Part shown: piece by piece, positions 1-64,000 of the stretch
How positions within the stretch are numbered: position 1 is the stretch's first letter
Layout of the letters: the number at the start of each line of letters is the position of its first letter
Virus record (IMG/VR): IMGVR_UViG_3300026549_000080
Coordinates: 3,431 to 67,430 of that record
From: a virus
Lineage: Duplodnaviria > Caudoviricetes
DNA: 64,000 nucleotides
Direction: 5' to 3' (one strand)
Position numbers and translations under genes: made by a program
The notes under the pieces: model-generated
The model's input: only the letters and a program-made list of their open reading frames with translations
Databases searched by the model: none
Told to the model about the DNA's origin: nothing

Positions 1-28
1 ACCAACTGTAATAAAAGTCATTTTCATT

Positions 29-3000
29 TTATTCCATCCTTTCTTTCATTGTTTGAATATATCCATTGTTATCTATTGAAGTTATAAGTTCTACTAAATG
101 ATACGGTGTATTCTTATATTTTTTTGCAATAAAATTACTATCTCTTTTGATTCCTGTTACAATAATTTTATTACCTCTACTTAGCCAACTTTTTTCAATA
201 ACCTTTTTGGTTCCATCAGGTCGCTTTTCGGATATTTGTCTATCATAATGAGTAAATGCATCACCAAATATCTTAACTGTTACTACACTATCATTAGTTA
301 ATAAAGTTACCATCTTCTTATTCTTATCTTTATCTAAAACTGTACCAGCTATTCTACATATTTTAAATAAAGGAACTTTTTGACCTGTTTCTTTTGACTT
401 AAACTCATAATTTACAACAGGTTCTTCTGGTAATTCGCTATAATTAGATAAACCATAAGCTCCATTTTTAAGATTCTTCAATTCATGGTCATGAATATAA
501 CATGAAATTGAATCCATTTCCCATCGACTTAAATTACCAAGACAATATTTATCCCATAAATCTTGTCTTAACTTATTGTTTACTTTGTCTAACAGCTCTT
601 GATTATTTTCTTTTATAAATGGACGAATAATATCCATTTGTTTTTTATATATTTTATCCCAATCAGTTTGCTTAATCAAGTAAAACATTCCATCTTGTGA
701 GTCTGTCGATGGTTTCAATAAATCCATATCAAAATGTTCATTATAAAAGTTTAAAGCTATATCATCAATTCCATAATAATTATCTATTTTATTCTTTTTA
801 ATATACTTATTAAAGTTATAAACCTTACATTGAAAATCATATTCTTCTGGTATAAAACCAAAGTTAATTAACATTTGCATATTCTGCAAAGTCATTCTTT
901 TCTTTTTATCTGTAATTAAATCTATATATACATTCATAGCTTCTATACGATTTCCATTATATAAACTATCAAATGCACCAGATTTAACCAAATTAACCAT
1001 TTGTGGTTTCTTAACTTTAATTTTACTTATAAAATCTTCTATAGATTCATATGGTCTATTATCCATAATCTGTCGAACTAAATCATCGCCAACTCCTGTA
1101 ATACCACTAAGCCCATAAATAATTCTATTATTATCTACATCGGGCGCGAAAGTATATTCAGATTTATTAATATCAGTTGATACAATTGATATACCTTCAT
1201 ATTTCATTTTTCCAATTGCTGTGGCGATTTTGCCATAATTAATTTTTGAGACCTTCCGTGTCTTGGTACTACCGCTATTATCGGTTTCTTCCAATTCGAC
1301 TCCAACGCCATCCTCAAAAACTCCCATTGATACATCATCAAAGGTTGTCCCGTCATCATTTCTATTTGTGTCTTCATTGCTAAAATGTTCTTCTCGTTCA
1401 TTTCCACCACTATCTGAAATAAGACAAGCGCAATCCCACAAAATTGTTGGATAACGAAATGCAAGATTTAATTCCTGCAATCCAATTAATGAATAGGCAA
1501 GTGTATGGGACAAATTAAAACCATATCCCTTACTCATAGCTATTAATACATTCCATACATATGTGCAAAGTCTTTCATTCAGCCCTTTTTCTTTTATAAC
1601 TTTAAAATATTCTTCGGTTAATTTCTCATATTCCGCTGGATTCTTTTTTGCAATTGACTTTCTTAATTTATCTGCCCAAGTCAAATCAAAACCACCTAAT
1701 TCTGGAAGCTGAACAAGTTGCATAAATTGTTCTTGTGCAATACACAATCCATAAGATACATTTAATACTGGTTCAAGAATTTCTTTGGCGTCGGCGCCGA
1801 GTCCGTATTTCTGTAATTCATAATCCCAATCAGATGGATGTGCTTTAAATCTTGCCAATTTATTAACTGGCATTTCTCCACCTTTTTCTGTAGCCATAAG
1901 ACGAATTGCAGAATTAAGAATTGCCAAGTCATCCACTGATGTTGGTTTCATTGCAGCTATACCACTTATTCCAGATTGTTTTTCCATTTGGAATAAACTC
2001 ATTACTTTATGGTTCCAACACATTGACCACATTTCTTGACTATCTCTTTCAAGATTATATATACCTACAATTTTTTCATAGGTTTCTTTTAAAGTGGGTT
2101 CTTCGGTTTCATAGCCATATTTACAAATTAAATCAATACAATTATGAATTTTATCTAATGCTTCTACTGAAAGTATATCATACTTAATCAATCCTGTATC
2201 TTCTGCGTCATGAAGGTCAAATTGTGTTATGATTTCTCCTTTTGGTGCTCGCATGAGTGCGGTTGATTCTGTAAAAGGTTCGTCAACAAAGATAACCCCT
2301 CCCGCGTGGATGCCACAGCCGTTGATAAGCCCTTCAATGCCTTGCGCAACTCTCCAAACCTCTGGGTAGTTTTCTTCCATTTCAATTCTAAATTGTGTTG
2401 ATGGTCCAAATCCATTTTCTTCATCTCCATAAAATGTTTGAGCTAAACTTCTTTGCTGTCCTCTATCTGCTTGAACAAAAGCAGAAAGATATGCAGCTAT
2501 ATCATTATCAATTCCAAGACCTCTACAAGCTGTCTGAATTGCAGATTTTGCTTTCTCGGTTTTAAGAGTTAATACATTTGCTACTCTATCTTCACCATAT
2601 ATATTGCGAAAACTTTTTAATACGTCTGCGCGCCGTCCACCTTCTATATCAATATCTACATCAAGAACTGATACACGCTCTGGATTAAGAAATCTCCAGC
2701 GTTTTGTTTGACTCTTTTCTCGAAGTGGATTTATTTGAGTTATTCCTAAAAGATATAACAAAATAAAACCTACTCCAGAGCCACGGCCGCAACCAACGAG
2801 AGTTCCCGCGTCCCAACAGGCGTCAATTATGTTTTGAAGATTTAAGAAGTAGGCACTCCATCTACTTCCATTTACCTCAGAGGATACCCAAGTGTCTTCA
2901 AGACAAGCATTTATTTCATCATAGGTTTCTTTATTTTGTAAAGTTTTATCTTTTTCAATTCTATCAACAATAATATCAGCTAGTCTTTTATCTTCTTCAT

Positions 3001-4027
3001 ATTCTGAATTATAAAAAGTTTTTAAATAAGGTATTTCATTTATATAATGTTCTTTCACCCAATTATTCGTTGTTATATTTTTCCAATTTAATCTCGGAAT
3101 ATTCAGTGGTTTCATTAATGTGAAATCTTTACATTTGTTTTTAATTTCAATTATATTCTGATAGGCTTTTTGAAGAACTTCTTCACCAAGTTCTCCCTCC
3201 ATATAACTTCTAATTTCTTCGTCACTCATTTGATAAGTCGTTGCATAAAAATCATCAACTTCTCTATCACCTTGTTGTGCATTAAGAAAAGCCTTATGAA
3301 TTGGTCTATCTTCTTTTTTCAAATAATGCGAATCAGTTGTAATTATATATTTAATTCCAAGCTCTTCGCCAAGTTCAACCAATTTATTATTTACATAAAT
3401 TTGTTCTTTATTCTTCGATGGTTGCATCTCAAAATAGAAATCTTCTTTGCCGAAGATTTCTTGCATTTGATATATCCATTTTTTAATTAAATCCATCGAA
3501 GGCGCGCCAGTTTCTTTGTTACGAAGAAGTTGAGTTGGAAGACACCCGCCAAGACAAGCTGTACTTCCAATTACATGACCTGGATTTGCACCAATTATAT
3601 CTACTAAATCTTGATAATATGTTGGTACTCTACGCATCCTGCGCGCCACCCAACTCCGCATCCAAGCACGAGTTGAGATTTCACGAATTTGTTTGTGTCC
3701 GATGCCATCTTTGGCAATAAGAATGAAATGAAAGTATCTATCAACTTCCTTATTAAAATTGTCATTTGTAAGTCCGTTACGAACTAAATAAATTTCATTA
3801 CCAAAAAGAACCTTAAAGTTAGGGTTATCTTTTTTAATTTTGTTGTAATACTTTTCTGCTCTAACCGCACTAGCTATTGTGTCATGTTCGGTAATTGCTA
3901 CTACTTCATGTCCAAGTTCAATTGAATAGTCAATAAGTGATTCTACAGTATTAATACTATCGCGCAAACGAAAGTTGCTGAAATCAGTATGACAATGCAG
4001 TGAACCAGGGTATTTGATTTTATCCAT
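29..4027 (-). CDS. dnaE: DNA polymerase III alpha subunit (phage DnaE, family C)
   Basis: N-terminal PHP domain (SLHCHTDFS, AITEH, TTDSHY), GRGSGVG motif, catalytic LDVDIDIE, GIHAGGV, C-terminal OB fold; no intein signature seen. Confidence 0.95.
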   Translation of the reverse strand: MDKIKYPGSLHCHTDFSNFRLRDSINTVESLIDYSIELGHEVVAITEHDTIASAVRAEKYYNKIKKDNPNFKVLFGNEIYLVRNGLTNDNFNKEVDRYFHFILIAKDGIGHKQIREISTRAWMRSWVARRMRRVPTYYQDLVDIIGANPGHVIGSTACLGGCLPTQLLRNKETGAPSMDLIKKWIYQMQEIFGKEDFYFEMQPSKNKEQIYVNNKLVELGEELGIKYIITTDSHYLKKEDRPIHKAFLNAQQGDREVDDFYATTYQMSDEEIRSYMEGELGEEVLQKAYQNIIEIKNKCKDFTLMKPLNIPRLNWKNITTNNWVKEHYINEIPYLKTFYNSEYEEDKRLADIIVDRIEKDKTLQNKETYDEINACLEDTWVSSEVNGSRWSAYFLNLQNIIDACWDAGTLVGCGRGSGVGFILLYLLGITQINPLREKSQTKRWRFLNPERVSVLDVDIDIEGGRRADVLKSFRNIYGEDRVANVLTLKTEKAKSAIQTACRGLGIDNDIAAYLSAFVQADRGQQRSLAQTFYGDEENGFGPSTQFRIEMEENYPEVWRVAQGIEGLINGCGIHAGGVIFVDEPFTESTALMRAPKGEIITQFDLHDAEDTGLIKYDILSVEALDKIHNCIDLICKYGYETEEPTLKETYEKIVGIYNLERDSQEMWSMCWNHKVMSLFQMEKQSGISGIAAMKPTSVDDLAILNSAIRLMATEKGGEMPVNKLARFKAHPSDWDYELQKYGLGADAKEILEPVLNVSYGLCIAQEQFMQLVQLPELGGFDLTWADKLRKSIAKKNPAEYEKLTEEYFKVIKEKGLNERLCTYVWNVLIAMSKGYGFNLSHTLAYSLIGLQELNLAFRYPTILWDCACLISDSGGNEREEHFSNEDTNRNDDGTTFDDVSMGVFEDGVGVELEETDNSGSTKTRKVSKINYGKIATAIGKMKYEGISIVSTDINKSEYTFAPDVDNNRIIYGLSGITGVGDDLVRQIMDNRPYESIEDFISKIKVKKPQMVNLVKSGAFDSLYNGNRIEAMNVYIDLITDKKKRMTLQNMQMLINFGFIPEEYDFQCKVYNFNKYIKKNKIDNYYGIDDIALNFYNEHFDMDLLKPSTDSQDGMFYLIKQTDWDKIYKKQMDIIRPFIKENNQELLDKVNNKLRQDLWDKYCLGNLSRWEMDSISCYIHDHELKNLKNGAYGLSNYSELPEEPVVNYEFKSKETGQKVPLFKICRIAGTVLDKDKNKKMVTLLTNDSVVTVKIFGDAFTHYDRQISEKRPDGTKKVIEKSWLSRGNKIIVTGIKRDSNFIAKKYKNTPYHLVELITSIDNNGYIQTMKERME

Positions 4028-4050
4028 TCACATTACCTCTTTCTTTTATT

Positions 4051-4087
4051 CTATATATATTATATCAAAGTTTTATTAATTTATCAA
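4051..4087 (-). promoter_or_regulatory. sigma70/sigmaA-type promoter upstream of dnaE
   Basis: Minus strand TTGATA-17 nt-TATAAT followed by ATATATAG; coordinates approximate. Confidence 0.7.
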
Positions 4088-4089
4088 TT

Positions 4090-4527
4090 TTAAGATAACG
4101 TTTTTGAAAATGGCATATCTAACTCAAAATCACTATCGGTATATTTATACGGTTTAGAATTAGCAGTAATATAAATATTAATTCCGCAATACCAACCGCC
4201 CTCACCTATAATTGATGTTACGATTTCAGACTCGTCGCCTTCATAAAAAGTTTTCCACGAACTTCTGTCAGTATCATTTTTGTTTTCTCCAATCCATCCA
4301 CTGATATAAATTTCATTATTAACATAAATACCCCAACACCTACCTCCAATAGCAATCTTTGGATTACCGAAATCTCCTAAATGACCAAAAGAATATTCGT
4401 AGCTATATTCTTTTATTTCTTTTAAAACATCTTTAAGCGTGTTGCCATATTTTCCAAAGGTTATTTCATAATTATAACTATAGCCTCCGCATATTTCATT
4501 ATGTCCACCTTTTTCAATTATTTTCAT
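4090..4527 (-). CDS. hypothetical protein
   Basis: 145-aa ORF with SD, co-oriented with neighbours. Confidence 0.7.
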   Translation of the reverse strand: MKIIEKGGHNEICGGYSYNYEITFGKYGNTLKDVLKEIKEYSYEYSFGHLGDFGNPKIAIGGRCWGIYVNNEIYISGWIGENKNDTDRSSWKTFYEGDESEIVTSIIGEGGWYCGINIYITANSKPYKYTDSDFELDMPFSKTLS

Positions 4528-4551
4528 AATATATATATTCCTTTCTTTATT

Positions 4552-4710
4552 TTATATTTGTTCTAATAGTGATTTAAAATACATTATTTGTTCTTCATCT
4601 TCACGAAGTCTTTCTTCTTTTTCTTCTGGACTACTACAATAATAACTTAAAAACCAACCTGTAGCGTCTTCTATTGCATTAATGTATAATTCTAGTAGTT
4701 CTTTCTTCAT
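4552..4710 (-). CDS. small hypothetical protein (52 aa, MKKELLELYINAIEDATGWF...)
   Basis: Read by hand (below ORF-track cut-off); AAAAGGA SD and a consensus promoter directly upstream. Confidence 0.6.
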   Translation of the reverse strand: MKKELLELYINAIEDATGWFLSYYCSSPEEKEERLREDEEQIMYFKSLLEQI

Positions 4711-4744
4711 ATTATAATATATTCCTTTCTATATTTTATATTAT

Positions 4745-4775
4745 AATTATATCAGATTTTTTTATTTTTGTCAAA
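4745..4775 (-). promoter_or_regulatory. consensus sigma70/sigmaA promoter
   Basis: Minus strand TTGACA-AAAATAAAAAAATCTGA(17)-TATAAT; coordinates approximate. Confidence 0.8.
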
Positions 4776-4787
4776 TTATTCGATATA

Positions 4788-4866
4788 CGTACTCTGCGGC
4801 CGGTCGTCGACGTCCATACATCGACTGAACCTATTTATTAAAATAGTTGAGCGGCCGCAGAGTACG
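4788..4866. repeat. GC-rich 15-bp perfect inverted repeat enclosing two small hairpins (three-way junction)
   Basis: CGTACTCTGCGGCCG (4788-4802) / CGGCCGCAGAGTACG (4852-4866); inner stems GTCGA/TCGAC and CTATTT/AAATAG. Confidence 0.8.
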
Positions 4867-4879
4867 AAAGACATCTGCA

Positions 4880-5077
4880 TTAATACCACGTGTCAAACCA
4901 ATCACATTTTACACACCTATATTGATATTTAGGCGGATAACAAGTAAGCACAATACCTACATTTTTATAAATTGGTTCTCCACATACTAGACACTCTATA
5001 TTAGTTTTTATCCAATTTCCTGGTGGCATTTCTTTAAAACGATTAGTTTCTTGTTCTTTATAATCTTCCCATTTCAT
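4880..5077 (-). CDS. small zinc-ribbon protein
   Basis: 65 aa with CLVC...CVKC pairs. Confidence 0.65.
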   Translation of the reverse strand: MKWEDYKEQETNRFKEMPPGNWIKTNIECLVCGEPIYKNVGIVLTCYPPKYQYRCVKCDWFDTWY

Positions 5078-5078
5078 T

Positions 5079-5123
5079 TTAAAATCCTAAGCTCCCATCT
5101 TCAATTTGATAGTTGGTAATAAT
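5079..5123 (-). pseudogene. displaced duplicate of the recJ 3' end (IITNYQIEDGSLGF*)
   Basis: Aligns with RecJ C-terminus FISDYEIKDNTLGF*; both copies end in the identical GGATTTTAAAATGAA. Confidence 0.75.
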
Positions 5124-5965
5124 TATTCTTTCCATCTCCAGTAATAACCCCCAACTTTTCGCCATGGTTCTTCGCAGGCTAATTTTAAACGATTTGTATT
5201 ATTAGGATTTTTTCCTATACTACGAAGAGCATCTGCCATAGTATTAAACTGATTAACTATTTCCTTATTATTATTTAACTGAATCACTCCTCTACGGCAT
5301 CTTTCAGAAGAACTAATAATTGGTATATTATGAAAATGTAATATAGTTTTTATTGACTCTCTGCTTTTATGATAATCCTTAGCTAACTGTCTAATAGATA
5401 CACCATTTTTATATAGATCAACTATTTTCAACGCCTCAGCAGTATAAAATTTTTTCTCTCTATGTTGTTTTCTTTGCTTTCTTAATTGCTGCGCTTCTAG
5501 ATTCTTATCGGGGTAATCTAAGAACTCCCAAGTTAATTTAATACCATTTAATTCTCCACAAGTATCCCATTCACCTTTTAAATAATGAGATAAGTTAGAA
5601 TTATCAACTTTTCCATATGCTGCCGCTTCATTTATACTATCAAAAATTTCTTGCGTTGTTAAACAAATAATTCTTTTTGATTCTACGGTCCCATAAGGCG
5701 AAACATTGTATCCGTTTTCAATACTATTATATTTTTGAATTAAATCGGCCTCTATTTGCAAGGCCGTATCTTTATCTAAATCTGTATATAATATTTTATG
5801 TTCAAAATTGTCCCACCCATATTTTTGAATGGCATGATAAAATTTAGGCTGCAATTCATAGCCTTTACCATTAATTCCCCAACGATTTTCACATTTTTGA
5901 GAAGTGATACCAATATAAGACTTACCATTAATTAAATTGGTGTGTTTATATACATTATAACCCAT
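5123..5965 (-). CDS. free-standing GIY-YIG homing endonuclease with NUMOD1-like/HTH DNA-binding repeats
   Basis: N-terminal YNVYKHTNLINGKSYIGITS...RW, E..LI..YNSIENGYN; C-terminal F.TMADA.R and GYYWRW. Confidence 0.85.
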   Translation of the reverse strand: MGYNVYKHTNLINGKSYIGITSQKCENRWGINGKGYELQPKFYHAIQKYGWDNFEHKILYTDLDKDTALQIEADLIQKYNSIENGYNVSPYGTVESKRIICLTTQEIFDSINEAAAYGKVDNSNLSHYLKGEWDTCGELNGIKLTWEFLDYPDKNLEAQQLRKQRKQHREKKFYTAEALKIVDLYKNGVSIRQLAKDYHKSRESIKTILHFHNIPIISSSERCRRGVIQLNNNKEIVNQFNTMADALRSIGKNPNNTNRLKLACEEPWRKVGGYYWRWKE

Positions 5966-6047
5966 TGCGATTTCTCCTTTTCTTTGTTCTAATTATAAGT
6001 AGAAATCCAACCCATTCACTTCATAAAATAAGTCCAATCCATTCATT

Positions 6048-7802
6048 TTAAAATCCCAAAGTGTTATCTTTAATTTCATAATCGGATATAAAAATCTGGG
6101 GAGTGTAAATATTATTCCACTCATTTAAATTTGCTCTACCAACGACTTCTAATTTAACATCACCATTATATTGTCCAAGCTCTTGAATAAAATCTTTAGC
6201 ATGAAATTTCATATAGGCAATACCAAATTTTTCTATTTTAACAGTATCAGCATTTTTACCCATAACTCGTATATCATCTTTAGTAATATTAATATCTTTA
6301 ATATGAATTAATGGCTCGCTATTGTGTTGACCCCAAATATTTTCATGCCGAGTAATATCAACAATTAAATCTTTTATATCAGAATCCGCAGCTATACGTT
6401 CAAAATTAACTTCATACCAAGACTCTCCAAAATCTACGTTTTCTAATTTCTGATTTGCGTATTGATGGAACGCCGCCAGATTCTTATCATATATTCCAAT
6501 TCCGCAAGCGTTATCATGGCCCGCAGTAAACGTAAATAAACCGCTTTCATCCATAAAGTTTTTAAACGATTTAAGTTCTGATTCATTTAAGCCTCTACTT
6601 GATCCTTTAATTTCTCCTTCGTCATTTAATCGTGCCACAATTGTAGGCTTTTGATATTTAGCTGCCAATTTCATAGCACACAGACCATTTAGCTCAGGGG
6701 GAAAATCTTCATCATCTAATCTAACAAAAAGAATTTTATTTTCTAAAAGATTGTATTTATGTATTTTAATTTCCAAAGTTTCTATTATTTTATCCAGTGT
6801 TCGATTTTGTTTTGAACGAGCATTAGTACACTCTCTAGCCGATTCAATTGCAAGCTCTTCTAATATTCCTTTAGCTCCACGCTTATTACTTGGAATCATT
6901 TTATGTCCGTTAATGAACGCTTCAAAGCATCTTTGTTTTTCGTCGTCTGCGCCGGCACGAATCATTGCATTAATGAGGGGTGTTATATAAAAGGCAACTG
7001 TTATAGGTGTTACTTTTCCTCCCGTTGAGAATGATTGCTTTTCACATAAAGCTTTGAAGAAATAGTTTTTGATATGTGCAAAACCAGTATGAACAATATA
7101 TCTATTCTCAAGTTCTAACATAGACATCATATCACTAACAATCCCCAGTGCGGCCAGGTCGATAAATTCATTTGCATAATCGACAGCATATTTTTTATCT
7201 AAATATCTACAGAATTGCCAAGTGACTCCGGCGCCACATAGGTCTTTATTTGTGTAGTTAGGAGACAATTGGTTATTGATAATAATAGAATAGTCAGAAA
7301 ATTTAGTATCTGATTCTACAATATGGTGGTCAAGAATTAAACAATAGATTCCTAACTCTCCTAATCTTTCAATGTATTCATAATCGTTGCTCCCTGCATC
7401 TGGAAGAACCACATATTTAATATTTGGATCTTCATTATATTTATCGGTTATTACATGAATAGTATCAGACAATCCATGACCTTTTCCTTTATGTAAAATA
7501 GTATCAATCTGAACTTTATTATTAAACTTTTGTAGATATTGTATGAAGATTGCGGCCGAGGTAAAACCATCCACATCACTGTCGGCAATTACAATAATTC
7601 TATCTTCATCAGTTAGCTGAATCATAGAATCAAAAATTTTACTACCTTCTTCTATATAATCTAAGTTTTCTGGTGACTGAAGCGCAGAATCATCAGGAAC
7701 ATTCAAAAAATATTCTAATTCTTGCTCTGTTAAACCCCGCTCTTTTAAAAGTTCGTTTGTATAGTTGCTTCTAATATCTTTATTGACTAGTCTTATTTTC
7801 AT
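6048..7802 (-). CDS. recJ: RecJ-like ssDNA 5'-3' exonuclease (DHH family)
   Basis: DSDVDGFTSA, ILDHH, DLCGAGV, ALGIVSDMM, KGSSRG, AGHDNACG. Confidence 0.92.
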   Translation of the reverse strand: MKIRLVNKDIRSNYTNELLKERGLTEQELEYFLNVPDDSALQSPENLDYIEEGSKIFDSMIQLTDEDRIIVIADSDVDGFTSAAIFIQYLQKFNNKVQIDTILHKGKGHGLSDTIHVITDKYNEDPNIKYVVLPDAGSNDYEYIERLGELGIYCLILDHHIVESDTKFSDYSIIINNQLSPNYTNKDLCGAGVTWQFCRYLDKKYAVDYANEFIDLAALGIVSDMMSMLELENRYIVHTGFAHIKNYFFKALCEKQSFSTGGKVTPITVAFYITPLINAMIRAGADDEKQRCFEAFINGHKMIPSNKRGAKGILEELAIESARECTNARSKQNRTLDKIIETLEIKIHKYNLLENKILFVRLDDEDFPPELNGLCAMKLAAKYQKPTIVARLNDEGEIKGSSRGLNESELKSFKNFMDESGLFTFTAGHDNACGIGIYDKNLAAFHQYANQKLENVDFGESWYEVNFERIAADSDIKDLIVDITRHENIWGQHNSEPLIHIKDINITKDDIRVMGKNADTVKIEKFGIAYMKFHAKDFIQELGQYNGDVKLEVVGRANLNEWNNIYTPQIFISDYEIKDNTLGF

Positions 7803-7930
7803 TTATTAATCTCCCATAATCTTGTTAGTTTTATTTCTTTAGCAATTTTTTCTAATGTATTTCTAATACTTATTAAAGTAAAATCAATACTAAGTAACAT
7901 AATTATTATACTTAAACCTATTAGTTTCAT

Positions 7931-8983
7931 CTATCTTACCCTCACTCTCCTATTATACAGTTTCCAAAATATATCTGCTCCCTTATCAGTGGGGCTATCT
8001 TTCATTTCTAATAAATTTTCTCTATCATATATAAAAGAAAAATCACAATAATTCTGATATTTTTTACCCATATTATATAATTTATTAAAGTAATCTTCAC
8101 TACCTGGTTTTTCTTCTTTGTCAAAACAAATTACTATTTCTTTGGGTCTTGCTGTTTGCATCAGCAATTTTAAAGCGTGTTTGTTGAATTGACTTCCGCA
8201 TACTGCGGCGCCGCAGTTAGCAAAATCCCAGCCTTCCATTTGAAGTACTGCTTTTTCACTTTCACAAATAAAACATATTCCAGTTCTTTTTATATTTTCT
8301 TTTGTCCAATTTAATCCATACAAATTTAAAGATAACGGATGACTATACCACTTACCCTCTATTTGTACTGGCATATATTTACCTAAATTTTCAACTTCCC
8401 ATTCGTTGAGTGCGCGCCCTCGAACGCCTACGAGTTCTCCATCTACATTATAATGCGGAATTATAATTTTATTTTGTGTTGTTGAATATCTAATATTAAA
8501 CTTATCCATACTTCGTTTTGTAATGCCATCGTTTAACCATTCTGGTGGATAAAACTTAGTAAAACAATCTATTATTCCATTTGGATAAATTTGTAATTTT
8601 ATACGCTCGGGCGCAGAGTACGTACTGCGTATACTTTGATACCGCTTTGTTGTAAACCCTTCTGTTTGTCTATAATTACTACAGTCTAAAATTACTTTAT
8701 ATATATCTTCATACCAATCAAAATCTATTTGTCTGGTTTCATAATAATGCTTCATAAAACTAAAAATACTCATATTGCCACATTCAGTATAACAAACAAA
8801 CATATGGCTATTTTCATAGTAATAAAGTTTCATTGAAGCTTCATGTGGATCTATATTATGACATATAGTGGAAAAAATTACATATCCATTCTTTTCAATA
8901 TAATCTTCTGCTCCTAACTTCTCCATCAAAGCGATAACTTTTTGAGTATCTAATTGTTCAATTATACCTTTATAATCAATCAA
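7931..8983 (-). CDS. dnaG: DNA primase (Zn finger + TOPRIM)
   Basis: CHN...CYTEC zinc-binding domain, ICESEKAV TOPRIM glutamate, CFDKE; adjacent to helicase. Confidence 0.8.
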   Translation of the reverse strand: MIDYKGIIEQLDTQKVIALMEKLGAEDYIEKNGYVIFSTICHNIDPHEASMKLYYYENSHMFVCYTECGNMSIFSFMKHYYETRQIDFDWYEDIYKVILDCSNYRQTEGFTTKRYQSIRSTYSAPERIKLQIYPNGIIDCFTKFYPPEWLNDGITKRSMDKFNIRYSTTQNKIIIPHYNVDGELVGVRGRALNEWEVENLGKYMPVQIEGKWYSHPLSLNLYGLNWTKENIKRTGICFICESEKAVLQMEGWDFANCGAAVCGSQFNKHALKLLMQTARPKEIVICFDKEEKPGSEDYFNKLYNMGKKYQNYCDFSFIYDRENLLEMKDSPTDKGADIFWKLYNRRVRVR

Positions 8984-10550
8984 TTAATTCACCTTGATTT
9001 AACCTTTCTACTAATATCTTAAAATGCTCATCCTCATGTTCGTCCCAACTTTTAATTTTGTAACTATCTATCTCATTAAAGTTTTCTACTGGTTCCATTC
9101 GAGAATCGGTTATAAATAAATCTCTTCTTTTTAAAGTTCCCAAATTCATATCAGACCAAATACGAACTTGTGACCATTCACCACTTCTAACTTTAAATAT
9201 ATCTGTTACTAAATTAGGTTTATTTTCTGGTCTATTCTCATATAATGGTTGTAATATTTCTAATTCTTCTTTAGTTGGTCGTGCCATTACTGCGCCATTA
9301 TCAGCTTTATTAATCGTACTTCGACCGCCTGCTAAAGTTCCTTCATTTCTTATATCTTTATTATCATCACCTTTTGCATTTAACTGAGTAGAAGTAAACA
9401 TTGCTACATCCAATTCAACCGCCAAATCTTTTAAAGCTGTTGCGAACATCAATAACACTTCATCATTTCTCAGTGCAAATCCTCTAAACTCATTTAACAA
9501 TGACGGCCCAATAAAAATATAATCATAAAATACATAACCAATATCATGTATAATACAATTCTCTCTTACAATTGTTTTTACAGATTCAATTGTAGGGTTT
9601 GGCATTTTAACTAATATTAAATTCTCACTAAACTTCTCCATCAAATGAATCGCCTGATGAATTACACCCATTTCTCTTTCTGAAAAATCAGCATATTTAA
9701 ATCTACTTCTATTTATATCAGTTAAATAAGCCAATATCATCAATCTAACTTCTTTAAACCTCTGTTCAGTAACAATAAATAAAACCTTTTCATTATTACC
9801 TTCTAGCTCCCACTCACAAGTCATCGCATTATATCTAAAAGGATAAGCTAAATAACAAGCATCGGCAATTGCATTTGAGGTTTTACCAACTCCACTCGCC
9901 GCAGAACGAATTGTTAATGTACCTTTTTTCGCTCCATCAATAACTTGATTATAAATACTACCTTGAACTGGCATACCTATTTCATATGCTGCGCCAAGCT
10001 GATCAATCAACTCTTCCATTCCTGTGGCAGCCGATTCAACTTCTACTTCATCAGTTGTTTCATATTTAGTTTCAATCCCAACCAATTTTTTTCTAACCGC
10101 ATCGGTTATCATTTTTGGAGTCAAAAAATTAAATCGTTCATTAATTTCTTGCGACTCAGGTTTTGTTAAATCTTCACAATAAAACTCACTTATATCAAAA
10201 CCTTGTTTATTTAAATCTTTTAAAAGATTAAACATTTTAAATCGGTTATAATAAAAGTCAAAATTATCAACTTCAGAAAGCTCTATTATATCCTGTAAAT
10301 ATTCAATCCCATTTTTATCTTTAAAAGTTTTCGCAGAAACTTGATCTGCTTCTAAAAAATTCTCTATATCTATTGGCTGTATTTTAGTCGCGCCATTACG
10401 ATACAATCCATTGATTGCCATAAATATAGAACGCTCAAACCTGGTGGAGAAATCAGTTAAGATGAAAGAATACTTATCAACTTCACTTAACAATTGTGGT
10501 TTCTTCATTAGACAGCCAAGTATTTGTTGAGTATCTCTTTTGTCTATCAC
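8976..10550 (-). CDS. dnaB: DnaB-like replicative helicase
   Basis: Walker A AASGVGKTS, VFYDYI, TSTQLN, C-terminal IFKVRSG. Confidence 0.85.
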   Translation of the reverse strand: MIDKRDTQQILGCLMKKPQLLSEVDKYSFILTDFSTRFERSIFMAINGLYRNGATKIQPIDIENFLEADQVSAKTFKDKNGIEYLQDIIELSEVDNFDFYYNRFKMFNLLKDLNKQGFDISEFYCEDLTKPESQEINERFNFLTPKMITDAVRKKLVGIETKYETTDEVEVESAATGMEELIDQLGAAYEIGMPVQGSIYNQVIDGAKKGTLTIRSAASGVGKTSNAIADACYLAYPFRYNAMTCEWELEGNNEKVLFIVTEQRFKEVRLMILAYLTDINRSRFKYADFSEREMGVIHQAIHLMEKFSENLILVKMPNPTIESVKTIVRENCIIHDIGYVFYDYIFIGPSLLNEFRGFALRNDEVLLMFATALKDLAVELDVAMFTSTQLNAKGDDNKDIRNEGTLAGGRSTINKADNGAVMARPTKEELEILQPLYENRPENKPNLVTDIFKVRSGEWSQVRIWSDMNLGTLKRRDLFITDSRMEPVENFNEIDSYKIKSWDEHEDEHFKILVERLNQGELID

Positions 10551-11095
10551 TCATCATCCTCCAAATTATCTAATACACTAAAATCTACAACTTTCTTTTT
10601 CTTTTCTTTCTTTTTAACACGAACTTTCGGTCTTTCTGTGGCTTCGCGCATTTGACGTTCAATCTCCTTAATAAGTCCCTCTGATTGACGCTCTCTTGCC
10701 GCCCAGTATGCACAAGACTCGTTATAAATAAAAGGAATTATACCTATTCCTCCATGCCCTTTCTTCCAGTCACCCTTTTTTATTTCATAAAAATATTTTA
10801 ACGCAAATAAGATGCCCTTATTGGTCATCTTGTTTTCTTTTATAAACTTTTTTCTTTGAGCTTCGCAAACCCACCAATCATACGATTCTTTTAAGTCGCG
10901 AACTATAAAATCATATATTAAATCAATATATTGTTCGTCATCGTCAAGCTGCGCTTTCTTCCAATTATCATAACATTTTCTATGATAAAAATAATTTTTT
11001 GAAGTCATTAACCATTTCTGACCTTCTGGGTCTATATTTCGATCAATTTCCTCACCACAAACTCTACAATGAACCATAGGTAATTTTCGAGCCAT
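10547..11095 (-). CDS. hypothetical Zn-binding replication protein (possible helicase loader)
   Basis: CRVC...HRKC motif; overlaps helicase start; loader role inferred from context only. Confidence 0.45.
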   Translation of the reverse strand: MARKLPMVHCRVCGEEIDRNIDPEGQKWLMTSKNYFYHRKCYDNWKKAQLDDDEQYIDLIYDFIVRDLKESYDWWVCEAQRKKFIKENKMTNKGILFALKYFYEIKKGDWKKGHGGIGIIPFIYNESCAYWAARERQSEGLIKEIERQMREATERPKVRVKKKEKKKKVVDFSVLDNLEDDE

Positions 11096-11121
11096 ATCAA
11101 TTCTCCTTTCTCTAATTATAT

Positions 11122-11149
11122 TATACTATAATTTGGAGAATTTGTCAAA
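11122..11149 (-). promoter_or_regulatory. consensus sigma70/sigmaA promoter for helicase/primase operon
   Basis: TTGACA-AATTCTCCAAATTATAG(17)-TATAAT; coordinates approximate. Confidence 0.75.
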
Positions 11150-11154
11150 TTTAA

Positions 11155-11179
11155 AAAGAGTAGGTATAACCTACTCTTT
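11155..11179 (-). terminator. intrinsic terminator
   Basis: AAAGAGTAGG/CCTACTCTTT stem with T tract on minus strand. Confidence 0.7.
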
Positions 11180-12146
11180 ATTTCACCATATCTCTCATTT
11201 CGAGAAGCACAAGATAAAATGGTTCTTTTTGATCTTCAGTGATTTCAGAAAGTTTTAGCTTTCTTCCAAAAATCATTTCAACCTTCTTTAAAATACGTTC
11301 TGCATTTTCTTTATCTTCATTAACAAGCTTCGCCCAAATTTTTGAGGCTTCATCACGTATAGAATCAAAATCAAGTTCTTCTTCTTGTTTTTTTTCTATC
11401 TTATCAACAACTGTAGCCCCGTCAAGATCTCTTTGCTTATCAATAGCATCATTAATAGCATTTACCAATTCATCATAACCAAGTTTAATTTTTGGTGCTA
11501 AATAAGGAAATCTACTTCCTGCCATTACAGTTGGAGTCTGACGAGTATAAAGCCAGCGCTGACTATTTCCATCCTCATCCCATTCAGTAGCAATATAGCC
11601 AATAATATCAACTATTTGATTTACCACTTCGTAGCATCGCTTGGGCATACTCGGCGCCAAAATTTCAATTTCACTATCATCCGCAGTTTTTTCTTTTCTT
11701 GTTTCAATGTGTGAAATTAAAACAAGACCATAACCTAACATAGTGATTTTTCTTAGACATGATTCAAACTCTTTTTTTGTAAGAGTCCATCCTTGACCCC
11801 AGGGTATATCTCGTATTGACTGAACCCCATTTTGACCACATACAAATTGTTCACACATTTCATATGCAATGGTAGTAGTATCAATTGTAATAGTATCATA
11901 CATTTCACGAGCTTCTGGTTTTTCTAATTGTTTTAAAATTTGACGAAACTCAGACCACTTGTTTACGTCAGCAGCTTTAATTCCATCAATAGCATTATAG
12001 CCTTTCTCAAAAGCAATTAAAAGATTTTTGGGAAACCGAGAAGCCATAGTAGTCTTCCCGGTTTTTGGCTTACCATATATAAGTAAATATTTTCCCTTCA
12101 AATCTCTTGAGATAACCGTCGGCTCAATTGATAAAATATCAATCAT
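11178..12146 (-). CDS. phage AAA-family NTP-binding protein (AAA_24 / Sak4-like)
   Basis: YGKPKTGKTT Walker A, TITIDT, LISH; start moved to the ATG with GGAGG SD. Confidence 0.75.
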   Translation of the reverse strand: MIDILSIEPTVISRDLKGKYLLIYGKPKTGKTTMASRFPKNLLIAFEKGYNAIDGIKAADVNKWSEFRQILKQLEKPEAREMYDTITIDTTTIAYEMCEQFVCGQNGVQSIRDIPWGQGWTLTKKEFESCLRKITMLGYGLVLISHIETRKEKTADDSEIEILAPSMPKRCYEVVNQIVDIIGYIATEWDEDGNSQRWLYTRQTPTVMAGSRFPYLAPKIKLGYDELVNAINDAIDKQRDLDGATVVDKIEKKQEEELDFDSIRDEASKIWAKLVNEDKENAERILKKVEMIFGRKLKLSEITEDQKEPFYLVLLEMRDMVK

Positions 12147-12163
12147 CACGGTCACCTCCTATA

Positions 12164-13078
12164 TTAAAATCCGAGGTCTGTAAAACCATTATTTGTGTTT
12201 GCAGCAGGGGCTTTCTTCGACTGCGCCCTAGACATATCTTTTTCCTTCTGCTGCTCAAGTTTTGCCTTTCTATCTGCGAGAGCGTTCTGAATTTCCGCAT
12301 TATCAAAAGCAAATTCACCCTCAAGCGGTTCCTGTGAACCACCAGTAATAATTAAATCACTTCTATTAATAGTTCTCGTCTTTTCAATTGGCTCACCAAA
12401 ATCAACCTCTTGAATGGTTGTCTCTGTCGTCGCAGAAAAATCAAGTCTTCCATTAGCTTTTACGGTGTCGCCGACATTCCAATATGTAGAGATAGCGTCA
12501 ATGACTCCGGCGCTCTGTGCGTACATCGGAACTACATCAACCTTTCCACCATACTGCGGAATAATTGCATCAATTTTATATCTGCCCGTTGGCTCATCAT
12601 TTTTAATTTCTTCGCTCTTTGCGGCAACAACGAATTCCGCAGTATAAGTTGCCTCTGGTTTACAATCTGACTTATTAATACGATTAACAAAAGACGCATT
12701 TACTCTGGGAAAAGAAATAAGCCTACCATCAGCAGAATAATATTCATTCATGCGAATATTACCGCTTGTGATTCTAACTCTATCAGCTCCATCTTCTCCA
12801 TTTTCAGAAGCTGCAATACTTACATATTCATCGGCTACCTTTTTGATAGATTCATATGCAGGATTGGGCGTTCCTCTATTTGTCAGTTTAGATGCAAACA
12901 TATGAATAGGAATTGCCAGCTCTTTTTCTTCGCCACTAATTGACTGAGTCACTTTTACAGTAATAGTACCACCAATTGACTCCATCATCTGTCCATTTTT
13001 ATTAAAATGTCCAGGCTTAATATCAATTTCAGAAAGAATACCTTCAATTTTTACTTTGTTTTCTGCTTGTCTTAACAT
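12164..13078 (-). CDS. putative single-stranded DNA-binding protein
   Basis: NKVKIEGIL start resembling SSB OB-fold; flexible tail ending GFTDLGF; next to Sak4-like gene. Confidence 0.5.
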   Translation of the reverse strand: MLRQAENKVKIEGILSEIDIKPGHFNKNGQMMESIGGTITVKVTQSISGEEKELAIPIHMFASKLTNRGTPNPAYESIKKVADEYVSIAASENGEDGADRVRITSGNIRMNEYYSADGRLISFPRVNASFVNRINKSDCKPEATYTAEFVVAAKSEEIKNDEPTGRYKIDAIIPQYGGKVDVVPMYAQSAGVIDAISTYWNVGDTVKANGRLDFSATTETTIQEVDFGEPIEKTRTINRSDLIITGGSQEPLEGEFAFDNAEIQNALADRKAKLEQQKEKDMSRAQSKKAPAANTNNGFTDLGF

Positions 13079-13135
13079 TAATTTTACCTCGTTTAATTGT
13101 TTCTGTTTGTTTAATCTTTTTAAATAATAAATAAT

Positions 13136-13158
13136 GGAGGGTTTATATTAAACCCTCC
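13136..13158 (-). terminator. intrinsic terminator
   Basis: GGAGGGTTTA/TAAACCCTCC stem. Confidence 0.6.
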
Positions 13159-13165
13159 TATTTAA

Positions 13166-13414
13166 TTACTCGTCGTCGCTCGGAACGAAAGTCTTACCTT
13201 CCTCTGTCAGAACAACATAGGTAACGGGCTTCTCGGCACCCTCAACCTCAACCTTTTCTCTCATGGCCAGACCCTTCTTCGTTAGATCTGTTACATTAGC
13301 ACCAACACTTCTCTCTGTTCTATCGAGAGCCTGCGCCAGCTCAGGGATCGAAACCTTTCCACCATTACCCTTAACGTACTCGAATACTTCATTACTCTTT
13401 TCTGTCAGCTTCAT
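13166..13414 (-). CDS. small winged-helix DNA-binding protein
   Basis: 82 aa, SIPELAQALDRTERSVGANVTDLTKKGL, YVVLTEEG. Confidence 0.65.
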   Translation of the reverse strand: MKLTEKSNEVFEYVKGNGGKVSIPELAQALDRTERSVGANVTDLTKKGLAMREKVEVEGAEKPVTYVVLTEEGKTFVPSDDE

Positions 13415-13543
13415 AATCTTTTCTCCTTGTTTTTAATAATTTTAATGTTTTAATGTTTTAATATGAAAGTTTGTTTTCACTTAACTTTCTATAAATATTA
13501 TACTAAATTTTTTTATTAAACTCAAATTTTAACTATTAAATTT

Positions 13544-15895
13544 TTAGAAAACTAATAATCCAATAACTTTACCATTTGAGAGCTTCATTGATTTCGTACC
13601 TTGTGCCCCTTTCGATAGTAGATTTACTTCATTTAAATTAATTTTAATTTGTGCGCTCGATGAAACAACAATAGATTCTCTTTCGATTGTTAAAGGAGTA
13701 AAGTCAACTAACTTATCGTTTGAATCTTTTAAAGAATGAATTTTACTTCCTTTAGTGGCTCGACCTGTTACAGCGAAATCTTTTGAGTCAGTTCTTTTGA
13801 TATATCCCTTTTCACTCACACTTAAATATTCTTTAGTGCTTGGTGGTATTACCTTCGCAGAAACCAATTCGTCTCTTTCATTTAATGTAATACCTTTTAC
13901 TCCTCTTGCTACACGTCCAATAGAACGTATATTTTTAGTTTCACAAACTACAAACTGACCTCGCGCAGACATCATACCAACACGCTCATCATTAACAAAA
14001 AGAATTGACACAATTTCATCGTCATTATCTAAATTTAGAGCTTTTACACCACCTTTACGTTTGATGTTATACTCTGAAAGTTTACTTTTTTTAAGAATAC
14101 CTTTTTTTGTAAAAAAGATTATGTGTTCTTTTTGATTCTTTTTATTAAGAAAAACAAGTTCTTCAATGCGTTCATTGGTACTCATATCAATAACGCTTTC
14201 AATAGGAATAACTTCTTCAAAAGGTAATTCAGAAGCAGTTAAATGGAAACACATTCCATTATTGGAGAATAAAAGTATTGTATCAAGATTAGTTCCTGAC
14301 GCAGTAGAAATTACATATTCTCCTTTACTCATTTTAAACTTATTACCTACGCCACCACGTCTTTGAGTATACAAAGTAGAAGTTGTAGTTACATAAATGT
14401 TATTTTGGTTAGATAGGTTAATAAGTAACTCTTGAATTTCTGTTGGCTCTTCATCTTCTTTTGAAATATTTAAAATTTGAGTACGGCGAGAGTCACCAAA
14501 TTTGTTAGCAACTTCTCTCCAACCCTTAATGAGTTCGTTATTGAACAATTCCTCATTTCTAATTATATTATAGATAGAATCTCTTTCTTTTTCAAGTTTT
14601 ATTTTTTCAGATTTTAATTTTTCAACTTCCAAATGAGCAAGTCGAGAAAGTTTCATTTCAAGAATTGCTTTTGTTTGTACTTCGGTAAGTTTGTACTCTG
14701 CGGCCAATCGCTCCCGCGCTCTCGACGGAGAGTCAGAAGTTTTAATTATACGGACTACTTCGTCGATGTTCGCAAGACAAATTAACAATCCATCTAATAT
14801 ATGAAGTCTATCTTCAATTTTTCGTAGATCAAATTCATATCCTCTACGATAAATCTCTTTTTCATGGTCAATATGGGCTTGTAACATTTCTTTCCATGTG
14901 AATACTTTTGGAAAACGCCCATTATCAAGCATTGTAAAATTAATTCCATAATGAGATTGAAGGGAAGTATTTTTGTAGAGATATTTAAGAACTTTATTTG
15001 GGTTTGCTTTTTTAGTAAGATAGATTTTAATTAACGGAGTTTTGCCAGTTAAATCATTAAATCTATCTACTCCTGGATTTTCTTCCCCATTGATTATATT
15101 TTCAAGCTCACCACAAATTGTATTTGTATATACCGAATATGGTATTTCAGTTACCACAAAACAATTTTCTTTTTTATCATATTCTACAATACTTCTTAGC
15201 TTACAAGCAAAACCAGAGCCTTTTTTCATCGACTCTTTAACTTCATTTTCATTTAATAATACTGCGCCCGTTGCAAAGTCTGGTGCAATATATATATCTT
15301 CAAAACTACAATCTGGGTTGAGAAGTAGATATTCTAATTTCTCATTCATTTCTTTTAGATTGTATTGTGGTATAGAACTAGCCATACCAATCCCAATCCC
15401 TGTCGAACCGTTGCAGATATTGTAAAATCCTTTGGTCGGTAATACGGCGGGATATTGTTTTGTATTGTCATAGCTATCGCGCCATTCTTCAATTGTATCT
15501 TTTTTTATATCTTCAAAAAGAATATTAGAAAGTTTTGATAGGCGGCTTTCTGTATAACGCATCGCGGCCCAATTGCCAGATTCAATTAATGAACCTGCGT
15601 TACCTTTTACATCTATAAGAGGATAACGCATAGCAAAGGGTTGACCAGCTCGCATTATAACACCCTCACAAGAGCTATCTCCGTGAATATAGAAATCTGC
15701 CATTGCCATACCAACAGCATTTGCAGTTTTCTTATAGGGTTTATCACTTGTAAGTTTATTTAAAAGCATTGAATAAAATATCTGGCGCGCAGATGGTTTA
15801 AGACCGTCACGTACATCAACAAGGGCGCGATTTTGTAAAACCGCACCCGAATATTGTATGAAACTATCTTCTATAATTGGTTTTAAATTACTCAT
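13544..15895 (-). CDS. gyrA: DNA gyrase subunit A
   Basis: DGLKPSARQ, HGDSS, catalytic AAMRYTE, GyrA-box QRRGGVG, beta-pinwheel repeats. Confidence 0.93.
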   Translation of the reverse strand: MSNLKPIIEDSFIQYSGAVLQNRALVDVRDGLKPSARQIFYSMLLNKLTSDKPYKKTANAVGMAMADFYIHGDSSCEGVIMRAGQPFAMRYPLIDVKGNAGSLIESGNWAAMRYTESRLSKLSNILFEDIKKDTIEEWRDSYDNTKQYPAVLPTKGFYNICNGSTGIGIGMASSIPQYNLKEMNEKLEYLLLNPDCSFEDIYIAPDFATGAVLLNENEVKESMKKGSGFACKLRSIVEYDKKENCFVVTEIPYSVYTNTICGELENIINGEENPGVDRFNDLTGKTPLIKIYLTKKANPNKVLKYLYKNTSLQSHYGINFTMLDNGRFPKVFTWKEMLQAHIDHEKEIYRRGYEFDLRKIEDRLHILDGLLICLANIDEVVRIIKTSDSPSRARERLAAEYKLTEVQTKAILEMKLSRLAHLEVEKLKSEKIKLEKERDSIYNIIRNEELFNNELIKGWREVANKFGDSRRTQILNISKEDEEPTEIQELLINLSNQNNIYVTTTSTLYTQRRGGVGNKFKMSKGEYVISTASGTNLDTILLFSNNGMCFHLTASELPFEEVIPIESVIDMSTNERIEELVFLNKKNQKEHIIFFTKKGILKKSKLSEYNIKRKGGVKALNLDNDDEIVSILFVNDERVGMMSARGQFVVCETKNIRSIGRVARGVKGITLNERDELVSAKVIPPSTKEYLSVSEKGYIKRTDSKDFAVTGRATKGSKIHSLKDSNDKLVDFTPLTIERESIVVSSSAQIKINLNEVNLLSKGAQGTKSMKLSNGKVIGLLVF

Positions 15896-16103
15896 TTGTT
15901 TCCTCTATAAAATTTATTCTATATTTTTTATGATTATATCTAAAATTATTAAAATCCTTCAAACACTCTTCACATAAACAAACAGGTTCTCCAAACCAAG
16001 TTTTATCTATATGATAAGAACCTTGCTCTTCTGAAGTAGGAGCTAAAAAAGCAGGCCCATTAGAAGTTTGTCTTCCACATCTATCACACAATTTAATATA
16101 CAT
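15888..16103 (-). CDS. small Cys-motif hypothetical protein
   Basis: CDRC...CEEC; overlaps gyrA start. Confidence 0.6.
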   Translation of the reverse strand: MYIKLCDRCGRQTSNGPAFLAPTSEEQGSYHIDKTWFGEPVCLCEECLKDFNNFRYNHKKYRINFIEETNE

Positions 16104-16152
16104 TATTCTCTCACCTTACTGAAGTCTACTTTCTTTGATTATTGGCTTAAGT

Positions 16153-16599
16153 TTACTCATCTATTTCTCCTATATATTTTTTAAAGACGTCATTATAACA
16201 TCCACGATTATGAAAGGCTCTTTTCATAAAACAAAGTGCAATACCTTTTTCCGCATCGAAAGGTTCATTATCTTGACATTTTACTTTGGTTTTTGTGCCA
16301 TCGACCCACTTAATAACAACGACACCTTTATCTTCATTGAGATAAATATTTTCAACTCCACCTGTTGGTTTAGGCGGCGCGCCAACTATTTTTGCAGAAG
16401 TAATTTCTCTAATATAAACTCCCGCAGGAAGCTCTTTTGGAGAAACATTATCTTCAATAACAGTTATAGAATTATCATAACGAGTTCTGTTATCGGCTAC
16501 AATATCGTATACTCCACCCTTGATAAGGTCAAATTGAGTTTGATAATAATAAACTTTGTTAGAGTAACTATTTGTAAATTTTACTTTAATAATTTTCAT
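16153..16599 (-). CDS. hypothetical protein
   Basis: 148 aa, SD and own promoter. Confidence 0.7.
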   Translation of the reverse strand: MKIIKVKFTNSYSNKVYYYQTQFDLIKGGVYDIVADNRTRYDNSITVIEDNVSPKELPAGVYIREITSAKIVGAPPKPTGGVENIYLNEDKGVVVIKWVDGTKTKVKCQDNEPFDAEKGIALCFMKRAFHNRGCYNDVFKKYIGEIDE

Positions 16600-16660
16600 T
16601 TCAATTCTCCTTTCATTCTCTTAAATATATTATATATTAAAAATGAAAAAAAGTAAAATT

Positions 16661-18514
16661 TTATTCTCTTATTTTACTAAAATCAACCTTATTCATAATA
16701 AAACTTCTTCTTGGCTCTACATCTTCACCCATTAATGAATAAAGCAAATCAACAGCTTTATTATTATATTCTAACACATCCATTCTCTGATGTTCCGCAC
16801 TAAACATCGAAGCCTGCGCAGTCTCCGCTGGAAGTTCACCAAGTCCTTTAGCTCTTGTGACTTCTCCCTTTACTTTACTTCTAACCTTATTGAATTCATC
16901 GTCAGTAAAGTAATAATCTTCTTTACCTTTATTATTAACGATATAAAGTGGCGATCTAAGCCAACATAGGCGTCCTTCTTCAATAAACTCTGGCGCCAAA
17001 TACTGTAATGCTGCCATTATAAGAAGTGCAATGTGAGCGCCATCGCTATCAGCATCAACACAAATACCAATCTTTCCATAGCGTAATTTAGAAGAATTAT
17101 ATTTACCTGGTATTATGTTCATAGCACTAAGTAAAAGTTTAATCTCTTCATTATTAAAAATTTTTTCTTCGGGATTAGAAAGACAATTAATAATCTTTCC
17201 TCTTATAGCAAGCAACCCATATTTAGTATAATCGCGCGCTTGTGCCATACCACCCATAGCAGAATTACCTTCTACAATTAAAAGTGTAGCGTTCTGTCCG
17301 AGAAATTCTGCGTCTTTCAATTTATCTGAAGCAAACACTTTTTTCTTTTGATTCTTTTCAATTTCCTTTGATGCTTCAAGGACTTGCTTCCGCGCCCTCT
17401 CTGCAGCTCGTTCAGCCTTAAGTTCTTTAGTAAGCAAGTCAAATATAGATTCAAATTCTGTCACATGACGCCTGCTAAAATCATCCAACATCTGACCTGC
17501 CGCCCTTTGCGAAAGACCCCTAAGTTCAGGATTATTAACTTTAGTTTTTGTCTGATTTGCAAACGATGGGTTGGGAACCTTGCAGTTTACTACATAAAAC
17601 AATCCAGATCTTGCTATTTCTGGAGTAAATTCTCCTTTAAATTTCTTTTTAAAGAAATTAGTAATTGCAGTTTTAACACCAGTCAATGACGTGCCGCCCT
17701 CTGGATTAGCAAGTCCATTAGTAAATACATACCAATGTTCATTACGGTCGGCTGCCCACTGCATAGCAACCTCACATTCAATTCCATCTTCTTCTACTGA
17801 AATATAAAGTGGAGTTTTGTGAATTGGTTTTTTAATTGAGTCTTTAAGAAAATCTACAATTCCATTTTTAGAATAATATTCGACTTTCTCTTTTGTAATG
17901 TGATTGATAAGTTTAAACTTAACTCCTTTAGTAAGATATGCCCAATTACGGCACATTTCTTTTAATTCGTCAAAGTCAATATTAATTTTTTCCAAATTAT
18001 AAACTTCAGCCGATGGAATAAAAGATACAACTGTACCATCTTTATGGGTTGTGTTTTTAGTTATTTTGAAAGATTCTTTAATTCCATCCTTCAAAATAAG
18101 TATAGCATGTTGTCCATCTCTATATGAATCTGCACGAAAATAAGAAGAAGATAAAGCCACGCCCTTACTTCCTATGCCATTCATTCCAGCCACATTTTGA
18201 TAAATTTTTTCATTAAACTTACCACCAGTATGGGACATGGTGTATACTGCTTCAAGTGCTTCTGTCCCATCTTCTCGCTTTCCAAAAGGAACCCCTCGCG
18301 CCTCATCAGTAACAGTGACCTTATTATCTTTATCTAATTCAACTACAATAAGATCACCATATCCCATTGTAGCTTCATCAATAGAATTGGTAATAATTTC
18401 TCTTACACATTGTAATACACCTTGATTATCTGCGCTGCCCATGTACATAGCAACTCGCTCACGAACAGCGTCACGAAAACTCAAGGTTTCAATATCTTTA
18501 GCTGTATAACTCAT
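16661..18514 (-). CDS. gyrB: DNA gyrase subunit B
   Basis: GHKL ATPase (EIITNSIDE, D.ARGVP, HTGGKF, GMNGIGSK), TOPRIM VEGNSA, IRGK, DADSDG. Confidence 0.93.
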   Translation of the reverse strand: MSYTAKDIETLSFRDAVRERVAMYMGSADNQGVLQCVREIITNSIDEATMGYGDLIVVELDKDNKVTVTDEARGVPFGKREDGTEALEAVYTMSHTGGKFNEKIYQNVAGMNGIGSKGVALSSSYFRADSYRDGQHAILILKDGIKESFKITKNTTHKDGTVVSFIPSAEVYNLEKINIDFDELKEMCRNWAYLTKGVKFKLINHITKEKVEYYSKNGIVDFLKDSIKKPIHKTPLYISVEEDGIECEVAMQWAADRNEHWYVFTNGLANPEGGTSLTGVKTAITNFFKKKFKGEFTPEIARSGLFYVVNCKVPNPSFANQTKTKVNNPELRGLSQRAAGQMLDDFSRRHVTEFESIFDLLTKELKAERAAERARKQVLEASKEIEKNQKKKVFASDKLKDAEFLGQNATLLIVEGNSAMGGMAQARDYTKYGLLAIRGKIINCLSNPEEKIFNNEEIKLLLSAMNIIPGKYNSSKLRYGKIGICVDADSDGAHIALLIMAALQYLAPEFIEEGRLCWLRSPLYIVNNKGKEDYYFTDDEFNKVRSKVKGEVTRAKGLGELPAETAQASMFSAEHQRMDVLEYNNKAVDLLYSLMGEDVEPRRSFIMNKVDFSKIRE

Positions 18515-18711
18515 TAATCTAAATCCTCTTCTATAATTTTAATTCCGCTCGTACAAACCAAGTTTATTTCAACCTGTGTAACTATTCCTTCGTTTTTACC
18601 TCTAATAATCTGTGTTTTACACGTTTCAACTAAAGAGTCTTCTGGCATTTGATAGGTTACTTTTTTACCATCATAATTATTAATAACTACTGTAATAAAA
18701 TTATTATTCAT
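18514..18711 (-). CDS. hypothetical protein
   Basis: 65 aa, translationally coupled to gyrB. Confidence 0.6.
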   Translation of the reverse strand: MNNNFITVVINNYDGKKVTYQMPEDSLVETCKTQIIRGKNEGIVTQVEINLVCTSGIKIIEEDLD

Positions 18712-18877
18712 TTGATTCTCCTACATTTACATTGGGTGGTACATATTTAGTAGCTGGGCGCCAACGCCATCCATTGTTATCCCATACTAAAAAATAAGTT
18801 TGATGGAATTGTTCTGTAAAATATACATCTAATACAGTTTGAATTTCACCAGTATCAATTCTTTTAACTTTAAACAT
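18704..18877 (-). CDS. small hypothetical protein (57 aa, MFKVKRIDTGEIQ...)
   Basis: Read by hand; TGATG overlap with upstream gene. Confidence 0.6.
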   Translation of the reverse strand: MFKVKRIDTGEIQTVLDVYFTEQFHQTYFLVWDNNGWRWRPATKYVPPNVNVGESNE

Positions 18878-19326
18878 CAATACATCCTTTTACGAATTTT
18901 ATCCATACACTTGTCACAAAGAGTATATACCCAGCCGCCATCGTCAATCATCTCCGCTGGCGCGCCACAAAGCATACAAGTATGTGCAGACATTTCTTCA
19001 TATTTATTTATAATATCACCAATTTTCGCACCGATTGGCCAGCCTGCGTCATACCATCTGAGCGTACCATATTTTTCTTTTATATCCATTATTCTATAGT
19101 CATGAACATAATTAAATTTTTTAAGTTCACCATAGATTTCTTGACACATCTGTTCACCAAAGGCTTTTCTCCAACCATCGGGCATATAATCAAGTTCGGT
19201 CCATTCATATACATCAGAAATTGGCTTATCAGTCCATCTACTTCTTACCATAAGAAAAGGATATTTTTTAATTAGCTTTTTATTTTTAAGTTTGGTTCGT
19301 TTCTTTTTCTTTATATATTTATTCAT
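18877..19326 (-). CDS. hypothetical phage protein with C-terminal Zn finger
   Basis: IKEKYGTLRWY motif, CMLC...CDKC; start moved to the ATG with AAAGGAG SD. Confidence 0.65.
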   Translation of the reverse strand: MNKYIKKKKRTKLKNKKLIKKYPFLMVRSRWTDKPISDVYEWTELDYMPDGWRKAFGEQMCQEIYGELKKFNYVHDYRIMDIKEKYGTLRWYDAGWPIGAKIGDIINKYEEMSAHTCMLCGAPAEMIDDGGWVYTLCDKCMDKIRKRMY

Positions 19327-19451
19327 GCTATTTCTCCTTTCTATTATTTCTATATTTAGTATAACAAGTTTTTTAAGAAAAATCAAATTTAAAAAGCGAT
19401 TATTCATTTTTACAACTTATTAATAAGAAGTTTTATAGGAGGGATAAAACC

Positions 19452-19613
19452 ATGACAATTAAAGATATAGTAGATTATGTAATGTATACTCGTCACAATA
19501 CAAATCGTGCAGTTTTAACAAGTATGTTGAAAACATTAGTTGAGGAAGGCGGTGACGAGGGGCCAGTTTATTATGACGGTGGTAATGTTGAAGGATATGA
19601 TCCAGAAGAATAA
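19452..19613 (+). CDS. lone small ORF (53 aa) with YYDGGxVEGY motif
   Basis: AGGAGG SD, own putative late promoter and terminator; motif shared with 42478-42669. Confidence 0.65.
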   Translation: MTIKDIVDYVMYTRHNTNRAVLTSMLKTLVEEGGDEGPVYYDGGNVEGYDPEE

Positions 19614-19616
19614 AAT

Positions 19617-19643
19617 AAAAGAGGTCAATTAAGACCTCTTTTT
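19617..19643. terminator. bidirectional intrinsic terminator
   Basis: AAAAGAGGTC-AATTAA-GACCTCTTTT between convergent genes. Confidence 0.75.
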
Positions 19644-19646
19644 ATT

Positions 19647-20726
19647 TTATTCCCAGTTTGTAATTTTAGTTTTCTTTTTCTTCTTTGGTGGCATCTTTGC
19701 CCAAATTAGAAAATCTCTGGCGCGAGTTGCTGAAACATAGCACAGGCGCGCCTCTTCGTCATTGTATGCTCTTATATTAAATGAAAGTACACATGGTGCT
19801 TCTAAACCTTTTGCACTGTGTGCAGTTAATACTTTAATCGTATCTTCTTTCATTTTTTCTTCTATTTGAGAATTATTTAAATCAGCTTGTCTAAATGTAT
19901 CTGCTGGTATATCTTTTTTTGTTAACAAAGTTATAAATAATTCTATATCTGCATTTGTTCTGCATATAATACACCAATCTCCCCATTTGGTATTTAATCT
20001 TTCTTTATTAGCAATCAGCGAGTCAATAGCTTCGGATGGTGTATAATTACCTTCTAATACTTGATAAGTAGAATTATCTTCTACCTCTCTCATCGCGATT
20101 GATTCGTCTTCATATGCAGGTCCTAATCTATATAGAAACTTTTTTGCAAAACGTAGAATTGACGGAAGATTACGATAATTTTGTTTCATATAATATGTAG
20201 TTACATTTTCTTTGTTCATTAGTCTAATTAATTCTTTTGGACAAGCATTATTAAAACCGTATATACTTTGTCTAATATCACCACAATACATAAAATTATC
20301 TGGATTAATCAACTCAAAAAATTCAAATTGTTCAAGTGTACTATCTTGAGCTTCATCTACTAACAAATGTTCAACGTGTTTAATACATTGTGGATTTTCT
20401 TTAATCTCTTCAAATAAATCATCGAATCGTTCTTGCTGAATTATATCAGTTGTATCTATTGCATTGCCACGAAGTAAATAATTACAATATGAATGAACTG
20501 TTCCAATAAATAACCCATTTGGATGATCAAGCCTATCATACATAACTGATGCAGCATTATTTGTAAAAGTAATTGCTACGATTTTAGAAGGGTCTACTCC
20601 TTGTTCAAGTAAGTAACGAATACGTTCTACAATTACTGCACTTTTACCACTGGCCGCAGCGCTCATAACTATAACTTTTGATTTGTCTGTCTTAATAATT
20701 TGTTTTTGAATATTGTTTAGTTCCAT
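19647..20726 (-). CDS. compact UvrD/Rep-family SF1 helicase
   Basis: AAASGKS, AITFTN, VDEAQD, GDIRQSIYGF, QNYR, TAHSAKGLE, YVSATRA. Confidence 0.85.
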   Translation of the reverse strand: MELNNIQKQIIKTDKSKVIVMSAAASGKSAVIVERIRYLLEQGVDPSKIVAITFTNNAASVMYDRLDHPNGLFIGTVHSYCNYLLRGNAIDTTDIIQQERFDDLFEEIKENPQCIKHVEHLLVDEAQDSTLEQFEFFELINPDNFMYCGDIRQSIYGFNNACPKELIRLMNKENVTTYYMKQNYRNLPSILRFAKKFLYRLGPAYEDESIAMREVEDNSTYQVLEGNYTPSEAIDSLIANKERLNTKWGDWCIICRTNADIELFITLLTKKDIPADTFRQADLNNSQIEEKMKEDTIKVLTAHSAKGLEAPCVLSFNIRAYNDEEARLCYVSATRARDFLIWAKMPPKKKKKTKITNWE

Positions 20727-20761
20727 TTTTACTCCTCGTGGTCTACTGTCGTAGCCACCTT

Positions 20762-21799
20762 TTATTTATTTTTAACTCCACTTACAGAATTTAATCCATA
20801 ATTTTTAGAATCATAAAAGTCTATATAAAACGATTCTCTTTCTTTTAATTTATCTTTTTCAACTTCTTCTACAACCTCAAAAGTAAAATTTTCAACCCCA
20901 TCTTCTGCCATTACTCGATGCAATTGAGAAGAAGCTAAAGTACCTACGCCGAGGGCGCTTTTGCAGTGTTCTGCCCATCTGGTACTTATATTTACAGCTT
21001 GTCCTATATAAATCTCTCCAGTTTTTAAACGAGTAATCTTATAGACTCCACTACCTTCTATACCTGCGCGCTTTCTAAGTTCAGCAAGTGGTTTTTGGTA
21101 GTATCCAGTCCAAATTACTTTATTAATTGCTTCTGGGTGACGTAAACGTGGTGTTATAGACTTAAGAATTTCTATATCCTTTTTATCTTCTCCATTTAAT
21201 TGAATACGATAAAAATCTTGTTGTTCTTCAATTTGTTTAGCTCGTAAAATTTCTTCATTGATAGCGGCGCGCTTTCTACGTTCTACTTCTAATTTAGCTT
21301 TAATTTCTTCAATTTGATTTTTTAATACGTCCTCAGTACGTTTTAATTGTTCTTGAAGTTCAGCACTTGCTTTTTTCATAGAATTATTATGTTCTTCTAT
21401 TGCTTTAGCATTTTCTAATCGCTTACGCTGTTCGTATTCTGCGGCGGCGCTATCAATTTCTTTAATCTTTCCTTCTCTATATAAGTCAAGATCTTGATTA
21501 ACTTCTTTATATCGCTTTTCTTTTTCTTTCAAATTTTCTTCAAGAAAATCAACCTTGTCTTTAAAAGTCTTTTCCAGGTCCTCGCGCTTAATACGTAGTT
21601 TATCTTCTAAATTTTTCTCTTCATCACTCCATTCTTTTTTAAAATATTCTTTTATTTCTTTTTTCTTTAAGTTTTCTAATGTAACTTTTTCATAGGATAG
21701 TTTTTGTACACGTTTAATTTCCTTTCTATAAATAATAATTAATATTATAATAATAAGAACACTTAAAAAAAGAGAAGCAAATAGAATATTATAAATCAT
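20762..21799 (-). CDS. membrane-anchored coiled-coil protein with C-terminal GIY-YIG nuclease
   Basis: N-terminal hydrophobic helix, long K/E coiled coil, GVYKITRLKTGEIYIGQA...RW..H. Confidence 0.75.
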   Translation of the reverse strand: MIYNILFASLFLSVLIIIILIIIYRKEIKRVQKLSYEKVTLENLKKKEIKEYFKKEWSDEEKNLEDKLRIKREDLEKTFKDKVDFLEENLKEKEKRYKEVNQDLDLYREGKIKEIDSAAAEYEQRKRLENAKAIEEHNNSMKKASAELQEQLKRTEDVLKNQIEEIKAKLEVERRKRAAINEEILRAKQIEEQQDFYRIQLNGEDKKDIEILKSITPRLRHPEAINKVIWTGYYQKPLAELRKRAGIEGSGVYKITRLKTGEIYIGQAVNISTRWAEHCKSALGVGTLASSQLHRVMAEDGVENFTFEVVEEVEKDKLKERESFYIDFYDSKNYGLNSVSGVKNK

Positions 21800-21870
21800 A
21801 TTTACTCTCCTTATATATATTTTTTTCTTTTCTCTTTCTATTATAGTATATCAAATTTTCAAGCCCTTTG

Positions 21871-22272
21871 TCAAATTTTTTTAAAGCGTTGATAATCTTG
21901 GTCATTTTTCCAACGAGTATTTGCGCGGAACCGAGGTTGAAATAGATCGGCCGCGGAATACAAATGGTCGAGTTCCCAATAAGGAATTATATATAGTGGT
22001 ATATCATTGGCGAGACAATAACTTATTTTTCGTCTATCTCTTTCTTTGGCGCTTTCAAACTCTGTGCGAGTGCGATAAAATTTTTTAATAAATTGATAGT
22101 GTTGTTCTCCATTATATTCTAAAAGAGCTTTTTCATTGTATCTATAAATGTAAAAATCAAAACGATAAAGTCCTTGTTTTAAGTCGCTAAACCTTTTCTC
22201 TCTTTCAAATCTATACTGACTTTTTTGCAGTAAAGTAATAATTTTTTCTTCACTTTTGCTCATAATTCTCAC
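21871..22272 (-). CDS. DUF559/Vsr-like PD-(D/E)xK endonuclease
   Basis: RFDFY, LLEYNGEQHY, D..K..YC...IPL..IPYW. Confidence 0.7.
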   Translation of the reverse strand: MRIMSKSEEKIITLLQKSQYRFEREKRFSDLKQGLYRFDFYIYRYNEKALLEYNGEQHYQFIKKFYRTRTEFESAKERDRRKISYCLANDIPLYIIPYWELDHLYSAADLFQPRFRANTRWKNDQDYQRFKKI

Positions 22273-22363
22273 CTCTTCTAAAAAGTGGAGTTTTATTAGT
22301 TTAACTTCACTTATTAAAGAGGAGATTTATCTTATAATATGACAGTGGAGGCGTAATATAATA

Positions 22364-22813
22364 ATGGAACAATTTAGTAGTATAATTCAAGCTGGCGCGG
22401 TAGGATTATTAATTATCTTTGCTGGCATGATTAAGATTCCTCCTATACAGCTTAATTTTTGGGGCTGGTTAGGAAAAATAGTAGGGAGATCTATAAATGG
22501 AGAAGTGTTAGAAAGGGTCAATAAATTGACCGCTGATTTTGAAGAACTTAAAGAAAGAGAAGAATTAAATGAAGCTAAAAGAGCAAGACAGCACGTGTTG
22601 CGTTTTAATGATGAGATTCTTTGCAATCAAAGACATACAAAGGAACACTTCGATGAAATTTTAGAAGATATAGATATATATGAAAAATATTGTAATCAAC
22701 ATGAAGACTATGAAAATAATCGAGCTGAGTTAGCAATTAGTACAATAGAAGAAGTCTATAAAGAATGTTTACAAACGCATGATTTTTTAACTCAGACTCG
22801 AAAAAAAGATTAG
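22364..22813 (+). CDS. membrane protein heading the late tail operon
   Basis: N-terminal hydrophobic segment, coiled coil; preceded by putative late promoter motif. Confidence 0.6.
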   Translation: MEQFSSIIQAGAVGLLIIFAGMIKIPPIQLNFWGWLGKIVGRSINGEVLERVNKLTADFEELKEREELNEAKRARQHVLRFNDEILCNQRHTKEHFDEILEDIDIYEKYCNQHEDYENNRAELAISTIEEVYKECLQTHDFLTQTRKKD

Positions 22814-22841
22814 GAAGATAAGGAGTTAAAGGAGGAAACGT

Positions 22842-24194
22842 ATGGCATCTAAAGTATATCATGGTACTTGTGCTACTACAGCAGCTACTCAAGTTAAAGT
22901 AGTAAAAATTAATAATGAGCAGGTTTTACAAGAGAATTTCAGCTTTGAAATTGGAGATTTGTTAGTAGTATATTTTCAGTATACCAACGAAGCAGAAAAT
23001 CCTCGTATTGCTATATATAATGATGATACCGATCAAGAGGTTAGCACTAGTAATGACAATGGAAAAGCTATTAAAACAAAAAGTGTAGAAGCAGATGCTA
23101 TTGTTGGTGCCTGGGACAATGGAGAAACAGTAATTTTTGCTTATACTGCAAATATTAATAATGATAATAATTATTATTGGGAATTAATTAATGGCGCGCC
23201 ATCAACAACAAGTATATATGGGGTAACCAAGCTGTTTGGAACTAACAGTACAATTATTTCTGACTGGTTACATAGCGAGTTAACAGAAGAAGATTTTAAA
23301 ACTTCTTTAACTCCAGGAATATTAAAGAAATTTTATAATTTATTAATTAGTGATGAAGAAGAGGGTGGATTAACACCCACAATAAAGTTAACGTGGTTTC
23401 CTAGTATAGATACTGGAACCATGGAAGAATTGGGAACTTTATCTTTAACAACCTCAAAGGAAGATGGGATTAAGATAAATTTTCCATTAACAGAATTTAT
23501 TAAGAATAAACTGCATACTTCTGATCTAACCAATGATGGTGAATATGCTGGAGATGGATATAAATTTATTTCAAATGCTACTACAAAAGGAACGAGCTTT
23601 TATTATAAAGATGGTTCAGATGTTTTTAGATATATGAGTCCTTATAATGATAATGGGCAGTTTTCAATAAGAGCTAAAAGTAGTCTTTGGTTAGGCGGTC
23701 TTGGAGAAGAGGGAGAATTTAGAGGAACATATATAGATGGAATAAGAAATACAGCGGGCGAAATGACAGGAAAAGGATTGCTTACTGTATATGGAGACAT
23801 TGTAACAAAAGAAGTAGCTGGTAGCAAAGGAACTATTACATCAGCAGGAAACATTAAAGAAAATGGTAGTTGGTTAAAAGATAAATATAGTGCAAAGTTA
23901 GTTGTTGAATCAAGGATTTGTAAAGGTATTAGTATTGCAAAAAATTCTTCTACTACTCATTTATATGTAGGTAAAAAAGCATTGGCCAAAGATGGTTATA
24001 AACCTATTGGTATAGTTGGTTTTAATTTAGATTATAATCGTAGCAATTATAAAAATGATGCAACAGGATGTTTCCTATGGGAATGTCATTTAGTAAATGG
24101 AGGTACTGAAATACAATATGCAATTCGTAATACTAAAAATGTAAATGTTGTAATTAACGCTACTTTTAAGGTATTATATGTAAAAGATATATAA
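22842..24194 (+). CDS. tail/baseplate-associated structural protein
   Basis: YHGTCATTAATQVKVV start typical of phage tail proteins; in tail operon. Confidence 0.5.
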   Translation: MASKVYHGTCATTAATQVKVVKINNEQVLQENFSFEIGDLLVVYFQYTNEAENPRIAIYNDDTDQEVSTSNDNGKAIKTKSVEADAIVGAWDNGETVIFAYTANINNDNNYYWELINGAPSTTSIYGVTKLFGTNSTIISDWLHSELTEEDFKTSLTPGILKKFYNLLISDEEEGGLTPTIKLTWFPSIDTGTMEELGTLSLTTSKEDGIKINFPLTEFIKNKLHTSDLTNDGEYAGDGYKFISNATTKGTSFYYKDGSDVFRYMSPYNDNGQFSIRAKSSLWLGGLGEEGEFRGTYIDGIRNTAGEMTGKGLLTVYGDIVTKEVAGSKGTITSAGNIKENGSWLKDKYSAKLVVESRICKGISIAKNSSTTHLYVGKKALAKDGYKPIGIVGFNLDYNRSNYKNDATGCFLWECHLVNGGTEIQYAIRNTKNVNVVINATFKVLYVKDI

Positions 24195-24211
24195 TTAGGA
24201 GATTAACGGAG

Positions 24212-25351
24212 ATGAAAGGAGATTTTACTGGTTTTAGTTTTGACGGTATTCATTGTTCCACTCTTAATCTTGTAAGAGTCGCCAATGGAGATAGATATGA
24301 TGAAGAGCTTTTTCCAGAAATTGAAGACAAAACAAACGAAATAGTTGGTGGAGACGGTGAAAACTATTATGAAAGTAGTTTTAGAACAAAAACTTTTTCT
24401 TTATCAGTAGCTTTTGATTCAGTAACAGAAACTCAATTTAGAATGATTCGCAAAATATTTGGTACAAAGAAAATTTGTGAATTAATTTTTGATGAACGGC
24501 CGTATAAAGTTTATTCAGTTAAACTTGCTAAGCCAATTGAGTTGAATTACATCTGTTTTGATGAGCATAAGCGTCATGAAGGTGACACAATTGAAGGCGG
24601 TGGAATACGTTATATAGATAAAGAGGGTGAAAGAGTTAAAGAAGATATTACACCATGGGTATACGAATATGATGAGAGCGGCCGCCCGATAACAGAGCGC
24701 ATATATAAAGGAGAAGGTACGATTGAGTTTGTAGCTTATTATCCATTCGCGCGCCAGTTATATAAAGTGTTAGATTTATATGAAGACAGTGAAAAGTTCA
24801 TTACTACTTATGATAATGTTGACGAGTGGGCTGATTCGAGCAGGTTGCTTACACAAGATACTTTTAATAGGTATAATATAGATAAAACAATAAAAACAAC
24901 TACTTCTGGACAATATAACTTAGAAATTCCGGTATATAATCCAGGAGATTTAAATGTTGGATTTTATTTATATATTCCTTTTGTTAATAATACTATTAAA
25001 CCAAATACTGGGGATTATGTAGTGGTTTATGGCGATGAAAACGGATTGATTTTAGATACCATAAATAAAAAAGGAGAAGATACAGGAATTATTATTAATA
25101 CTGTTAATCATTTAATTGAAGGTGTAAGATATGATCCACTAGTTGAAAGGATTGATTTTAGAAATAAAACTTGGGAAATTACACATAATATATATAATGA
25201 ACATATAAAAAAGGGAGATTTTCCTAAAATATTAAGAAGTGATCTATTTTTAGATGACTCTCAATATAAACAAGCGGTTTATTTAAATTGTTTAGTGAAT
25301 GAAGGAGATGAAAAATTAATACAAATAAACTATGATTATTTGTATTTTTAG
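24212..25351 (+). CDS. distal tail (Dit)-like protein
   Basis: DFTGFSFDG, LIFDERPYKVY motifs; precedes the large Tal-like gene. Confidence 0.65.
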   Translation: MKGDFTGFSFDGIHCSTLNLVRVANGDRYDEELFPEIEDKTNEIVGGDGENYYESSFRTKTFSLSVAFDSVTETQFRMIRKIFGTKKICELIFDERPYKVYSVKLAKPIELNYICFDEHKRHEGDTIEGGGIRYIDKEGERVKEDITPWVYEYDESGRPITERIYKGEGTIEFVAYYPFARQLYKVLDLYEDSEKFITTYDNVDEWADSSRLLTQDTFNRYNIDKTIKTTTSGQYNLEIPVYNPGDLNVGFYLYIPFVNNTIKPNTGDYVVVYGDENGLILDTINKKGEDTGIIINTVNHLIEGVRYDPLVERIDFRNKTWEITHNIYNEHIKKGDFPKILRSDLFLDDSQYKQAVYLNCLVNEGDEKLIQINYDYLYF

Positions 25352-25366
25352 GAGGAAGAAGGAGTA

Positions 25367-28300
25367 ATGAGTGAGGCAATTAGAAAACCATATGAACTTT
25401 CTGTATGGACTGAAGCTTTAGAAGCTTCACCTAGTGATACAAGTCAAACTTATTATAAAGAGAAGAAAATAGCCGTAATTGGTTCAGATAAAATGACTTC
25501 TCCAAATCGTGCTTTTAATTTAGTTTTATTGGAAAAAGTAAACGGAGAGAAAAATTTAACATTTAATCTGCGACAAAAATATTATGATCCTGTTTTTAAT
25601 CGCGAAGTAGAAAATCCATTTACTAAGCTTTTAGTCAACGAAGGTAAAATTAAGTTATATTTTAATGATACTTGGTATGATTTTGTAATAAAAGAAAGTG
25701 AAGAAACATCTGAAGAATATGTTTTTTCTTATACGGCAGAAGATCTTTTTGCCTTAGAGTTGGGTAAAGTTGGTTATAATATTACTTTTAATAAAGAATT
25801 AAATAATAATCAAGGTACTATAACTGAGTTAGCTGAAAAAACATTAGAGTATACTGATTGGACAGTAGATAAAAATGATTCAGATTTACTTAAACAAAAA
25901 ATTAAAGAGCCGCTATATGAGTGTGTTGTTACTCAGGTAGCGGCTAATTTGCGTATTTTAAATGTAGATACAAATGAAGAACTAGAAGAAGGTGATTTAG
26001 AAGTAGGTGAAACTATTTATATTTTTTACAGTTATATAAATGGAAAAAGAAATAAATTTATTCAATTTATTCGAGAAAAAGACAGCGATAAATTTGAATA
26101 TGATAGTGAAAAAATAATAACAGCTACTAATTATCGAATTATTTCTGATGTAACTTTTGAAGAGGTAGAAGAAGAACCAGTAGCAATAAAATTGGGTGAC
26201 ACAGAAATTATTTCTATAGGAGAAATATATTCAAAAAACCAAGCATATCGACTTGTATACGATCAGTTGACCACATTAGACCCAGTAATGCAAAAAACTG
26301 TAAAGATATATAGAATAGATTATGATGATGGTATTTCTCAAGATATATATAGTTATACAGATTATCAATATATAACCTCTAATGTAGTTACTTCTTTTAT
26401 AACAATGGGAACAGATTTTTCTATCTTAGATAACGGAGATATACAGGGTTGGAGCGCGGCAGTACCTTCTTCTAAAAAACAAGATTCAAAAAGTGTATTA
26501 TCCCCATTAAGTATTGCAACATACCCTAAAATACAAGATTTAACAGATTTAAGTAGAATAAGTAACTTTGCCACAATAAAAAGTTATTTAGAGATAAAAT
26601 TTGCAGCAGCATATAATAGAGCCAATAGGACAGATGCTTATTTTAATAGTGGTATAATGGACAATGCTTCTATTCTAAATCATATAGCTGCTGGAGAAAA
26701 ATTTGTTCTTCGTTTAAAATACGGTTATGCAGATAGTCAACATGGCACTATTAAAGCATATACTGCTACCGCAGCAAAAAAGGGATTGCGCGCGTTGGTA
26801 GCAAAATATAATCAAAAAGAAATAACTTTTATAAATTCTGATGGAGACGCAGAGACTCTCTATGGATATGAAATTGTTTCTGGTTCAGCTATTTTAGATT
26901 TTACTTCAACTTTTAGTAAGCTAAATAGTTATGTAGAAGGTGGTACATTTAATTCTGATAAGACTACATATACAATAGATAATATTGTTCAGACTCCGTC
27001 TACTAAATATTGTTATAAACAAGAAGGTGATAATACTGAATACATATGGGACGTTGAAAGCAATAAGTATGTAGAAAAAACAAGCAGTTTTTTAGATTAC
27101 TATGTAACAACAGCAGTAGCTAAGACATCTTTTTCTTCTGATATGTTATCAGATCCTAATACTAATATAGGATTATTTTTATACACAGAAGATAGTGCTT
27201 TAGTAAATAAATATATTTATGTAGAAGATATTCAGCTTACTAGATATTATATTGATAATAATGATAAAATAGTTACTATTGGTAATATACCAGAATCTAA
27301 GTCAATAGAAACTCAATATTATTATTTAAAACCAGATACGAAATTAAAAAGTGAATCAGTTAATGTATATAGTGATTTAGATTATCTTGCTTCAGAAGTT
27401 GGTATTGATAGTAAAAAAATCTATCCTGTTTATAATGAAAATTGCGAAAAAATATTATCAATTGAGGAAGCACAATCAAATTGTTTTAATATATTACAAA
27501 GTTTATGTGAAACTTTTGAATGTTGGTTAAAATTCAACGTGGCGCGTAACGAAGACGGTTCTTTAAAATTAGATTACCATGGTAAACCTATTAAGAAGGT
27601 TTCTTTTAAAGAATATGTTGGAAAAGATAATTTTGCTGGGTTTAAATACGGAATAAATTTAAATTCTATCAAAAGAACAATTGATAGTAATGAATTTGTT
27701 ACAAAATTAATTGTTGAAAATGTAACTAATGATAGTATAGATGAAGGATATTTAAGTATACAAGATGCTGTATCAAATTATAGTAAAGAAGCATATATTT
27801 TAAATTTTTCTCATTACTTAAATACAAAATTAATTCCAGATGAAGAATCTTGTAATGAAGATTTACAGAAGTTTTACGATGAAGTAAGAAAATTAAATAT
27901 AAAAATCTTTGAAGCTCAAAAGAAAAAGGTAAAATTAGATGAGGCTTTAATAGAAAACAGGTCTAATATTACTACTTTAGAAAGCTTAGTTGAAGAGGCT
28001 AAGTCAACTTATACAGAAGCTTTAACAACTTTTAAAAAGTCTACAGGAATGTCTTATAAAACATATGTAGATAAAAGTAAGACTGACCATAGTAGCGTAA
28101 CTGATTTACTTGAAATAGATAGTGTTGTAGATATTATTGCGGATATTTATACAGCCTCTGTAACAATTGATAATTACTCTGGTATTGTAAGTAATTTAAA
28201 AAAGGAGTATAAAAATTTACAATTACAAGGTTATGGCGCAAAAGAATATGGTATTACTATTACAACCATGCCAGACCCAACAAATAACAATGCTTACACT

Positions 28301-30790
28301 ACTCAACTAACCATTGATGATTATATAGATGGATTAGATTTTACTCTTTATAATAATGCAACACCAGTATATAAAGAAGATTTTATTAGTACATTGAATG
28401 AACGAGTTTTTACTGCAACCGTTGATAGCAGAAATCCTTTTGTTCGCTGTGTTTTAAATAGATTGCCAAGTGGTTATGAATTAGAATATTATGACGATGG
28501 AATATCTCATAAAATTAATTCAACAAGATATATAGATTTAAAAATTTATGATCCATCAAAAGCTGGTTCTGCAATTAAAAAGTATAAATTAGTTCCATCG
28601 TCTTCAACTGTAAAAAAGTATCCAAATTTAGATAAAATAATAGAAGATTCTACGCAGGCTAAAAAAGATTTAGAAAAAGCTTTTTATCAAAAATATAGCC
28701 GCTTTATTCAAGAAGGAACATGGACTTCAAATGATCATATAGATTCAAATTTATATTATTTGGATGCTTTACAAGTCAGCAGGACGTCTGCACAACCTAA
28801 GGTTACTTATGATATAGAAGTAAGTGAAATTAGTGAATTAAAAGATTATGGAAATTATTATTTCAATATTGGAGATCATACATATATAGAAGACATAAAT
28901 TTCTTTGGATATGAAACTACAACCGAAGGAGATGGAAAAACTTATACCACTCCGATACAAGAAGAGGTTGTTATATCTGAAATTAGTTGGCATTTAGATG
29001 AGCCAGATAAAAATACTGTGACTGTTCAAAACTATAAAACGCAGTTTGAAGATTTATTTCAACGTATAAGCGCGACAGTTCAAACGGTACAATACAACGA
29101 GAAAACATATCCAAAAACTTCTGCAATTTTAGAAAGGAATGGATTGATTAATCAAGATTTATTATTACAGTCTTGGAATAATACTGATAGAGATGGCTAT
29201 CAATTAACTAACAATGGAGCTGTCAAAACCGATTCTACTGGTATACTTATTCAAGATTTGACAAAAGCTTCTAATTTAGTTAAAATAAATAGTAGGGGAA
29301 TAGATATTTCTTCAGATGGCGGCGATGAATGGGTTAATGTGCTAAATGGCAAAGGAGTTAATGCTGATACATTAAATACTGGTACAATCAATACTCAAAA
29401 TATTTGGTTAATGGATGGTAAAAATCCTAGCTTTAGATGGGATAAATCTGGAATTAGTGCATATGGCTTTAATGAAAACCAAGAAGAAGAAGAGCTTTAT
29501 GATTTTGGAACGTATGTAAGACTTGATAAGTATGGATTATATGGTGTAAAAGATGGAGAAAGTTATATAGCCACATCTTTAGATAATGTTAAAGAAAAAG
29601 CTAGTTTTGGATTAACTTGGGATGGTTTTTTTATAAAAAATTCTTACACGAATGGTTATGTGTCTATTAGTTCTACGGATGATTTCCAGATAGTAACTTC
29701 TGATATGACTCAAGACTTGCCAATGGCAATAGAAATTGTAGAGTTTGATAGCGGACCATACATAGAAGATCCAGAAGATACCTCACCAATTAGAATTTCG
29801 CTGCCGCGCGAGGATGCAAAGGTCGTAAAAGTTTTAAATGAGGATGGAAGTCAGCTTGAAGATTATTCTGTTGAAAATGGTATTATTTCTTCTGAATATT
29901 TTGAATATAATAGAGTATATACTATTCAATATTTTTTACCACTTAACTTTATAGATTTAAGTAACTACGATGGTATTGTAGGGGTTAATGATGTTTTAGT
30001 TAATGGAATTGAATATACAAACTATTCTTTTAATAAGAAAAATAATCTCTTAACTTTTGACGAAGAGTTGTCTTCTGGGGATATAGTAACTATTAACTAT
30101 GAAGTAGAGCGCATTAAAATTGGTGCTACAGAATTTACGAGTGGAATTCCATCTAAATATGGTATTGAAATTAGAAATGCTTTAGGTGAAACTGTTTTTG
30201 AATCAAATGATGAAGGAAACTTAACAATAACTGGCACTATTAATGCAACAGACGGAGTATTTAATGGAACTGTTTATGCTCAAGATGGTGAGTTTACTGG
30301 ACACATACAAGCAACCTCTGGTGATTTTCCAGGAAGGGTTACTGTTGGTGGAGAAAATAGTAACTATATAACAATTAACGGAGAAGAAAAGATACCCTTT
30401 ATAGCATCAAGAGATTATATTGAAAATGAACAACAAGGTTGGGTCATTAACGGAGATGGCAATGCAATTTTTAACAACGTTGGAGTGCGCGGAGCTATTA
30501 AAACTTCTGTCTTTGAAAAGGGTGAAATACAAACCGTAGGTGGAGCTTTTCTTTTTAGACCAAGTGATACTATAGAAAAAGCAGAGTTAAGAGAAAATGG
30601 AAGTGAAACAGATTTAGTTTTAACTATGAAGCAAGGCGGCCAATTTAATAAGGGTGATCTATGTAAATTAGGCGAAGCGGAGAATTTAGAAGGTGGATTA
30701 CAAGCTATTTATGAGGTTAGTGAAGTTTTCGATGAAGGAAAAATTATTGTTTTAAAGGGTGCAGGAGAAATTTTTAAAAGCGGGAGCTAA
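25367..30790 (+). CDS. large tail-tip / Tal-like host-specificity protein (1807 aa)
   Basis: Follows Dit; GINLNSIKRTIDS, YDIEVSEI, GVNADTLNTGTINT, INATDGVFNGTVYA beta-helix. Confidence 0.7.
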   Translation: MSEAIRKPYELSVWTEALEASPSDTSQTYYKEKKIAVIGSDKMTSPNRAFNLVLLEKVNGEKNLTFNLRQKYYDPVFNREVENPFTKLLVNEGKIKLYFNDTWYDFVIKESEETSEEYVFSYTAEDLFALELGKVGYNITFNKELNNNQGTITELAEKTLEYTDWTVDKNDSDLLKQKIKEPLYECVVTQVAANLRILNVDTNEELEEGDLEVGETIYIFYSYINGKRNKFIQFIREKDSDKFEYDSEKIITATNYRIISDVTFEEVEEEPVAIKLGDTEIISIGEIYSKNQAYRLVYDQLTTLDPVMQKTVKIYRIDYDDGISQDIYSYTDYQYITSNVVTSFITMGTDFSILDNGDIQGWSAAVPSSKKQDSKSVLSPLSIATYPKIQDLTDLSRISNFATIKSYLEIKFAAAYNRANRTDAYFNSGIMDNASILNHIAAGEKFVLRLKYGYADSQHGTIKAYTATAAKKGLRALVAKYNQKEITFINSDGDAETLYGYEIVSGSAILDFTSTFSKLNSYVEGGTFNSDKTTYTIDNIVQTPSTKYCYKQEGDNTEYIWDVESNKYVEKTSSFLDYYVTTAVAKTSFSSDMLSDPNTNIGLFLYTEDSALVNKYIYVEDIQLTRYYIDNNDKIVTIGNIPESKSIETQYYYLKPDTKLKSESVNVYSDLDYLASEVGIDSKKIYPVYNENCEKILSIEEAQSNCFNILQSLCETFECWLKFNVARNEDGSLKLDYHGKPIKKVSFKEYVGKDNFAGFKYGINLNSIKRTIDSNEFVTKLIVENVTNDSIDEGYLSIQDAVSNYSKEAYILNFSHYLNTKLIPDEESCNEDLQKFYDEVRKLNIKIFEAQKKKVKLDEALIENRSNITTLESLVEEAKSTYTEALTTFKKSTGMSYKTYVDKSKTDHSSVTDLLEIDSVVDIIADIYTASVTIDNYSGIVSNLKKEYKNLQLQGYGAKEYGITITTMPDPTNNNAYTTQLTIDDYIDGLDFTLYNNATPVYKEDFISTLNERVFTATVDSRNPFVRCVLNRLPSGYELEYYDDGISHKINSTRYIDLKIYDPSKAGSAIKKYKLVPSSSTVKKYPNLDKIIEDSTQAKKDLEKAFYQKYSRFIQEGTWTSNDHIDSNLYYLDALQVSRTSAQPKVTYDIEVSEISELKDYGNYYFNIGDHTYIEDINFFGYETTTEGDGKTYTTPIQEEVVISEISWHLDEPDKNTVTVQNYKTQFEDLFQRISATVQTVQYNEKTYPKTSAILERNGLINQDLLLQSWNNTDRDGYQLTNNGAVKTDSTGILIQDLTKASNLVKINSRGIDISSDGGDEWVNVLNGKGVNADTLNTGTINTQNIWLMDGKNPSFRWDKSGISAYGFNENQEEEELYDFGTYVRLDKYGLYGVKDGESYIATSLDNVKEKASFGLTWDGFFIKNSYTNGYVSISSTDDFQIVTSDMTQDLPMAIEIVEFDSGPYIEDPEDTSPIRISLPREDAKVVKVLNEDGSQLEDYSVENGIISSEYFEYNRVYTIQYFLPLNFIDLSNYDGIVGVNDVLVNGIEYTNYSFNKKNNLLTFDEELSSGDIVTINYEVERIKIGATEFTSGIPSKYGIEIRNALGETVFESNDEGNLTITGTINATDGVFNGTVYAQDGEFTGHIQATSGDFPGRVTVGGENSNYITINGEEKIPFIASRDYIENEQQGWVINGDGNAIFNNVGVRGAIKTSVFEKGEIQTVGGAFLFRPSDTIEKAELRENGSETDLVLTMKQGGQFNKGDLCKLGEAENLEGGLQAIYEVSEVFDEGKIIVLKGAGEIFKSGS

Positions 30791-30793
30791 AAA

Positions 30794-33700
30794 ATGGATG
30801 GTAAATTTTTAATTACTTATAATGAGAATGGATTATATAGTTTTTATTCAGATGATAATGCTGAATATACTATAAACTTATCTACTTTTGGTACAAAAAT
30901 AGTTGCAGAAGAAATCTGGGAGAGCGATTATCCTGAATATTATGTAAGAGATATAGTAGATTCTAACTTAAAATTGAAAGATTTTGTTTTTAAGGGATTT
31001 TCAGAGAGTAGCAAAACCTTTGAGTTAGAAATAGAAGACTATATTATTTCATATTCTTCTGAAAATTCTTTTGCAACCATAGGTTCTAAAAAAATAGATT
31101 ATGAGTTTTTTATTAGCGATGGTAATGCTAGGATTGTTATTAATGGACCAGTTGAAGAAAATATTCAAGTACAGTTGGGATATTACTGTGCTTTACCGAT
31201 TATAGAGGGTCAAAGCTATGAGTTAACTATTAATAATGAAACGTTAACTGAGCAATGTAAACTGAAAAATAATACATTATATTTTGGAGATTATGTATAT
31301 TTTTTAGATGAAAATGAGGAGGTTGAGCCTGAAGAACCAGAGAGTGAAACAATAACAATTGATAGTAATTTATATAGCTCAATTGATAGTTACGTAACTT
31401 TTTCTTCAGAAAATGAAACTAAATATAAAATAGTTTTTTATAAGAGTGGAGAAACTGAAAAAAGTTACTTAATTTACTCAAAACAATTGATTAATGCAGA
31501 AACTGGAGCTGCATCAGCTTATGTAGGTAATCTTGATATATATGGTGGAGGAGAAGACACTGGAGAACCATTTTTTATAATAACCAATCAAGTAGAAGAA
31601 GGGTATGAATCTTTTATTTATGTTAGAGAGAGTGGTTCTTATATTTTAAAGATAGAATTATATGCTTTAAATGAAGTTCCTGCACTTGCTGGCGCCGCGC
31701 TTGTAAGTTTTGGGAAAAAAGTGGTAGATGGTGGAATAGAAAGCATAGAGAATAACTACGGCATTGGAATTAATAGTAGTGATCAGAACTTAACTTTACC
31801 ACAAAAAGCAATTAGCTTATTTGAAACAGAGCTTTTTAAGACTGGCGCCAATGAAGATAAAATTAAATTTAATTATCGAGGAATTTTAGGAACCCTGCCG
31901 CGCTTATCATCAGATAAGGTGTCAGATCTATATAATAATTATATGGAAGGCACTCAAGGTATTTATACAGATAACATTTATATAGGAGATAAAAATCAAT
32001 TTTTATCTTTTTATACTAAAAATGGTGGCAAAGAATTAAATATTCAAGCTAATAGACTTCTGTTTAATGCGGGTGGTTCTTATACAGATGTTGCTGAGAT
32101 AGAGAAAGCTGTTGACTCTAAAGATTGGCTTTCTTATAGGGAAACTGAAGATGAAAGCGTGATAGAGGGAAAAACATATTATATAAAGAGTATAGTTCCG
32201 GTAGGAGAGAATTTGTTAATTTATCCTTATAATGATACAGCTCTTTCCCCAAAAACAATGTCTGGAATTACTTATGTTGATAATGGAGATTTAACTATCA
32301 CTGCGAACGGAACTTCAAATAAAGATGGTAGTGATTTCAAATGTAGTGGTAGAAAACCTGAAGATATGCCTGAGTTAATTTTACCGAATGGTACTTATTG
32401 GGTTGATGGAAATCCTATAGCTGGAACAGATAATAATAATTATACTACGCGTATAAATGTAGGAGTTACCAAAAATAATAAATGGTCTACATTAGTATAT
32501 GATTATACAGAAGGTACAGGAGTTCAGTTTGAAGTAAATGGTGATGATTTTAGAACTGATTCTGCTAAGGTATCTGTGCAGGCAGCTGTAAAAAATTGGA
32601 CAACAGTGAATAATGTTGTTTTTAGACCAAGAGTTCGAGTTGTTGATATTATATATAATGAAGTAACTAATATTGAGCCTGGTGTCAATCCGTCTGAAGA
32701 AGGATGGTATGAATTGAAGAATGGTTCTTCTTCTATTTCTAATTATGTATCTACTCATTTAGAGATGAAGTCTGATGGATTGTATGTTACCAAGAGTGAT
32801 AGTGGATATAAGTTGAAGTTAGATGATTTAGGAGCTTATATTATAGATCCATCTGGAATTGATATGGCTACTTACTCGACTACAGTTACAATTGGAAATG
32901 AAAAATTACGAAATGTTTTTATTGATGAGGATTCGGTTGATATTCGTGATGCTAAAAAAGTTTTGGCATCTTTTGGAGAAACCTCAATCATAGGAGAAAA
33001 AGATGCGCATAGAGTAGAAATTTCAAGCTTATCTACTAAATTTTTTGATATAAATGGTTCTTTAATAGCAGAGCTTGCTCAAGGAGGCTCAACTGGACTA
33101 AAGTTTATAGAACAAGAATTAACAACCGGTGAAGTATTAGACGACGTAAATGGAGTTACATTCGATCTTTCAAATACCCCAATAGGCAATAATGGCCACG
33201 GTCTTATAGTGGATGTAAATATATGCGAGGATCATGCTCGAATCTGGTTTGAGTCTTGGACGAGAGGGCAGGTTAAAACTCTGACGCGTAACAATATAAC
33301 GGCTGTATTGGATTCGTCGGAAAACACAGTAAAACTCACATACTCCGGGACGAAGCAAAGCATAGCGCGCAAAGAAACATCCTCGGCCGGAAGCTCTTTC
33401 ACTCATACATTGGAGCATAACCCGGCCTCAAATTCGACGGCTATAATCACGCTGAGAAATACGAAATATGGATCGGTCTGGTATAGATTCCGGAATGTCG
33501 ACCTGACGCAGGATGTATCAGACTATTACGGACAGTTCCGGTTCACATATACTGCCGCTACAAGAACATTTACAGCCGTGAACGATCAGGGAACATCGTG
33601 CTACATCGAGATTGATTACGTGGCAGAAGCGAGTGTTATCGGAGCTGATTCATATATACGATATACAATGATAGGCGCTACTCCATATTATACTTTTGGA

Positions 33701-34459
33701 GATAGAACCGAAATGGACGCGAATCAGTCTCCGTACGCTCGAGGCGCAAGGTCGTTTGCGGCAGGATTAGGACTCGTCGCAGAATCAGAGAATCAGGCCG
33801 TATTTGGCCAGTATAACGACAACGATTCAAACAATCTTCTGGAGATCGGAAATGGCACATCAGATACAGACCGATCTAATGCTTTTGCCGTAGATCGGTA
33901 TGGAAATGTTGAGTTGGCCAGGGCCAAGGTCACCAGCCTTTCGGCCAGCGATAATGTCACGGCTTCTTATCTGTCCGCGCTCTATGACGGTAAATCTGTA
34001 GAGCTAGTAGTTAGTTCTGGTGGGACGTATCGTGGTGTATATATTCCGGATGTAGGTTGGATGATATATTATGATGGTACGAACACTCGAATTAAAAATC
34101 TTGCTGTAGATACCGATCCCTGCACCATCGCAAGTGGGTGGGCAAATTACACATCGGGGCAGAAACCCCTTTGTCGTAAACAGGGAAATGTTGTGACGTT
34201 CCTGTGGCAATGCAAGCCAACATCATCCAAAACAATTGATACAACAAGAACAACAGTATGCACTATACCGGAAAAATATCGGCCGCCAAGAATGGTTTCA
34301 ACACTTCAGCAAGGTACAGGAACACGTGTGTTTGAGATGAGTGTGCAGACAAATGGTGAGGTACAGGTAGCTCGGTTGAGGAATATGAACAGCACAAGTT
34401 ATGATACAGCGGACAGCTCATTCTGGTTTCCGCTTTATGCGACATGGATAGTGGAGTGA
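30794..34459 (+). CDS. tail fibre / receptor-binding protein (1221 aa)
   Basis: Mosaic beta-rich protein; YadA-like neck LEIGNGTS...RSNAF; C-terminal domain paralogous to next gene. Confidence 0.65.
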   Translation: MDGKFLITYNENGLYSFYSDDNAEYTINLSTFGTKIVAEEIWESDYPEYYVRDIVDSNLKLKDFVFKGFSESSKTFELEIEDYIISYSSENSFATIGSKKIDYEFFISDGNARIVINGPVEENIQVQLGYYCALPIIEGQSYELTINNETLTEQCKLKNNTLYFGDYVYFLDENEEVEPEEPESETITIDSNLYSSIDSYVTFSSENETKYKIVFYKSGETEKSYLIYSKQLINAETGAASAYVGNLDIYGGGEDTGEPFFIITNQVEEGYESFIYVRESGSYILKIELYALNEVPALAGAALVSFGKKVVDGGIESIENNYGIGINSSDQNLTLPQKAISLFETELFKTGANEDKIKFNYRGILGTLPRLSSDKVSDLYNNYMEGTQGIYTDNIYIGDKNQFLSFYTKNGGKELNIQANRLLFNAGGSYTDVAEIEKAVDSKDWLSYRETEDESVIEGKTYYIKSIVPVGENLLIYPYNDTALSPKTMSGITYVDNGDLTITANGTSNKDGSDFKCSGRKPEDMPELILPNGTYWVDGNPIAGTDNNNYTTRINVGVTKNNKWSTLVYDYTEGTGVQFEVNGDDFRTDSAKVSVQAAVKNWTTVNNVVFRPRVRVVDIIYNEVTNIEPGVNPSEEGWYELKNGSSSISNYVSTHLEMKSDGLYVTKSDSGYKLKLDDLGAYIIDPSGIDMATYSTTVTIGNEKLRNVFIDEDSVDIRDAKKVLASFGETSIIGEKDAHRVEISSLSTKFFDINGSLIAELAQGGSTGLKFIEQELTTGEVLDDVNGVTFDLSNTPIGNNGHGLIVDVNICEDHARIWFESWTRGQVKTLTRNNITAVLDSSENTVKLTYSGTKQSIARKETSSAGSSFTHTLEHNPASNSTAIITLRNTKYGSVWYRFRNVDLTQDVSDYYGQFRFTYTAATRTFTAVNDQGTSCYIEIDYVAEASVIGADSYIRYTMIGATPYYTFGDRTEMDANQSPYARGARSFAAGLGLVAESENQAVFGQYNDNDSNNLLEIGNGTSDTDRSNAFAVDRYGNVELARAKVTSLSASDNVTASYLSALYDGKSVELVVSSGGTYRGVYIPDVGWMIYYDGTNTRIKNLAVDTDPCTIASGWANYTSGQKPLCRKQGNVVTFLWQCKPTSSKTIDTTRTTVCTIPEKYRPPRMVSTLQQGTGTRVFEMSVQTNGEVQVARLRNMNSTSYDTADSSFWFPLYATWIVE

Positions 34460-34494
34460 TAAGTTAAAAATTATTAATAGTAAAGGAGGATTAT

Positions 34495-36492
34495 ATGTCA
34501 AAATTTTTAGATGATACCGGGTTGGCACATTTTTGGGGAAAAATTAAAACTTATGTTGCTAATTCTCAATTACAATGGACAAAAGATTATACTACTACTA
34601 ATAATAATGGTGTAATACAAAATGATCCAACAAACATTGCTAGTGGAGACAAAGCAGGTTCTCCAACTGGATATGCTTATGCTTCTGGATATAATACACA
34701 AGCATATGGCGCTCATTCACATACTGAGGGCGCAGGAACAAAAGTATATTCTCCCAATGGACATGCTGAAGGTAATACCACTACTGTTGGAGATTCAGAT
34801 AATCCAAGCGTTGCAAATGGCGGCCATGCGGAGGGAAGACTAAGTGTAGCTAAAGGCTCAGCGGCGCATGCTGAGGGGTATCAATCTTTTTCAACTGGAG
34901 AGGCTGGTCATTCAGAGGGGTATAAAACCTCTTCTTCTGGACGTGGCGCGCACGCCGAGGGAAGTAAGATTTATTATGACGGAAGTGCAGACGTATTACA
35001 TTCAGATGCAAACGCTAATTTGGCCTCTGGAGAAGCCAGTCACGTAGAGGGATATGGTACTTATGCTTCTGGACTTGGCGCTCATGCCGAAGGATGTTCT
35101 TCTGACTCAAATGTAAATACGGCTTCTGGTACAGGTTCTCACGCAGAAGGTTGTGATATTACTGCATCCGGTAACTTTTCTCATGCAGAGGGGTATGGAA
35201 CAACAGCAAGCGGTGGTAAGGCTCATGCTGAAGGAGTGCAAACAACGGCGAGTAGTGAAGGGGCGCATGCGGAAGGAAGATGGACAGAAGCTACCGCAGA
35301 AGGCGCTCATGCGGAAGGACAGGGTTCTAAGGCCTATGCGTTAAATTCTCATGTAGAGGGACAGGGATGTACTGTTCCAGTGACAGCATATAGGAGTCAT
35401 GCAGAAGGACATGAAACTACAGCTTCTGGAGTGGCAAGTCATGCAGAAGGATATAGAAGCACGGCTTCTAATGGTTATTCTCATGCTGAAGGTTATGGAA
35501 CTACAGCTGCTGGTCCAAAAAGTCATGCAGAGGGCGATCAAACAACGGCATCTGGAGAAGACTCTCATGCCGAAGGAGTTGGAACCACTGCCGGTGGCTG
35601 GGCGCATGCAGAGGGAATTCGTACTAAAGCAACAGGTTTTGCTTCCCATACAGGAGGACAAATAAGTGAAGCTTCTGGTAATAACTCCTTTGCACATGGT
35701 TTTGCAGCAGCAGCAACTGGAAATGCACAAACTGCAATAGGAATGGCTAATTTAAAAAATTCTAATTTTAGTTTTATTATTGGCAATGGAGAGGCGACTT
35801 CAGAAGAAGAACAAGATATTACTCGTTCAAATGCTTTTACTGTAGATTGGGATGGGTCTGCATCGGTTTGGAACGAATTTGTAAGAGATACGGGTGGAGC
35901 AACCAATAATGGATTTAATTTGGTTGATAAAAATGGAGACCCTTTTGCTTACATGAGTGGAAACTTCTACCGAGATAGTCAGAATAGAACTGTTGAGGGT
36001 TTTGAAGTTGGAACCTCACGAGAAGTAAATGATACAACAATAAAAAATTATATGCGGTTATATATAGATGCCGATGGTAATCCGATCGTAGCAATAAATC
36101 AACCAAATGCGTGGAAAAAAGCACTTAGTCTTTATGAGCCAACGCAGGTAAATTGTACTGTTGCTTCAGGATGGGAAAATTATACCTCTGGACAAGGCCC
36201 CATATTATTACGATATGGTAAAATTGTTACTTTTATGTGGCAATGCAAGCCAACAGCCAGTAAATTAATTGATGCAACTCGAACTACAGTATGCACAATA
36301 CCATCTGGATATAGACCAATAAGGATGTTCTCCACTGTTCAGCAAGGAACAGCTGCCAGAGTCTTTGAAATGTCAATTCAAACAAGTGGAGAAGTACAGG
36401 TTGCAAGACTTAGAACAACTAATAGTGTTAATTATGATACGGCAACAACAGATATGTGGTTCCCGTTATCTATGACATATGTAATTCCATAA
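34495..36492 (+). CDS. tail fibre with YadA-head-like (S/A)HAEG repeats
   Basis: More than 15 tandem ~14-aa xHAEGxxTxASG repeats; MSKFLDDTGLAHFW start; shared C-terminal domain. Confidence 0.75.
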   Translation: MSKFLDDTGLAHFWGKIKTYVANSQLQWTKDYTTTNNNGVIQNDPTNIASGDKAGSPTGYAYASGYNTQAYGAHSHTEGAGTKVYSPNGHAEGNTTTVGDSDNPSVANGGHAEGRLSVAKGSAAHAEGYQSFSTGEAGHSEGYKTSSSGRGAHAEGSKIYYDGSADVLHSDANANLASGEASHVEGYGTYASGLGAHAEGCSSDSNVNTASGTGSHAEGCDITASGNFSHAEGYGTTASGGKAHAEGVQTTASSEGAHAEGRWTEATAEGAHAEGQGSKAYALNSHVEGQGCTVPVTAYRSHAEGHETTASGVASHAEGYRSTASNGYSHAEGYGTTAAGPKSHAEGDQTTASGEDSHAEGVGTTAGGWAHAEGIRTKATGFASHTGGQISEASGNNSFAHGFAAAATGNAQTAIGMANLKNSNFSFIIGNGEATSEEEQDITRSNAFTVDWDGSASVWNEFVRDTGGATNNGFNLVDKNGDPFAYMSGNFYRDSQNRTVEGFEVGTSREVNDTTIKNYMRLYIDADGNPIVAINQPNAWKKALSLYEPTQVNCTVASGWENYTSGQGPILLRYGKIVTFMWQCKPTASKLIDATRTTVCTIPSGYRPIRMFSTVQQGTAARVFEMSIQTSGEVQVARLRTTNSVNYDTATTDMWFPLSMTYVIP

Positions 36493-36509
36493 AACAAGGA
36501 GGTAATTTT

Positions 36510-36728
36510 ATGTTTACAATTATTGAATTACAAACCACAGGAAACGAAACGGCTAGTTTAGTTCAGACTGCGTCAACTTTAAATGATGCTATGAGTAAGT
36601 ATCATTTAGTTCTTGCGTCCGCGGCAATTTCGCAGGTTGATTATCATGCTTGTACAGTTTTAAATGAAGAAGGGGTTGCCCTTGCAAGAGAAAGCTTTGT
36701 TCATACAGATCAAACACAATCTGAATAA
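36510..36728 (+). CDS. small protein, possible tail-fibre chaperone
   Basis: 72 aa after the fibres; start at ATG with GGAGG SD. Confidence 0.5.
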   Translation: MFTIIELQTTGNETASLVQTASTLNDAMSKYHLVLASAAISQVDYHACTVLNEEGVALARESFVHTDQTQSE

Positions 36729-36745
36729 AATAGATGGAGGTTATT

Positions 36746-37042
36746 ATGTCTAAGGAAACTAAAATTCAAACTGTAGCTGCCGCAATTGCTGCTTTACTTG
36801 GAATACTTAGAATGTTTGGTATCACTGCCGTAGAGGATGTTGCCCAAGATACAATTATAGCTTGGGCAACTGTAATAGTAGTGATTGGTACGTGGGCTTA
36901 TGCTTCTCATTATAAAAATAATGATTTTACAAAAGAGGCTTGTGAACACACTGGATTAATGAGATTAGCTAAAAAACGAAATAAAAATTTTATTGGAGAA
37001 AACTTCTTCGATGATCCAGAGATTGACGAGGAGGAAAAATAA
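36746..37042 (+). CDS. holin
   Basis: Two hydrophobic helices, KNNDFTKEA motif, directly upstream of endolysin. Confidence 0.75.
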   Translation: MSKETKIQTVAAAIAALLGILRMFGITAVEDVAQDTIIAWATVIVVIGTWAYASHYKNNDFTKEACEHTGLMRLAKKRNKNFIGENFFDDPEIDEEEK

Positions 37043-38508
37043 TGGGGTATATTACATATAAACAATACGATTCTCGATGGGGTAGTAAGAATTATAACGG
37101 TTCCTCATCTATGGCAACAGCGGGATGCGGTCCTACTTCAGTTGCAATGTTAGCATATGCTGTTGATGGAAAAACAACTCCCTGGGATGTTGCAAAATAT
37201 ATGAAAAAGCATGGATATGCTGTTTATGGAAATGGAACTGCTTGGAGTGGCATCCCCGCAGCAATGAAAGCTTTCGGACTTCAAGATGTTAAGAAAGTTG
37301 ACGTTGGAAGCTCAATGAATACTGTTTGGGAATATATGGCAAAAGGTTACTGTGCTGTATTTCTCTTTAGAGCTGGTAGTCGCGGCGGTGTTTGTTGGAC
37401 AACTGGTGGACATTATGTAGCGGTTACAGACTATAAAGTTCAGAATGGAAAACACTATCTTTATACTCGTGATTCTGGTGGCCGCAATCATACGGGATGG
37501 TATGCGTATGAAACTACAATGAGAGGTTTGATTCCTCAAGTTTGGGTCGGTAAGGTTGGTAATGTCAAGCCGTCACCTGCGCCCGCGCCAAAGAAGTCAA
37601 CTCCTAAGTGCGTTGATGTATCTGAACATCAAGACAAAATAAATTGGAAAAAAGTTAAAGCGGCTGGAATTAATTATGCGGTAATTAGAGCTGGCTACGG
37701 AAGAGGTAATATTGATAAACGATGGAAAGAAAACATAGAGGGAGCAATTAAAGCTGGTATCAAAAATATTGGTGTTTATTGGTTCTCTTATGCTTATACA
37801 AATACTATGGCTATAGATGAAGCTAAGTATGTATGTAATGCTTGTGCGCCATATAAATCAAAAATTAATATGCCTATTTTCTTTGATTATGAGTATGATT
37901 CTGCTAGATATGCTAGAGAACATAACGTAAGAGTTACTAAATCTCACGTAACAAGTTTGCATAAGATGTTTTGTGAAGAAGTTAAAAAAAGAGGATATAA
38001 AGTAGGTTATTATTATAACTATGATTATAAGAAAAATTACATTGACATTCCTTCACTTCCTTATTATGAGTGGTATGCACTTTATGATACCTCCGATCCT
38101 CAAAAAAACACCTACTTACAGCAATATTCAAGTGACGATAAAATAAGTGGAATTAGTGATAAGGTTGATATGAACTGGTTCTTTGGCGCGGCGCCGAAGA
38201 CAAAACCGTCTCCTACACCCACACCGTCTGGAAAGCTCGTTGTTGATGGTAAGATGGGAACGCAAACACATAAGGCAATTCAGAAATGGGTAGGCACCTC
38301 TCAAGATGGAAAGCTTGGACCAAAGACAATAATGGCTTTACAGAAAAAGCTTGGTGTTGCCCAGGATGGTAAGTGGGGTACTCAGACTACCAAGGCGCTT
38401 CAAAAGTTTTTAATGAAAAATGGATATAAAATAGTAAACGATGGAGTGCTTGGCTCCGCAACAATCAAAGCTTTACAAACCTATTTAAATAAGGTTGTTC
38501 TTAAATAA
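37042..38508 (+). CDS. endolysin: C39-like peptidase + GH25 muramidase + peptidoglycan-binding repeats
   Basis: GCGPTS...GGHYV...DS; DVSEHQ, IRAGYG, FFDYE, QYSS, VDMN; VDG.MG..T..A.Q repeats. Confidence 0.88.
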   Translation: MGYITYKQYDSRWGSKNYNGSSSMATAGCGPTSVAMLAYAVDGKTTPWDVAKYMKKHGYAVYGNGTAWSGIPAAMKAFGLQDVKKVDVGSSMNTVWEYMAKGYCAVFLFRAGSRGGVCWTTGGHYVAVTDYKVQNGKHYLYTRDSGGRNHTGWYAYETTMRGLIPQVWVGKVGNVKPSPAPAPKKSTPKCVDVSEHQDKINWKKVKAAGINYAVIRAGYGRGNIDKRWKENIEGAIKAGIKNIGVYWFSYAYTNTMAIDEAKYVCNACAPYKSKINMPIFFDYEYDSARYAREHNVRVTKSHVTSLHKMFCEEVKKRGYKVGYYYNYDYKKNYIDIPSLPYYEWYALYDTSDPQKNTYLQQYSSDDKISGISDKVDMNWFFGAAPKTKPSPTPTPSGKLVVDGKMGTQTHKAIQKWVGTSQDGKLGPKTIMALQKKLGVAQDGKWGTQTTKALQKFLMKNGYKIVNDGVLGSATIKALQTYLNKVVLK

Positions 38509-38519
38509 ATATTTTCTAA

Positions 38520-38546
38520 AAAGACTGCTAAAGCGGTCTTTTTTTA
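38520..38546 (+). terminator. intrinsic terminator of lysis operon
   Basis: AAAGACTGC-TAAA-GCGGTCTTT followed by T tract. Confidence 0.8.
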
Positions 38547-38608
38547 TTTGTCTTAACTTTTTGAACTAAAAAAGTTGAATCTCTTTATTAAAAAATCACT
38601 TAACTTAT

Positions 38609-38745
38609 GAACAAAGAAGTTCAACTTATTTCTCCTTATAGTTTAACTTTTTATTCTTTATAGTTGACGTTCTTTGTTCGTAAGTAACCAATAGGCACAA
38701 GATTTTTCATTTGAGCCTAGAGGTACTAATAATCTCTAGGCTCAA
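38609..38745 (+). promoter_or_regulatory. structured 5' leader of six-gene cassette
   Basis: 18-nt imperfect IR 38609-38626/38662-38679 and perfect 12-bp stem 38711-38722/38734-38745 just before AGGAGG SD. Confidence 0.55.
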
Positions 38746-38763
38746 TAATAAAAAGGAGGTCTT

Positions 38764-39141
38764 ATGTCTTATATTTATTATAATCCAAACCCTTTAAAAC
38801 TTTCAGTTGGTGATTGTACTATTAGAGCAATTTCACAAGCATTAAATATGTCATGGGAAAGAACTTACTTATCCTTAATGGTACAAGGTTATCATATGTA
38901 TGATATGCCATCAGCAAATAGAGTTTGGGGTCAGTTTCTAAAATTAAAAGGATTTAAGAAGTATCAATTACCAGATAATTGTCCAGATTGTTATACAATT
39001 AAAGATTTTTGTTATGATTATCCAGTAGGAACTTATGTAGTAGGAACGGGAGAACATGTAGTATGTATAAAGGATGGAAATTATTTTGATTCATGGGATT
39101 CTGGCAATGAAATACCAATTTATTATTTTAAGAGAGGTTAA
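38764..39141 (+). CDS. cassette gene 1, hypothetical (YNPNP...GDC..RA; possible Cys/His/Asp peptidase-like fold)
   Basis: 125 aa with GDCT, GEHVVC, DSWDS motifs. Confidence 0.7.
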   Translation: MSYIYYNPNPLKLSVGDCTIRAISQALNMSWERTYLSLMVQGYHMYDMPSANRVWGQFLKLKGFKKYQLPDNCPDCYTIKDFCYDYPVGTYVVGTGEHVVCIKDGNYFDSWDSGNEIPIYYFKRG

Positions 39142-39146
39142 AGAAT

Positions 39147-39554
39147 ATGGCAGGTTATAATAATTATTTTCCGCAGAGTTATATGAATACGATGTATGGA
39201 TACAGCGGTGGTGTCGCTCCAGCGCAGACAACAACTCCGTCGATGGCTACACAAGGACAGCCCGGCGCCATCAACTGGGTTCAAGGTGAAGCAGGAGCGC
39301 GGTCAGTCCCCGTTGCGGCAGGACAAAAAGTTTTATTAATGGACAGTGAGAACAACGTATTCTATGTAAAGTCTTCTGACCCATCTGGTATGCCACTACC
39401 ATTAAGAATATTTGAATATAAAGAGATAGCTGAATCAGTAGAAGAAGTGGCTCCGGCGCAGAGTGAGTACGTCACTCACGAAGAACTTAAACAAATACTT
39501 TCTGACTTGAAGCCAGCTCAAAAGGAGGAAAAACAAAATGAATTCCTTATTTAA
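39147..39554 (+). CDS. cassette gene 2, hypothetical
   Basis: 135 aa, low-complexity N-terminus, WVQGEAGA...LMDSE..FYVK. Confidence 0.7.
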   Translation: MAGYNNYFPQSYMNTMYGYSGGVAPAQTTTPSMATQGQPGAINWVQGEAGARSVPVAAGQKVLLMDSENNVFYVKSSDPSGMPLPLRIFEYKEIAESVEEVAPAQSEYVTHEELKQILSDLKPAQKEEKQNEFLI

Positions 39555-39732
39555 TGACTTTAATGCAAATAAAATTAATAATTTTTTAAACCAATTCAAT
39601 CAATTTCGTTCTACTTTTAGTGGAAATCCAGAACAACAGGTTAAACAACTTATCAGTTCTGGTAAAATGAGTCAAGAACAATTCAATCAATTTGCTCAAA
39701 CTGCAAATCAATTGCAAAAATTAATTAAGTAA
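39538..39732 (+). CDS. cassette gene 3, N/Q-rich small protein
   Basis: 64 aa, overlaps upstream gene. Confidence 0.65.
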   Translation: MNSLFNDFNANKINNFLNQFNQFRSTFSGNPEQQVKQLISSGKMSQEQFNQFAQTANQLQKLIK

Positions 39733-39784
39733 CTAAAAGTCTTGTGTCTATCTAATTATAATAATTTATATGGAGGTAGACAAT

Positions 39785-40558
39785 ATGTCTTTAACAAGTG
39801 AAGGAATGGGCGCTGCCGATCTGGCAGCTATTCTTGGAGAAAACAACAATGGTTGGGGCGGAGGAAGCGCCTGGTGGTTAATTATCCTTTTCCTGTTTAT
39901 GTTCAACGGAAACTGGGGAAATGGTGGTTATGGTAGTGGTGGAGTTGGCTCCGAAGTTCAAAGGGGGTTCGACCAGTCGGCAGTTATGAGTGGATTAGCT
40001 GGTATCAATTCAACTTTAACAAGTGGATTTGTTGATACTGCGGCCGCACTATGTAATGGTTTTGCGGGTACTAACGCCGCAATTTCCAACGGATTTGCTC
40101 AGGCTGAAATAGCTGCAAACTCACGTCAAATGGCTGATATGAATCAAGCTTTTGCTCTTCAGTCTCAGTTAGCTCAGTGTTGCTGTGATAACAGACTCGC
40201 AAGCGCAGATTTAAAGTACACTATTGCAACAGAGAACTGTGCAGATAGAACAGCTTTAAATGAAGGCGTCAGAGACATTTTAGAATCTCAGAACAATGGA
40301 ATCCAGAGAATTCTTGATACGATGTGTCAAGATAAGATTGACGCCAAGAACGAGAGAATTGCTGACCTTGAGCGCCAGCTGACAATGGCTAGCTTAGCTG
40401 CTTCACAGGGCGCGCAGACAGCTGCAATAATCGCAAACAATGAAGCACAGACAAATGCTCTTGAGCAATATCTTGCTCCTGTACCTCGTCCAGCTTATAT
40501 TGTAGACAATCCTAATGGATGTAACTGCAATACAAATGGATGCGGGTGTGCGTTTTAA
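39785..40558 (+). CDS. cassette gene 4, Gly/Asn-rich membrane segment + coiled coil with CCC motif
   Basis: WWLIILFLFMF, QCCCDNR, C-terminal GCNCNTNGCGC; start moved to SD-preceded ATG. Confidence 0.7.
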   Translation: MSLTSEGMGAADLAAILGENNNGWGGGSAWWLIILFLFMFNGNWGNGGYGSGGVGSEVQRGFDQSAVMSGLAGINSTLTSGFVDTAAALCNGFAGTNAAISNGFAQAEIAANSRQMADMNQAFALQSQLAQCCCDNRLASADLKYTIATENCADRTALNEGVRDILESQNNGIQRILDTMCQDKIDAKNERIADLERQLTMASLAASQGAQTAAIIANNEAQTNALEQYLAPVPRPAYIVDNPNGCNCNTNGCGCAF

Positions 40559-40572
40559 GGAGGTAGGATACA

Positions 40573-41025
40573 ATGGCAGAATATTTAGCTAATGCGATTC
40601 AGTTGGTTGAACTTAATCAACCTATCGACTTTACTTCTTCTATTCCCTGTCCTCGGAGAAATGTGATTCACGAAGATGGTACTGGAATTTTTATTCTGCG
40701 TGGTAATTCTACTGGTTGTTTTGCAAGGTATCAAATTACTTTTAATGGTAATATAGCTGTACCTGAAGGCGGAACCGTTGGTCCAATTGCTGTTTCAATT
40801 GCGGCCAACGGCGAGGCCCGCACAACAAGCAGAGCAATTTTTACTCCCGCCGCAGTAGAAGAATATGGAAACGTAACATCCACAGCTATCATAACTGTAC
40901 CAAAAGGATGTTGCTTCTCTGTTAGTGTTCGTGCGGTAAGCGGATTAGTAGATGACGCAGCTGGTACACCAGCCCCATCAATTAACGTAACTAATTCTAA
41001 TTTAGTAATCACAAGAATCGCATAG
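40573..41025 (+). CDS. cassette gene 5, beta-sandwich (BclA-C/TNF-like) protein
   Basis: 150 aa all-beta pattern ending NSNLVITRIA; fold assignment is inference. Confidence 0.55.
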   Translation: MAEYLANAIQLVELNQPIDFTSSIPCPRRNVIHEDGTGIFILRGNSTGCFARYQITFNGNIAVPEGGTVGPIAVSIAANGEARTTSRAIFTPAAVEEYGNVTSTAIITVPKGCCFSVSVRAVSGLVDDAAGTPAPSINVTNSNLVITRIA

Positions 41026-41035
41026 GAGGTTTGAA

Positions 41036-41557
41036 ATGGAAAAGAAAACTATGGATACTCTCCGAACGATGATTTGTGGAGAGTTAGATGATATTGCAAA
41101 AAAGGGTACTTTAACTCATGAAACATTGGATATTTTAAAAGATTTATTAGATTCTGCAAAAAATTTAGAAAAAATTGAAAAGTATGCAAAAGAAAAAGAG
41201 GGAATGGATATGGACATGGGGTATAGTCAGAGAAAGTATTATATAGATGCTGACTACGATCCAACTCAAGCGACCAACTCTTATGCTCGCGGGCGCAATT
41301 CATATGGAATGGATGCTTACGGAATGGGCAATTCTTATGCCATGAATAGAAATTATGGCACGGGCGCAAACTACGCCAGAGGAAATAGCTATATGTATTA
41401 TGATCCTATGTATGATATGGGTCAATCAAGGCGTGGATATTCAATGACAGGCTCAAAAACCGATATGATTCATGAGTTAACTCAGATGATGTCTGAAACA
41501 GATGATGAGATGGTAAAGAAAACTATTTCTGAAACAATAGAAAAATTAAATAAGTAA
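41036..41557 (+). CDS. cassette gene 6, helical protein with NSYARG-like repeats
   Basis: 173 aa; repeated NSYARG/NSYGM/NYARGNSY. Confidence 0.65.
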   Translation: MEKKTMDTLRTMICGELDDIAKKGTLTHETLDILKDLLDSAKNLEKIEKYAKEKEGMDMDMGYSQRKYYIDADYDPTQATNSYARGRNSYGMDAYGMGNSYAMNRNYGTGANYARGNSYMYYDPMYDMGQSRRGYSMTGSKTDMIHELTQMMSETDDEMVKKTISETIEKLNK

Positions 41558-41564
41558 AAAAAAT

Positions 41565-41592
41565 AAAGGCGGGTGTTTACCCGTCTTTTTTA
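41565..41592 (+). terminator. intrinsic terminator closing cassette
   Basis: AAGGCGGGT-GTTT-ACCCGTCTT plus T tract. Confidence 0.75.
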
Positions 41593-41700
41593 TTTAAAAA
41601 ATTTGACTGCTATTTAGTTTTGTAATATACTATAAATAGGAAGATATATATTCTTCCAAGTTAGACTTCGTTATTACTTAAATAATATAGGAGAACAATC

Positions 41701-41949
41701 ATGGAAATCAAAACACTAGAAGCTCAATATGAGCTAATCGAATTCAATCACTATATAGACTATAGTGAAACTGAAGTTAATATTATTGATATGGTCATAA
41801 AGGCTAGTAACATAGAATTTATGGAAGATGAGCTTAGTAATGCTATAGTTGTCAGTTCAGATAGTTATTTTTATTCATTAATAGACTATGAATTAATTGA
41901 ATGTTATGATATTGGAAATAATTTAATAAGAGCTGTATATATAAGGTGA
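41701..41949 (+). CDS. hypothetical protein
   Basis: 82 aa with own TTGACT-17-TATACT promoter and AAGAACGG/CCGTTCTT terminator. Confidence 0.65.
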   Translation: MEIKTLEAQYELIEFNHYIDYSETEVNIIDMVIKASNIEFMEDELSNAIVVSSDSYFYSLIDYELIECYDIGNNLIRAVYIR

Positions 41950-42061
41950 TTGATTAAATTAAGAACGGGAAACCGTTCTTTTTTTTATGATCTAAAAAGT
42001 GAAGTCAGATGGTTTACATTCTACTTATTAAATAGAGAATGTATAAAGAGGTGGTATAATT

Positions 42062-42478
42062 ATGATAATACGGTATTCGACTCCATATCATAACTTTGTT
42101 CTTCCTTTTTTAATTGATGAAATTGAAGTTATAGAACTTATTTATTCTCAAGGTGGGATTAATCTTATTAATAAAAAATCTTCTGATGAAAGTAGTGGAA
42201 TTATTATTTCAGACTTAGGTGATTATATTGATAACGCTTCTATGGGTCACGAAGGATATATAAAGGATCTTATTGATAAATCAGAAGGCATGGAAAAAAG
42301 CTCTTTACTTCGAGTTCATTTAACTCAAGAAGAAACCGCCTTATTTACTTTTCATAAGGCGGCAAGAAAGAACATTGCTATTATAGAAATTCGAGTCAAA
42401 GATAAAAATAATAATGTTTTTGTTAGTTTTCCAATTCAAGTAAGAATTTTTGGAGGAACACAGGAAGGAGTTTTATAA
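42062..42478 (+). CDS. hypothetical late/structural protein
   Basis: 138 aa, first gene after putative late promoter. Confidence 0.6.
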   Translation: MIIRYSTPYHNFVLPFLIDEIEVIELIYSQGGINLINKKSSDESSGIIISDLGDYIDNASMGHEGYIKDLIDKSEGMEKSSLLRVHLTQEETALFTFHKAARKNIAIIEIRVKDKNNNVFVSFPIQVRIFGGTQEGVL

Positions 42479-42669
42479 TGAAAAAGAGAGAATTAAATCA
42501 AAGTATAAAAGAAAACCACGTCTATGTTCCCAGATTTAATGCGCTATCTTATGGAGACGATAGCACAGATGATTCTTATGATGAAATAATTTATTATGAT
42601 GGCGGAAGATTAGACGAAGAATCCACCCACATTTATGACGGTGGAGGAGTAGAAGGTTATGGCGATTAA
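42478..42669 (+). CDS. small acidic protein with YDGG repeats
   Basis: YYDGGRLDEE...IYDGGGVEGY. Confidence 0.6.
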   Translation: MKKRELNQSIKENHVYVPRFNALSYGDDSTDDSYDEIIYYDGGRLDEESTHIYDGGGVEGYGD

Positions 42670-43258
42670 AAGAATAAAAGCAGTAATTCAATTTCGTCGA
42701 GCTGAGGCTGAAAAGTGGTTAAAGGTAAATCCAGTTTTGCGAGAGGGAGAACCAGGCTTTGAAATAGATACTGGTTATTTAAAAATAGGCGATGGTAAAA
42801 CCCCTTGGAGTCAGCTAGAATATATGAGTGGCGAAAGTAACTTACCAGTTATAATTGAAAATCCAGTAGATAAACAAATTTTACTATATGATGCTGACTT
42901 AGACTGTTGGCGAAATTATCAGTTAAGTGATGAAAGCTCTATTATTTATTCAAATAGTGGGCTTTCTTTAAAGGGTTATGAAGAAGCGGCTCAAGGACAA
43001 ATGTTGGTTAAAGATGAGAATGAGGGTATAGCTTGGGTAGATCCTCTTTCTGATCAACAACTACAGGAGGCAGTTGAGGTAGCCGAGGGTGCGGCAACGC
43101 GCGCAAATACGTCTGCTTTGCAAGCAGGAAATTTTGCAGGAGATGCGGCAAGATCTGCGGCGCAGGTTGAAGGAAAGTTTTGGTATGGTACCATTGAAGA
43201 GTACAATGCGTTAGAACACATCAGCCGCTCAACAATTTATATAATTTTAAATGAGTAA
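42659..43258 (+). CDS. Mtd_N / hyaluronidase-N-like domain protein
   Basis: IQFRR...W...NPVLREGEPGFEIDTG.LKIGDG.TPW..L.Y. Confidence 0.7.
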   Translation: MAIKRIKAVIQFRRAEAEKWLKVNPVLREGEPGFEIDTGYLKIGDGKTPWSQLEYMSGESNLPVIIENPVDKQILLYDADLDCWRNYQLSDESSIIYSNSGLSLKGYEEAAQGQMLVKDENEGIAWVDPLSDQQLQEAVEVAEGAATRANTSALQAGNFAGDAARSAAQVEGKFWYGTIEEYNALEHISRSTIYIILNE

Positions 43259-43487
43259 AAAATTAGCAATGCCAAAGAGTGTAGAAACCAGAGAGTTAAT
43301 CGAAGGTCATCCTATTGGAGTAAGAAAAATTATTCAAGGAGATTTGAGAGAAAGAACTTGGTCTTCTGGGGGTGAATTATACACTCATAAAAATTCTGAT
43401 GGAGTGCTTCTTTATGATTCCCAAGAAAAACGAAATAGACCTTGGTTTATACTCGTTTACGAGTCTGGCGATAGGTATATAGATTAA
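43251..43487 (+). CDS. hypothetical protein
   Basis: 78 aa in operon. Confidence 0.55.
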   Translation: MSKKLAMPKSVETRELIEGHPIGVRKIIQGDLRERTWSSGGELYTHKNSDGVLLYDSQEKRNRPWFILVYESGDRYID

Positions 43488-43517
43488 TTATATTTTAATA
43501 TTAAAAGGAGAAGACGA

Positions 43518-46046
43518 ATGGCTCAATATTTTAATTTGACGTTAGATACCACAGCACCGAGTAATGGTGTATTGAGTGGGTTAAATACTTATTACAATAG
43601 TAGTGCCAGCGTAACAATCGCGGCAGATGGCGCGTCATATATGAAGGTATGGACGAATCAAACTGCGGTTGGTACAGCTAGCGATGCAGAGGTACCTAGT
43701 ATATGGGAACCATATAATACTAGTAAGACTGTTTCATTCTCTGCGCAGGGTGCTAATTATGTGCATGCCATGTTTATGGATGAAGTTGGTAATATTGGTG
43801 TGGTAGTTAATTCTGCAGAAGTTATTTATGATACTGTTAATCCTGTAATAAGTTCTATTGATATTAATAATGGTGCTGGTTATACCAATGTAAAAGAAGT
43901 AAGTGTAACGGTTAGTTTTTCAGATGCTACTTCTGGAGTAAACACTATTACTTTAAATGGCGATATTGATGAGGCGGGAACCTCTTATACGCTCACTAAC
44001 GAAGATAGAACAGCTGGTACAAAAACCTTTACTGTAAATCTTAGTGGAGCAGATGGAACTAAAACGGTTTCTGCGATTGCAGAGGATAGGGCTGGAAATA
44101 GTTCAACCTCTGTATCTGATTCGATTGTATTAGATACTTCTGCGGCGGAAGGAACACTTGTATTAAGAAAAGCTGATGATAGCGCAAACTTACCCGAGTT
44201 TGTAAACTATGTAGAATATGCTGCGGCAATTGAAACAGAAGACACCGATATTGTTGGGTATAAAATTTGGGAAGGTAATACAGAACCAAGTGAATGGACT
44301 ACCGTTACTCAAGACCCGCAAAATCCAAGAATTTTAGTAGAAAATCTTTCTCTTTCTTCTGGAGATGGTGTCAAGACAATTCATGCAAAAATTCAAGACG
44401 AAGCAGGTACTATTACAGAGCTTACAGCTGTTAATGTAACCCTTGATACTATTGCACCTACTGTAACTTTATCTGGTAGCCCAACGGTTATTTCTGCTGT
44501 TTCTGGATATAATGAGGTTACATTTACTTGTGGCGCCACAGATGTTAATTCTGCGCAAGGTTTAAATTATGAACTAAAGCTTGGAACGGATGTTATTAAG
44601 AGTGGTGTCTTAACAGAAACTGTTGTTGTTACTACTACTGAAATTGAAGCAATCAGCGCGGGAGAAGGCAACAAGAGCTTTACTCTTGAAGTAACTGATA
44701 TTGCGGAAAATACGGGAGTATCAACCGCACAGGTAATTACACTTGACAAAACTGCACCTACTGGTTCTGTTACTGCTGAACAATATTATAATAGTCAAAG
44801 CATTACAGTTGCGGTAGCTGGTTCTGATGCTGGCGGCGCAACGATGTCTAAAATGAAGGTTTGGCTTGATAATAATGAGCCAGCCACTTGGGAAGATTTT
44901 ACAGCTGGTAACTATGCAATGTCAAGTATATCAGAAGGTGCGCACGTTGCCCATGTTAAGTTTATGGACAGTGTTGGCAATGAATCCACGACTTTTAATA
45001 GCTCTGAATTTATTGTTGACGTAACAGCTCCAACACTTTCAATTTCAACACCGGCGTACACTGGTTCAACTTCTATTGTTGTAACTCTTACTTATAGTGA
45101 TGCAAAGGGAGCGATTGCGGTTTCTGATGTTGATCAGATGAAGGTTTGGGAAGATGGAACTACTGAGCCAGAGTGGGAATCTGTAGCAAGCACAAAGAAC
45201 ATTACTTTAACAAATGGTGATGGTACTAAGACGTTAAAGGGTAAAGTTAAAGATGCGGCAGGTAATATTTCAGAAATTGCGACTACAACAACAGTTCTTG
45301 ATACAGATGAGCCTGATGCGGTATTAAATCTTTATAAAACTGATGGAACAACATTACTTCCTGCAAGAGTTAACGTAACTGGTTTTGTGGCTAAGCTTTC
45401 ACATACTGCGCCAGATACAGCGCCGATTGTAGAATATAAGTTAAGCGGTGATTTTGATCAATCAAGCGATCAGTGGCAGACCTTTACTTATGACGCTGGC
45501 CAAACTTATATGACAATTAGTGGGTTAACTCTTACAGATAGCGATGCCTTAAAGACGATTAGTTTACAAATTAAAGACGCAGCTGGAAACGTTTCTTCTG
45601 TTGTTAACCAAACAGTTACACTTGACAGAGTGCCTCCAGTAATTGATGTTGCAAATGTTGATTATAATATTGTTTCTAAACAGCATACAGCAAGACTCAA
45701 TGCTGCGGGAACAGAAATTAGTGGAGCATATAATGATATGATGACCTTTAGTTTTTCTGCTAATGAAAACTTAGTTGCTTGGAAGGTTTGTGTAAATGAA
45801 ACTGGACAAACAGCTGAAGGTGCGGTAGCTATTGGTACAACAGGCGGCTCACAAAATATGACTGGTGGAACAGTTGATGGACATATTGTAGCCGTAGAAG
45901 CAAATACAGATGTAAATTGTACTATAATGGGTGCTGATTTTGCAGCAACTAGTGCAGTTAATGACACAGATGGTGCCTATGAAGTTATTGTATATGGACA
46001 AGATGAAGGTCACACCTGGTCAGCAATTCATGCTATGAGCATATAA
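43518..46046 (+). CDS. multi-Ig-like-domain virion-type protein (842 aa)
   Basis: About eight ~100-aa repeats starting DT(T/V/I)(A/N)P with D.AGN motifs. Confidence 0.75.
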   Translation: MAQYFNLTLDTTAPSNGVLSGLNTYYNSSASVTIAADGASYMKVWTNQTAVGTASDAEVPSIWEPYNTSKTVSFSAQGANYVHAMFMDEVGNIGVVVNSAEVIYDTVNPVISSIDINNGAGYTNVKEVSVTVSFSDATSGVNTITLNGDIDEAGTSYTLTNEDRTAGTKTFTVNLSGADGTKTVSAIAEDRAGNSSTSVSDSIVLDTSAAEGTLVLRKADDSANLPEFVNYVEYAAAIETEDTDIVGYKIWEGNTEPSEWTTVTQDPQNPRILVENLSLSSGDGVKTIHAKIQDEAGTITELTAVNVTLDTIAPTVTLSGSPTVISAVSGYNEVTFTCGATDVNSAQGLNYELKLGTDVIKSGVLTETVVVTTTEIEAISAGEGNKSFTLEVTDIAENTGVSTAQVITLDKTAPTGSVTAEQYYNSQSITVAVAGSDAGGATMSKMKVWLDNNEPATWEDFTAGNYAMSSISEGAHVAHVKFMDSVGNESTTFNSSEFIVDVTAPTLSISTPAYTGSTSIVVTLTYSDAKGAIAVSDVDQMKVWEDGTTEPEWESVASTKNITLTNGDGTKTLKGKVKDAAGNISEIATTTTVLDTDEPDAVLNLYKTDGTTLLPARVNVTGFVAKLSHTAPDTAPIVEYKLSGDFDQSSDQWQTFTYDAGQTYMTISGLTLTDSDALKTISLQIKDAAGNVSSVVNQTVTLDRVPPVIDVANVDYNIVSKQHTARLNAAGTEISGAYNDMMTFSFSANENLVAWKVCVNETGQTAEGAVAIGTTGGSQNMTGGTVDGHIVAVEANTDVNCTIMGADFAATSAVNDTDGAYEVIVYGQDEGHTWSAIHAMSI

Positions 46047-46108
46047 ATAAAAATAAAAGGGGAGGGTAGTTATTCTTCCCTCCTCTAATCTTTTTAAAGG
46101 AGAGAAAA

Positions 46109-47242
46109 ATGTCACAACCTAGTATAACTTATACATTGACCTGGGGAGCTAACAATGTATATCAAAAATTATCTGGTCAAACGTATACTGATCCGAACGG
46201 AAAAGTTGTGGACTGTAATACTTTAGTTGTAAATATAGTAGCTCCCGAAGATTTTGTAAAATTTTATGCGACCGCAGTAAAAGACGGAAAAGACTATGGA
46301 TTTATTGATGACGTATTAGTTGATATAGAAGGAGAAAACCCTACTGGTATTAAAATTCATGAGTTAAATTTAAGAAATGCAGGAACTTATTCTTTCACTA
46401 TAAACGCTACTAATCATTTGATTGATGGTGGTGGATTATATAGAATTGGGTTATATATACAGCAAGAAGATGGGACATGGAATTATGAGTATTTCTTTGT
46501 TCCGGTTGGTCACGATTATTTTGACTTACAAAATTTAGGCGATCATCTAATGGTTCCAGTAGTTACTGATCCCGGAGAAGCGTATGCTGTATTTGATAGT
46601 AGTATTAATACATTAACTTTTTTTAGGGATAAGAAGAATAAATATAGTCAAAGACAAACTGATGGTACAAAAATCTATTATACAGGAATAGAAGATATAG
46701 AAGGGTCAGATATTTTGGCATTGCCATGGTATTCAGAACAACCAAACATACAAAATGTAATTTTTCAAGATATAATAAAACCAAAATCAACTGCGTGGTG
46801 GTTTTATAGAATGTCATTTAGTGAAATTATTAATTTTGAAAAACTTGATACAAGTAAGGTCACAACAATGGCAAATATGTTTAATAGTTGTAAAGAACTT
46901 ACAACTATTAATATTAATATATTTAATACTAGTAACGTAATAGATATGTCTGGTATGTTTTATAAATGTATTGGTTTAGTTAATCTTGACGCATATGATA
47001 TTGATATGAGTAAAGTTAATAACACAGAGGGTATGTTTACCCTTTGTCGTTTCATTCATACAACACTTAATATTAAAAAAATGCCTGATTCATACAGTGG
47101 AATGTTTAGTTCCGCTGCTCTTTCTGATTTTGGTGGGGAAATAATACTTAAATATACAAGTCCAGTAACAGAAACAGATATTAGTACATTAATTTCTACG
47201 GCGCCTTCTACAAGCAATATCATTAACGGCGGTCCTGCATAA
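46109..47242 (+). CDS. BspA/DUF285-like leucine-rich repeat protein
   Basis: LDTSKVTTMANMF, FNTSNVIDMSGMF, MSKVNNTEGMF repeats. Confidence 0.7.
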   Translation: MSQPSITYTLTWGANNVYQKLSGQTYTDPNGKVVDCNTLVVNIVAPEDFVKFYATAVKDGKDYGFIDDVLVDIEGENPTGIKIHELNLRNAGTYSFTINATNHLIDGGGLYRIGLYIQQEDGTWNYEYFFVPVGHDYFDLQNLGDHLMVPVVTDPGEAYAVFDSSINTLTFFRDKKNKYSQRQTDGTKIYYTGIEDIEGSDILALPWYSEQPNIQNVIFQDIIKPKSTAWWFYRMSFSEIINFEKLDTSKVTTMANMFNSCKELTTININIFNTSNVIDMSGMFYKCIGLVNLDAYDIDMSKVNNTEGMFTLCRFIHTTLNIKKMPDSYSGMFSSAALSDFGGEIILKYTSPVTETDISTLISTAPSTSNIINGGPA

Positions 47243-47268
47243 AAGATATAAATATAGGAGAATAAAAA

Positions 47269-48546
47269 ATGAGTAATTATCTTTCTGTATATTCGGGAAG
47301 TATGATAGATGAAGTCATAGGTCTTTTTGCAAATAAAGGATTAGAAAATGTAAATGGATTAATTCAAAGAAATGCAGACGGAACTTTTAGTGTAAAAGCA
47401 ATTAATTTGGCAACTGATACTACTGCTGGACTAATAAAAACGAATCCTTCTGAATCAATAACTTTAAATGCAGATGGTCAACTTGATGTAGGCGGTCGCC
47501 TAGGACAAATGAGCAATACAACTGGTGTATATTCACCAAAAACAATTAACCCCGCTCAAGTAAACAATGGATCTTTCTTACTGACTGAAGCAAGCGGAAC
47601 TAAATTAGGATCAAAAAGTCTAGCCGTTTCTACAGGAACAGGTATTTCTTTAAAAACTGCTGCCCAACCTGGGGCTACTCAATATGTAGTAGCAAATACC
47701 TATGAAAATCGCATTATATGTGCTGGCGCAGTTGGTGCGACAGTAGCTTTGGATGAGAGTAGCGCGGCAGAAAATTATGTGAATGTTACTTCTGTACAAA
47801 TAGGTGGCAGTTCATTTGTCCCAAATAGTGGCGCTGACAACAGTTCAAATAATATTATTATTACAACAGATGAAAGTATTAATCCAGATAGTTCTATTAA
47901 GCAAATTCGTGTTTATTTCGATGAGGGCAGCGGTTTCTCTAATTTATTTGTTGGACAAGCTGTAGGTGGTGCTGGTGGTGCCTCAGTTGTTGTTGGTCAA
48001 AAAAATTATAGCGCTTCTGGTAATGCGTGTGCAATTATTGGGGCTTCTATATATAATTCTGGCAATGGAAATGCTTTATTTGGTAGGCAGCATATTAGTC
48101 GTAAAAATCGTTCGATGCTTGTTGGAACTGGTCATGATACTACCAATGCAAGAACAGAAGGTGTTGCAGCTTTTGGCTTATGGTCAGATTTAAATTCAGA
48201 AACATTATTTGCAATTGGTAATGGAACAAGTCAAACAGTAAGAAGCAATGCTTTTGAAGTAAATTCTACTGGAATAAAAGCCATGAATATGGCAAGCGGA
48301 AAAACCAGCAGCATACAAACGCCTGCAAACAGTACAAAAACACTAGATATTACTTTTGGAAAGACCTTTCCCGCTATACCAAATGTTGTGGTTGGTTTTG
48401 ATTCTAACTCAACCGATGGCGCGTTTGGAAAATGTTCCTGTTCTGTGACAGGCATAACTACAACTGGCTGTACTATTAAAATTTTTAATGGTGATACAAC
48501 ATCTAGATCGCCAAACTGTCACTGGATTGCAGTTTCATCTTTATAA
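47269..48546 (+). CDS. tail-fibre/adhesin-like protein with YadA-like neck and lectin-like C-terminus
   Basis: LFAIGNGTS...RSNAF motif; C-terminal ITFGKTFPAIPNVVVG...HWIAV. Confidence 0.55.
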   Translation: MSNYLSVYSGSMIDEVIGLFANKGLENVNGLIQRNADGTFSVKAINLATDTTAGLIKTNPSESITLNADGQLDVGGRLGQMSNTTGVYSPKTINPAQVNNGSFLLTEASGTKLGSKSLAVSTGTGISLKTAAQPGATQYVVANTYENRIICAGAVGATVALDESSAAENYVNVTSVQIGGSSFVPNSGADNSSNNIIITTDESINPDSSIKQIRVYFDEGSGFSNLFVGQAVGGAGGASVVVGQKNYSASGNACAIIGASIYNSGNGNALFGRQHISRKNRSMLVGTGHDTTNARTEGVAAFGLWSDLNSETLFAIGNGTSQTVRSNAFEVNSTGIKAMNMASGKTSSIQTPANSTKTLDITFGKTFPAIPNVVVGFDSNSTDGAFGKCSCSVTGITTTGCTIKIFNGDTTSRSPNCHWIAVSSL

Positions 48547-48569
48547 AACAGATTTAATGAGGTAGAAAA

Positions 48570-48890
48570 ATGGCAGAAGAAAAACGAATTAAAGCTGTAA
48601 TTCAACTCCGCCGCGCATTAAAAAAAGATTGGGAAGAATTAAACCCAGTTTTACGTATTGGTGAGCCAGGTTTTGAAATAGATACTGGTAGACTTAAAAT
48701 AGGCGATGCAAATACTCCTTGGAAAAATTTACCATATATAGGTGGTTCATCTACATTTGATTATGATGTATTAATAAACAAACCTAGTATTGAAGGAGTT
48801 GAATTAATTGGAGATAAAGCAATGAAAGAATTGGGCGTTGATACTTTAAGCGTTCAGGAAATAGAAAAGATTTTATATTTAGGAGGTTAA
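48570..48890 (+). CDS. second Mtd_N-like domain protein
   Basis: IKAVIQLRR...NPVLRIGEPGFEIDTGRLKIGD, paralogous to 42659-43258. Confidence 0.7.
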   Translation: MAEEKRIKAVIQLRRALKKDWEELNPVLRIGEPGFEIDTGRLKIGDANTPWKNLPYIGGSSTFDYDVLINKPSIEGVELIGDKAMKELGVDTLSVQEIEKILYLGG

Positions 48891-48894
48891 ATAT

Positions 48895-49644
48895 ATGGCT
48901 GATCAATATATTAATGGAGTAGGCGTTGCCGCAATAAGAGATTGGGCAAATGGAAAATTCGCTTTAGACGCTGATTTGGACACATTAGATGCTAAAGTTG
49001 AAACTATTATTGCAGAAGGCGGAGAGCCAAATGTAATTGAAACTGTTAAGGTTAATGATACTGCTTTAGTACCAGACGCGCAAAAAGCAGTAAACGTAAG
49101 TGTTCCTACGGCTCTTAGTCAGTTGACTAATGATGGAGATGGAACACAGGGGAGTGCCTATGCTACGCAAAGTTATGTTGATACAAATGGTGGAAAGATT
49201 GATACAATTAGTGTCAATGGCACTCAACAGACTATAACAAATAAGAATGTTGATATTACTGTTCCTACTTCAACTTCAGACTTAACAAATGATAGCGGTT
49301 TTCAAACAGGAAGTGATGTAAGCTCTGCTGTTTCTACAGCGTTAGCTAACAGCGGAAATCCATATCAAACTCAAACCGATGTTCAAACTGCTATAGGCTC
49401 TGCTGTTAGTTCAGCCTATAAGTATAAGGGATCTGTGGCAACGGTTGGTGATCTACCTACAACAGGACAGACTGCCGGTGACGTATATGATGTTCAGGCT
49501 ACTGGAATGAATTATGCTTGGAATGGTAGCACTTGGGATGCACTTGGTCAATATGTTGATACTTCATTGTTCTGGCAAAAATCAGAACTTACTGCTTTAA
49601 CAGTTTCTGAAATTAATGAAATACTTGAACCAACACAGCCCTAA
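48895..49644 (+). CDS. structural/fibre-like protein
   Basis: 249 aa with TSDLTNDSGF repeats and YKYKGSVAT...WDALG motif common in tail proteins. Confidence 0.55.
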   Translation: MADQYINGVGVAAIRDWANGKFALDADLDTLDAKVETIIAEGGEPNVIETVKVNDTALVPDAQKAVNVSVPTALSQLTNDGDGTQGSAYATQSYVDTNGGKIDTISVNGTQQTITNKNVDITVPTSTSDLTNDSGFQTGSDVSSAVSTALANSGNPYQTQTDVQTAIGSAVSSAYKYKGSVATVGDLPTTGQTAGDVYDVQATGMNYAWNGSTWDALGQYVDTSLFWQKSELTALTVSEINEILEPTQP

Positions 49645-49648
49645 TTTA

Positions 49649-49900
49649 TTATAAAATAAAATAAAAACGACTACTAAGTAGTCGTTTTTTATTTTTAAAT
49701 TTATTGTCACAATATTTATTTGCTTCATTATTTGCTTCTGCCCAATCACTACTATAAGGACAATCATATGCAAATGTTGGTTCATCTTTTTTACTTAATT
49801 TTATAATTTCATCTATCGTATAGCCTTTACCAATATAAGGTTTTATACTCCATTCTAACATTTGAGTTTTTTGATAATGTATACAATCTTTACATTTCAT
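49649..49900 (-). CDS. hypothetical protein
   Basis: 83 aa, CKDCIHY start; 3' end runs into the terminator. Confidence 0.5.
   Translation of the reverse strand: MKCKDCIHYQKTQMLEWSIKPYIGKGYTIDEIIKLSKKDEPTFAYDCPYSSDWAEANNEANKYCDNKFKNKKRLLSSRFYFIL
49663..49691. terminator. bidirectional terminator
   Basis: AAAAACGACTAC-TAA-GTAGTCGTTTTT. Confidence 0.75.
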
Positions 49901-50378
49901 TTTCTACCCTTATCCTATGATAAAAAAATACTGTATCTCCTATATAATCTTTCCACTCGTCTAATTCGCACTCTTTTACTGGCCCCGAGCCACATTTTTC
50001 CATCCATTTTCCATCCCTAAATACTTTGAAATGAAAATCATATTCATATCCGTAGGAATAGTTAACACAAAACGTATTGAAAGCTATTAATTCTACATCA
50101 TTTGTGGGCGCAGGATTACCATTGCACAATTCTAATTCATCTTGAAATTCTTTTAACATCCCTTCTGCTAAAATTTCTCCATAGATAGTTGAAATCTCCC
50201 AATCTTCATATCCCTCATTAAATTTTTCTTCAATCCAAGAATAAATTTCTCCTTCTGTTACTTCAAAATAATGTTCTGGATCATACCACTCATTTAATCT
50301 TAAGGCGTAACTACCACAATTTGCTTCATCAGGATATTCTTCATAATATAACAAATTTGAATTTCGTGTATATGCCAT
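49890..50378 (-). CDS. hypothetical protein (possible Cys/His catalytic residues)
   Basis: ANCGSYAL...DFHF...WMEKCGSGP; SD and promoter upstream. Confidence 0.6.
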   Translation of the reverse strand: MAYTRNSNLLYYEEYPDEANCGSYALRLNEWYDPEHYFEVTEGEIYSWIEEKFNEGYEDWEISTIYGEILAEGMLKEFQDELELCNGNPAPTNDVELIAFNTFCVNYSYGYEYDFHFKVFRDGKWMEKCGSGPVKECELDEWKDYIGDTVFFYHRIRVENEM

Positions 50379-50595
50379 ATTGTCTCCTTTCTTATTCTAT
50401 TAATATTATAATTGTTTTTTTAAAATAAAACAAATTTTATATATATAATAAATGAGAATTTGCTTATGCAAATTCTCTATCCTTTTAAATATAATAATAT
50501 ATTTTTTGAATTAAATCAAATTATTAAAAAGAATAATTTGAAAATTTTAAAAAAATTTGATATACTATATATAGATTATAAAAGGAGAAATATGT

Positions 50596-51018
50596 ATGGA
50601 AAATAAGAAACAATTATATAGTGAATATGATAGGGTAGTACAAACTATCATGACAAATATTTTAATAGAAAGAGGAAGAAGTGGTAAATTTATTTTATAT
50701 AAATTTTATCCAGAAAAAGATTCACATCGTTTGTATTTTAATATAACTGCAGTCGCGGCAGATCTTAATAAAGAAAAAATATATTTAGATATGCCACTAA
50801 AAAAGTATTTTATTTTTAAAAAGAAAGAAAATAAAAAACGCCTTAATTTAAAATGGATTAATCCCATTCAAAAAATATTTTTAAAAGATGATTTTAAAAT
50901 TAGTATTTCATATTTAATGTCTTTTATTAGAAGGGAATTAAATATAAAGGAAAGTTTATATAAAGAAATTAATAATGAATACTATGAAAGGAGGTCAGAT
51001 GAAGATTATATGTGTTAA
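50596..51018 (+). CDS. hypothetical protein
   Basis: 140 aa, TTGAAA-17-TATACT promoter. Confidence 0.6.
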   Translation: MENKKQLYSEYDRVVQTIMTNILIERGRSGKFILYKFYPEKDSHRLYFNITAVAADLNKEKIYLDMPLKKYFIFKKKENKKRLNLKWINPIQKIFLKDDFKISISYLMSFIRRELNIKESLYKEINNEYYERRSDEDYMC

Positions 51019-51523
51019 TGGATATGCAAGAAGTGGAAAAGATACTTTTTGTAATATGGCCTTTTTTAATCGAGGTTTAGTATATTATTATTCTACCATT
51101 GATGAAGTTAAAAAATTTGCGAAAATATTAGGTTGGGATGGAAAGAAAGACGAAAAGGGAAGGAAACTATTAAGTGACCTAAAAGATTGTCTTACCGAAT
51201 ATAATGATTTACCTAATAAATATGTACTTGCACAGATTAAGCGAAAACTTTCTATAATTATTGATCCAGATAATTCTATATTTTTAGTGCAGATGAGAGA
51301 ACCAAAAGAAATAAAGCAATGGTGTAAGAACTATAATGCAAAATCGCTTCTCATTAGGCGCCCCGCTATAGAAAAGAAATGGGGAAATCACGCAGATGAT
51401 GGGGTATTAACTAATGAATATGATTATACAATATATAATGATAGCACTATAGAGGATTTAAAAGAAAAAACAATTGATTTTATTGATAAAGTAAGAAAAG
51501 AAGATTGGGAGTCATATATATGA
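50999..51523 (+). CDS. deoxynucleoside-monophosphate-kinase-like P-loop protein
   Basis: MKIICVNGYARSGKDT, LGWDG.KDEKGR.LL; start moved to SD-preceded ATG. Confidence 0.65.
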   Translation: MKIICVNGYARSGKDTFCNMAFFNRGLVYYYSTIDEVKKFAKILGWDGKKDEKGRKLLSDLKDCLTEYNDLPNKYVLAQIKRKLSIIIDPDNSIFLVQMREPKEIKQWCKNYNAKSLLIRRPAIEKKWGNHADDGVLTNEYDYTIYNDSTIEDLKEKTIDFIDKVRKEDWESYI

Positions 51524-52662
51524 GAAATTATATAGATGGAATTAATTTTTGGGAACTTGAGGCAATGCGCTATTATGCTCCGCCAAAGAGTTGGGACGCA
51601 GATAAAATAAAAGATACTACAACTTCACGTATTTTTAGTGGAGACTGGTATGGTGCCAGAAAACGTGATGGTGCTTTTTATAAATTTATTAAAGACGAAG
51701 ATGGAAATATGTCTTTGATTGGGCGCAGTAAAAGTAAGTCGGGTGATTATTTAGATAAGTATGATTGGGTTCCTCACCTACACCCATTCTTTGAAAGCCT
51801 TCCCAATGGAACTTGCTTACTTGGGGAGCTTTATCTTCCGCGTAATGAACAGGCGCGTACTACAACATCAATAATGAATTGCCTTCAGCCTAAAGCGGTT
51901 AGTCGTCAAGAAAAAGAAGAAAATAAACTTCATTATTATATATTTGATATACTCGCAGATGAAGGTAGGTCACTTATAAATATGAAAGCAATTAATCGGT
52001 TTCTTTTACTTAATTCATATTTAATTGCTTATGGAGAAAATTATAACCACTGGGCGCAATACAAGTCTGGACAGGAACTTTGGAATATGTTGCAGGAAAT
52101 TCTTGCAGAAGGCGGCGAGGGTGTGGTTATTACTCGTGAAGATGCACCATATCAACCTGGCAAAAGACCATCTAAAGATTGTCTTAAAGTTAAAAAAGAA
52201 CTCCAAGATACAATTGATTGTGTTATTATGGGCGCAGTAGCTCCAACCAAAACCTATACAGGTAAAGAAACTGAATCATGGACTTATTGGTTTGACGATC
52301 AAAACAATAAAAAAATAACCGCTGATGAATATCTCGCTAAATATCACACAAATATCTATGCAGCCTATGTCGATGGCGCGCCAGTGATACCAGTAACTAA
52401 AAACTGGTTTTATGGATGGGCTGGTTCATGGCAAATCGGCGCCTACAAAGATGGAAAGTTGATTCCTATCGGTAAACTCAGCGGTCTTACTGACGAAATG
52501 AAAGAGAATTGGAAAAGTTATACAAATAAGATTGCAGAAGTCAGCTGTATGGAAATAATGGAGAATGACGATGGATCAAAAGGACTTAGGCATCCGAAGT
52601 TAATCTCAGTAAGAGAGGACATAGACCCTAAAGACTGCACTTGGGAGAAAATTTTTGGATAA
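51520..52662 (+). CDS. lig: ATP-dependent DNA ligase
   Basis: KxDG (RKRDG), LGELY, IFDIL, EGVV, KVKK, C-terminal LRHP...REDI. Confidence 0.85.
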   Translation: MRNYIDGINFWELEAMRYYAPPKSWDADKIKDTTTSRIFSGDWYGARKRDGAFYKFIKDEDGNMSLIGRSKSKSGDYLDKYDWVPHLHPFFESLPNGTCLLGELYLPRNEQARTTTSIMNCLQPKAVSRQEKEENKLHYYIFDILADEGRSLINMKAINRFLLLNSYLIAYGENYNHWAQYKSGQELWNMLQEILAEGGEGVVITREDAPYQPGKRPSKDCLKVKKELQDTIDCVIMGAVAPTKTYTGKETESWTYWFDDQNNKKITADEYLAKYHTNIYAAYVDGAPVIPVTKNWFYGWAGSWQIGAYKDGKLIPIGKLSGLTDEMKENWKSYTNKIAEVSCMEIMENDDGSKGLRHPKLISVREDIDPKDCTWEKIFG

Positions 52663-52679
52663 AAATTGATTCTGAAAAT

Positions 52680-52708
52680 TTGAAAAGTTTTTAAAATTTA
52701 ACTATAAT
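52680..52708 (+). promoter_or_regulatory. sigma70/sigmaA promoter driving the ribozyme/large-RNA locus
   Basis: TTGAAA-AGTTTTTAAAATTTAAC(17)-TATAAT. Confidence 0.75.
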
Positions 52709-52783
52709 AAATATATAAGATAAAGAAACGAAGGGCGACGGTTTCTTGTTTTCCTTTCTACCGTCGCCCGCATCGGATGATGT

Positions 52784-52838
52784 GGCATCAATTAAGACTA
52801 CCTCCTCGTGGTGATGCTGGATAACGCTAAATGTCTTT
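52784..52838 (+). ncRNA. minimal HDV-like (theta-type) self-cleaving ribozyme A
   Basis: P1 GGCATC/GATGCT (G1.U), P2 AAGAC/GTCTT, P3 ACC/GGT, L3 TCCTCGT, P1.1 CC/GG, J4/2 GCTAAA. Confidence 0.8.
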
Positions 52839-52839
52839 G

Positions 52840-53450
52840 GTTAAATTGAATATAAGAACTCAGTGTAGAATTACTAAACCAGTAAGCTGAGGCGCAATGG
52901 AATGAATAGGTCGGGTCAACGAAACAGGGATACTTGTGGATAGGCGCCGTAATAAATAAGGTGACTTATTTATTTAAGTGGGTGGAACCCCAAACCTAAG
53001 TTGTGGCGCTTCTGATTATTGCAAGTAAAAGCAGAGTGTGGGTCGGGTCATAATAGAAGCAATTGTGAATAGCTTTTGCTGAATCAAAGTTAGGCATAAG
53101 ACGTGGAACTCTATGCAACCCTTTGAAATTCCAATAAGACTTTTGCCGTGAAGCAGAGAAATCTGTGTATAAGGCCTGCATGTCGCGTACGAGTAGCTCA
53201 AGGCATGACTTTTAATACAAGAAAAGTGTTTTCTTTTGATAAAGAAAGAAAGAAATTTTATGACCGTAAGGTGGGTGAAAGTTAGAAGTAATCAATCTTC
53301 TACGAGATATAGGACGTAAGTCTGTTGAAAGGTGTAAACCCTTTTGGGGTATGTGAGGTTAAGGTCGCTCCTTAGTCTGCGGACATATCTCCTCGGTGGC
53401 TGAATATACTTGAAAATAGTTAGGGGTAAGGTGAAAATCTCTTTTATTTA
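52840..53450 (+). ncRNA. large structured ncRNA, GOLLD-like
   Basis: ~600 nt without a credible ORF, GC-enriched, many hairpins (AATAAATAAG/CTTATTTATT, TAGAAG/CTTCTA, GAGATAT/ATATCTC); the 3' part resembles GOLLD from memory and was not model-tested. Confidence 0.6.
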
Positions 53451-53490
53451 ATTTAATTTTAAAGGCTTGGGGAAGTTCCCCTTGCCATAT

Positions 53491-53555
53491 GGCGTCATGG
53501 GGTTGCCTTCTCGCGGCGGCGCTGAATAGGGTAAGACACCTGAACTAAAACCTTA
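53491..53555 (+). ncRNA. HDV-like self-cleaving ribozyme B
   Basis: P1 GGCGTC/GGCGCT, P2 TGGGGTT/AACCTTA, P3 GCC/GGC, L3 TTCTCGC, P4 TAGG/CCTG, J4/2 ACTAA. Confidence 0.78.
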
Positions 53556-53587
53556 ATAGTTTATATTAAAAAATAGGAGTGTGCGAA

Positions 53588-53857
53588 ATGATTATTTCAA
53601 GTGAGCTAACGGGTAAACAGTATAAAACAGTTCAAGATTGTCTTAGTGATGAAAAACTTTTTAAGAAACAGTTAGAAGAAGAAAAGAAAGCAGAAGAAAA
53701 ACGTAAGAAAGAATTAGAGAAAGCTTATAATGAGGCCGTTATAGCATGTAATAAATATTTAGAACTTTGTGGTGTAAAGACAGGCGTTAAAAAAGGTGAA
53801 GATGAAGATAAATATGACCTTCTTGATAAGTGGGTTGAAATAACATTTGGTATTTAA
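53588..53857 (+). CDS. hypothetical protein
   Basis: ~89 aa; start moved to ATG with AGGAG SD. Confidence 0.6.
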   Translation: MIISSELTGKQYKTVQDCLSDEKLFKKQLEEEKKAEEKRKKELEKAYNEAVIACNKYLELCGVKTGVKKGEDEDKYDLLDKWVEITFGI

Positions 53858-53875
53858 AAGAAAGGATTAAAACAA

Positions 53876-54019
53876 ATGATGAGCAAAGAAATTAGACTTT
53901 TAAGGGCGAAGGTAAGATTACATTATTTAAAAAGTAATGGTAAAAATATTGATTCTCCCGGAGTCGTACAGAAACTTGAAAGAAAAATTAGACGTATGGA
54001 ATCTGAAAAGGGAGATTAA
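53876..54019 (+). CDS. small basic protein (47 aa)
   Basis: Read by hand; AAAGGA SD; terminator-like stem after. Confidence 0.5.
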   Translation: MMSKEIRLLRAKVRLHYLKSNGKNIDSPGVVQKLERKIRRMESEKGD

Positions 54020-54101
54020 TAAAATCTTCCTTTTATTTTAAAATTTTACTTTTAATTATTTTTATTATATAATATATAAGAAATAAAAAAAGGAGATTAT
54101 T

Positions 54102-54314
54102 ATGGCGAATAGACTTGGAACTATGAGATTTGAATTATATGATGAAAGAGAAATTCCATATAATGATTCTATTGACTGTACTTTTACACTTTACAATGAC
54201 GATGATGATGATGAAATTTTGTCTATTGAAGAATATAGAGAGCTATGTGTGAGGTTTGCTGCGGCTATGGGTTTTCATAACAAAACTATTGCAGAATGGT
54301 TTGGGGATTATTAA
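54102..54314 (+). CDS. small acidic hypothetical protein
   Basis: 70 aa, own promoter and SD. Confidence 0.6.
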   Translation: MANRLGTMRFELYDEREIPYNDSIDCTFTLYNDDDDDEILSIEEYRELCVRFAAAMGFHNKTIAEWFGDY

Positions 54315-54364
54315 TAAGTTAATTAAACTATTGGGAAAATATTATAAAAGAAAGTAGGTTGCTA

Positions 54365-54592
54365 ATGATTTTTGGTTTATACTTTGCAGTCGGCGCGGCG
54401 GTTGGGATTTGTTTTGCAACAGTGTGTATTATACTGGCTAATCTATCTGACGAAAAATATCGTAAGCAGCAATTTGAAAATGAAATGATTGATAGAACAG
54501 CTAATGCATGGTCAAGTGGATATAAAAGAGGGCAGGAGGCGGAGAGGAAGAACTTTGAAGACTTTTGGAATGACATGGAGAGAATTTTTTAG
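54365..54592 (+). CDS. small membrane protein
   Basis: N-terminal transmembrane helix. Confidence 0.55.
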   Translation: MIFGLYFAVGAAVGICFATVCIILANLSDEKYRKQQFENEMIDRTANAWSSGYKRGQEAERKNFEDFWNDMERIF

Positions 54593-54717
54593 TTAATTTT
54601 ATATAACTAAAGATTCAAATAGCAACTTATTTAAAGAAAGATTTTAGAGAAAAATAATTTGAAATATTTAAAAAATACTTATATAATATATATAGAAAAT
54701 GAGGAAAGGAGAAAAGC

Positions 54718-55125
54718 ATGTTTAATAATTCTTTAGCTTTTAATAATCATAAAAATGGATTTGAAGTGGCGCGGATGTTGCTTGAAGAAAATAACGTAGT
54801 GATGCTTTCTTATGAAGAAGATTTACTTATTTTGAATTGGGAGTGGACTGAAGGCGCGCAGGCAGATCGTAATTATGTTGTGTTTATGCCACGTTGGGAG
54901 TACGAGGAAGAACAGGACGAGATTGCTAAAGAGGTAAGAGAATGTTGTAAGGAAGAACTTAATGAAAATGCACGGCGAGTTATTGATGAAGTAAAAGAAG
55001 AGCATGCGAAGTTTTATGTGGAAGAAGGCTCATGTGATAAGTGTATCTATTATGATGACGAAATAGAAGATTTTATGTGTGAAACTTGTAAACATAGTTA
55101 TCCAAATAACTTTGTTAGTAAATAA
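54718..55125 (+). CDS. hypothetical protein with C-terminal Cys cluster
   Basis: 135 aa, CDKC...CETC; TTGAAA-17-TATAAT promoter. Confidence 0.6.
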   Translation: MFNNSLAFNNHKNGFEVARMLLEENNVVMLSYEEDLLILNWEWTEGAQADRNYVVFMPRWEYEEEQDEIAKEVRECCKEELNENARRVIDEVKEEHAKFYVEEGSCDKCIYYDDEIEDFMCETCKHSYPNNFVSK

Positions 55126-55220
55126 AATAGAGAGGAAACGGAAAACAGCGGATGCCCATAAAGAGAGAACCTGTCCGAAGGGTTCTGGAGTGTAGTGGCT
55201 ACTCGGCTATCCTCTCTTAT

Positions 55221-55307
55221 GCGGTTGTGTCGGAATTGGCAGACGACTCGGACTTAAAATCCGATGCTCCTGTGAGCGTGTGGGTTCAAATCCCACCAGC
55301 CGCACCA
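55221..55307 (+). tRNA. trnL: tRNA-Leu(UAA)
   Basis: Cloverleaf, long variable arm, loop CTTAAAA, encoded CCA. Confidence 0.93.
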
Positions 55308-55310
55308 CAT

Positions 55311-55385
55311 AAGGACCTGGTGTAATTGGTAGCATAATGGTCTCCAAAACCATTGGTTTAGGTTCAAGTCCTAAGGTTCTTGCCA
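55311..55385 (+). tRNA. trnW: tRNA-Trp(CCA)
   Basis: Loop CTCCAAA, TTCAAGT T-loop, CCA. Confidence 0.92.
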
Positions 55386-55530
55386 ATATAAGGCTTGGGT
55401 AAGAGGACCCTGTAAGTAGTTGATAGTGGAACAATAACCTTTGTCGTTAAATAGCTGGCGCTGAGCGACAATAAACAATAGCGTGAGCGGGCGGAAGCGG
55501 GTAAGCCGCCGCGATATAAATACCGTATTT

Positions 55531-55605
55531 GGTCTATTCGTATAAAAGTTATTATGTCGCCCTGTCACGGCGAAGACAGCGGAGCATTACCGCTATAGAC
55601 CGCCA
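55531..55605 (+). tRNA. trnD: tRNA-Asp(GUC), variant elbow
   Basis: TCGCC-CTGTCAC-GGCGA anticodon arm; T-loop AGCATTA; CCA. Confidence 0.85.
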
Positions 55606-55739
55606 TGGGTTGCAACCCTTTACGCTCGCAGGTTTATTCCATACCAGGGAGAACACGATTTAGAAGGAATACGTTGTCCAGTTTGCGTAAAATTATGGTT
55701 CTCGATAATCCTGATACTGGAAAAAAATCGAATATATAT

Positions 55740-55815
55740 GGCTTTATAGCTCAGTTGGTAGAGCGGGGCGCTGTTAACGCCTGTGTCCTAGGTTCGAGTC
55801 CTAGTGGAGCCGCCA
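55740..55815 (+). tRNA. trnN: tRNA-Asn(GUU)
   Basis: Canonical cloverleaf, loop CTGTTAA, CCA. Confidence 0.93.
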
Positions 55816-55818
55816 CAT

Positions 55819-55893
55819 TGGGGAATCGTCAAGCGGTAAGACACAGCACTTTGACTGCTGTATGCGCAGGTTCGAATCCTGCTTCCCCAGCCA
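55819..55893 (+). tRNA. trnQ: tRNA-Gln(UUG)
   Basis: U1-A72, loop CTTTGAC, CCA. Confidence 0.93.
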
Positions 55894-55894
55894 T

Positions 55895-55982
55895 GGAAAG
55901 TTGCAGGAACGGTAACTGGTTAGATTGCTAATCTAAAGCCATCCGAAAGGGTGAGGAAGTTCGACTCTTCCACTTTCCGCCA
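55895..55982 (+). tRNA. trnS: tRNA-Ser(GCU)
   Basis: Long variable arm, loop TTGCTAA, G73, CCA. Confidence 0.92.
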
Positions 55983-56133
55983 GTAGATCTATCATAACTC
56001 TTGAAACTGATTTAACCAATCGAAGTGTGAAGTTATAGGGGACGGTGGATTAATTATCCAGACTTTGTGGTGAAGTCATAGCGGTAATGACTCTATCGTT
56101 GGTACGTTTTCAACACATCTTTAATTTTTATTA

Positions 56134-56203
56134 ATTTTGAACCTTTTTTATAAAGTTCGAAGTTAGAAAAACTACTTTATATTAGAAAATGGAGGTTCAA
56201 AAT
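56134..56203 (+). promoter_or_regulatory. RBS-sequestering hairpin enclosing putative late promoter of the HNH gene
   Basis: ATTTTGAACCT (56134-56144) pairs with AGGTTCAAAAT (56193-56203), covering SD and start; CTACTTTATATTAG lies between the arms. Confidence 0.7.
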
Positions 56204-56870
56204 GAGTAAAGAATGTGCTTACTGTGGAAAATTATTAACAACAGAACAAAGACATAATACCTATTGCTCTCAAAAGTGTGCCAATGCTGCCAAGAAAAAG
56301 AAGAAAATTGATGCTTGGCTTTCTGGAGAATTTAGCGGGAGTAAAAGTGGTGGTCAACTATCTGTTACAATTCGTAATTATCTTTTAGAAAAAGCAGGAT
56401 ATAAGTGTGAGCTGTGTGGATGGCACGAAATAAATCCTACAACTAATAAAGTGCCTTTAGAAATTCATCATATTGATGGAGATTATGAAAATAATCGACC
56501 CGAAAATTTACAGGTTCTTTGCCCTAATTGTCATTCTTTAACGCCGAATTTTAAAGCGTTGAATACGTCGGAAAGACAAAGAACACAGGTAAGAAAAGAT
56601 AAAAAAGAATATTATTGTGTTGATTGTGGGAAACCAATTAGTAAAGGGTCGACAAGATGTCAACAATGTGAAGCAAAGCATCGTATTACAGAAAAACCAT
56701 ATAGTAGAGAAGAATTAAAACAACTAATTAGAACTACTCCTTTTACAACTATAGGTAAACAAGTTGGAGTTACAGATAATGCTATAAGAAAATGGTGTAT
56801 TCAATATAATTTACCTAGTAAAGTGCGCGATATTAAACAATATAGCGACGAAGAATGGGAAAAAATTTAA
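56202..56870 (+). CDS. HNH homing endonuclease with Zn ribbons and HTH
   Basis: CELCG, LEIHHIDGDYENN..ENLQVLCPNCH, CVDCG, VTDNAIRKW. Confidence 0.88.
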   Translation: MSKECAYCGKLLTTEQRHNTYCSQKCANAAKKKKKIDAWLSGEFSGSKSGGQLSVTIRNYLLEKAGYKCELCGWHEINPTTNKVPLEIHHIDGDYENNRPENLQVLCPNCHSLTPNFKALNTSERQRTQVRKDKKEYYCVDCGKPISKGSTRCQQCEAKHRITEKPYSREELKQLIRTTPFTTIGKQVGVTDNAIRKWCIQYNLPSKVRDIKQYSDEEWEKI

Positions 56871-56873
56871 AAT

Positions 56874-56948
56874 GGTCTCATAGTTTAATCAGTAAAACCG
56901 GCGACTTGTAATCGTCAGACCTCAGAGCATAACTGAGTGAGACCTCCA
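56874..56948 (+). tRNA. trnT: tRNA-Thr(UGU), variant elbow
   Basis: Loop CTTGTAA; T-loop AGCATAA; CCA. Confidence 0.87.
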
Positions 56949-57015
56949 TCAACGGTATCGCTATTGGGTCTATTAAATAGATTCCGCCGATAGTCCTTAA
57001 TTGGACTATCAACTT

Positions 57016-57105
57016 GGAGGGTTGGCAGAGTTTGGCTGATTGCGACGGTCTTGAAAACCGTTGAGTGTAATAGCTCCGTGGGTTCAAATCCCACACCCTC
57101 TTCCA
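57016..57105 (+). tRNA. trnS: tRNA-Ser(UGA)
   Basis: Long variable arm, loop CTTGAAA, CCA. Confidence 0.92.
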
Positions 57106-57148
57106 CTGGATATAGCTCAGCTTGGTAGAGCGCTTGATTTGGGTTCAA
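57106..57148 (+). pseudogene. truncated tRNA-Pro(UGG), 5' half only
   Basis: CTGGATA-TAGCTCAGCTTGGTAGAGC-CTTGA-TTTGGGT-TCAA; no acceptor 3' strand. Confidence 0.75.
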
Positions 57149-57167
57149 TCCCAAGAAAAATTATTGA

Positions 57168-57320
57168 CCAATTTTATATAGTCTCTAATTTAAAATTACT
57201 TATAATTAGAGATAAGTGGGCGTAGGGGAAGAGGGACCCCGCCAGTTTTGGGAACTGGACATTACTGCGTCTTCGAGTGGCGTCGCCCGCACCATGAATA
57301 AAGAGACTATATAAAATTGG
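57168..57320. repeat. perfect 19-bp inverted repeat flanking a tRNA-Pro
   Basis: CCAATTTTATATAGTCTCT (57168-57186) / AGAGACTATATAAAATTGG (57302-57320). Confidence 0.9.
57216..57294 (+). tRNA. trnP: divergent tRNA-Pro(UGG)
   Basis: GTGGGCG/CGCCCGC acceptor, CCAGT-TTTGGGA-ACTGG, TTCGAGT loop, ACCA. Confidence 0.8.
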
Positions 57321-57328
57321 AGGAAGAT

Positions 57329-57409
57329 ATGGGAAAAGCATTAACAAGAGAAGAAGTTATTCGACGATTAAATAAAACATTTATACAAAAAGTTGAATTT
57401 TTAGAATAA
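57329..57409 (+). pseudogene. 26-aa ORF stub (MGKALTREEVIRRLNKTFIQKVEFLE), possible endonuclease remnant
   Basis: Strong GGAGG SD but premature stop; N-terminus resembles phage homing-endonuclease-type starts (inference). Confidence 0.35.
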
Positions 57410-57413
57410 TTAT

Positions 57414-57490
57414 GGACTATTAGCTCAGTTGGTTAGAGCATCCGGCTCATAACCGGCAGGTCGTAGGTTCAAGTCCTACATGGTCCACCA
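57414..57490 (+). tRNA. trnI: tRNA(CAU), Ile2-type
   Basis: Loop CTCATAA; body closely resembles Firmicute lysidine tRNA-Ile2 (GGAC..TAGCTCAGTTGGTTAGAGCA...GGTCCACCA). Confidence 0.8.
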
Positions 57491-57494
57491 ATAT

Positions 57495-57571
57495 GCCCGC
57501 GTAGCCGAATTGGCACAGGCTGCTGACTTAGACTCAGTGTATTGGAGGTTCGAGTCCTCTCGCGGGTACCA
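57495..57571 (+). tRNA. trnL: tRNA-Leu(UAG) with short variable loop
   Basis: Loop CTTAGAC, Leu-type D loop, A73, CCA; variable region only GTATT. Confidence 0.82.
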
Positions 57572-57628
57572 ATTACTCATGCCTTTTAAAAAGGCGTGAG
57601 TTATTTGCATATATAATAGGAGGTAAGT

Positions 57629-58789
57629 ATGAAAAGAATTTATTTAAAACTGGTAATGATATTATTTATATTTGCTTTTAGTTTTTCTTTTAGCTCGGCC
57701 GCATCAGACGTACAATTAAAAGATTACAATACAATACCAACTATTACAGCTGGAAATTCATATGTAATTTTTGGTCTTATCGAATCTAAAAATAAAATGA
57801 GTCGAGTTGAGGTCGGCGCAGTAGACGTAAAAACAAATAAATGGGTTATTAAGTATGATAAGAAAATTAATACAGATAATTTTAGTCTTTCTAAAGCAGA
57901 CCCATATGTAAAATTTGGAACTTTAAAAGCGGGAAATTATAAGTATCGTATTTATGCTCACTCAAAAGGAAAGGTATATACTTTATTAAATCAATCCTTT
58001 ACTGTAAGGCCAAAACCAATTCAATTTAAAACTGTTAAGGAACAACAAGAATTTCTTAATAGAGTAAATGAGGGAGTATATACTGGAAAGCTTGTTATTG
58101 ATGGGAAGAAAGGACCCAAAACAGTCGCAGCTATAAAAATTTTCCAGCAAGTTGAAGGATTAACAGTAGATGGAAAATGGGGCAAAGCCACAGAAGCAGC
58201 TTCAGATAAGACAATTAATGTAACTGGAAAGCGTAAAGCTATTAATTGGGCTTGTAGTGTTGCTAATGATAATTCTTTTGCTTATGGAACTGGGCAAAGA
58301 GCGCATAGAAGCGGTTGTTATTTTTGTAAAACAAATACTGGCGATAGAAAATGGAAGAAAGAAAAGAAAGGTGAGCCGCATAAAGTAAATGGGCATACTT
58401 ATACTAAAACATATTGTTGCAATCCTTTTATAACAGCTGCTTATGCTCATGGCGCCAAAGATGCAAAACTTTATAATATATGTCATGCTGGTGCCAGCTG
58501 TGGGATGACCGCAGGTGATTGGAAAAAAAGTCCATATTTTAAAACTCTTGGCAAATGTAAAAATGTTTCTTTTAACCAGTTAAAGGCGGGAGATGTTATT
58601 CTTTCTAATAGTCCAGGTGGAGCAAAGTGGCATCATGTTTGGATGTATATTGGACATAATAGATATGTAGAAGCCTCTGGTGGAAAATGGGATTCTAATT
58701 CTATTGCTGTAAAAGAAAATGCAAAGAAGAATTATAATAATAATTATGCAAAATATAATGGCACTACTGTAATAAGATACAGTAAATAA
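57629..58789 (+). CDS. exported peptidoglycan hydrolase (signal peptide + PG-binding + NlpC/P60-like)
   Basis: Sec-type signal, IDGKKGPKT..A/VDGKWGKAT repeats, YCCNPFITAAY Cys, HHVWMYIG His. Confidence 0.7.
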   Translation: MKRIYLKLVMILFIFAFSFSFSSAASDVQLKDYNTIPTITAGNSYVIFGLIESKNKMSRVEVGAVDVKTNKWVIKYDKKINTDNFSLSKADPYVKFGTLKAGNYKYRIYAHSKGKVYTLLNQSFTVRPKPIQFKTVKEQQEFLNRVNEGVYTGKLVIDGKKGPKTVAAIKIFQQVEGLTVDGKWGKATEAASDKTINVTGKRKAINWACSVANDNSFAYGTGQRAHRSGCYFCKTNTGDRKWKKEKKGEPHKVNGHTYTKTYCCNPFITAAYAHGAKDAKLYNICHAGASCGMTAGDWKKSPYFKTLGKCKNVSFNQLKAGDVILSNSPGGAKWHHVWMYIGHNRYVEASGGKWDSNSIAVKENAKKNYNNNYAKYNGTTVIRYSK

Positions 58790-58906
58790 ACGGTGTTTCG
58801 CAGCCTTTAAATGCGAAGTTTATATATATCTGTGACGGTTCTGACAGAATAAAAACTGACCGAAGCATGAGACGTCGCGCCAGCGTCGGTAAATAAATGG
58901 CGTCAT

Positions 58907-58974
58907 GTCTTTGTAGTGTAATGGAAACACACCTAAGTAGTTAGGAGACGGTAGTTCGAATCTATCCAAAGGCA
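58907..58974 (+). ncRNA. tRNA-like RNA with 4-nt loop replacing the anticodon loop
   Basis: Acceptor GTCTTTG/CAAAGGC, D arm, CCTAA-GTAG-TTAGG, T arm GGTAG-TTCGAAT-CTATC; no CCA. Confidence 0.7.
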
Positions 58975-59037
58975 ACTAAAATTTGCTTTTATTAAAAATT
59001 TCTTATATACTATATATAGAAATAAGGGAGAGAAAAA

Positions 59038-59394
59038 GTGAGAAGATATTTAATTTATGCTTGTGATGATTACTTTGACGGTTATCATGGAATGGATCGT
59101 ATAGCGATTGAAGAGTGCCAAGATTTAGATGAAGCCTGTGCTTTGGGAGAGTCTTATTCTATCGAAGTTATAGAGTCTTATCCAGATATTTATGATATAA
59201 TGAAAGATAGATTGGACGAACTTATTTCAAATGGTTATTCTAATGAAGAGGAGCTATGGGACGAAGTAATTCAAGATGATATTAAATATGAGGTGACAGA
59301 AATTAATGAAGACAAAGCTGGTTTTTACTTAACTGATGAACTTGAAGAAATGGCAATAAATGATTATGGAAATTTTTATAAAAAATTTACTTAA
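59038..59394 (+). CDS. acidic hypothetical protein
   Basis: 118 aa, GTG start, own promoter. Confidence 0.6.
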   Translation: MRRYLIYACDDYFDGYHGMDRIAIEECQDLDEACALGESYSIEVIESYPDIYDIMKDRLDELISNGYSNEEELWDEVIQDDIKYEVTEINEDKAGFYLTDELEEMAINDYGNFYKKFT

Positions 59395-59770
59395 TGGGTG
59401 ACTCTGGAACCGAGTTGATTGGACTCCTAAAGCAAAAACATCCAAAGACGTCTAATGCGGGGTCGGCGCGTAGTAAATGATCCCACCACCCAGCTCGTAG
59501 TTAGTGTTGCGCTGAAAGGCTGTGGGGAACTCCAGGGAAACTCCCTGCAAGAAGGGTTGAGCCTTTACTCAATTGAGTAGTCAGTAACCTGTAAGACTTT
59601 AAAAAACAGAAGTGCGCGAGGTAATATACCCACAAATAAACAAATGGAAATTCCGCGCAAAGGTTTAAACTAAGGTTGGTAGATTACCGAAATCTCTACT
59701 GCTTTGTAAGATGGCACGCAGAAATTTTACACTCGTAAGTGGGGTAGTTATATGACTACCCCTGGTACCA
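59395..59770 (+). ncRNA. unassigned large structured ncRNA candidate (~375 nt)
   Basis: No ORF; stems TGGGTG/CACCCA, CAGGGA/TCCCTG, GCGCG/CGCGC, GGGGTAGTT/GACTACCCC; ends ACCA. Confidence 0.55.
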
Positions 59771-59909
59771 AAAAATTTGCAATATTTTTAAAATATTGAT
59801 ATAATATATATAGAAAGTGAGAGAGAAGTTCCGCAATCGGCGAGGTTTATTACACCGTACTATGACGGGAAACGCACCAAAGAGTAGTTAAATATCATAG
59901 TATTGACGA

Positions 59910-59982
59910 CGCAGGATGATGCAGTGGTCAGCAGCGGATGCTCATAACTTCCGAGTCGGTGGTTCGAATCCACCTCCTGCAA
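59910..59982 (+). tRNA. trnM: tRNA-Met(CAU), initiator-like acceptor, no encoded CCA
   Basis: C1:A72 mismatch, G2-C71, C3-G70, loop CTCATAA, TTCGAAT T-loop; A73 abuts ribozyme. Confidence 0.82.
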
Positions 59983-60039
59983 GAGATACGATAGTTACTA
60001 CCTCCACGTGGTGTATCTTGGATAATGCTAAAAGTAACT
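59983..60039 (+). ncRNA. tRNA-associated HDV-like theta ribozyme
   Basis: P1 GAGATAC/GTATCTT, P2 AGTTACT/AGTAACT, P3 ACC/GGT, L3 TCCACGT, P1.1 CC/GG, J4/2 GCTAAA; G1 directly after tRNA N73. Confidence 0.88.
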
Positions 60040-60065
60040 TAAGTGATAATATGATAGATAAGTAG

Positions 60066-60132
60066 GCCGCAGTAGCTTAATCGGTAAAGCGTCCTGGAAA
60101 CGGGGAGATGTGGTTCGAGTCCAACGGTGGCT
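60066..60132 (+). ncRNA. degenerate tRNA-like RNA with GAAA tetraloop in place of anticodon loop
   Basis: TAGCTTAATCGGTAAAGC D arm, TCCTG-GAAA-CGGGG, TTCGAGT T-loop; imperfect stems; no CCA. Confidence 0.55.
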
Positions 60133-60254
60133 GAAAGTTTATCTAAGTTATCACGATGGAATGTCGCAGAGTAAACTGCGACCTCGCCGCGAAGGAGAAT
60201 CAGAGCTAAATCAACTTTTGGTAGTAATGTGGTTTAACTACTTATTATACCAAC

Positions 60255-60790
60255 TGACCCATATAAATCCTGAATTGACAGGATAACATGCACACAGAAG
60301 ATGTGCGGAGACGCGAAGCGAAAGTGAGCGTACTCGTCTCGTGAGCGACGTAATGCTATGGGTGAGGCTTGTGTAGCCAACAAGTTAGCAAATACACAAC
60401 TTTTGATAAAGATTCTTATGTACCTCTCATAGCAGCATGTGCAGCTGAAGTATCCAATATAAGAGTCGAACATAATCTATAACAATCCAACATAAGTAGT
60501 TCCGGAACAATGCTTATGAGATCGCCGCCTGACGCAACAGGTCGCGCCTCTGAAATGGACGGGCGTGATACAACAATACTCACCGTGGATTGATCACCAC
60601 AATAATTTCGGAAATGTAGAGAATGGATCCGTGGAACGAGCGAGAAGTTATAGACCAATAAATTGCTCTTACCATTGAGGGCAAATCAATGGCGCGAAGG
60701 TTCCTGCGTAAATGAACCCCTCTGGCATACTGGTTTGTATGCTAACCTGTAAACTATGGGCGGGAGATTAGATTCTCTTACCCATAGGTG
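60255..60790 (+). ncRNA. unassigned large structured ncRNA candidate (~530 nt)
   Basis: Follows putative late promoter; stems ATCCTG/CAGGAT, GAGACG/CGTCTC, CATAAGTA/TGCTTATG, CCATTGA/TCAATGG, GCATAC/GTATGC, CTATGGG/CCCATAG. Confidence 0.55.
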
Positions 60791-60795
60791 TCTAT

Positions 60796-60870
60796 GGTCC
60801 TATGGTCAAGTGGTTAAGATGCTGCCTTTTCATGGCGGCGACCTGGGTTCGACTCCCGGTAGGACTACCA
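60796..60870 (+). tRNA. trnE: tRNA-Glu(UUC)
   Basis: Loop TTTTCAT, TTCGACT T-loop, ACCA. Confidence 0.9.
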
Positions 60871-60957
60871 TTTACCAGTGTCATGGTACACCTCCTTTTG
60901 ATAGGTCGCCATAGGTTGGTTTTGACTTATGGCGATCGCTTTATATTTTGTTAGATT

Positions 60958-61071
60958 GACGTGGGGTTCTGGTTTAAGCGAGTTCGACTCTCGCGACCCT
61001 GTGATTGTTATCCGCTTTATGGATAATGAAGTCTAACCACTTAAAGTCGTCAGGCCGTTAGGCAGGGCGTC
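60958..61071 (+). ncRNA. small structured RNA containing an isolated tRNA T-arm
   Basis: GCGAG-TTCGACT-CTCGC flanked by GGGTT/GACCC, then TTATCC/GGATAA and GTCTAAC/GTTAGGC stems. Confidence 0.4.
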
Positions 61072-61165
61072 TTTATTTTAATAAATTTTTAATGACCAGT
61101 AATTTTTTTTCTACTTATAATTAGTAGTTAATTTTAAAATATTATTTAAAATACTTGGAGGAAAT

Positions 61166-62803
61166 ATGAGTAGTTTTTATCCACACAATAAGCCGCCAGA
61201 ATTTGCTTATACAACAAAATTTTTGACAGTTGGTAATGATTGGAAAGGCGCTTCATATTCTAATACTGTATATCCAGGACTTTATTCTCCAAAGGGAGAT
61301 ATGGTTGCAAATAAAGCTTTAACTAATTTAGAAACTCTTTTAAATAGTGCTCGTGCCGCGGAGTTAAATTTTTTAAGTGCAACTGGAATTAATTTAGAAA
61401 ATCCTAATGCTAGTAATATTTTTAGAAATATAAATAAAATATTTAATTCTAAAGAAACCTTTGAAAGAGGACTGAAATACATGGAAGAGTTAAATAAAAT
61501 AGGAAGAATTAAAGATGAGAAAACACATACTTATAGAGATGTAAGTAGTTTTTTTGAAACCTATTTAAATCAAGAATTATTAAAATTAGATGGAAGAAAA
61601 ATAGTACATATGACTCCAGAGCAAATTAAACAACAGATTAATGATATTATTGGTAATGCTTTGATTAGAACCTATGAACAGGTTCAAGATTTTGTTGATA
61701 AACAAGGTAATAGACGTTTAATGATGGGAGATAGTGGGGTCGGTAAAGCTGCACCTAATATAAGTACTGGTGAGCACGCAGAACAAGCGGTTACTGATAT
61801 GATAAAAGTTATTAAAGAGTTACAATCAACCGGAGCTTTTGGAGACTACGGTTATTTATTTGATATTGGCGGGAGAGATTTGTTAAATCAGGTTAAAAAC
61901 TTAAAAAAACAAAAAAGAAATGCAAAAAGAAGAAAAACTAAAGGCTCGCCAGGCAAATATAAAGAGGCGAATGTAACAAGTAATTATCAAGGAAATATCT
62001 TAGAATTAATAACTACTTTAGCTGCGTCACATATTGGAAATATTAATATAAATAATAGTGGTTTAACTATTAAAGGTGTCCATACTGGACAAATGAATCA
62101 AATGAAAGCTGATTCAATATTATTGGTGGGAAGAGGTAATATTGACATAAATAAATATTTTAAAGATTATATTTCAGATACTCAAGGTACTGATTATACA
62201 TCTGTAAGAGCACAAAATGTATATGCTATAAAAAATTTTTTAGATAGATTGGGTGATAATATAGAGCATGTAATTATGGTAAGTGATAAAAATCTGAGTA
62301 TTACAGCTAATTTTAAGGGGGCTGAAGCCCAACGAGAAGTAAAACTTAGAGATATTGGACAGATGTTAGGCGAGTTTGGAGTTAATGCTTCTACTAATTT
62401 AATTAATTATCTTGCTAATTGTGGGCCAAGTATGGTTCAGGGAGAGTGCAATAGCGAAATAAAAACTATGTTACAAACTATGATTGGATATTTTTTGTTC
62501 GATCATTTAGAAATTAATATTGGAGTTAAAGCATCTGGACCAAATGTAGTAAATTTATTAAATATAAGTGGTATATATATGCCACTATCTGTATATTTAG
62601 AGGGATTATTAAAAAGTATTAAAGAAGCAACAAGCAACCCATCTAGCTTTGTTAATGTTACTATTCACCTAAGTGGTCCTACTTCTGCTGATCCAAATTG
62701 GACTGAAGAGGTATGGGAGGATTTTAGAGAACAGCGAGAAGTAGATTCTTATTTATCGTATAAAATAGTAAAAGATATAGCTAGTTTTATTTCCAGTTTA
62801 TAA
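61166..62803 (+). CDS. hypothetical protein (545 aa), late-promoter driven
   Basis: CTACTTATAATTAG upstream; no recognisable motif; followed by terminator. Confidence 0.65.
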   Translation: MSSFYPHNKPPEFAYTTKFLTVGNDWKGASYSNTVYPGLYSPKGDMVANKALTNLETLLNSARAAELNFLSATGINLENPNASNIFRNINKIFNSKETFERGLKYMEELNKIGRIKDEKTHTYRDVSSFFETYLNQELLKLDGRKIVHMTPEQIKQQINDIIGNALIRTYEQVQDFVDKQGNRRLMMGDSGVGKAAPNISTGEHAEQAVTDMIKVIKELQSTGAFGDYGYLFDIGGRDLLNQVKNLKKQKRNAKRRKTKGSPGKYKEANVTSNYQGNILELITTLAASHIGNININNSGLTIKGVHTGQMNQMKADSILLVGRGNIDINKYFKDYISDTQGTDYTSVRAQNVYAIKNFLDRLGDNIEHVIMVSDKNLSITANFKGAEAQREVKLRDIGQMLGEFGVNASTNLINYLANCGPSMVQGECNSEIKTMLQTMIGYFLFDHLEINIGVKASGPNVVNLLNISGIYMPLSVYLEGLLKSIKEATSNPSSFVNVTIHLSGPTSADPNWTEEVWEDFREQREVDSYLSYKIVKDIASFISSL

Positions 62804-62808
62804 TATTT

Positions 62809-62834
62809 TAGACCGCATAACTGCGGTCTTTTTA
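62809..62834 (+). terminator. intrinsic terminator
   Basis: AGACCGCA-TAAC-TGCGGTCT plus T tract. Confidence 0.75.
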
Positions 62835-62903
62835 ATTTGAAAATTTCTCAAATTTTTGCTATAATAAATTATAAGATAAAAAAGATAAAGAAAGGAAATC
62901 ACA

Positions 62904-63095
62904 ATGTACGAATACATCATTTCAGGAAACTATATCTCTACTACTCCAGAAGGAAAAGAAACTGAAAAGTATTTTTCAGAAACTATCAATGCTAATACGA
63001 ATACCGAAGCCATGCAGATGGTAATTGGCAAATACGCTTGGCTTGAGAGTAAAGATGGAAATACATTTTATCTTACGTTCATAAATTATCGTTAA
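62904..63095 (+). CDS. hypothetical protein
   Basis: 63 aa, TTGAAA-17-TATAAT promoter and SD. Confidence 0.6.
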   Translation: MYEYIISGNYISTTPEGKETEKYFSETINANTNTEAMQMVIGKYAWLESKDGNTFYLTFINYR

Positions 63096-63111
63096 AGAAA
63101 GGAGAATTACT

Positions 63112-63540
63112 ATGGGACTTGATCTTACTCTTTATGCAAAAACAAAAGATATTTCATTTGAACTCGCGTATGGAAGAAAAACATGGGCAATTTCTGATTT
63201 CTTTACTGAAGTTTGTAAATGTGAAGAAATAGATGATGGTTTTATTTATCGCGTAACTAAAAAAGACTGGGATAAGTTTATTGGTGCGGTTAAACCATTT
63301 CTTATTTATCCTGGTTTTGTATCACTTATTGAATGTTATGATGATTTAGAAGACAAGTATGGTATGATTGAAAATGTGTTTCATTATTTTCTTGATGAAA
63401 CAATAGGTGGCTACGGTTTTAATTATCAGCTCGGCGCAGAGTGGGAAGCTTATGCGGTAGTTCAGTGGTATAAAGCAAATGAGAAGGTTCAGAAAGCCTT
63501 TGAAGATGGCGCAGATATATTTCTTGAAAGGAGTTATTAA
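63112..63540 (+). CDS. hypothetical protein
   Basis: 142 aa, MGLDLTLY start common in phage early proteins. Confidence 0.65.
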   Translation: MGLDLTLYAKTKDISFELAYGRKTWAISDFFTEVCKCEEIDDGFIYRVTKKDWDKFIGAVKPFLIYPGFVSLIECYDDLEDKYGMIENVFHYFLDETIGGYGFNYQLGAEWEAYAVVQWYKANEKVQKAFEDGADIFLERSY

Positions 63541-63684
63541 ATGAATGAAAGAATAGTAGAAGTATCGCTTGATGAATTTATGTTTTCATTCGAGGTTGAT
63601 CAGCCAGACGAAATGAGTGAGGATGATTTCTACCACATGGTAGTAGATTATGTATTAAGTCATATAAATGTGGAGGTAATTTAG
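63541..63684 (+). CDS. small acidic protein (47 aa)
   Basis: Read by hand; AAAGGAG SD. Confidence 0.5.
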   Translation: MNERIVEVSLDEFMFSFEVDQPDEMSEDDFYHMVVDYVLSHINVEVI

Positions 63685-63731
63685 AATTGGATTAATTCTT
63701 TTTAATATAAAGAAATCGAGAGTGAGAACGA

Positions 63732-63914
63732 GTGATGGAAGTTAAAATTAATCTCAATGAAAAAGTGAAATTTAAATTGTCTGAACGTGGTAAAGAAATT
63801 TACAGACATAGGTATGATGGATATGGATTTGAGTATGATCGAGAGCCAAAGTCAGTATGTGAAGACGCTATAAGCAGACAGGCGGCGATTGATGCGCTAC
63901 AAGGCAGAAAGTGA
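63732..63914 (+). CDS. hypothetical protein
   Basis: 60 aa, EDAISRQAAIDAL motif. Confidence 0.45.
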   Translation: MMEVKINLNEKVKFKLSERGKEIYRHRYDGYGFEYDREPKSVCEDAISRQAAIDALQGRK

Positions 63915-64000
63915 GGGATAAAGACATGGGGCTTGATTATCACGCAGTGTTGGTAAACAAAGATGGAATAGTTGAATATATCAGACCTTGTGGAACATTA

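What the first reader, a model, noticed from the sequence alone, without database searches (positions are those of the whole stretch)
52715..53555. Large ornate ncRNA bracketed by two self-cleaving HDV-like ribozymes: candidate excision/circularisation system
Seen: one sigmaA-type promoter (52680-52708) reads through a short hairpin RNA, HDV-like ribozyme A (G1=52784), a ~600-nt structured non-coding RNA, and HDV-like ribozyme B (G1=53491). Established: HDV-family ribozymes cut immediately 5' of G1, leaving a 5'-OH on the downstream piece and a 2',3'-cyclic phosphate on the upstream piece; RtcB-type ligases join exactly those ends. Inference: double cleavage releases a defined 707-nt RNA (52784-53490) with 5'-OH and 2',3'-cP ends. 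It is either precisely matured without host RNases or circularised into a stable phage circular RNA. I do not know of a described GOLLD/ROOL-type RNA matured by a flanking ribozyme pair.
Basis: partly seen in the sequence, partly recalled or inferred. Interest (0 to 1): 0.92.

Follow-up and report, generated by a model that had tools for sequence, protein, structure and literature searches.

The report
Ribozyme-bracketed ROOL RNA in rumen phage
A cattle-rumen phage encodes the known cage-forming ROOL RNA between two small self-cutting (hepatitis-delta-type) ribozymes that most likely cut it out of its transcript as a linear 707-base RNA, which suggests how this enigmatic RNA gets its ends; nothing found here supports the idea that it is made circular.

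Summary
The large RNA is ROOL (Rfam RF03087, 286 bits, 52835-53459).

Both flanking elements are complete HDV-like ribozymes, with G1 at 52784 and 53491 and catalytic C at 52827 and 53545. A covariance model built only from ribozymes of other phages finds them at 53 and 44 bits; the only other significant hit in the window is a tRNA-Met-linked copy at 59983. P1, P2, P3 and P1.1 covary across 29 copies.

The whole layout (promoter, leader hairpin, ribozyme, ROOL, hairpin, ribozyme, small ORF) recurs in four other phage contigs. Two relatives keep only the 5' ribozyme. About 100 other ROOL loci have no 3' ribozyme, so this belongs to a small clade and is not a general ROOL property.

Best reading: RNase-independent trimming to a linear ROOL that keeps ribozyme A at its 5' end, separated from a downstream mRNA.

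Circularisation has no support. No permuted RNA contig was seen, and three complete relatives encode no RtcB.

No searchable paper links ROOL to self-cleaving ribozymes. The closest known system is the tRNA-linked theta ribozymes. This scan has already noted ribozyme-bracketed ROOL on other DNA (e1-5915257, e1-5960006). Cleavage itself is untested.

The parts
52680..52708 (+). Sigma-70-type promoter, TTGAAA-17-TATAAT; predicted start near 52715
   Evidence: Consensus scan gives 11 of 12 positions. No terminator-like site before 54387. Consensus match only; not shown to fire.
52716..52783 (+). Leader RNA: a 10-bp hairpin (52733-52742 with 52760-52769) with a pyrimidine loop UUUCUUGUUUUCCUUUCUA, then a small hairpin at 52770-52783 that ends at the cleavage site
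   Evidence: Folds at -23.9 kcal/mol, z = -3.2. The same hairpin stands before the first ribozyme in L246, L240 and L242; 4 of 10 pairs change compensatorily and the UUUCCUUUCU loop is conserved.
52784..52837 (+). HDV-like ribozyme A, minimal (no P4); predicted cut between 52783 and 52784; catalytic C52827
   Evidence: Matches the descriptor for all helices. Scores 53.1 bits, E 1e-9, with a model built without window sequences. Weak Rfam RF02682 hit of 19.1 bits that starts exactly at G1. Orthologues abut ROOL in L240, L241, L242, L244 and L245.
52835..53459 (+). ROOL RNA
   Evidence: RF03087, 286.3 bits against a gathering score of 99.1, model positions 1-574 of 574. A 100%-identical contig from an RNA library covers 52798-53419.
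53464..53486 (+). 3' hairpin, ending 4 nt before the second cut
   Evidence: Folds at -15 kcal/mol, z = -3.1. A hairpin of different sequence ends 1-10 nt before G1 of every orthologous 3' ribozyme (L240, L241, L242, L244).
53491..53555 (+). HDV-like ribozyme B with a short P4 (within 53526-53544); predicted cut between 53490 and 53491; catalytic C53545
   Evidence: Matches the descriptor. Scores 44.2 bits, E 1e-7, with the model built without window sequences. P4-less orthologues stand at the same place in L240 (2423), L241 (2420), L242 (2412) and L244 (2368), with P1 covarying. No Rfam hit even at E <= 10.
53575..53857 (+). RBS AGGAG (53575-53579) and a conserved 89-aa ORF (53588-53857) of unknown function, downstream of ribozyme B
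   Evidence: ORF list. Homologues follow ROOL in six related contigs, and 15 loci were found by tblastn. No Pfam or PHROG family. Nearest Atlas clusters are viral hypothetical proteins.
59983..60039 (+). Third HDV-like ribozyme, starting on the base after tRNA-Met (59910-59982). It is a classic theta arrangement and shows that the phage uses the same tool on tRNA.
   Evidence: Descriptor match, ARAGORN tRNA coordinates, and 24.2 bits, E 0.002, with model R1.

Best explanation
One promoter drives a transcript that carries, in order: a conserved leader hairpin, a P4-less HDV-like ribozyme (A), ROOL, a short hairpin, a second HDV-like ribozyme (B), and the mRNA of a conserved 89-aa phage protein.

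Like all HDV-family ribozymes, each cuts at its own 5' edge (52783/52784 and 53490/53491). Three products follow:
1. A leader of about 68 nt ending in a 2',3'-cyclic phosphate.
2. A linear 707-nt ROOL RNA. It starts with 5'-OH G52784, keeps the folded ribozyme A as a compact 5' domain directly against ROOL's closing helix, and ends in a hairpin plus AUAU with a 2',3'-cyclic phosphate.
3. An mRNA whose 5' end is the folded ribozyme B.

The ribozymes therefore do for ROOL what theta ribozymes do for phage tRNAs, and what abutting tRNAs probably do at other ROOL loci. They create defined ends without host RNases, and they uncouple a stable, abundant RNA from a neighbouring mRNA.

Shown here: sequence, fold, covariation, conserved order, and one RNA-library contig that joins most of ribozyme A to ROOL. 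Inferred: catalytic activity, the exact ends and their chemistry, and co-transcription.
For: ROOL identity.

Both ribozymes are complete:
- A descriptor requiring P1, P2, P3, P1.1 and the J4/2 C finds them, while C-to-A/G/U decoy motifs find almost nothing.
- The core motif gives 26 real hits against 0-1 per shuffle, and 1 hit in about 1 Mb of unrelated viral DNA.
- Features not used to find the hits are also present: P2 of at least 6 bp in 20 of 21 (null 20%), two Watson-Crick P1.1 pairs in 17 of 21 with C:G, U:A and G:C types, and C-N-R-A before P2' in 21 of 21.
- On a sequence-only alignment of 29 copies, 97% of cells are paired and 35 cells have both sides changed against 9.7 in shuffles (0 of 500 reach it); slid controls give 25-59%.
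- A model trained without the window scores A at 53.1 bits and B at 44.2 bits, with exact ends.

Conserved order: L240, L241, L242 and L244 have 5' ribozyme, ROOL, hairpin, 3' ribozyme, RBS and the same ORF.

Transcription unit: promoter present and no terminator between the parts.

RNA: a 100%-identical contig from an RNA library covers 52798-53419, which is ROOL plus the 3' 40 nt of ribozyme A in one piece. A separate lower-depth contig covers 53510-53991.

Context: the same phage has a theta ribozyme right after tRNA-Met. ROOL of L. salivarius is known to be processed from a promoter 225-450 nt upstream by an unknown route (PMC5643018).
Against: - No cleavage assay exists.
- Rfam's curated HDV models do not reach threshold: A scores 19.1 against 44 bits and B gets no hit.
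- The RNA evidence is assembled contigs from one sample, which cannot show true ends.
- Two close relatives (L245, L246) lack the 3' ribozyme. None of about 100 other distinct ROOL loci has one, and only 3 distinct ones have an abutting 5' ribozyme. ROOL therefore does not need ribozymes.
- L243 keeps the 5'-type ribozyme and the ORF with no ROOL between them, so the ribozymes may primarily serve the neighbouring RNAs.
- Ribozyme A has the weakest P2 of all copies (5 bp).
Confidence: 0.75

Rival explanations
1. The ribozymes are there for the neighbours, and ROOL trimming is a by-product. Ribozyme A makes the 3' end of a leader small RNA whose conserved pyrimidine loop (UUUCCUUUCUA, resembling the 16S rRNA 3' tail from my own knowledge) could act on purine-rich sites. 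Ribozyme B is a 5'-UTR device that frees and stabilises the small-ORF mRNA.
For: - Every ribozyme in these loci directly follows a folded RNA: a tRNA, the leader hairpin, a 'GGTTGGCTGACC' motif, or a simple hairpin.
- The leader hairpin is conserved with compensatory changes and a fixed loop in four phages.
- L243 has motif, ribozyme and ORF with ROOL cleanly absent.
- L245 and L246 have ROOL but no 3' ribozyme.
Against: - In all five bracketed loci the 5' ribozyme is fused directly onto ROOL's first helix, overlapping the Rfam model start by 3-11 nt.
- Independent ROOL lineages (L009, L032, L051) also have an abutting 5' ribozyme, at -488 to -494 from the ROOL motif.
- The cuts are the same under either reading, so this differs in emphasis and not in mechanism.
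- No target for the leader loop was identified.
Confidence: 0.13
2. After double cleavage, the 5'-OH and 2',3'-cyclic-phosphate ends of the 707-nt RNA are joined by an RtcB-type ligase. ROOL would then exist as a circular RNA in infected cells.
For: Two HDV-family ribozymes flank one RNA, and their established chemistry gives exactly the ends RtcB joins (own knowledge). One partial relative, G004, encodes an RtcB about 13 kb from its ROOL.
Against: - Three complete genomes with the same bracket (G001-G003) encode no RtcB.
- This record encodes no RtcB, RNA ligase or PNK, though it is only 57% complete.
- Two relatives lack the 3' ribozyme.
- ROOL forms its octameric cage from linear in vitro transcripts (PMC12286853).
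- Nothing in the sequence pairs the two termini with each other. G1 is buried in P1 of ribozyme A and the 3' end follows its own hairpin.
Confidence: 0.07
3. One or both ribozyme-like elements are catalytically dead relics or purely structural appendages. ROOL's ends would then be made by host RNases.
For: Neither element reaches the threshold of Rfam's HDV models. Ribozyme A's P2 is only 5 bp. No activity data exist.
Against: The catalytic C and all four helices are kept in every orthologue, with compensatory changes including in the 2-bp P1.1. Decayed copies would not keep these. Minimal HDV-like ribozymes of this same design cleave in vitro (PMC10879173).
Confidence: 0.05

Closest known systems
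Theta ribozymes: minimal HDV-like ribozymes of gut Caudoviricetes (Kienbeck et al. 2024, PMC10879173)
   Same: The same nested double-pseudoknot design with P4 reduced or absent, the CUAA J4/2 and the UYCNCGY L3. The same kind of host, a gut or rumen phage with a tRNA array. The same logic: G1 sits directly behind a folded RNA whose 3' end it makes. The window has one textbook case at 59983, after tRNA-Met.
   Different: Here the RNA being cut out is ROOL, not a tRNA. Two ribozymes bracket it, so both ends are ribozyme-made. Ribozyme B carries a P4, so it is not 'minimal'. The paper lists 526 non-tRNA-associated hits in annotated databases (7704 more in metagenomic data) as having unknown function and never mentions ROOL or GOLLD. 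I did not find these exact sequences in the stored supplement text (files may be truncated).
ROOL RNA (RF03087; Weinberg et al. 2017, PMC5737381; Kretsch et al. 2025, PMC12286853; Cousin et al. 2017, PMC5643018)
   Same: A full-length, high-scoring member in a phage beside a tRNA island, from cow rumen like the founding members.
   Different: The papers I could read do not describe how ROOL ends are made. Here the ends are set by ribozymes, and the mature RNA would carry an extra 5' HDV fold and a 3' hairpin that published constructs were not reported to include.
Ribozyme-flanked circular RNAs: HDV and viroid-like replicons, retrozymes, the engineered Tornado twister-RtcB system (own knowledge, not checked in papers here)
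   Same: An RNA between two self-cleaving ribozymes that would leave a 5'-OH and a 2',3'-cyclic phosphate.
   Different: No junction evidence, no conserved ligase, and no pairing of the termini. The 5' ribozyme stays on the product with G1 buried in P1. The unit is DNA-encoded in a dsDNA phage and sits in an mRNA leader.
tRNA punctuation of ROOL and GOLLD loci (processing by RNase P and RNase Z)
   Same: Among 101 distinct ROOL-motif loci, about 15 of 86 have a tRNA ending within about 150 nt upstream (9 within 14 nt). About 15 of 98 have a tRNA starting within about 150 nt downstream. These are the positions that ribozymes A and B occupy here.
   Different: The ribozyme version needs no host enzyme and leaves different end chemistry. 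ROOL boundaries in that count were estimated from an internal motif, so the figures are approximate.

Membership tests
ROOL RNA (RF03087) | Score above the curated gathering score over the full covariance model | tested here: met
   286.3 bits against 99.1, model positions 1-574 of 574, at 52835-53459.
ROOL RNA (RF03087) | Phage or prophage context near a tRNA island | tested here: met
   The window is an IMG/VR virus record. Twelve tRNAs lie at 55221-60870.
ROOL RNA (RF03087) | Assembly into an octameric nanocage | not testable with these tools
   Known for env-120 from cryo-EM (PMC12286853); not assessed for this sequence.
HDV-like self-cleaving ribozymes | Nested double pseudoknot: P1 (starting at G1), P2, P3 and the 2-bp P1.1 between L3 and the bases after P1' | tested here: met
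   A and B satisfy all helices. Covariation is seen in P1, P3 and P1.1 across 29 copies. A model trained without the window scores them at 53.1 and 44.2 bits.
HDV-like self-cleaving ribozymes | Catalytic cytosine at the first position of J4/2 | tested here: met
   C52827 and C53545, each followed by UAA. Decoy motifs with A, G or U at this position find no independent site on the + strand. C-N-R-A is present in 21 of 21 distinct copies.
HDV-like self-cleaving ribozymes | Match to a curated Rfam HDV-type model at its gathering score | tested here: not met
   A: RF02682 at 19.1 against 44 bits and RF01787 at 17.1 against 37 bits. B: no hit at E <= 10. These models were built from other, P4-bearing subfamilies and cannot score pseudoknots.
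HDV-like self-cleaving ribozymes | Mg2+-dependent self-cleavage 5' of G1, leaving a 5'-OH and a 2',3'-cyclic phosphate, abolished by C-to-U | not testable with these tools
   Needs in vitro transcription and PAGE.
Theta ribozymes (Kienbeck et al. 2024) | Minimal form lacking P4 | tested here: inconclusive
   A has a 6-nt L4 and no P4, so it meets this. B has a 19-nt insert with a 4-bp P4, so it does not, although its orthologues in L240-L244 are P4-less.
Theta ribozymes (Kienbeck et al. 2024) | G1 directly after the 3' end of a phage tRNA | tested here: not met
   A follows a leader hairpin and B follows ROOL's 3' hairpin. Only the third copy, at 59983, follows a tRNA. The authors also report non-tRNA-associated hits.
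Theta ribozymes (Kienbeck et al. 2024) | Match to the authors' RNArobo descriptor | not tested
   The descriptor is in a supplementary figure that is not held. I wrote my own descriptor from the drz-Mtgn-1 layout quoted in the paper.
Ribozyme-generated circular RNA | Back-joined 3'-to-5' junction in RNA | tested here: inconclusive
   No joint appears in the two runs that hold the locus, but only assembled contigs were available, and contigs drop rare forms.
Ribozyme-generated circular RNA | A conserved RtcB-type ligase accompanying the element | tested here: not met
   None in G000. Present in 0 of 3 complete bracketed genomes and 1 of 5 related records. Host RtcB could not be examined.

The most novel reading that the evidence does not exclude
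The doubly cleaved 707-nt ROOL RNA is joined end to end by a host RtcB. The phage would then fill the cell with circular, exonuclease-proof subunits of an RNA nanocage. That would be the first natural ribozyme-plus-RtcB circular RNA of a dsDNA phage.
Probability: 0.07. Interest if true: 0.9.

Novelty: new variant of a known kind. Interest (0 to 1): 0.6.

Why it matters
ROOL is one of the largest and most abundant bacterial or phage non-coding RNAs. It forms a hollow RNA-only cage, and neither its function nor its biogenesis is known.

- **Native ends.** A natural ROOL gene whose two ends are set by self-cleaving ribozymes gives a concrete, testable answer to how the mature RNA is made in one phage clade. 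It predicts the exact native molecule: 5'-OH, an attached HDV fold, and a 3' hairpin with a cyclic phosphate. Structural and functional work could use that molecule.
- **Orphan ribozymes.** It assigns a job to some of the thousands of 'orphan' minimal HDV-like ribozymes reported in phages. It extends their known role from tRNA 3' trimming to general punctuation of phage non-coding RNA operons.
- **A cassette to work with.** The clean ROOL presence/absence pair (L243 against L245) shows that ROOL behaves as a cassette in the leader of a small conserved gene, which offers a handle on its function.

Tried and rejected
- **Public phage records:** a BLAST of the locus found no match.
- **Loose IMG/VR pattern:** a pattern for 5' ribozyme plus ROOL start returned chance matches only, with 1 core hit in 118 loci. 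I kept it as a negative control.
- **Relaxed descriptor:** its catalytic-C decoy control was uninformative, because the same sites satisfy a loose J4/2. I replaced it with shuffles.
- **RNA contigs:** nothing covers 52500-52797 (ligase end, promoter, leader) or 53425-53509, and there is no permuted joint. X1 and X2 are one sample. X3 and X6 hold only short conserved ROOL pieces from relatives, and their 'skips' are differences between relatives.
- **RtcB, RNA ligase and PNK3P in G000:** none found, but the record is only 57% complete.
- **Neighbouring ligase (51505-52662) as an RNA-joining partner:** rejected. It is an ATP-dependent DNA ligase, which needs 5'-P and 3'-OH ends. In L118 and L119, ROOL lies on the other strand about 2.5 kb away.
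- **'Minihelix ending in CCA' before ribozyme B:** the CCA is not kept in the four orthologous hairpins.
- **Descriptor hit at 54298:** AT-rich, inside an ORF, and not found by the covariance model, so a false positive.
- **Published supplements:** look-ups in the theta-ribozyme and ROOL cryo-EM papers found none of these sequences. Stored files may be cut, so this is inconclusive.
- **Small ORF:** no Pfam, PHROG or Atlas function.
- **3' ribozyme family:** an exact-type pattern found only the three contigs already in hand.

Full report
**What is there.** The window is part of a 67-kb IMG/VR virus record. Between an ATP-dependent DNA ligase gene (51505-52662) and a 12-tRNA array (55221-60870) lies an ORF-poor stretch. 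Rfam identifies its core as ROOL RNA (RF03087, 52835-53459, 286.3 bits against a gathering score of 99.1, full length). Upstream is a near-consensus promoter, TTGAAA-17-TATAAT at 52680-52708. No terminator-like site follows until 54387. A leader of about 68 nt folds into a stable 10-bp hairpin.

G52784 and G53491 each start a sequence that can be drawn as a complete HDV-type double pseudoknot.
- Ribozyme A: P1 GGCAUC/GAUGCU, P2 AAGAC/GUCUU, P3 ACC/GGU, L3 UCCUCGU, P1.1 GG:CC, no P4, J4/2 CUAA with C52827.
- Ribozyme B: P1 GGCGUC/GGCGCU, P2 UGGGGUU/AACCUUA, P3 GCC/GGC, L3 UUCUCGC, P1.1 GA:UC, a 4-bp P4, J4/2 CUAA with C53545.

A 23-nt hairpin (53464-53486) ends 4 nt before the second G1. After ribozyme B come an AGGAG ribosome-binding site and an 89-aa ORF (53588-53857).

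**Are the ribozymes real?** Rfam's own HDV models are weak here. A gets 19.1 bits, although the hit starts exactly at G1, and B gets nothing. I therefore tested the fold in five other ways.

1. A descriptor requiring P1, P2, P3, P1.1 and C-[U/G]-A-A found four sites in both strands of the window: A, B, a copy starting on the base after tRNA-Met (59983), and one AT-rich site inside an ORF. Decoys with A, G or U in place of the catalytic C found one independent site.
2. The core alone (L3 consensus, 3-bp P3 and 6-bp P1 starting with G) gave 26 hits in 1.14 Mb of ROOL-containing viral loci. It gave 0-1 in each of ten dinucleotide shuffles and 1 in about 1 Mb of unrelated viral loci.
3. In the 21 distinct core hits, features not used to find them were nearly always present. 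P2 of at least 6 bp occurred in 20 of 21 (null 20%). Both P1.1 pairs were Watson-Crick in 17 of 21, through three different pair types. A C-N-R-A junction stood before P2' in 21 of 21.
4. On a sequence-only MAFFT alignment of 29 copies, 97.2% of cells were paired (25-59% when the partner was slid). Thirty-five cells had both sides changed, against 9.7 in shuffles (0 of 500 reached it). Four of the six P1 pairs showed compensatory changes.
5. A covariance model built from 23 ribozymes of other phages only found exactly three significant hits in the 64-kb window, each with exact ends. A scored 53.1 bits (E 1e-9), B 44.2 bits (E 1e-7), and the tRNA-Met copy 24.2 bits (E 0.002). The next hit scored 13.4 bits.

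**Is the arrangement conserved?** Relatives were found through the ligase and through the small ORF. Four other contigs show the same order: L240, L241 (the same contig as L121), L242 and L244. In each, a 5' ribozyme is fused onto ROOL's first helix, then ROOL, a hairpin, a 3' ribozyme, an RBS and the homologous ORF.
- The 3' ribozymes are clearly orthologous (P2 RGGUU/AACCY), and P1 covaries: GGCGUC, GGUAUC, GACACC, GACAUC. All but the window's copy lack P4, so the P4 in B is a lineage-specific insertion.
- The hairpins before them differ in sequence but not in position.
- L245 and L246 have the 5' ribozyme and ROOL but no 3' ribozyme; there the ORF follows ROOL directly.
- L243 has the same motif, ribozyme, RBS and ORF as L245, with the ~630-nt ROOL cleanly absent.

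Outside this clade I examined 116 IMG/VR loci carrying a ROOL-specific motif.
- Only L009/L085, L032/L086 and L051 have a 5' ribozyme abutting ROOL.
- In four others (L048, L058, L062, L074) the ribozyme lies upstream of ROOL's own promoter.
- None has a 3' ribozyme.
- An exact pattern for the 3' ribozyme type finds only the known contigs.

The full bracket is therefore a trait of a small clade of large phages; two of the relatives are complete 115-126-kb genomes with terminal repeats. At other ROOL loci, tRNAs often occupy the same flanking positions.

**Transcript evidence (weak).** Two metatranscriptome runs from one bovine-gut sample hold the locus.
- A 100%-identical contig at depth about 130-140 covers 52798-53419 (52801-53424 in the second run). 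That is ROOL together with the 3' 40 nt of ribozyme A.
- A separate contig at depth 5.6 covers 53510-53991.
- No joint is reported in these runs.

These are assembled contigs. They show that ROOL plus most of ribozyme A occurs as one piece in an RNA library, and nothing more.

**How it most likely works.** HDV-family ribozymes cut at their own 5' edge and stay on the downstream product (established; theta ribozymes of this design cleave in vitro, PMC10879173). The primary transcript would therefore fall into three pieces: a leader with a cyclic-phosphate end, a 707-nt linear ROOL (52784-53490), and the ORF mRNA headed by ribozyme B. The ROOL piece would have a 5'-OH, ribozyme A folded at its 5' end, and a 3' hairpin with a cyclic phosphate. 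This gives defined ends without host RNases and separates a very stable RNA from a neighbouring mRNA. ROOL of L. salivarius is also made from a promoter 225-450 nt upstream of its mature end by an unknown route (PMC5643018), so end-processing of ROOL is a real open point.

**Circularisation.** The chemistry would allow it, but I found no support.
- No RtcB, RNA ligase or PNK is encoded in this (57% complete) record.
- RtcB is absent from the three complete bracketed genomes and present only in one partial relative.
- Two relatives lack the 3' ribozyme.
- The two termini are not paired to each other.
- ROOL cages form from linear transcripts.

I give circularisation 0.07.

**Novelty.** ROOL is known, and minimal HDV-like 'theta' ribozymes in gut phages are known as tRNA 3'-end makers. 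Their non-tRNA copies were left unexplained. No paper in the searchable library holds ROOL or GOLLD together with HDV-like or self-cleaving ribozymes in this sense. I class this as a new variant of a known kind. Earlier AI notes of this scan report the same bracketing on other DNA. I treated them as leads only.

**Caveats.** No activity data exist. The RNA evidence is contig-level and from one sample. ROOL boundaries in the 116-locus survey were estimated from an internal motif.

Noticed in passing
window 59910-60132: A third HDV-like ribozyme (59983-60039) starts on the base after a CCA-less tRNA-Met (59910-59982). It is followed by a weak tRNA-like hit at 60066-60132 (31.8 bits). Its core is almost identical to that of ribozyme A, while P1 and P2 differ.
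   Followed up: partly
window 52733-52769; L246 about 1640-1676; L240 about 1497-1533; L242 about 1282-1320: The leader hairpin before the first ribozyme is conserved in four phages. The stem covaries and the pyrimidine loop UUUCCUUUCU(A) is fixed. From my own knowledge, the loop resembles the 3' tail of Firmicute 16S rRNA. Once cleaved off, it could act as a small RNA on purine-rich sites. No target was sought.
   Followed up: partly
L118 about 1569; L121 about 5920; L119 about 895; L242 1462; L244 1485; L062 12627; L048 2628; L074 4041; L058 4600; L008 790; L093 6857: A recurring motif of about 55-60 nt ('..GAGCAAAUG..hairpin..GCGGUUGGCUGACCUUAAAGC'). It lies directly after tRNA 3' ends or before 5' ribozymes in these arrays. 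There are 11 distinct copies, and no Rfam match even at E <= 10. It is absent from the window and may be an uncatalogued small phage RNA.
   Followed up: partly
L243 2300-2560 against L245 1700-2560: A clean presence/absence of the ~630-nt ROOL between '...CCUUG' and 'GAGG..AUG' in otherwise matching flanks. ROOL behaves as a cassette in the 5' UTR of the small ORF.
   Followed up: yes
G004 (record of L244), C1:31187-32287, minus strand: A 423-aa RtcB gene in one partial relative. It is absent from the three complete relatives.
   Followed up: partly
L029, L046, L049, L080, L088, L094 and L107, about 1.78 kb downstream of their ROOL motif: A conserved HDV-like ribozyme with J4/2 CUGA, standing directly behind a tRNA-like 3' end that ARAGORN missed and 12 nt before the next tRNA.
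   Followed up: no
L249 2386-2466; L250 1401-1606: Relatives carry a short tmRNA-model hit and a group I intron inside their tRNA arrays, next to homologues of the small ORF.
   Followed up: no
window 52770-52783: The 14 nt just before G1 of ribozyme A (GCAUC GGAU GAUGU) form a small hairpin. Its arms repeat the sequences of P1 and P1', so alternative pairings with the ribozyme's P1 strands are possible. This could tune cleavage.
   Followed up: no

What the first reader, a model, noticed from the sequence alone, without database searches (positions are those of the whole stretch)
52784..52838. HDV-like ribozyme A heads the large RNA and is not tRNA-linked
Seen: the full nested double pseudoknot can be drawn: P1 GGCATC/GATGCT with G1.U, P2 AAGAC/GTCTT, P3 ACC/GGT, L3 TCCTCGT, P1.1 CC/GG, P4 reduced to ATAAC, J4/2 GCTAAA. 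It shares its core almost letter for letter with the tRNA-linked copy at 59983, while P1 and P2 differ with compensatory changes, which is covariation inside one genome. Its 5' product would be a ~70-nt RNA with a perfect 10-bp stem (GGGCGACGGT 52733-52742 / ACCGTCGCCC 52760-52769). A T-T mismatch at the P2 junction may slow it.
Basis: partly seen in the sequence, partly recalled or inferred. Interest (0 to 1): 0.7.

Follow-up and report, generated by a model that had tools for sequence, protein, structure and literature searches.

The report
Self-cleaving ribozyme heading phage ROOL RNA
A small self-cutting RNA of the known HDV-like "theta" type sits directly on the front end of a phage-encoded ROOL RNA (a giant RNA that builds nanocages) and most likely trims that RNA out of its transcript, a link between two known RNA families that I could not find in the literature.

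Summary
Window 52784-52837 (+) draws as a complete minimal HDV-like double pseudoknot with a G1·U wobble, classic L3, a 2-bp P1.1, a 6-nt L4 and catalytic C52827.

The "large RNA" is ROOL (Rfam RF03087, 286 bits, 52835-53459). The ribozyme's P2 ends 3 nt before ROOL's closing helix.

- **Detection:** a covariance model built only from other loci finds it at E 2e-9. A descriptor gives 0.02 hits per shuffled window against 3 real ones.
- **Conservation:** in 23 distinct ROOL loci fetched without regard to their upstream sequence, 21 carry an HDV-like ribozyme within 86 nt upstream, 13 of them abutting ROOL. The other two carry a twister-P1 ribozyme instead.
- **Covariation:** 12 of 18 pairs show compensatory changes, P1.1 included.
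- **3' side:** a second HDV-like ribozyme (53491-53555) cuts 31 nt after ROOL, as in at least 8 other loci.

Best reading: co-transcriptional self-cleavage removes a conserved leader hairpin and, with the second ribozyme, excises a ~707-nt ROOL with a ribozyme-capped 5'-OH end.

The link is lineage-specific: 2 of 73 loci in a broader ROOL sample. The ribozyme class is known and the ROOL context appears unreported. This scan has noted ribozyme-excised large phage RNAs on other DNA, but for uncatalogued RNA families. Cleavage itself is untested.

The parts
52680..52708 (+). Sigma-70-type promoter-like site (11 of 12 consensus positions, 17-nt spacer); presumed start of the leader-ribozyme-ROOL transcript near 52715
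   Evidence: A -10 box at a similar distance precedes the leader hairpin in most related loci where that flank is held. The start site is not mapped.
52733..52769 (+). Leader hairpin: 10-bp G+C-rich stem and a 17-nt loop whose 3' half is a conserved pyrimidine run. It would be the core of the ~69-nt 5' cleavage product.
   Evidence: Fold -23.9 kcal/mol, z -3.1. The stem covaries and the loop motif is conserved in 18 of the 23 related loci, and a self-cleaving ribozyme always follows.
52784..52837 (+). Ribozyme A, a minimal HDV-like (theta-type) self-cleaving ribozyme. Predicted cut between U52783 and G52784; catalytic C52827; stays attached to the 5' end of ROOL.
52835..53459 (+). ROOL RNA (Rfam RF03087), full-length match; closing helix starts at 52841
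   Evidence: 286.3 bits against a gathering score of 99.1, E 1.3e-64
53464..53486 (+). Short 3' trailer hairpin after ROOL, followed by four bases before the second cleavage site
   Evidence: Fold -15 kcal/mol, z -3.1. Similar C-rich trailers ending in an AU-rich run precede the 3' ribozymes of other loci.
53491..53555 (+). Ribozyme B, an HDV-like ribozyme with a short P4. Predicted cut between U53490 and G53491; separates ROOL from the downstream small ORF (Shine-Dalgarno-like AGGAG at about 53576, 92-aa frame 53579-53857).
   Evidence: Descriptor hit; model R1 E 4.3e-5; sequence; ORF. Homologous 3' ribozymes lie after ROOL in L009, L018, L033, L019, L002, L024, L026, L028, L087 and L091.
59983..60039 (+). 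Comparator: tRNA-linked theta ribozyme of the same phage, starting one base after tRNA-Met(CAU)

Best explanation
Ribozyme A is a working minimal HDV-like (theta-type) self-cleaving ribozyme.

A phage promoter near 52680-52708 reads through a conserved leader hairpin, ribozyme A, ROOL, a short 3' hairpin, ribozyme B and a small ORF, in that order. As the ribozyme folds during transcription it cuts its own 5' edge, between U52783 and G52784.

This releases a leader RNA of about 69 nt ending in a 2',3'-cyclic phosphate. ROOL is left with a 5'-hydroxyl end buried in the compact double pseudoknot, which remains as a 54-nt appendage 3 nt from ROOL's closing helix. Ribozyme B makes the matching cut 31 nt after ROOL, so a ROOL species of about 707 nt (52784-53490) is excised without host nucleases.

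What the sequence analysis shows:
- the motif,
- its covariation,
- its fixed position at the ROOL boundary,
- its replacement by a twister ribozyme in some phages.

What is inferred:
- that cleavage happens in vivo,
- where the transcript starts,
- that the benefit is defined, protected ends and release from flanking RNA so that the nanocage can assemble.
For: **Motif**
- The motif is complete, with the G1·U wobble, the catalytic C and a classic L3.
- It is the top hit of a covariance model trained only on other loci: 50.8 bits, E 1.9e-9.
- The descriptor background is 0.02 hits per shuffled window.

**Position**
- I fetched 23 distinct ROOL loci with a ROOL-internal pattern, so blind to upstream sequence. 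All 23 carry a self-cleaving ribozyme within 91 nt upstream of ROOL.
- In 21 it is HDV-like: 13 abut ROOL (gap -11 to +18 nt to the Rfam model start) and 8 have a ~60-nt conserved module in between. In 2 it is a twister only.

**Covariation**
- On 15 non-window copies, 99.2% of cells are paired and 12 of 18 pairs have changes on both sides, in all four helices. P1.1 changes from C-G to U-A. Slid controls pair at 30-45%.
- On 23 copies, 6 of 11 pairs are compensatory, with 0 of 500 shuffles as high.

**Other support**
- The catalytic C is invariant.
- The base before the cut is U or C in every 5' copy read.
- Class swap: twister-P1 hits at E 1e-10 to 6e-9 sit in the same slot in L009, L022, L029 and L037.
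- The ROOL genes are only 64-92% identical to each other (median 70%), and the window's is at most 75% identical to any other. The linkage has therefore survived long divergence.
- A ROOL-linked copy (L033 546-598) is letter-identical to an entry in the published theta-ribozyme list, a family with demonstrated in vitro self-scission (PMC10879173).
- RNA fused to ROOL's 3' end is displayed outward and does not block cage assembly (PMC12515178). By inference only, since that experiment used the other end, an attached 5' ribozyme next to the same closing helix may be tolerated too.
Against: - No cleavage assay or RNA end mapping exists for this or any ROOL-linked copy.
- The Rfam HDV models score it below threshold: RF02682 gives 19.1 bits against 44, E 0.2.
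- P1 is 6 bp, and P2 is only 5-6 bp with a bulge or mismatch.
- Sequences for the covariation counts were first picked by a descriptor that demands pairing, so the 100% paired figure is partly circular. The compensatory changes and the blind choice of loci are not.
- In 8 loci the ribozyme is separated from ROOL by another module with no cut between them, so a clean ROOL 5' end is not always produced.
- Most ROOL genes in a broader sample have no such ribozyme: 2 of the 73 loci holding at least 450 nt upstream do. It is therefore not required for ROOL function in general.
Confidence: 0.76

Rival explanations
1. The selected function is release of the upstream leader hairpin RNA, by analogy with theta ribozymes that finish the 3' end of an upstream tRNA. 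ROOL merely lies downstream. The leader, with its conserved pyrimidine loop, would be the functional product, for example a small regulatory or protein-binding RNA.
For: In every locus where the leader hairpin was found, a ribozyme follows it closely, whichever class it is: about 11-14 nt for the HDV-like copies and a comparably short distance for the twister. The stem covaries while the loop motif is conserved. In 8 loci this ribozyme does not abut ROOL.
Against: In the loci where a twister-type motif (confirmed by Rfam in L009 and L037) already removes the leader, a second HDV-like ribozyme still sits directly on ROOL. These are L009, L010, L016, L019, L023, L025 and L037. ROOL also has its own 3' ribozyme in at least 9 loci. 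ROOL-proximal cuts are therefore selected independently. The two roles are not exclusive, and in the window one ribozyme serves both.
Confidence: 0.12
2. Excision followed by ligation. The two ribozymes leave a 5'-OH and a 2',3'-cyclic phosphate on one molecule, which a host RtcB-type ligase joins into circular ROOL. This would be a natural counterpart of engineered ribozyme-flanked circular RNAs.
For: Both ends have the chemistry expected for RtcB substrates (established HDV-family chemistry). ROOL's closing helix brings its two ends together (structure line).
Against: No RtcB, RNA ligase, 2H phosphoesterase or CCA-adding enzyme was found in the held 67-kb virus record, which is 57% complete. 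The adjacent ligase gene matches ATP-dependent DNA ligase models only. G1 is paired inside the ribozyme core and is not a free end. A circle would also rebuild an intact substrate for ribozyme A, which needs no upstream sequence and would recut it (inference from HDV-family properties).
Confidence: 0.05
3. A decayed or fortuitous motif with no activity: a relic copy of the tRNA-linked theta ribozyme.
For: Short P1 and imperfect P2; sub-threshold Rfam score; untested biochemically.
Against: Conservation at the same slot across ROOL genes about 70% identical, compensatory changes in all four helices, an invariant catalytic C, and class replacement by twister. A relic would not keep these.
Confidence: 0.04

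Closest known systems
Theta ribozymes: minimal HDV-like ribozymes of gut phages (Kienbeck et al. 2024, PMC10879173)
   Same: Same fold and the same domain layout as the published descriptor: 6-7 bp P1, 3-bp P3, L3 beginning with U, 2-bp P1.1, 5-8 nt L4 in place of P4, and J4/2 of the form C-N-A-A. Also found in tailed-phage contigs that carry tRNA arrays. At least one ROOL-linked homologue is letter-identical to an entry in their metagenomic list. A classic tRNA-linked copy lies in the same window.
   Different: Not at a tRNA 3' end. It sits on the 5' end of ROOL and stays attached to the functional downstream RNA, instead of lying in a discarded trailer. That paper left its 526 non-tRNA hits as 'unknown biological functions' and does not mention ROOL.
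Self-cleaving ribozymes flanking genes in prophage transcripts (Perreault et al. 2011, PMC3088659)
   Same: Several ribozymes along one phage transcript, proposed to cut it into units. Classes are interchangeable at a slot.
   Different: That study found hammerheads flanking protein genes. Here HDV-like and twister ribozymes bracket a catalogued giant non-coding RNA.
HDV-like ribozyme of Faecalibacterium prausnitzii (Rfam RF02682) and drz-Agam-1 (RF01787)
   Same: These are the best Rfam matches. The alignment starts exactly at G52784 and shares P1, P3 and L3.
   Different: Those models carry a full P4. The score is far below their gathering thresholds (19.1 against 44 bits; 17.1 against 37).
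Twister-P1 ribozyme (Rfam RF03160)
   Same: Occupies the same slot, after the leader hairpin or directly before ROOL, in sister loci. Like HDV-like ribozymes, it cuts near its own 5' end (my own knowledge of the class).
   Different: An unrelated fold; none is present in this window.

Membership tests
HDV-like / theta minimal ribozymes | Nested double pseudoknot P1, P1.1, P2, P3 (P4 optional) | tested here: met
   All four helices can be drawn at 52784-52837. Homologues keep them, with compensatory changes in each helix.
HDV-like / theta minimal ribozymes | G1 at the cleavage site forming a G·U wobble that closes P1 | tested here: met
   G52784·U52818; G·U in 23 of 23 aligned copies
HDV-like / theta minimal ribozymes | Catalytic cytosine at the first position of J4/2 | tested here: met
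   C52827; invariant in the 15-sequence alignment
HDV-like / theta minimal ribozymes | Fits the published theta descriptor layout | tested here: inconclusive
   The window copy parses into the published domain layout seen in the paper's data files. The homologue L033 546-598 is identical to a listed theta sequence. The descriptor file itself is an image I could not run, and the window's imperfect P2 might or might not pass it.
HDV-like / theta minimal ribozymes | Cleavage site within 5 nt of a tRNA 3' end (the 'tRNA-associated' subgroup) | tested here: not met
   The nearest tRNA is at 55221, and none lies upstream. The motif-defined family also contains non-tRNA members.
HDV-like / theta minimal ribozymes | Site-specific self-scission in vitro | not testable with these tools
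   Needs a transcription and cleavage assay
Rfam HDV-type families (RF02682, RF01787, RF00094) | Score at or above the gathering threshold | tested here: not met
   Best is 19.1 bits against 44. These models require a long P4.
ROOL RNA (RF03087), for the adjoining large RNA | Full-length covariance-model match above the gathering score | tested here: met
   286.3 bits against 99.1, model positions 1-574

The most novel reading that the evidence does not exclude
In one lineage of uncultured phages, the nanocage-forming ROOL RNA is made by ribozyme-driven excision. An HDV-like (or twister) ribozyme caps its 5' end and a second HDV-like ribozyme trims its 3' end. Native ROOL would then carry a 5'-OH ribozyme appendage and a cyclic-phosphate 3' hairpin, and would be co-produced with a conserved leader hairpin RNA. 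This would give a function to some of the 'orphan' non-tRNA theta ribozymes, and a first handle on ROOL biogenesis.
Probability: 0.6. Interest if true: 0.7.

Novelty: new variant of a known kind. Interest (0 to 1): 0.62.

Why it matters
ROOL is one of the few natural RNAs known to form a closed nanocage, and both its function and its biogenesis are unknown. The structural work I could read used the bare core: the env-120 construct pairs nt 1 with nt 659 and has no native flanks.

Showing that a whole phage lineage delivers ROOL between self-cleaving ribozymes would have three consequences:
- It defines the likely native ends and appendages of the RNA.
- It gives a purpose to some of the theta ribozymes that the discovery paper left unexplained.
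- It offers a simple testable model: cut sites at 52783/52784 and 53490/53491.

It also identifies co-transcribed partners, namely the leader hairpin and a conserved ~60-nt module. These may be clues to what the cage does.

Tried and rejected
- **Rfam at gathering thresholds:** finds ROOL and tRNAs but no ribozyme in the window. At permissive E-values the HDV models are only suggestive.
- **BLAST against cultured-phage records:** no match for the locus.
- **First exact-pattern scans of viral contigs:** too strict, giving 1-3 hits.
- **Upstream ligase gene (51505-52662):** considered as an RNA-repair partner. It matches ATP-dependent DNA ligase models only, well below their cut-offs. It is not the RNA ligase family that the theta paper found enriched.
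- **RNA end-healing enzymes:** RtcB, CCA-adding enzyme, RNA ligase and 2H phosphoesterase are all absent from the held, incomplete virus record.
- **Generality across ROOL:** rejected. In 80 ROOL loci fetched with a broad ROOL-core pattern, only L087 and L091 have the 5' ribozyme. These detectors are crude.
- **The conserved ~60-nt module next to ROOL in other loci:** RNAalifold on a MAFFT alignment gave no convincing structure, and permissive Rfam scans of loci carrying the module returned no match for it.
- **The window's exact ribozyme sequence:** not found in the parts of the theta paper's data files that are held; these are truncated.
- **PHROGs scan of neighbouring ORFs:** failed on a frame error and was not repeated, as it does not bear on the ribozyme.

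Full report
**1. The observation**

I read 52500-53100 and 59800-60200.

| Element | Coordinates |
|---|---|
| P1 | 52784-52789 with 52813-52818 (opens with G52784·U52818) |
| P2 | 52794-52798 with 52833-52837 |
| P3 | 52800-52802 with 52810-52812 |
| L3 | 52803-52809 (7 nt) |
| P1.1 | C52804/C52805 with G52820/G52819 |
| Leader stem | 52733-52742 with 52760-52769 (perfect 10 bp) |

- The MFE fold, which cannot model pseudoknots, returns the nested P1 and P3.
- The copy at 59983-60039 begins one base after tRNA-Met 59910-59982. It shares the P3/L3/P1.1/L4/J4/2 core almost exactly, while P1 and P2 differ with pairing kept.

**2. What surrounds it**

- The window is part of a 67-kb IMG/VR virus record estimated 57% complete.
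- The "large RNA" is ROOL: RF03087, 286.3 bits against a gathering score of 99.1, 52835-53459. It is not GOLLD.
- ROOL's closing helix starts at 52841, so the ribozyme's P2 ends 3 nt before it.
- Upstream lies the best promoter-like site of the region, 52680-52708, with 11 of 12 consensus positions. Then come the leader hairpin (-23.9 kcal/mol, z -3.1) and 14 nt of linker.
- Downstream of ROOL lie a short hairpin (53464-53486) and four bases.
- A second HDV-like ribozyme follows at 53491-53555, and then a small ORF with a Shine-Dalgarno-like AGGAG.
- No terminator-like site separates these parts.

**3. Is it more than chance?**

- A descriptor I wrote requires P3, an L3 pattern, P1 with G1, P1.1, and a P2 abutting P3 with a C in J4/2. 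It finds three sites in the 64-kb window, all on the + strand and all at RNA gene boundaries.
- 100 dinucleotide-preserving shuffles give a mean of 0.02 sites.
- A covariance model (R1) built from 15 copies in other loci, with no window sequence, gives:

| Window site | Bits | E-value |
|---|---|---|
| 52784-52837 (full length, top hit) | 50.8 | 1.9e-9 |
| 53491 | 31.3 | 4.3e-5 |
| 59985 | 20.6 | 0.01 |

- Rfam's own HDV families are only suggestive. RF02682 scores 19.1 bits, E 0.2, with the alignment starting exactly at 52784. These models expect a long P4.

**4. Comparative evidence**

I fetched ROOL loci with a pattern taken from inside ROOL's 5' domain, so the choice was blind to what lies upstream. 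One hit, L036, was a chance match in coding DNA. After removing duplicates there are 23 distinct ROOL loci, with coordinates confirmed by Rfam.

Upstream of ROOL:

| Arrangement | Loci |
|---|---|
| HDV-like ribozyme within 86 nt upstream | 21 |
| abutting the Rfam model start (gap -11 to +18 nt) | 13 of the 21 (window, L009, L010, L015, L016, L017, L018, L019, L023, L025, L031, L033, L037) |
| conserved ~60-nt module between ribozyme and ROOL | 8 of the 21 |
| twister ribozyme only | 2 (L011, L014) |

- The twister-P1 model hits at E 1e-10 to 6e-9. Hits are in L029 (the same sequence as L011, ending 15 nt before ROOL), L022 (the same as L014), L009 and L037. These scores are below Rfam's gathering threshold of 67.2 bits but far from chance.
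- Seven loci have both a twister-type motif after the leader hairpin and an HDV-like ribozyme directly on ROOL. Only L009 and L037 are confirmed by Rfam; the rest rest on motif similarity.
- The ROOL genes themselves are 64-92% identical (median 70%), and the window's is at most 75% identical to any other.
- The different arrangements are scattered over a quick tree of the ROOL genes. The ribozyme-ROOL link has therefore been kept through long divergence and several rearrangements.

**5. Covariation**

- On 23 copies aligned from G1 to P1.1, all cells pair and 6 of 11 pairs have changes on both sides. P1 positions 2, 3, 4 and 5 change, P3 changes A-U/G-C, and P1.1 changes C-G/U-A in 6 copies. 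None of 500 shuffles scores as high.
- On 15 complete minimal copies from outside the window, scored with the full double pseudoknot, 99.2% of cells pair. 12 of 18 pairs are compensatory, including all 7 of P2. Sliding the partners drops pairing to 30-45%.
- **Caveat:** these copies were first picked by a descriptor that requires pairing, so the percentage paired is partly built in. The variety of compensated pairs is not, and neither is the blind choice of loci.
- The innermost P2 pair changes from U-A to C-G in L033. This shows J4/2 is 4 nt, so in the window U52799 pairs with A52831 and U52832 bulges. L009 has the same bulge.
- The catalytic C is invariant.
- The base before the cut is U or C in every 5' copy. 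From my own knowledge of HDV ribozymes, this is the favoured context.

**6. The 3' side**

- Model R1 finds HDV-like ribozymes after ROOL at these distances from its 3' end:

| Locus | Distance (nt) |
|---|---|
| L009 | +24 |
| L018 | +26 |
| window | +31 |
| L033 | +43 |
| L019 | +112 |
| L028 | +184 |
| L002, L024, L026 | +197 to +198 |

- L087 and L091 also have them.
- These copies form their own subtype: L3 begins U-U-C and P1.1 is often a single pair.
- ROOL in this lineage is thus commonly bracketed by ribozymes.

**7. Family**

- The data files of the theta-ribozyme paper list sequences split by descriptor domain. The window copy parses into the same layout.
- The ROOL-linked copy in L033/L087 is letter-identical to one listed entry, and L025's differs from another by one base.
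- The element therefore belongs to the published, motif-defined theta family. In that family four tRNA-linked members were shown to self-cleave in vitro (PMC10879173).
- That paper found 526 non-tRNA hits, left them as "unknown biological functions", and never mentions ROOL or GOLLD.

**8. Mechanism**

- *Established for the family:* cleavage immediately 5' of G1, leaving a 2',3'-cyclic phosphate upstream and a 5'-OH downstream, with no sequence requirement upstream.
- *Shown here:* the motif, its covariation, its position, and its replacement by another ribozyme class.
- *Inferred:* the transcript starts near 52715. Ribozyme A detaches a ~69-nt leader and stays as a 54-nt cap on ROOL. Ribozyme B frees the 3' end, giving a species of about 707 nt.
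- An RNA fused to ROOL's 3' end is displayed outward and does not prevent octamer assembly (PMC12515178). By inference only, since that experiment used the 3' end, a 5' appendage next to the same closing helix may be tolerated too.
- Why the cut is useful remains inference. The possibilities are independence from host nucleases, removal of flanking RNA that would clash in the cage, and a structured 5' end without a single-stranded tail.

**9. Rivals**

- **Leader release as the main purpose.** This has real support: in the 18 loci where the hairpin was found, a ribozyme always follows it. It does not explain the second ribozyme on ROOL in loci where a twister has already removed the leader, nor the 3' ribozymes. 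In the window one ribozyme would serve both ends.
- **Circularisation by an RtcB-type ligase.** This is chemically possible, but no such enzyme is in the held record and the neighbouring ligase is DNA-ligase-like. G1 is buried, and a circle would be recut by ribozyme A.
- **A dead relic.** This is contradicted by the conservation pattern.

**10. Limits of generality**

- A broad ROOL-core pattern returned 114 viral loci, of which 80 were held.
- Only L087 and L091 carry the 5' ribozyme, out of the 73 loci holding at least 450 nt upstream.
- The linkage is therefore a trait of one lineage, the ROOL subfamily matched by my 5'-domain pattern. It is not a trait of ROOL in general.
- My detectors would miss other ribozyme classes.

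**11. Novelty**

- Full-text searches found no paper that connects ROOL with HDV-like, theta or twister ribozymes.
- The ROOL discovery paper, the cryo-EM paper, a 2026 review and the Lactobacillus salivarius study do not mention flanking ribozymes.
- The cryo-EM construct is the bare core.
- The general idea that phage transcripts are cut by flanking ribozymes dates from 2011 (PMC3088659).
- Earlier notes of this scan report ribozyme-excised large phage RNAs on other DNA, but for uncatalogued RNA families. A sister note on this window already proposed the two-ribozyme bracket.
- The ribozyme is therefore a member of a known class, used in a context that appears to be unreported.

Noticed in passing
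window 52733-52769; also L002, L009, L010, L011, L015, L016, L018, L019, L021, L023, L025, L028, L031-L035: The leader hairpin at the start of the ROOL transcript has a strongly covarying G+C-rich stem. Its loop has a conserved 3' half, a pyrimidine run of about 10 nt. It always lies 25-50 nt after a -10 box and is always followed by a self-cleaving ribozyme. Function unknown; it could be a released small RNA or a protein or polymerase recognition site. In the window the motif occurs at no other promoter.
   Followed up: partly
L002:4928-4995, L021:3762-3819, L024:3603-3669, L009:4887-4942 and others (not present in the window): A highly conserved ~60-nt module accompanies ROOL in most related loci. 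It lies either between the ribozyme and ROOL or just before the ROOL-abutting ribozyme. Permissive Rfam scans of several loci carrying it returned no match, and RNAalifold found no clear fold.
   Followed up: partly
L009:4620-4950 and the equivalent stretch in L010 (upstream of 5893): About 330-400 nt of conserved, ORF-free sequence lies between the twister ribozyme and the ROOL-abutting HDV-like ribozyme. It could be a second, uncatalogued structured RNA excised by the same ribozymes.
   Followed up: no
window 53491-53555: Ribozyme B is an HDV-like ribozyme of a distinct subtype: L3 begins U-U-C and there is a short P4. It lies 31 nt after ROOL, preceded by a small hairpin and an AU-rich run that recur before the 3' ribozymes of other loci.
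   Followed up: partly
window 52770-52783: The 14-nt linker before the cleavage site folds into a small hairpin. Its two arms repeat the sequences of the two P1 strands, so it could compete with P1 or, by pairing with itself, insulate P1. It is not conserved in other loci.
   Followed up: no
L021:8507-8562 and L028:1747-1797: The same phage lineage also carries classic tRNA-linked theta ribozymes. G1 lies directly after, or within 1 nt of, the end of a tRNA (8433-8506 in L021; 1799-1870 on the minus strand in L028). One genome therefore uses the ribozyme in both contexts, as the window does.
   Followed up: partly
L002:8738-8925: A group I intron match (RF00028, 54.4 bits against a gathering score of 50) lies inside the tRNA array downstream of ROOL.
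   Followed up: no
L009:4553-4619, L022:1862-1921 (-), L029:182-233, L037:2758-2816: These twister-P1 ribozymes score 51-57 bits, E 1e-10 to 6e-9, but fall below Rfam's gathering score of 67.2. Standard annotation would therefore miss them.
   Followed up: partly

Follow-up and report, generated by a model that had tools for sequence, protein, structure and literature searches.

The DNA analysed here (the window) is a 64-kb stretch out of a 67.4-kb IMG/VR viral contig, with a G+C content of 34% and a dense tRNA array at 55.2–60.9 kb. In this array, directly 3' of a tRNA-Ser(UGA) gene (57016–57105), the following elements are arranged on the plus strand: 1) a 5' fragment of a resident tRNA-Pro(UGG) gene, nt 1 to about 42–43 (57106–57148); 2) a junction hairpin (57139–57154), in which CCCAA (57150–57154) is the reverse complement of the anticodon-loop sequence TTGGG (57139–57143); 3) the left arm of an inverted repeat (57168–57186), which forms the anti-RBS strand and lies 5' of an internal motif; 4) this promoter-like motif (57196–57209), one mismatch from CTACTTATAATTAG; 5) a second, cassette-borne variant tRNA-Pro(UGG) gene of 79 nt (57216–57294); 6) the right arm of the repeat (57302–57320); and 7) a stub ORF of 26 codons (57329–57409, ATG at 57329), preceded by the SD sequence GGAGG (57319–57323) and corresponding to the N-terminus of an HNH homing-endonuclease ORF. 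A tRNA-Met gene starts at 57414, 3' of the stub. Every element listed by an earlier note on this DNA was found in place or no more than one base away.

Several other features of the array are worth recording. A tRNA-Thr(UGU) gene with the T loop AGCATAA (56874–56945; Rfam 49 bits) starts 3 nt past the stop codon of an HNH gene (56202–56870) and was missed by ARAGORN, which also did not call the tRNA-like Rfam matches at 58907–58974 (50.7 bits) and 60066–60132 (31.8 bits). A weak HDV-type ribozyme match in Rfam (59983–60048; 25.9 bits, below threshold) lies directly 3' of the tRNA-Met gene at 59910–59982.

The 5' fragment of the resident tRNA-Pro keeps the acceptor 5' strand, the D arm, the anticodon stem and the UGG loop (anticodon at 57140–57142), and then breaks off within the 3' anticodon-stem strand, of whose 5 nt 4 remain. 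The region 57106–57182 scored 27 bits with Rfam against a threshold of 29, and this score needs cassette sequence as a false T arm. Parsing of the sequence confirmed the proposal that the resident gene survives only as a 5' half.

Between the arms of the repeat, a divergent but intact tRNA-Pro(UGG) had been proposed, and here the ARAGORN call, tRNA-Pro(tgg), and a manual parse agree on a fully folded molecule, the sole tRNA-Pro found by ARAGORN in the window. It has an 8-nt variable loop, the T loop TTCGAGT, the pairs C53–G61 and G1–C72, A73 and an encoded CCA. With the Rfam model RF00005, no match was obtained to this gene in the window (E ≤ 10) or to its counterparts in the related loci L011, L013 and L016 (E ≤ 0.1). 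Since the family is missed by this standard model, phage tRNA counts may be too low.

Ten members of the variant family were aligned (alignment A2: the window, L011, L012, L013, L014, L016, L017, L082, L083 and L084). All 210 of 210 cells of the cloverleaf were paired, compensatory changes occurred in 14 of the 21 pairs, none of 500 shuffles matched this result, and no slid register of the alignment came near the real pairing. Invariant positions were T8, A14, G18, G19, A21, T33, the TGG anticodon, G37, the T-loop TTC (54–56), A58 and A73. The UGG anticodon in a 7-nt loop, A73 with CCA (encoded in 9 of the 10 members) and the covarying cloverleaf are those of a class I tRNA. A non-decoding tRNA-like element was considered and rejected on the grounds of the full cloverleaf covariation, the invariant tertiary bases, UGG and A73.

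The unusual features are not all shared to the same extent. The variable loop is 8 nt across the family (7 nt in L017), and the reversed C53–G61 pair is present in 9 of the 10 members, L084 having the normal G53–C61. The G1–C72 pair, which had been put forward as a divergent trait, is indeed present in the window but is otherwise found only in L011, the closest relative, the other 8 members having C1–G72. C1–G72 is the pair normally used by bacterial ProRS; as the window copy lacks this identity pair and has G1–C72 instead, its charging is uncertain. The variant tRNA-Pro was also observed in three large phage contigs (L082:6700–6775(−), L083:8594–8669 and L084:608–683), in which no nuclease, inverted repeat or tRNA fragments were found near it. 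The existence of the variant tRNA without the nuclease means that its odd features need not have arisen as immunity to the nuclease.

A relative of the window segment 57096–57399 was identified in L011 (the same contig as L004), with 84% nucleotide identity overall and 97%, 95% and 87% in the tRNA, left arm and stub, respectively. Near 57399 the homology of the stub to the full-length gene stops, and both the body of the nuclease and the 3' fragment of the tRNA are deleted from the window. The full-length ORF (L004:2182–2772, 196 aa) matches Pfam HNH (E 2e-07) and PHROG HNH families, and its N-terminal part contains a CapR-homology domain and a zinc ribbon. Cassettes with a full-length nuclease ORF, for which the earlier note had proposed to look, are thus present in L011 (the 196-aa HNH protein) and also in L012–L015. 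As the HNH catalytic domain is missing from the 26 codons of the window and present in the full-length relative, the window copy is a remnant.

The fold search with the L004 nuclease matched DNA-cutting HNH domains only, and weakly, and in PDB, searched by sequence and by fold, the similarity was limited to generic HNH and zinc-ribbon matches. In metagenomes, 409 homologues of the protein were found, whereas tblastn against 50,697 deposited phage genomes gave no match. Sixty-seven viral nuclease loci were fetched and 39 of them were placed in a quick maximum-likelihood tree. In this tree, a clade of 19 HNH genes (SH-aLRT 97) consisted entirely of genes adjoining tRNA-Pro(UGG) (11 genes) or tRNA-Ala(UGC) (8 genes), whereas 15 of the 20 more distant HNH genes were without an adjacent tRNA. 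Outside the cassette, the genomes of L011 and the window share at most about 60–62% amino acid identity (tblastx), and one gene common to the L011 contig and the window sits 16 kb away in the window. Set against the 84% nucleotide identity of the cassette (97% in the tRNA), this indicates horizontal spread between distant phages.

Sister nucleases beside tRNA-Ala(UGC) were observed in L022, L023, L025–L029 and L041 (upstream of an HNH match at 2501); these tRNA-Ala genes are 78–79 nt long with unusual D arms, and G3–U70 is kept at least in L025. In L033, a tRNA-Pro 5' fragment (about 2525–2556) has its anticodon loop running into GGAGG, the apparent SD of the nuclease. A complete tRNA-Pro lies 3' rather than 5' of the nuclease in L033 (about 3076–3149) and in L018–L020. 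In-frame stop codons were seen in cassette nucleases, TAG in L017, L019, L020, L030 and L033 and TGA in L021, and the L016 nuclease has one in-frame TAG at a conserved Trp. The in-frame stops fall at conserved Gln or Trp, and the same phages carry suppressor-type tRNAs, which places the element in stop-codon-recoded phages as well.

The extent of the element can be read from pairs of occupied and empty sites. L089 is the empty-site allele of L016: positions 2168–2333 and 3073–3217 of L016 match L089 at 95% and 94%, both have tRNA-Asp and tRNA-Gln in the flanks, and L089, a record in which no homologue of the HNH nuclease was found, has one intact tRNA-Pro between them. In L016, 116 nt of the L089 sequence are replaced by a 739-nt cassette, whose left junction follows nt 42 of the tRNA. 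Similarly, L090, L091 and L092 are empty-site alleles of L013, being collinear with it, matching its flanks at 89–96% and retaining an intact tRNA-Pro; compared with L091 and L092, the 768-nt cassette of L013 replaces 8–12 nt comprising the variable loop and the 5' strand of the T stem. Across the pairs, the cassette is positioned after tRNA nt 42–45 and replaces 8–116 nt. Two independent lineages therefore show presence/absence polymorphism in which the empty site retains a conserved target, and the intact resident tRNA-Pro without a cassette, another check proposed earlier, exists in relatives of both L016 and L013. For the lineage of the window itself, no empty-site allele was found in viral contigs or in a metagenome scan; an exact pattern from the window 5' fragment had no match in viral contigs, no relative was found of the endolysin-like protein beside the window cassette, and blastn of the window against deposited phages gave generic tRNA matches only.

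Two further observations concern the neighbourhood of these sites. In the 135-kb metagenome contig L088 (592–925), the same tRNA-Ser(UGA) is followed within about 235 nt by a homologue of window ORF 61166; as this homologue comes after tRNA-Ser, L088 was rejected as an empty-site allele, and its arrangement indicates that about 4 kb of the window (57106–61165, containing the cassette, several tRNAs and the endolysin-like gene) is variable among relatives. In L013, a ROOL RNA (3466–4113; Rfam 271 bits) lies about 360 nt 3' of the cassette.

In the window, L011, L012, L013, L016, L017, L019 and L033, the cassette is preceded by the 5' fragment of a resident tRNA-Pro gene, the resident genes being different. 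The resident tRNA is broken at the same position in the window and in L016, and the 42 nt kept in L016 are identical to the first 42 nt of the intact L089 tRNA-Pro. Of the 3' anticodon-stem strand, 4 nt precede the break in the window, L012 and L016, and 5 nt in L013. The T arm of the resident tRNA, together with its acceptor 3' strand and CCA, is found right at the nuclease stop codon in L011 and L013, which indicates that the resident gene was split, not tandem-duplicated. A tandem duplication, in which one of two adjacent tRNA-Pro genes decayed beside an unrelated nuclease gene, would agree with the frequent occurrence of duplicates in phage tRNA arrays and with the variant tRNA standing alone in L082–L084, but it does not account for the 3' end of the broken tRNA beyond the nuclease, for the single intact gene of empty-site relatives exactly at the cassette place, or for the same junction (nt 42–45) in the window, L012, L013 and L016 despite differing resident tRNAs. 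On the strength of the first two of these points tandem duplication was rejected as very improbable.

Group I introns occur in bacterial tRNA anticodon loops, and the possibility was considered that the intervening sequence is spliced out and the resident tRNA-Pro is still functional. The site in or next to the anticodon arm and the endonuclease ORF inside the insert are as expected of an intron, and the junction hairpin, pairing "exon" bases with the first inserted bases, is somewhat P1-like. However, this hairpin has no U–G pair at the possible splice site, only about 100 nt are left outside the ORF and the tRNA, and no Rfam intron or ribozyme match was obtained for the window segment or for the L011, L013 and L016 cassettes. 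Moreover, the occupied sites lack 8–116 nt of the resident tRNA, so that the ends cannot join into a tRNA, and an intron is highly unlikely.

The junction hairpin formed by the first cassette bases and the resident anticodon loop recurs in L011, L012, L016 and L019, including perfect palindromes of 18 nt in L011 (about 1988–2005) and 17 nt in L019 (about 2411–2427). It could be an insertion scar or a means of folding away the orphan tRNA half. Fold-back priming as the source of the palindrome was rejected because the expected sequence was mismatched. The L016 junction has, in addition, a CCTGG that pairs with the 5' end of the tRNA, with a T run after it.

The inverted repeat of the window (57168–57186/57302–57320) has 19-nt arms that are 100% complementary and separated by 115 nt, in agreement with the perfect 19-bp repeat around the motif and tRNA-Pro that had been noticed at first. 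In the minimum-free-energy fold of 57106–57345, the cloverleaf is enclosed in the 19-bp stem, which is extended by CCCA:UGGGA over the AUG; the junction CCCA(A) is thus able to pair alternatively with UGGGA at the nuclease start codon. The right arm had been described as overlapping the GGAGG SD of the 26-aa stub. There is an overlap, but it comprises only the first two of the five SD bases, and for the AUG the only cover is the weaker extension CCCA:UGGGA. Cover is full in L012, L013, L014 and L016, where the SD and AUG themselves make up the right arm. The window arm duplex with its extensions has a predicted energy of -32.2 kcal/mol, compared with -15.1 ± 2.6 in 300 shuffles, none of which matched it. 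The arm-to-RBS duplexes of L011, L012, L013, L014 and L016 have values of -29.8, -26.7, -23.7, -20.7 and -28.7 kcal/mol, respectively, and the six duplexes have z values of -5 to -7, with 0 of 300 shuffles matching in each case. The arms vary in sequence among the cassettes yet stay complementary, with 15 G–U pairs, and one compensatory change across the arms distinguishes the window from L011.

Perfect 19-bp, terminal-looking repeats around a 115-bp cargo are reminiscent of a small MITE-like DNA transposon carrying a tRNA. Against this, the arms differ among cassettes while complementarity is kept, the 15 G–U pairs would be mismatched in the opposite strand, the position of the arms is that of the RBS, and there is no target-site duplication. 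As the element defined by the empty sites ends outside the arms and includes the nuclease, the transposon explanation was rejected and we regard it as extremely improbable.

The promoter-like motif that had been reported between the arms was found there, at 57196–57209. Exact copies of the 14-mer CTACTTATAATTAG occur at 5989–6002(−) and 61111–61124(+), the cassette copy having one mismatch, and 6 matches with at most 2 mismatches were found in the window against 1.66 expected, a number reached by 0 of 100 shuffles. The motif lies 25–45 nt upstream of a GIY-YIG gene (5123–5965(−)) and of ORF 61166–62803, and in L011, L014, L016 and L017 it is conserved in front of either the variant tRNA or the nuclease. 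As ORF 61166 has no Pfam or PHROGs match, the motif cannot be called "late", the term used in the earlier note.

Hiding of the RBS by the repeat, with a promoter motif between the arms, had also been proposed. The predicted pairing is found in six cassettes, and the same layout appears to be reused at other nuclease genes of the window: at the HNH gene 56202–56870, a motif variant lies inside an 11-bp SD/AUG hairpin (56134–56204), and at the GIY-YIG gene 5123–5965(−), the motif lies between arms pairing with the start region (5966–6010(−)). The window cassette likewise has the geometry of a putative promoter inside a hairpin. In L017, the variant tRNA is outside the hairpin. A promoter-inside-hairpin layout over the SD and AUG was observed in the tRNA-Ala-linked L023 as well.

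That the 19-bp stem is perfect in the window though the nuclease is gone implies either that the deletion is recent or that the stem has another role, e.g. in tRNA processing. It may therefore be asked whether the stem mainly serves the tRNA (e.g. RNase III-type processing), with silencing of the nuclease a side effect or absent, and whether the odd tRNA shape reflects escape from host tRNA-cutting defences and not from the nuclease. Besides the persistence of the stem after nuclease loss, the occurrence of the variant tRNA without a nuclease speaks for this possibility, and host defences cutting tRNA variable loops, together with SegB-linked phage counter-measures, are documented (PMC13096335). 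On the other hand, in L012, L013, L014 and L016 the left arm tracks the sequence of a right arm that is the SD and AUG, short tRNA-less versions of the hairpin are present at other nuclease genes of the window, and in L017 the tRNA is not enclosed; we consider a stem serving mainly the tRNA to be unlikely.

Taken as a whole, the features of the metagenomic sequences make it very probable that the window locus is a decayed free-standing HNH homing-endonuclease cassette that inserts in tRNA-Pro(UGG) and carries a replacement tRNA-Pro. The intact cassette, of about 740–770 nt, consists of the left arm, the internal motif, the variant tRNA-Pro, the right arm over the RBS/start and the 196-aa HNH ORF. 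Its insertion after nt 42–45 destroys the resident tRNA-Pro, and proline decoding would be maintained by the carried tRNA. The nuclease is envisaged to cut cassette-free tRNA-Pro genes near the junction of the anticodon stem and the variable loop, and repair off a cassette-bearing genome would copy the cassette into the cut tRNA-Pro. The carried tRNA may escape cutting because it differs at the cut place, with its 8-nt variable loop and reversed 53–61 pair. The part of the tRNA lost from occupied sites is also that in which the carried tRNA is most unusual, which fits resistance to cutting but does not prove it. On transcripts that read through from the tRNA array upstream, pairing of the left arm with the nuclease start would silence its translation, whereas transcripts from the internal motif would lack the left arm and express both the tRNA and the nuclease. 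In the window, a deletion has removed nuclease codons 25–196 and the 3' tRNA fragment, and the remaining tRNA, stem and 26-codon stub represent the degeneration stage of the homing-endonuclease life cycle. The earlier proposal of a mobile endonuclease that targeted tRNA-Pro and later decayed is supported by the occupied/empty pairs, the full-length ORFs, the split tRNA and the stub; that it "brought its own tRNA" needs the caveat that the same tRNA type occurs without a nuclease in L082–L084.

The closest described system is SegB of T4/T6, a free-standing GIY-YIG homing endonuclease encoded in a tRNA gene cluster, which targets tRNA genes, its recognition site being part of these genes (a T-arm motif), shows presence/absence polymorphism among relatives with co-inheritance of neighbouring tRNA genes, and has a predicted hairpin burying its SD and start codon (PMC2330249; PMC13096335). 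Both systems therefore comprise a selfish nuclease gene in a phage tRNA array with presence/absence polymorphism and a start-site hairpin. However, the cassette nuclease belongs to the HNH family, with zinc-ribbon and CapR-like N-terminal domains, and has no sequence relation to the GIY-YIG protein SegB. In addition, SegB lies between tRNA genes with no isotype preference (PMC13096335), whereas the cassette clade is tied to tRNA-Pro(UGG) or tRNA-Ala(UGC), and the cassette is located within the gene that it targets, destroying this gene and bringing another copy of atypical form.

It is known that hairpins can occlude the start sites of homing-nuclease genes (PMC2330249), and two published accounts (PMC2330249; PMC3014915) describe hairpin translational control with a promoter between the arms for T4 late and homing-nuclease genes (I-TevI etc.). 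As in T4, an upstream strand of the cassette is predicted to pair with the SD/AUG, and a promoter past that strand would give translatable transcripts. The cassette differs in that its 115-nt loop holds a whole tRNA gene, so that this internal promoter would drive expression of the replacement tRNA as well. Moreover, tRNA processing would cut between the arms, and as the stem outlasts the nuclease, a role in tRNA maturation is possible.

Homing endonucleases can also split a gene, as in nrdA of Aeromonas phage Aeh1. In T4, SegF with gene 56 and SegG with gene 32 are homing endonucleases beside a cleavage-immune target allele, as cited in PMC2330249. The cassette resembles these systems in that the nuclease is linked to a presumably uncut version of the target and that insertion can break the gene, but the broken gene would be rescued by a complete extra copy and not by cooperating pieces, in a manner similar to engineered "cleave and rescue" drives. 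Our literature search found no description of an element that destroys its tRNA target while carrying a structurally distinct substitute.

A more far-reaching proposal, that all these parts (cutting, immunity, shared promoter, hairpin and tRNA-Ala sisters) jointly constitute a natural cleave-and-rescue drive of tRNA genes, is offered tentatively, its joint truth seeming to us possible though not probable. According to this proposal, ordinary tRNA-Pro would be cut at the variable-loop region, and the expanded variable loop and reversed 53–61 pair would be the immunity determinants. A single internal promoter would drive both the rescue tRNA and the nuclease, with the tRNA-spanning stem silencing read-through from the array, the conserved anti-anticodon hairpin would neutralise the orphan tRNA half, and the sister clades would act likewise on tRNA-Ala.

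If the cassette model holds, the element would be a natural counterpart to engineered cleave-and-rescue drives, and would explain the spread of atypical tRNA genes among distantly related phages and account for the tRNA half-genes in phage arrays. To this picture the window contributes a decayed stage in the life cycle of the element, together with a clear example of a putative regulatory stem that spans a whole tRNA gene. Should the cleave-and-rescue proposal also be true, such elements would generally drive the turnover of tRNA genes in large phages of the gut and rumen.

Follow-up and report, generated by a model that had tools for sequence, protein, structure and literature searches.

A phage gene for a tRNA with the anticodon CAU ends at its discriminator base and is followed, at the very next nucleotide, by a short sequence resembling a self-cleaving RNA, which raises the question of how the 3′ end of this tRNA is made and which RNA the neighboring element serves. 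We analyzed the locus in a stretch of 64,000 nt (the window), comprising most of a 67,430-base IMG/VR virus record (IMGVR_UViG_3300026549_000080) that is estimated to be 57% complete. The best explanation, to which we assign a probability of roughly 0.85, is a tRNA-linked theta ribozyme directly 3′ of the phage tRNA(CAU) gene. The features of the locus are the following:

59910–59982, + strand: tRNA with anticodon CAU and no encoded CCA (tRNA-Met(cat) by ARAGORN; 46.5 bits with the Rfam tRNA model, same coordinates)
59982–59983, + strand: predicted self-cleavage site, A73/G1 (position 1 of both Rfam HDV-F-prausnitzii and our covariance model R1 is 59983)
59983–60039, + strand: theta (minimal HDV-like) ribozyme, 57 nt (layout fit to published rows, R1 model, shuffle control)
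59983–59989 / 60013–60019, + strand: P1, GAGATAC / GTATCTT, 7/7 pairs including a G1·U wobble
59990–59992, + strand: J1/2, GAT
59993–59999 / 60033–60039, + strand: P2, AGTTACT / AGTAACT, 7/7 pairs
60000–60002 / 60010–60012, + strand: P3, ACC / GGT
60003–60009, + strand: L3, T-CC-ACGT
60004–60005 / 60020–60021, + strand: P1.1, CC / GG
60022–60027, + strand: L4, ATAATG, without a P4
60028–60032, + strand: J4/2, CTAAA
60028, + strand: predicted catalytic cytosine (C75 equivalent), first base of J4/2 (the column is an invariant C in the 44 theta ribozymes of alignment A1 and the 19 of alignment A2)

The window, with a GC content of 34%, comes from a low-GC tailed phage, and its residence in the Caudoviricetes is evident from the IMG/VR virus record and from genes for Dit, endolysins, an SPP1 holin, topoisomerase II, a DnaB-like helicase and RecJ. 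The phage also encodes a Pol III alpha-type polymerase, an ATP-dependent DNA ligase, an anaerobic ribonucleotide reductase and an NlpC/P60 domain with PG_binding_1; this gene set, including the SPP1-type holin and NlpC/P60 with PG_binding_1, points to a host that is probably an anaerobic member of the Bacillota, and an endolysin query against bacterial genomes retrieved no match. The locus lies in an RNA island (52.7–61 kb) containing 12 tRNAs called by ARAGORN, a ROOL RNA and several degenerate tRNA-like pieces. The phage had been described in a preliminary description as using the standard code, and indeed the window reads well in code 11, with a gain of only around 2% in coverage upon read-through of TAG or TGA, below the 5–10% gain used as the criterion for recoding (PMC10879173). 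Blast comparison of the locus with 50,697 phage records returned one weak partial match, and no close relative of the phage with the locus turned up; the nearest relative found, by way of a neighboring protein of 545 aa (53% identity), has an 82-kb, 70%-complete record in which no theta ribozyme was found.

The theta layout, which consists of a P1 of 6–7 bp starting from G, a short J1/2, a P2 of 6–7 bp, a 3-bp P3, an L3 of the form T-CC-NCGT, a 2-bp P1.1 and a short L4 without a P4, is reproduced field by field at 59983–60039, and none of the ten invariant bases of alignment A1 is missing there. The layout was compared with published RNArobo output rows rather than with the descriptor text; in that part of the source, one row has the same P1, P3, L3 and P1.1 (GAGATAC ... 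GTATCTT), and a 3-nt J1/2 and a J4/2 of CTAAA also occur. The exact strings of the ribozyme and the tRNA had no match among the supplementary-table rows listed for the paper (PMC10879173). G1, at 59983, adjoins A73, at 59982, and thus lies well within the ±5 nt from a tRNA 3′ end that define linkage. Two proposals of the preliminary description therefore stand, namely that the element is a theta-type HDV-like ribozyme with perfect 7-bp P1 and P2, which agrees with the field layout and with a score of 64.5 bits under R1, and that the predicted cut lies immediately 3′ of the discriminator of a CCA-less tRNA(CAU).

That these features arose by chance, with no ribozyme at 59983–60039, is extremely improbable. 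A motif scanner written to the published field layout found two matches in the window, whereas 100 dinucleotide-preserving shuffles yielded 0.01 on average, and the 13-nt core ACCTCCNCGTGGT occurs twice in the window, with 0.06 occurrences expected. Likewise, model R1, for which 19 theta ribozymes from other phages but not the window were used, matched exactly 59983–60039 over model positions 1–57 with 64.5 bits and an E-value of 1.3e-12, E-values from this model being rough owing to a shortened calibration. Together with the complete set of invariant core bases and the exact placement at a tRNA 3′ end, these values outweigh the two observations that would agree with a chance resemblance. The first is that a search of Rfam at gathering thresholds retrieved no ribozyme from the window; HDV-F-prausnitzii (RF02682) aligned, from position 1 at 59983, in a permissive search only, with 25.9 bits and an E-value of 0.013, below its gathering score of 44, as the model includes a P4 that the phage element lacks. 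To our knowledge, there is no theta family in Rfam. The second is that shuffles of the 57-mer reach a nested minimum free energy (MFE) as good as its own (z of −0.09), which is expected for a pseudoknotted fold and hence uninformative. In the nested MFE fold, the tRNA and the ribozyme stay as separate domains.

The helices are also conserved as helices across the family. Among 64 viral loci fetched by the conserved core alone, which makes the test of the helices non-circular, a perfect 7-bp P1 was present in 56 (one with the reversed-partner control) and a P2 with six or all seven of its pairs in 62 (five with the control), and these loci contained 40 distinct helix sequences. Two alignments were used: a MAFFT alignment (A1), for the core columns only, since gaps at the 5′ end misalign P1, and an ungapped subset of 19 members (A2), for pair counts. 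In A2, changes on both sides were found in 15 of the 19 pairs, with a covariation score of 0.815, where shuffles gave 0.19 and slid registers no more than 0.17; the percentage of paired positions in A2 is circular, because its rows were picked with a scanner that demands pairing, and the 64 core-fetched loci are the fairer test. The placement is equally constant: exactly one base, N73, separates position 72 from G1 in 34 of 35 distinct tRNA–ribozyme pairs, 19 of which involve CAU tRNAs.

Theta ribozymes are minimal HDV-like ribozymes of Caudoviricetes (Kienbeck et al., Nat Commun 2024; PMC10879173), and the element at 59983–60039 is a clear further example of this published class rather than a new kind. 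The published set has 1753 unique members; Mg2+-dependent self-cleavage was demonstrated in vitro for four of them, C-to-U mutants being inactive, and the arrangement of a tRNA followed by a theta ribozyme was reported for gut phages in the same work (PMC10879173). In 58% of occurrences the distance between the cleavage site and the 3′ end of a phage tRNA is at most ±5 nt, and 77% of the tRNA-linked ribozymes abut the tRNA within ±1 nt, with tRNA-Met, tRNA-Sup and tRNA-Leu making up more than 70% of the linked tRNAs and CCA encoded in only 4.5% of them (PMC10879173). The phage locus shares with this class the field layout, the core ACC-T-CC-ACGT-GGT, the GG, a 6-nt L4, CTAA(A) and the G1·U pair, as well as the cut directly after the discriminator, the CCA-less linked tRNA, the common tRNA-Met partner and the residence in a tailed phage with a tRNA island. 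It differs in its probable Bacillota host, which is a minority host group in the paper, and in the U30×U40 mismatch of the linked tRNA; additionally, a CCA-adding enzyme and a DRB0094-type RNA ligase are enriched in the published theta phages, and neither was seen in the 57%-complete record analyzed here. The preliminary description had presented the locus as unusual, a view that does not survive the comparison, as the standard code, the Met partner and the missing CCA are all ordinary for the class: 53.0% plus 6.0% of the phages with tRNA-linked theta ribozymes are recoded, leaving around 41% with the standard code (PMC10879173). HDV-F-prausnitzii and the drz family have the same nested double pseudoknot as the element, with G1 at the site of cleavage and a catalytic C in J4/2, and the G1·U pair is likewise a feature of HDV-like ribozymes; from HDV-F-prausnitzii the element differs in its lack of a P4 helix.

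The bases that follow A73 are GAG instead of CCA, whereas a CCA is encoded after all 11 other tRNAs called by ARAGORN in the window, a contrast that had already been noted and that our census supports. Across 30 loci, two kinds of phage carry a ribozyme-linked tRNA. In the first (the window, L085, L041 and L081), nearly all tRNAs encode CCA and the ribozyme-linked one is the CCA-less exception, as in L085 (26 tRNAs with CCA, none without) and L041 (22 with, 2 without); in the second (L084, L128 and L090), all tRNAs are CCA-less and only one is linked to a ribozyme, as in L084 (none with CCA, 18 without) and L128 (none with, 12 without). The ribozyme is thus not simply an alternative to an encoded CCA.

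The set C1×A72, G2:C71, C3:G70 and A73 marks the bacterial initiator tRNA for formylation. In tRNA(CAU) the acceptor pairs are C1×A72, G2:C71, C3:G70, A4:U69, G5:C68, G6:C67 and A7:U66, with A73 at 59982, so that the unpaired 1:72, the two following pairs and the discriminator that make up the formylase determinants are all present. The anticodon stem, conversely, consists of G27:C43, G28:C42, A29:U41, U30×U40 and G31:C39; only the last of the three G:C pairs of initiators (29:41, 30:40 and 31:39) is found, and U11:A24 takes the place of a purine 11:pyrimidine 24 pair. Compared with the bacterial initiator tRNA-fMet, reportedly described by RajBhandary in 1994, the phage tRNA therefore has the same C1×A72, G2:C71, C3:G70, A73 and CAU in a CUCAUAA loop, but differs in having one of the three G:C pairs, U30×U40, an elongator-type U11:A24 and no encoded CCA. 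An initiator-like acceptor without the three G:C pairs, as read earlier from this tRNA, is accordingly what we find. The other CAU tRNA of the phage, at 57414–57490, has G1:C72, C11:G24 and an encoded CCA, a build that resembles elongator or Ile2 tRNAs; in that case, the phage would have no initiator-like tRNA besides the ribozyme-linked one. Among cultured phages, Phaeobacter phage MD18 has the closest tRNA, a tRNA-Met (79% identity) with a similarly built acceptor, which, however, encodes CCA and is followed by no ribozyme. An initiator is our leading, though tentative, reading of tRNA(CAU); that it is an elongator tRNA-Met seems doubtful, and an Ile2 identity quite improbable.

The U30×U40 mismatch and the lowest Rfam tRNA score (46.5 bits) among the 11 intact tRNAs of the window suggest that tRNA(CAU) itself may be impaired. 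It could be decaying or non-decoding, the tRNA–ribozyme pair being an inherited cassette that is kept for some other reason or has not yet been lost. We consider this rather unlikely. It would agree with the low score, with U30×U40 at a position where the class has G30:C40, with an A10/G25 mismatch and with the presence in the same island of degenerate tRNA-like elements, among them the following:

60066–60132, + strand: degenerate tRNA-like element without CCA (31.8 bits with the Rfam tRNA model, gapped or shortened anticodon arm; no ARAGORN call)

Nevertheless, the acceptor, the T arm, the D loop (G18, G19), the T loop (TTCGAAT) and the 7-nt anticodon loop (CUCAUAA) are intact; C26:G44, as read from the sequence, could extend the anticodon stem around the U·U mismatch; and the adjoining ribozyme is flawless in P1, P2 and the ten bases invariant in A1, all of which speaks against decay.

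In a set of 17 distinct ribozyme-linked CAU tRNAs, gathered from viral and metagenome contigs, we scored an acceptor signature, defined as a 1:72 combination other than G:C or C:G plus G2:C71, C3:G70 and A73. The signature was present in 13 of them, and the 1:72 combinations seen were C×A, C×U, U×U, U:A and A:U; the initiator-like acceptor, also singled out as unusual in the preliminary description, is thus common among ribozyme-linked CAU tRNAs. All 17 lack at least one of the three G:C pairs of the anticodon stem, and 14 have G30:C40, which leaves U30×U40 as the odd feature of the phage tRNA. Among unlinked CAU tRNAs from the same loci, 13 of 31 carry the signature, ten of these with an encoded CCA, so that the signature is enriched in the linked set (one-sided Fisher p of 0.02). 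We considered, and rejected, that the fold of the ribozyme might require a weak 1:72, as 1:72 is G:C or C:G in linked Ala, His, Thr and Pro tRNAs and in one Leu tRNA (L075). In most linked tRNAs of other isotypes the 1:72 pair is ordinary, indicating that a weak 1:72 is a trait of the CAU tRNAs rather than something that the ribozyme needs. Initiators are nowhere mentioned in the 2024 paper (PMC10879173), and in the literature searched we found no report tying ribozyme-linked tRNAs to initiators. It is conceivable, albeit a long shot, that the ribozyme-linked CAU tRNAs are a distinct class of phage initiators with a weak or unpaired 1:72, G2:C71, C3:G70 and A73 but a relaxed anticodon stem, whose supply is gated post-transcriptionally by the healing of a cyclic phosphate ahead of CCA addition; if true, the phage, or the state of RNA repair in its host, would control when phage-specific translation initiation becomes possible. 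The initiator-type acceptor of the linked CAU tRNAs and the end-healing step are the only two points at which the locus reaches beyond the published account.

In the mechanism favored by the sequence, the ribozyme at 59983–60039 most likely releases tRNA(CAU) at its last base. The two would be co-transcribed, probably from the following putative promoter:

59777–59805, + strand: sigma-70-like promoter with an extended −10 (TTGCAA, 17 nt, TG-n-TATAAT), predicted by a consensus scan (10/12 matches plus TG) whose hits are not enriched over shuffles

The 57-nt RNA is predicted to fold into a nested double pseudoknot (P1, P2, P3 and P1.1, without P4), in which C60028 and a bound Mg2+ would catalyze the attack of the 2′-OH of A59982 on the next phosphate, cutting between 59982 and 59983. 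HDV-like cleavage is established to produce a 2′,3′-cyclic phosphate and a 5′-OH (PMC10879173), and the cut would accordingly leave the former at A73 of tRNA(CAU) and the latter on the ribozyme. The 5′ leader of the tRNA would be trimmed by RNase P, some enzyme would open and remove the cyclic phosphate, and a CCA-adding enzyme, presumably that of the host, as none was found in the partial phage record, would build the tail. What we observe directly is the agreement in sequence and structure, the family-wide covariation of the helices and the exact placement; that this transcript is cut in vivo, that its end is healed and receives a CCA, and what kind of tRNA it is, are inferences.

In Bacillota, RNase Z cuts CCA-less precursors on the 3′ side of the discriminator. 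The predicted cut falls on this same site, and the ribozyme would therefore act as a cis-encoded stand-in for RNase Z. In Bacillus subtilis, as Pellegrini and colleagues reportedly described in 2003, RNase Z processes CCA-less tRNA precursors; the likeness extends to the cut immediately 3′ of the discriminator and the subsequent addition of CCA, whereas the catalyst here would be an RNA in cis instead of a protein in trans, and the product would carry a 2′,3′-cyclic phosphate instead of a 3′-OH, so that an extra healing step would be needed. Engineered tRNA–HDV fusions resemble the phage locus in that an HDV-type ribozyme directly after the tRNA defines its 3′ end and leaves a 2′,3′-cyclic phosphate, although in the fusions the ribozyme follows the CCA and the end is healed by T4 PNK, as opposed to the cut after N73 predicted here (PMC12381190). 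Such HDV-released tRNA supports translation in a reconstituted system only with T4 PNK (PMC12381190). The argument of the preliminary description that the end must be healed before CCA addition is consequently sound as chemistry (PMC12381190), although the need is class-wide; the regulatory gate that it also proposed remains speculation, as no candidate phage enzyme was found in the incomplete record. We searched the 57%-complete record for a CCA-adding enzyme, RNA ligase, RtcB, PNK, phosphatase, HD and 2H proteins and found none, and searches with PF01743, PF09414 and PF01139 were empty; the Pfam and PHROG scans covered around 50 ORFs, several of which have no family assignment. The 2′,3′-cyclic phosphate on released tRNAs is not discussed in the 2024 paper (PMC10879173), and the healing step concerns the whole theta class. 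Every other tRNA of this phage encodes CCA, which would make the phage a clean system for asking which enzyme heals the end.

The ribozyme could instead mainly serve the RNA downstream, by giving it a defined 5′-OH end or by uncoupling it from the tRNA, with the tRNA 3′ end as a by-product. The downstream transcript would then comprise the tRNA-like element at 60066–60132, which starts 26 nt after the ribozyme, the ORF-poor region 60133–60795 and tRNA-Glu, and the tRNA end could also be made by host RNase Z. We regard this as unlikely for the ribozyme at 59983–60039, even though theta ribozymes do occur apart from tRNAs: around 42% of published occurrences are not tRNA-linked (PMC10879173), and the phage itself has a second theta ribozyme, at 52784–52838, which has no tRNA upstream and abuts the 5′ end of the ROOL RNA, implying that the module is also used apart from tRNAs in this phage. 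Layouts with a hairpin followed by a ribozyme recur in three other loci (L065, L066 and L071), and in some phages with many CCA-less tRNAs only one of these is linked to a ribozyme, so that host processing of CCA-less tRNAs evidently suffices there. Against a purely downstream role, the abutment at N73, found in 34 of our 35 pairs and in 77% of the published linked cases, points to selection on the tRNA end, and the linked tRNA is the only one in the window without a CCA. Moreover, a downstream role and a role at the tRNA end can coexist. Release of the tRNA at its last base by the theta ribozyme hence remains the preferred reading, and the tRNA-like element at 60066–60132 could serve as an RNase P handle to free the spent ribozyme.

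The second theta ribozyme scored 44.3 bits with R1 (E-value of 4.6e-8) and has GGCATC/GATGCT as P1. It is preceded by a strong promoter-like site (52680–52708) and then a 10-bp hairpin (52733–52769), and its last bases coincide with the start of the ROOL RNA (52835–53459), so that the predicted cut would leave the ROOL RNA carrying the ribozyme at its 5′-OH end. The large non-coding RNA at 52835–53459 was identified as ROOL, not GOLLD, by a full-length Rfam match of 286.3 bits (gathering score of 99.1). None of 22 other ROOL loci had a theta ribozyme adjacent to or directly upstream of the ROOL RNA. The theta ribozymes of the three loci with hairpins (L065:614–670, L066:752–808 and L071:895–951) have the same P1, GAGATAC, as the ribozyme at 59983–60039, and are preceded not by a tRNA but by a GC-rich hairpin and a further 6 nt, resembling the context of the ribozyme at 52784.

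Right behind the ROOL RNA, and just after a small hairpin ending in CCA, there is a possible third HDV-like ribozyme, of the type containing P4 (53462–53556; G1 near 53491, P1 GGCGTC/GGCGCT, P3 GCC/GGC, L3 TTCTCGC), which was matched by the scanner only with relaxed J4/2 settings and had no R1 or Rfam score. The region between the tRNA-like element and tRNA-Glu (60133–60795, around 660 nt) has no long ORF on the + strand and two minus-strand ORFs of around 80 aa; by eye it seems richer in G+C than the 34% average of the window, it had no Rfam match at permissive thresholds, and it may be another structured RNA. A terminator-like hairpin (60904–60937) is located 3′ of tRNA-Glu. Finally, a minihelix with a T arm and an acceptor (60955–61000; GCGAG TTCGACT CTCGC, flanked by GGGTT/GACCC), probably left over from a tRNA, is a weak match to the tmRNA 3′ end (13.4 bits).
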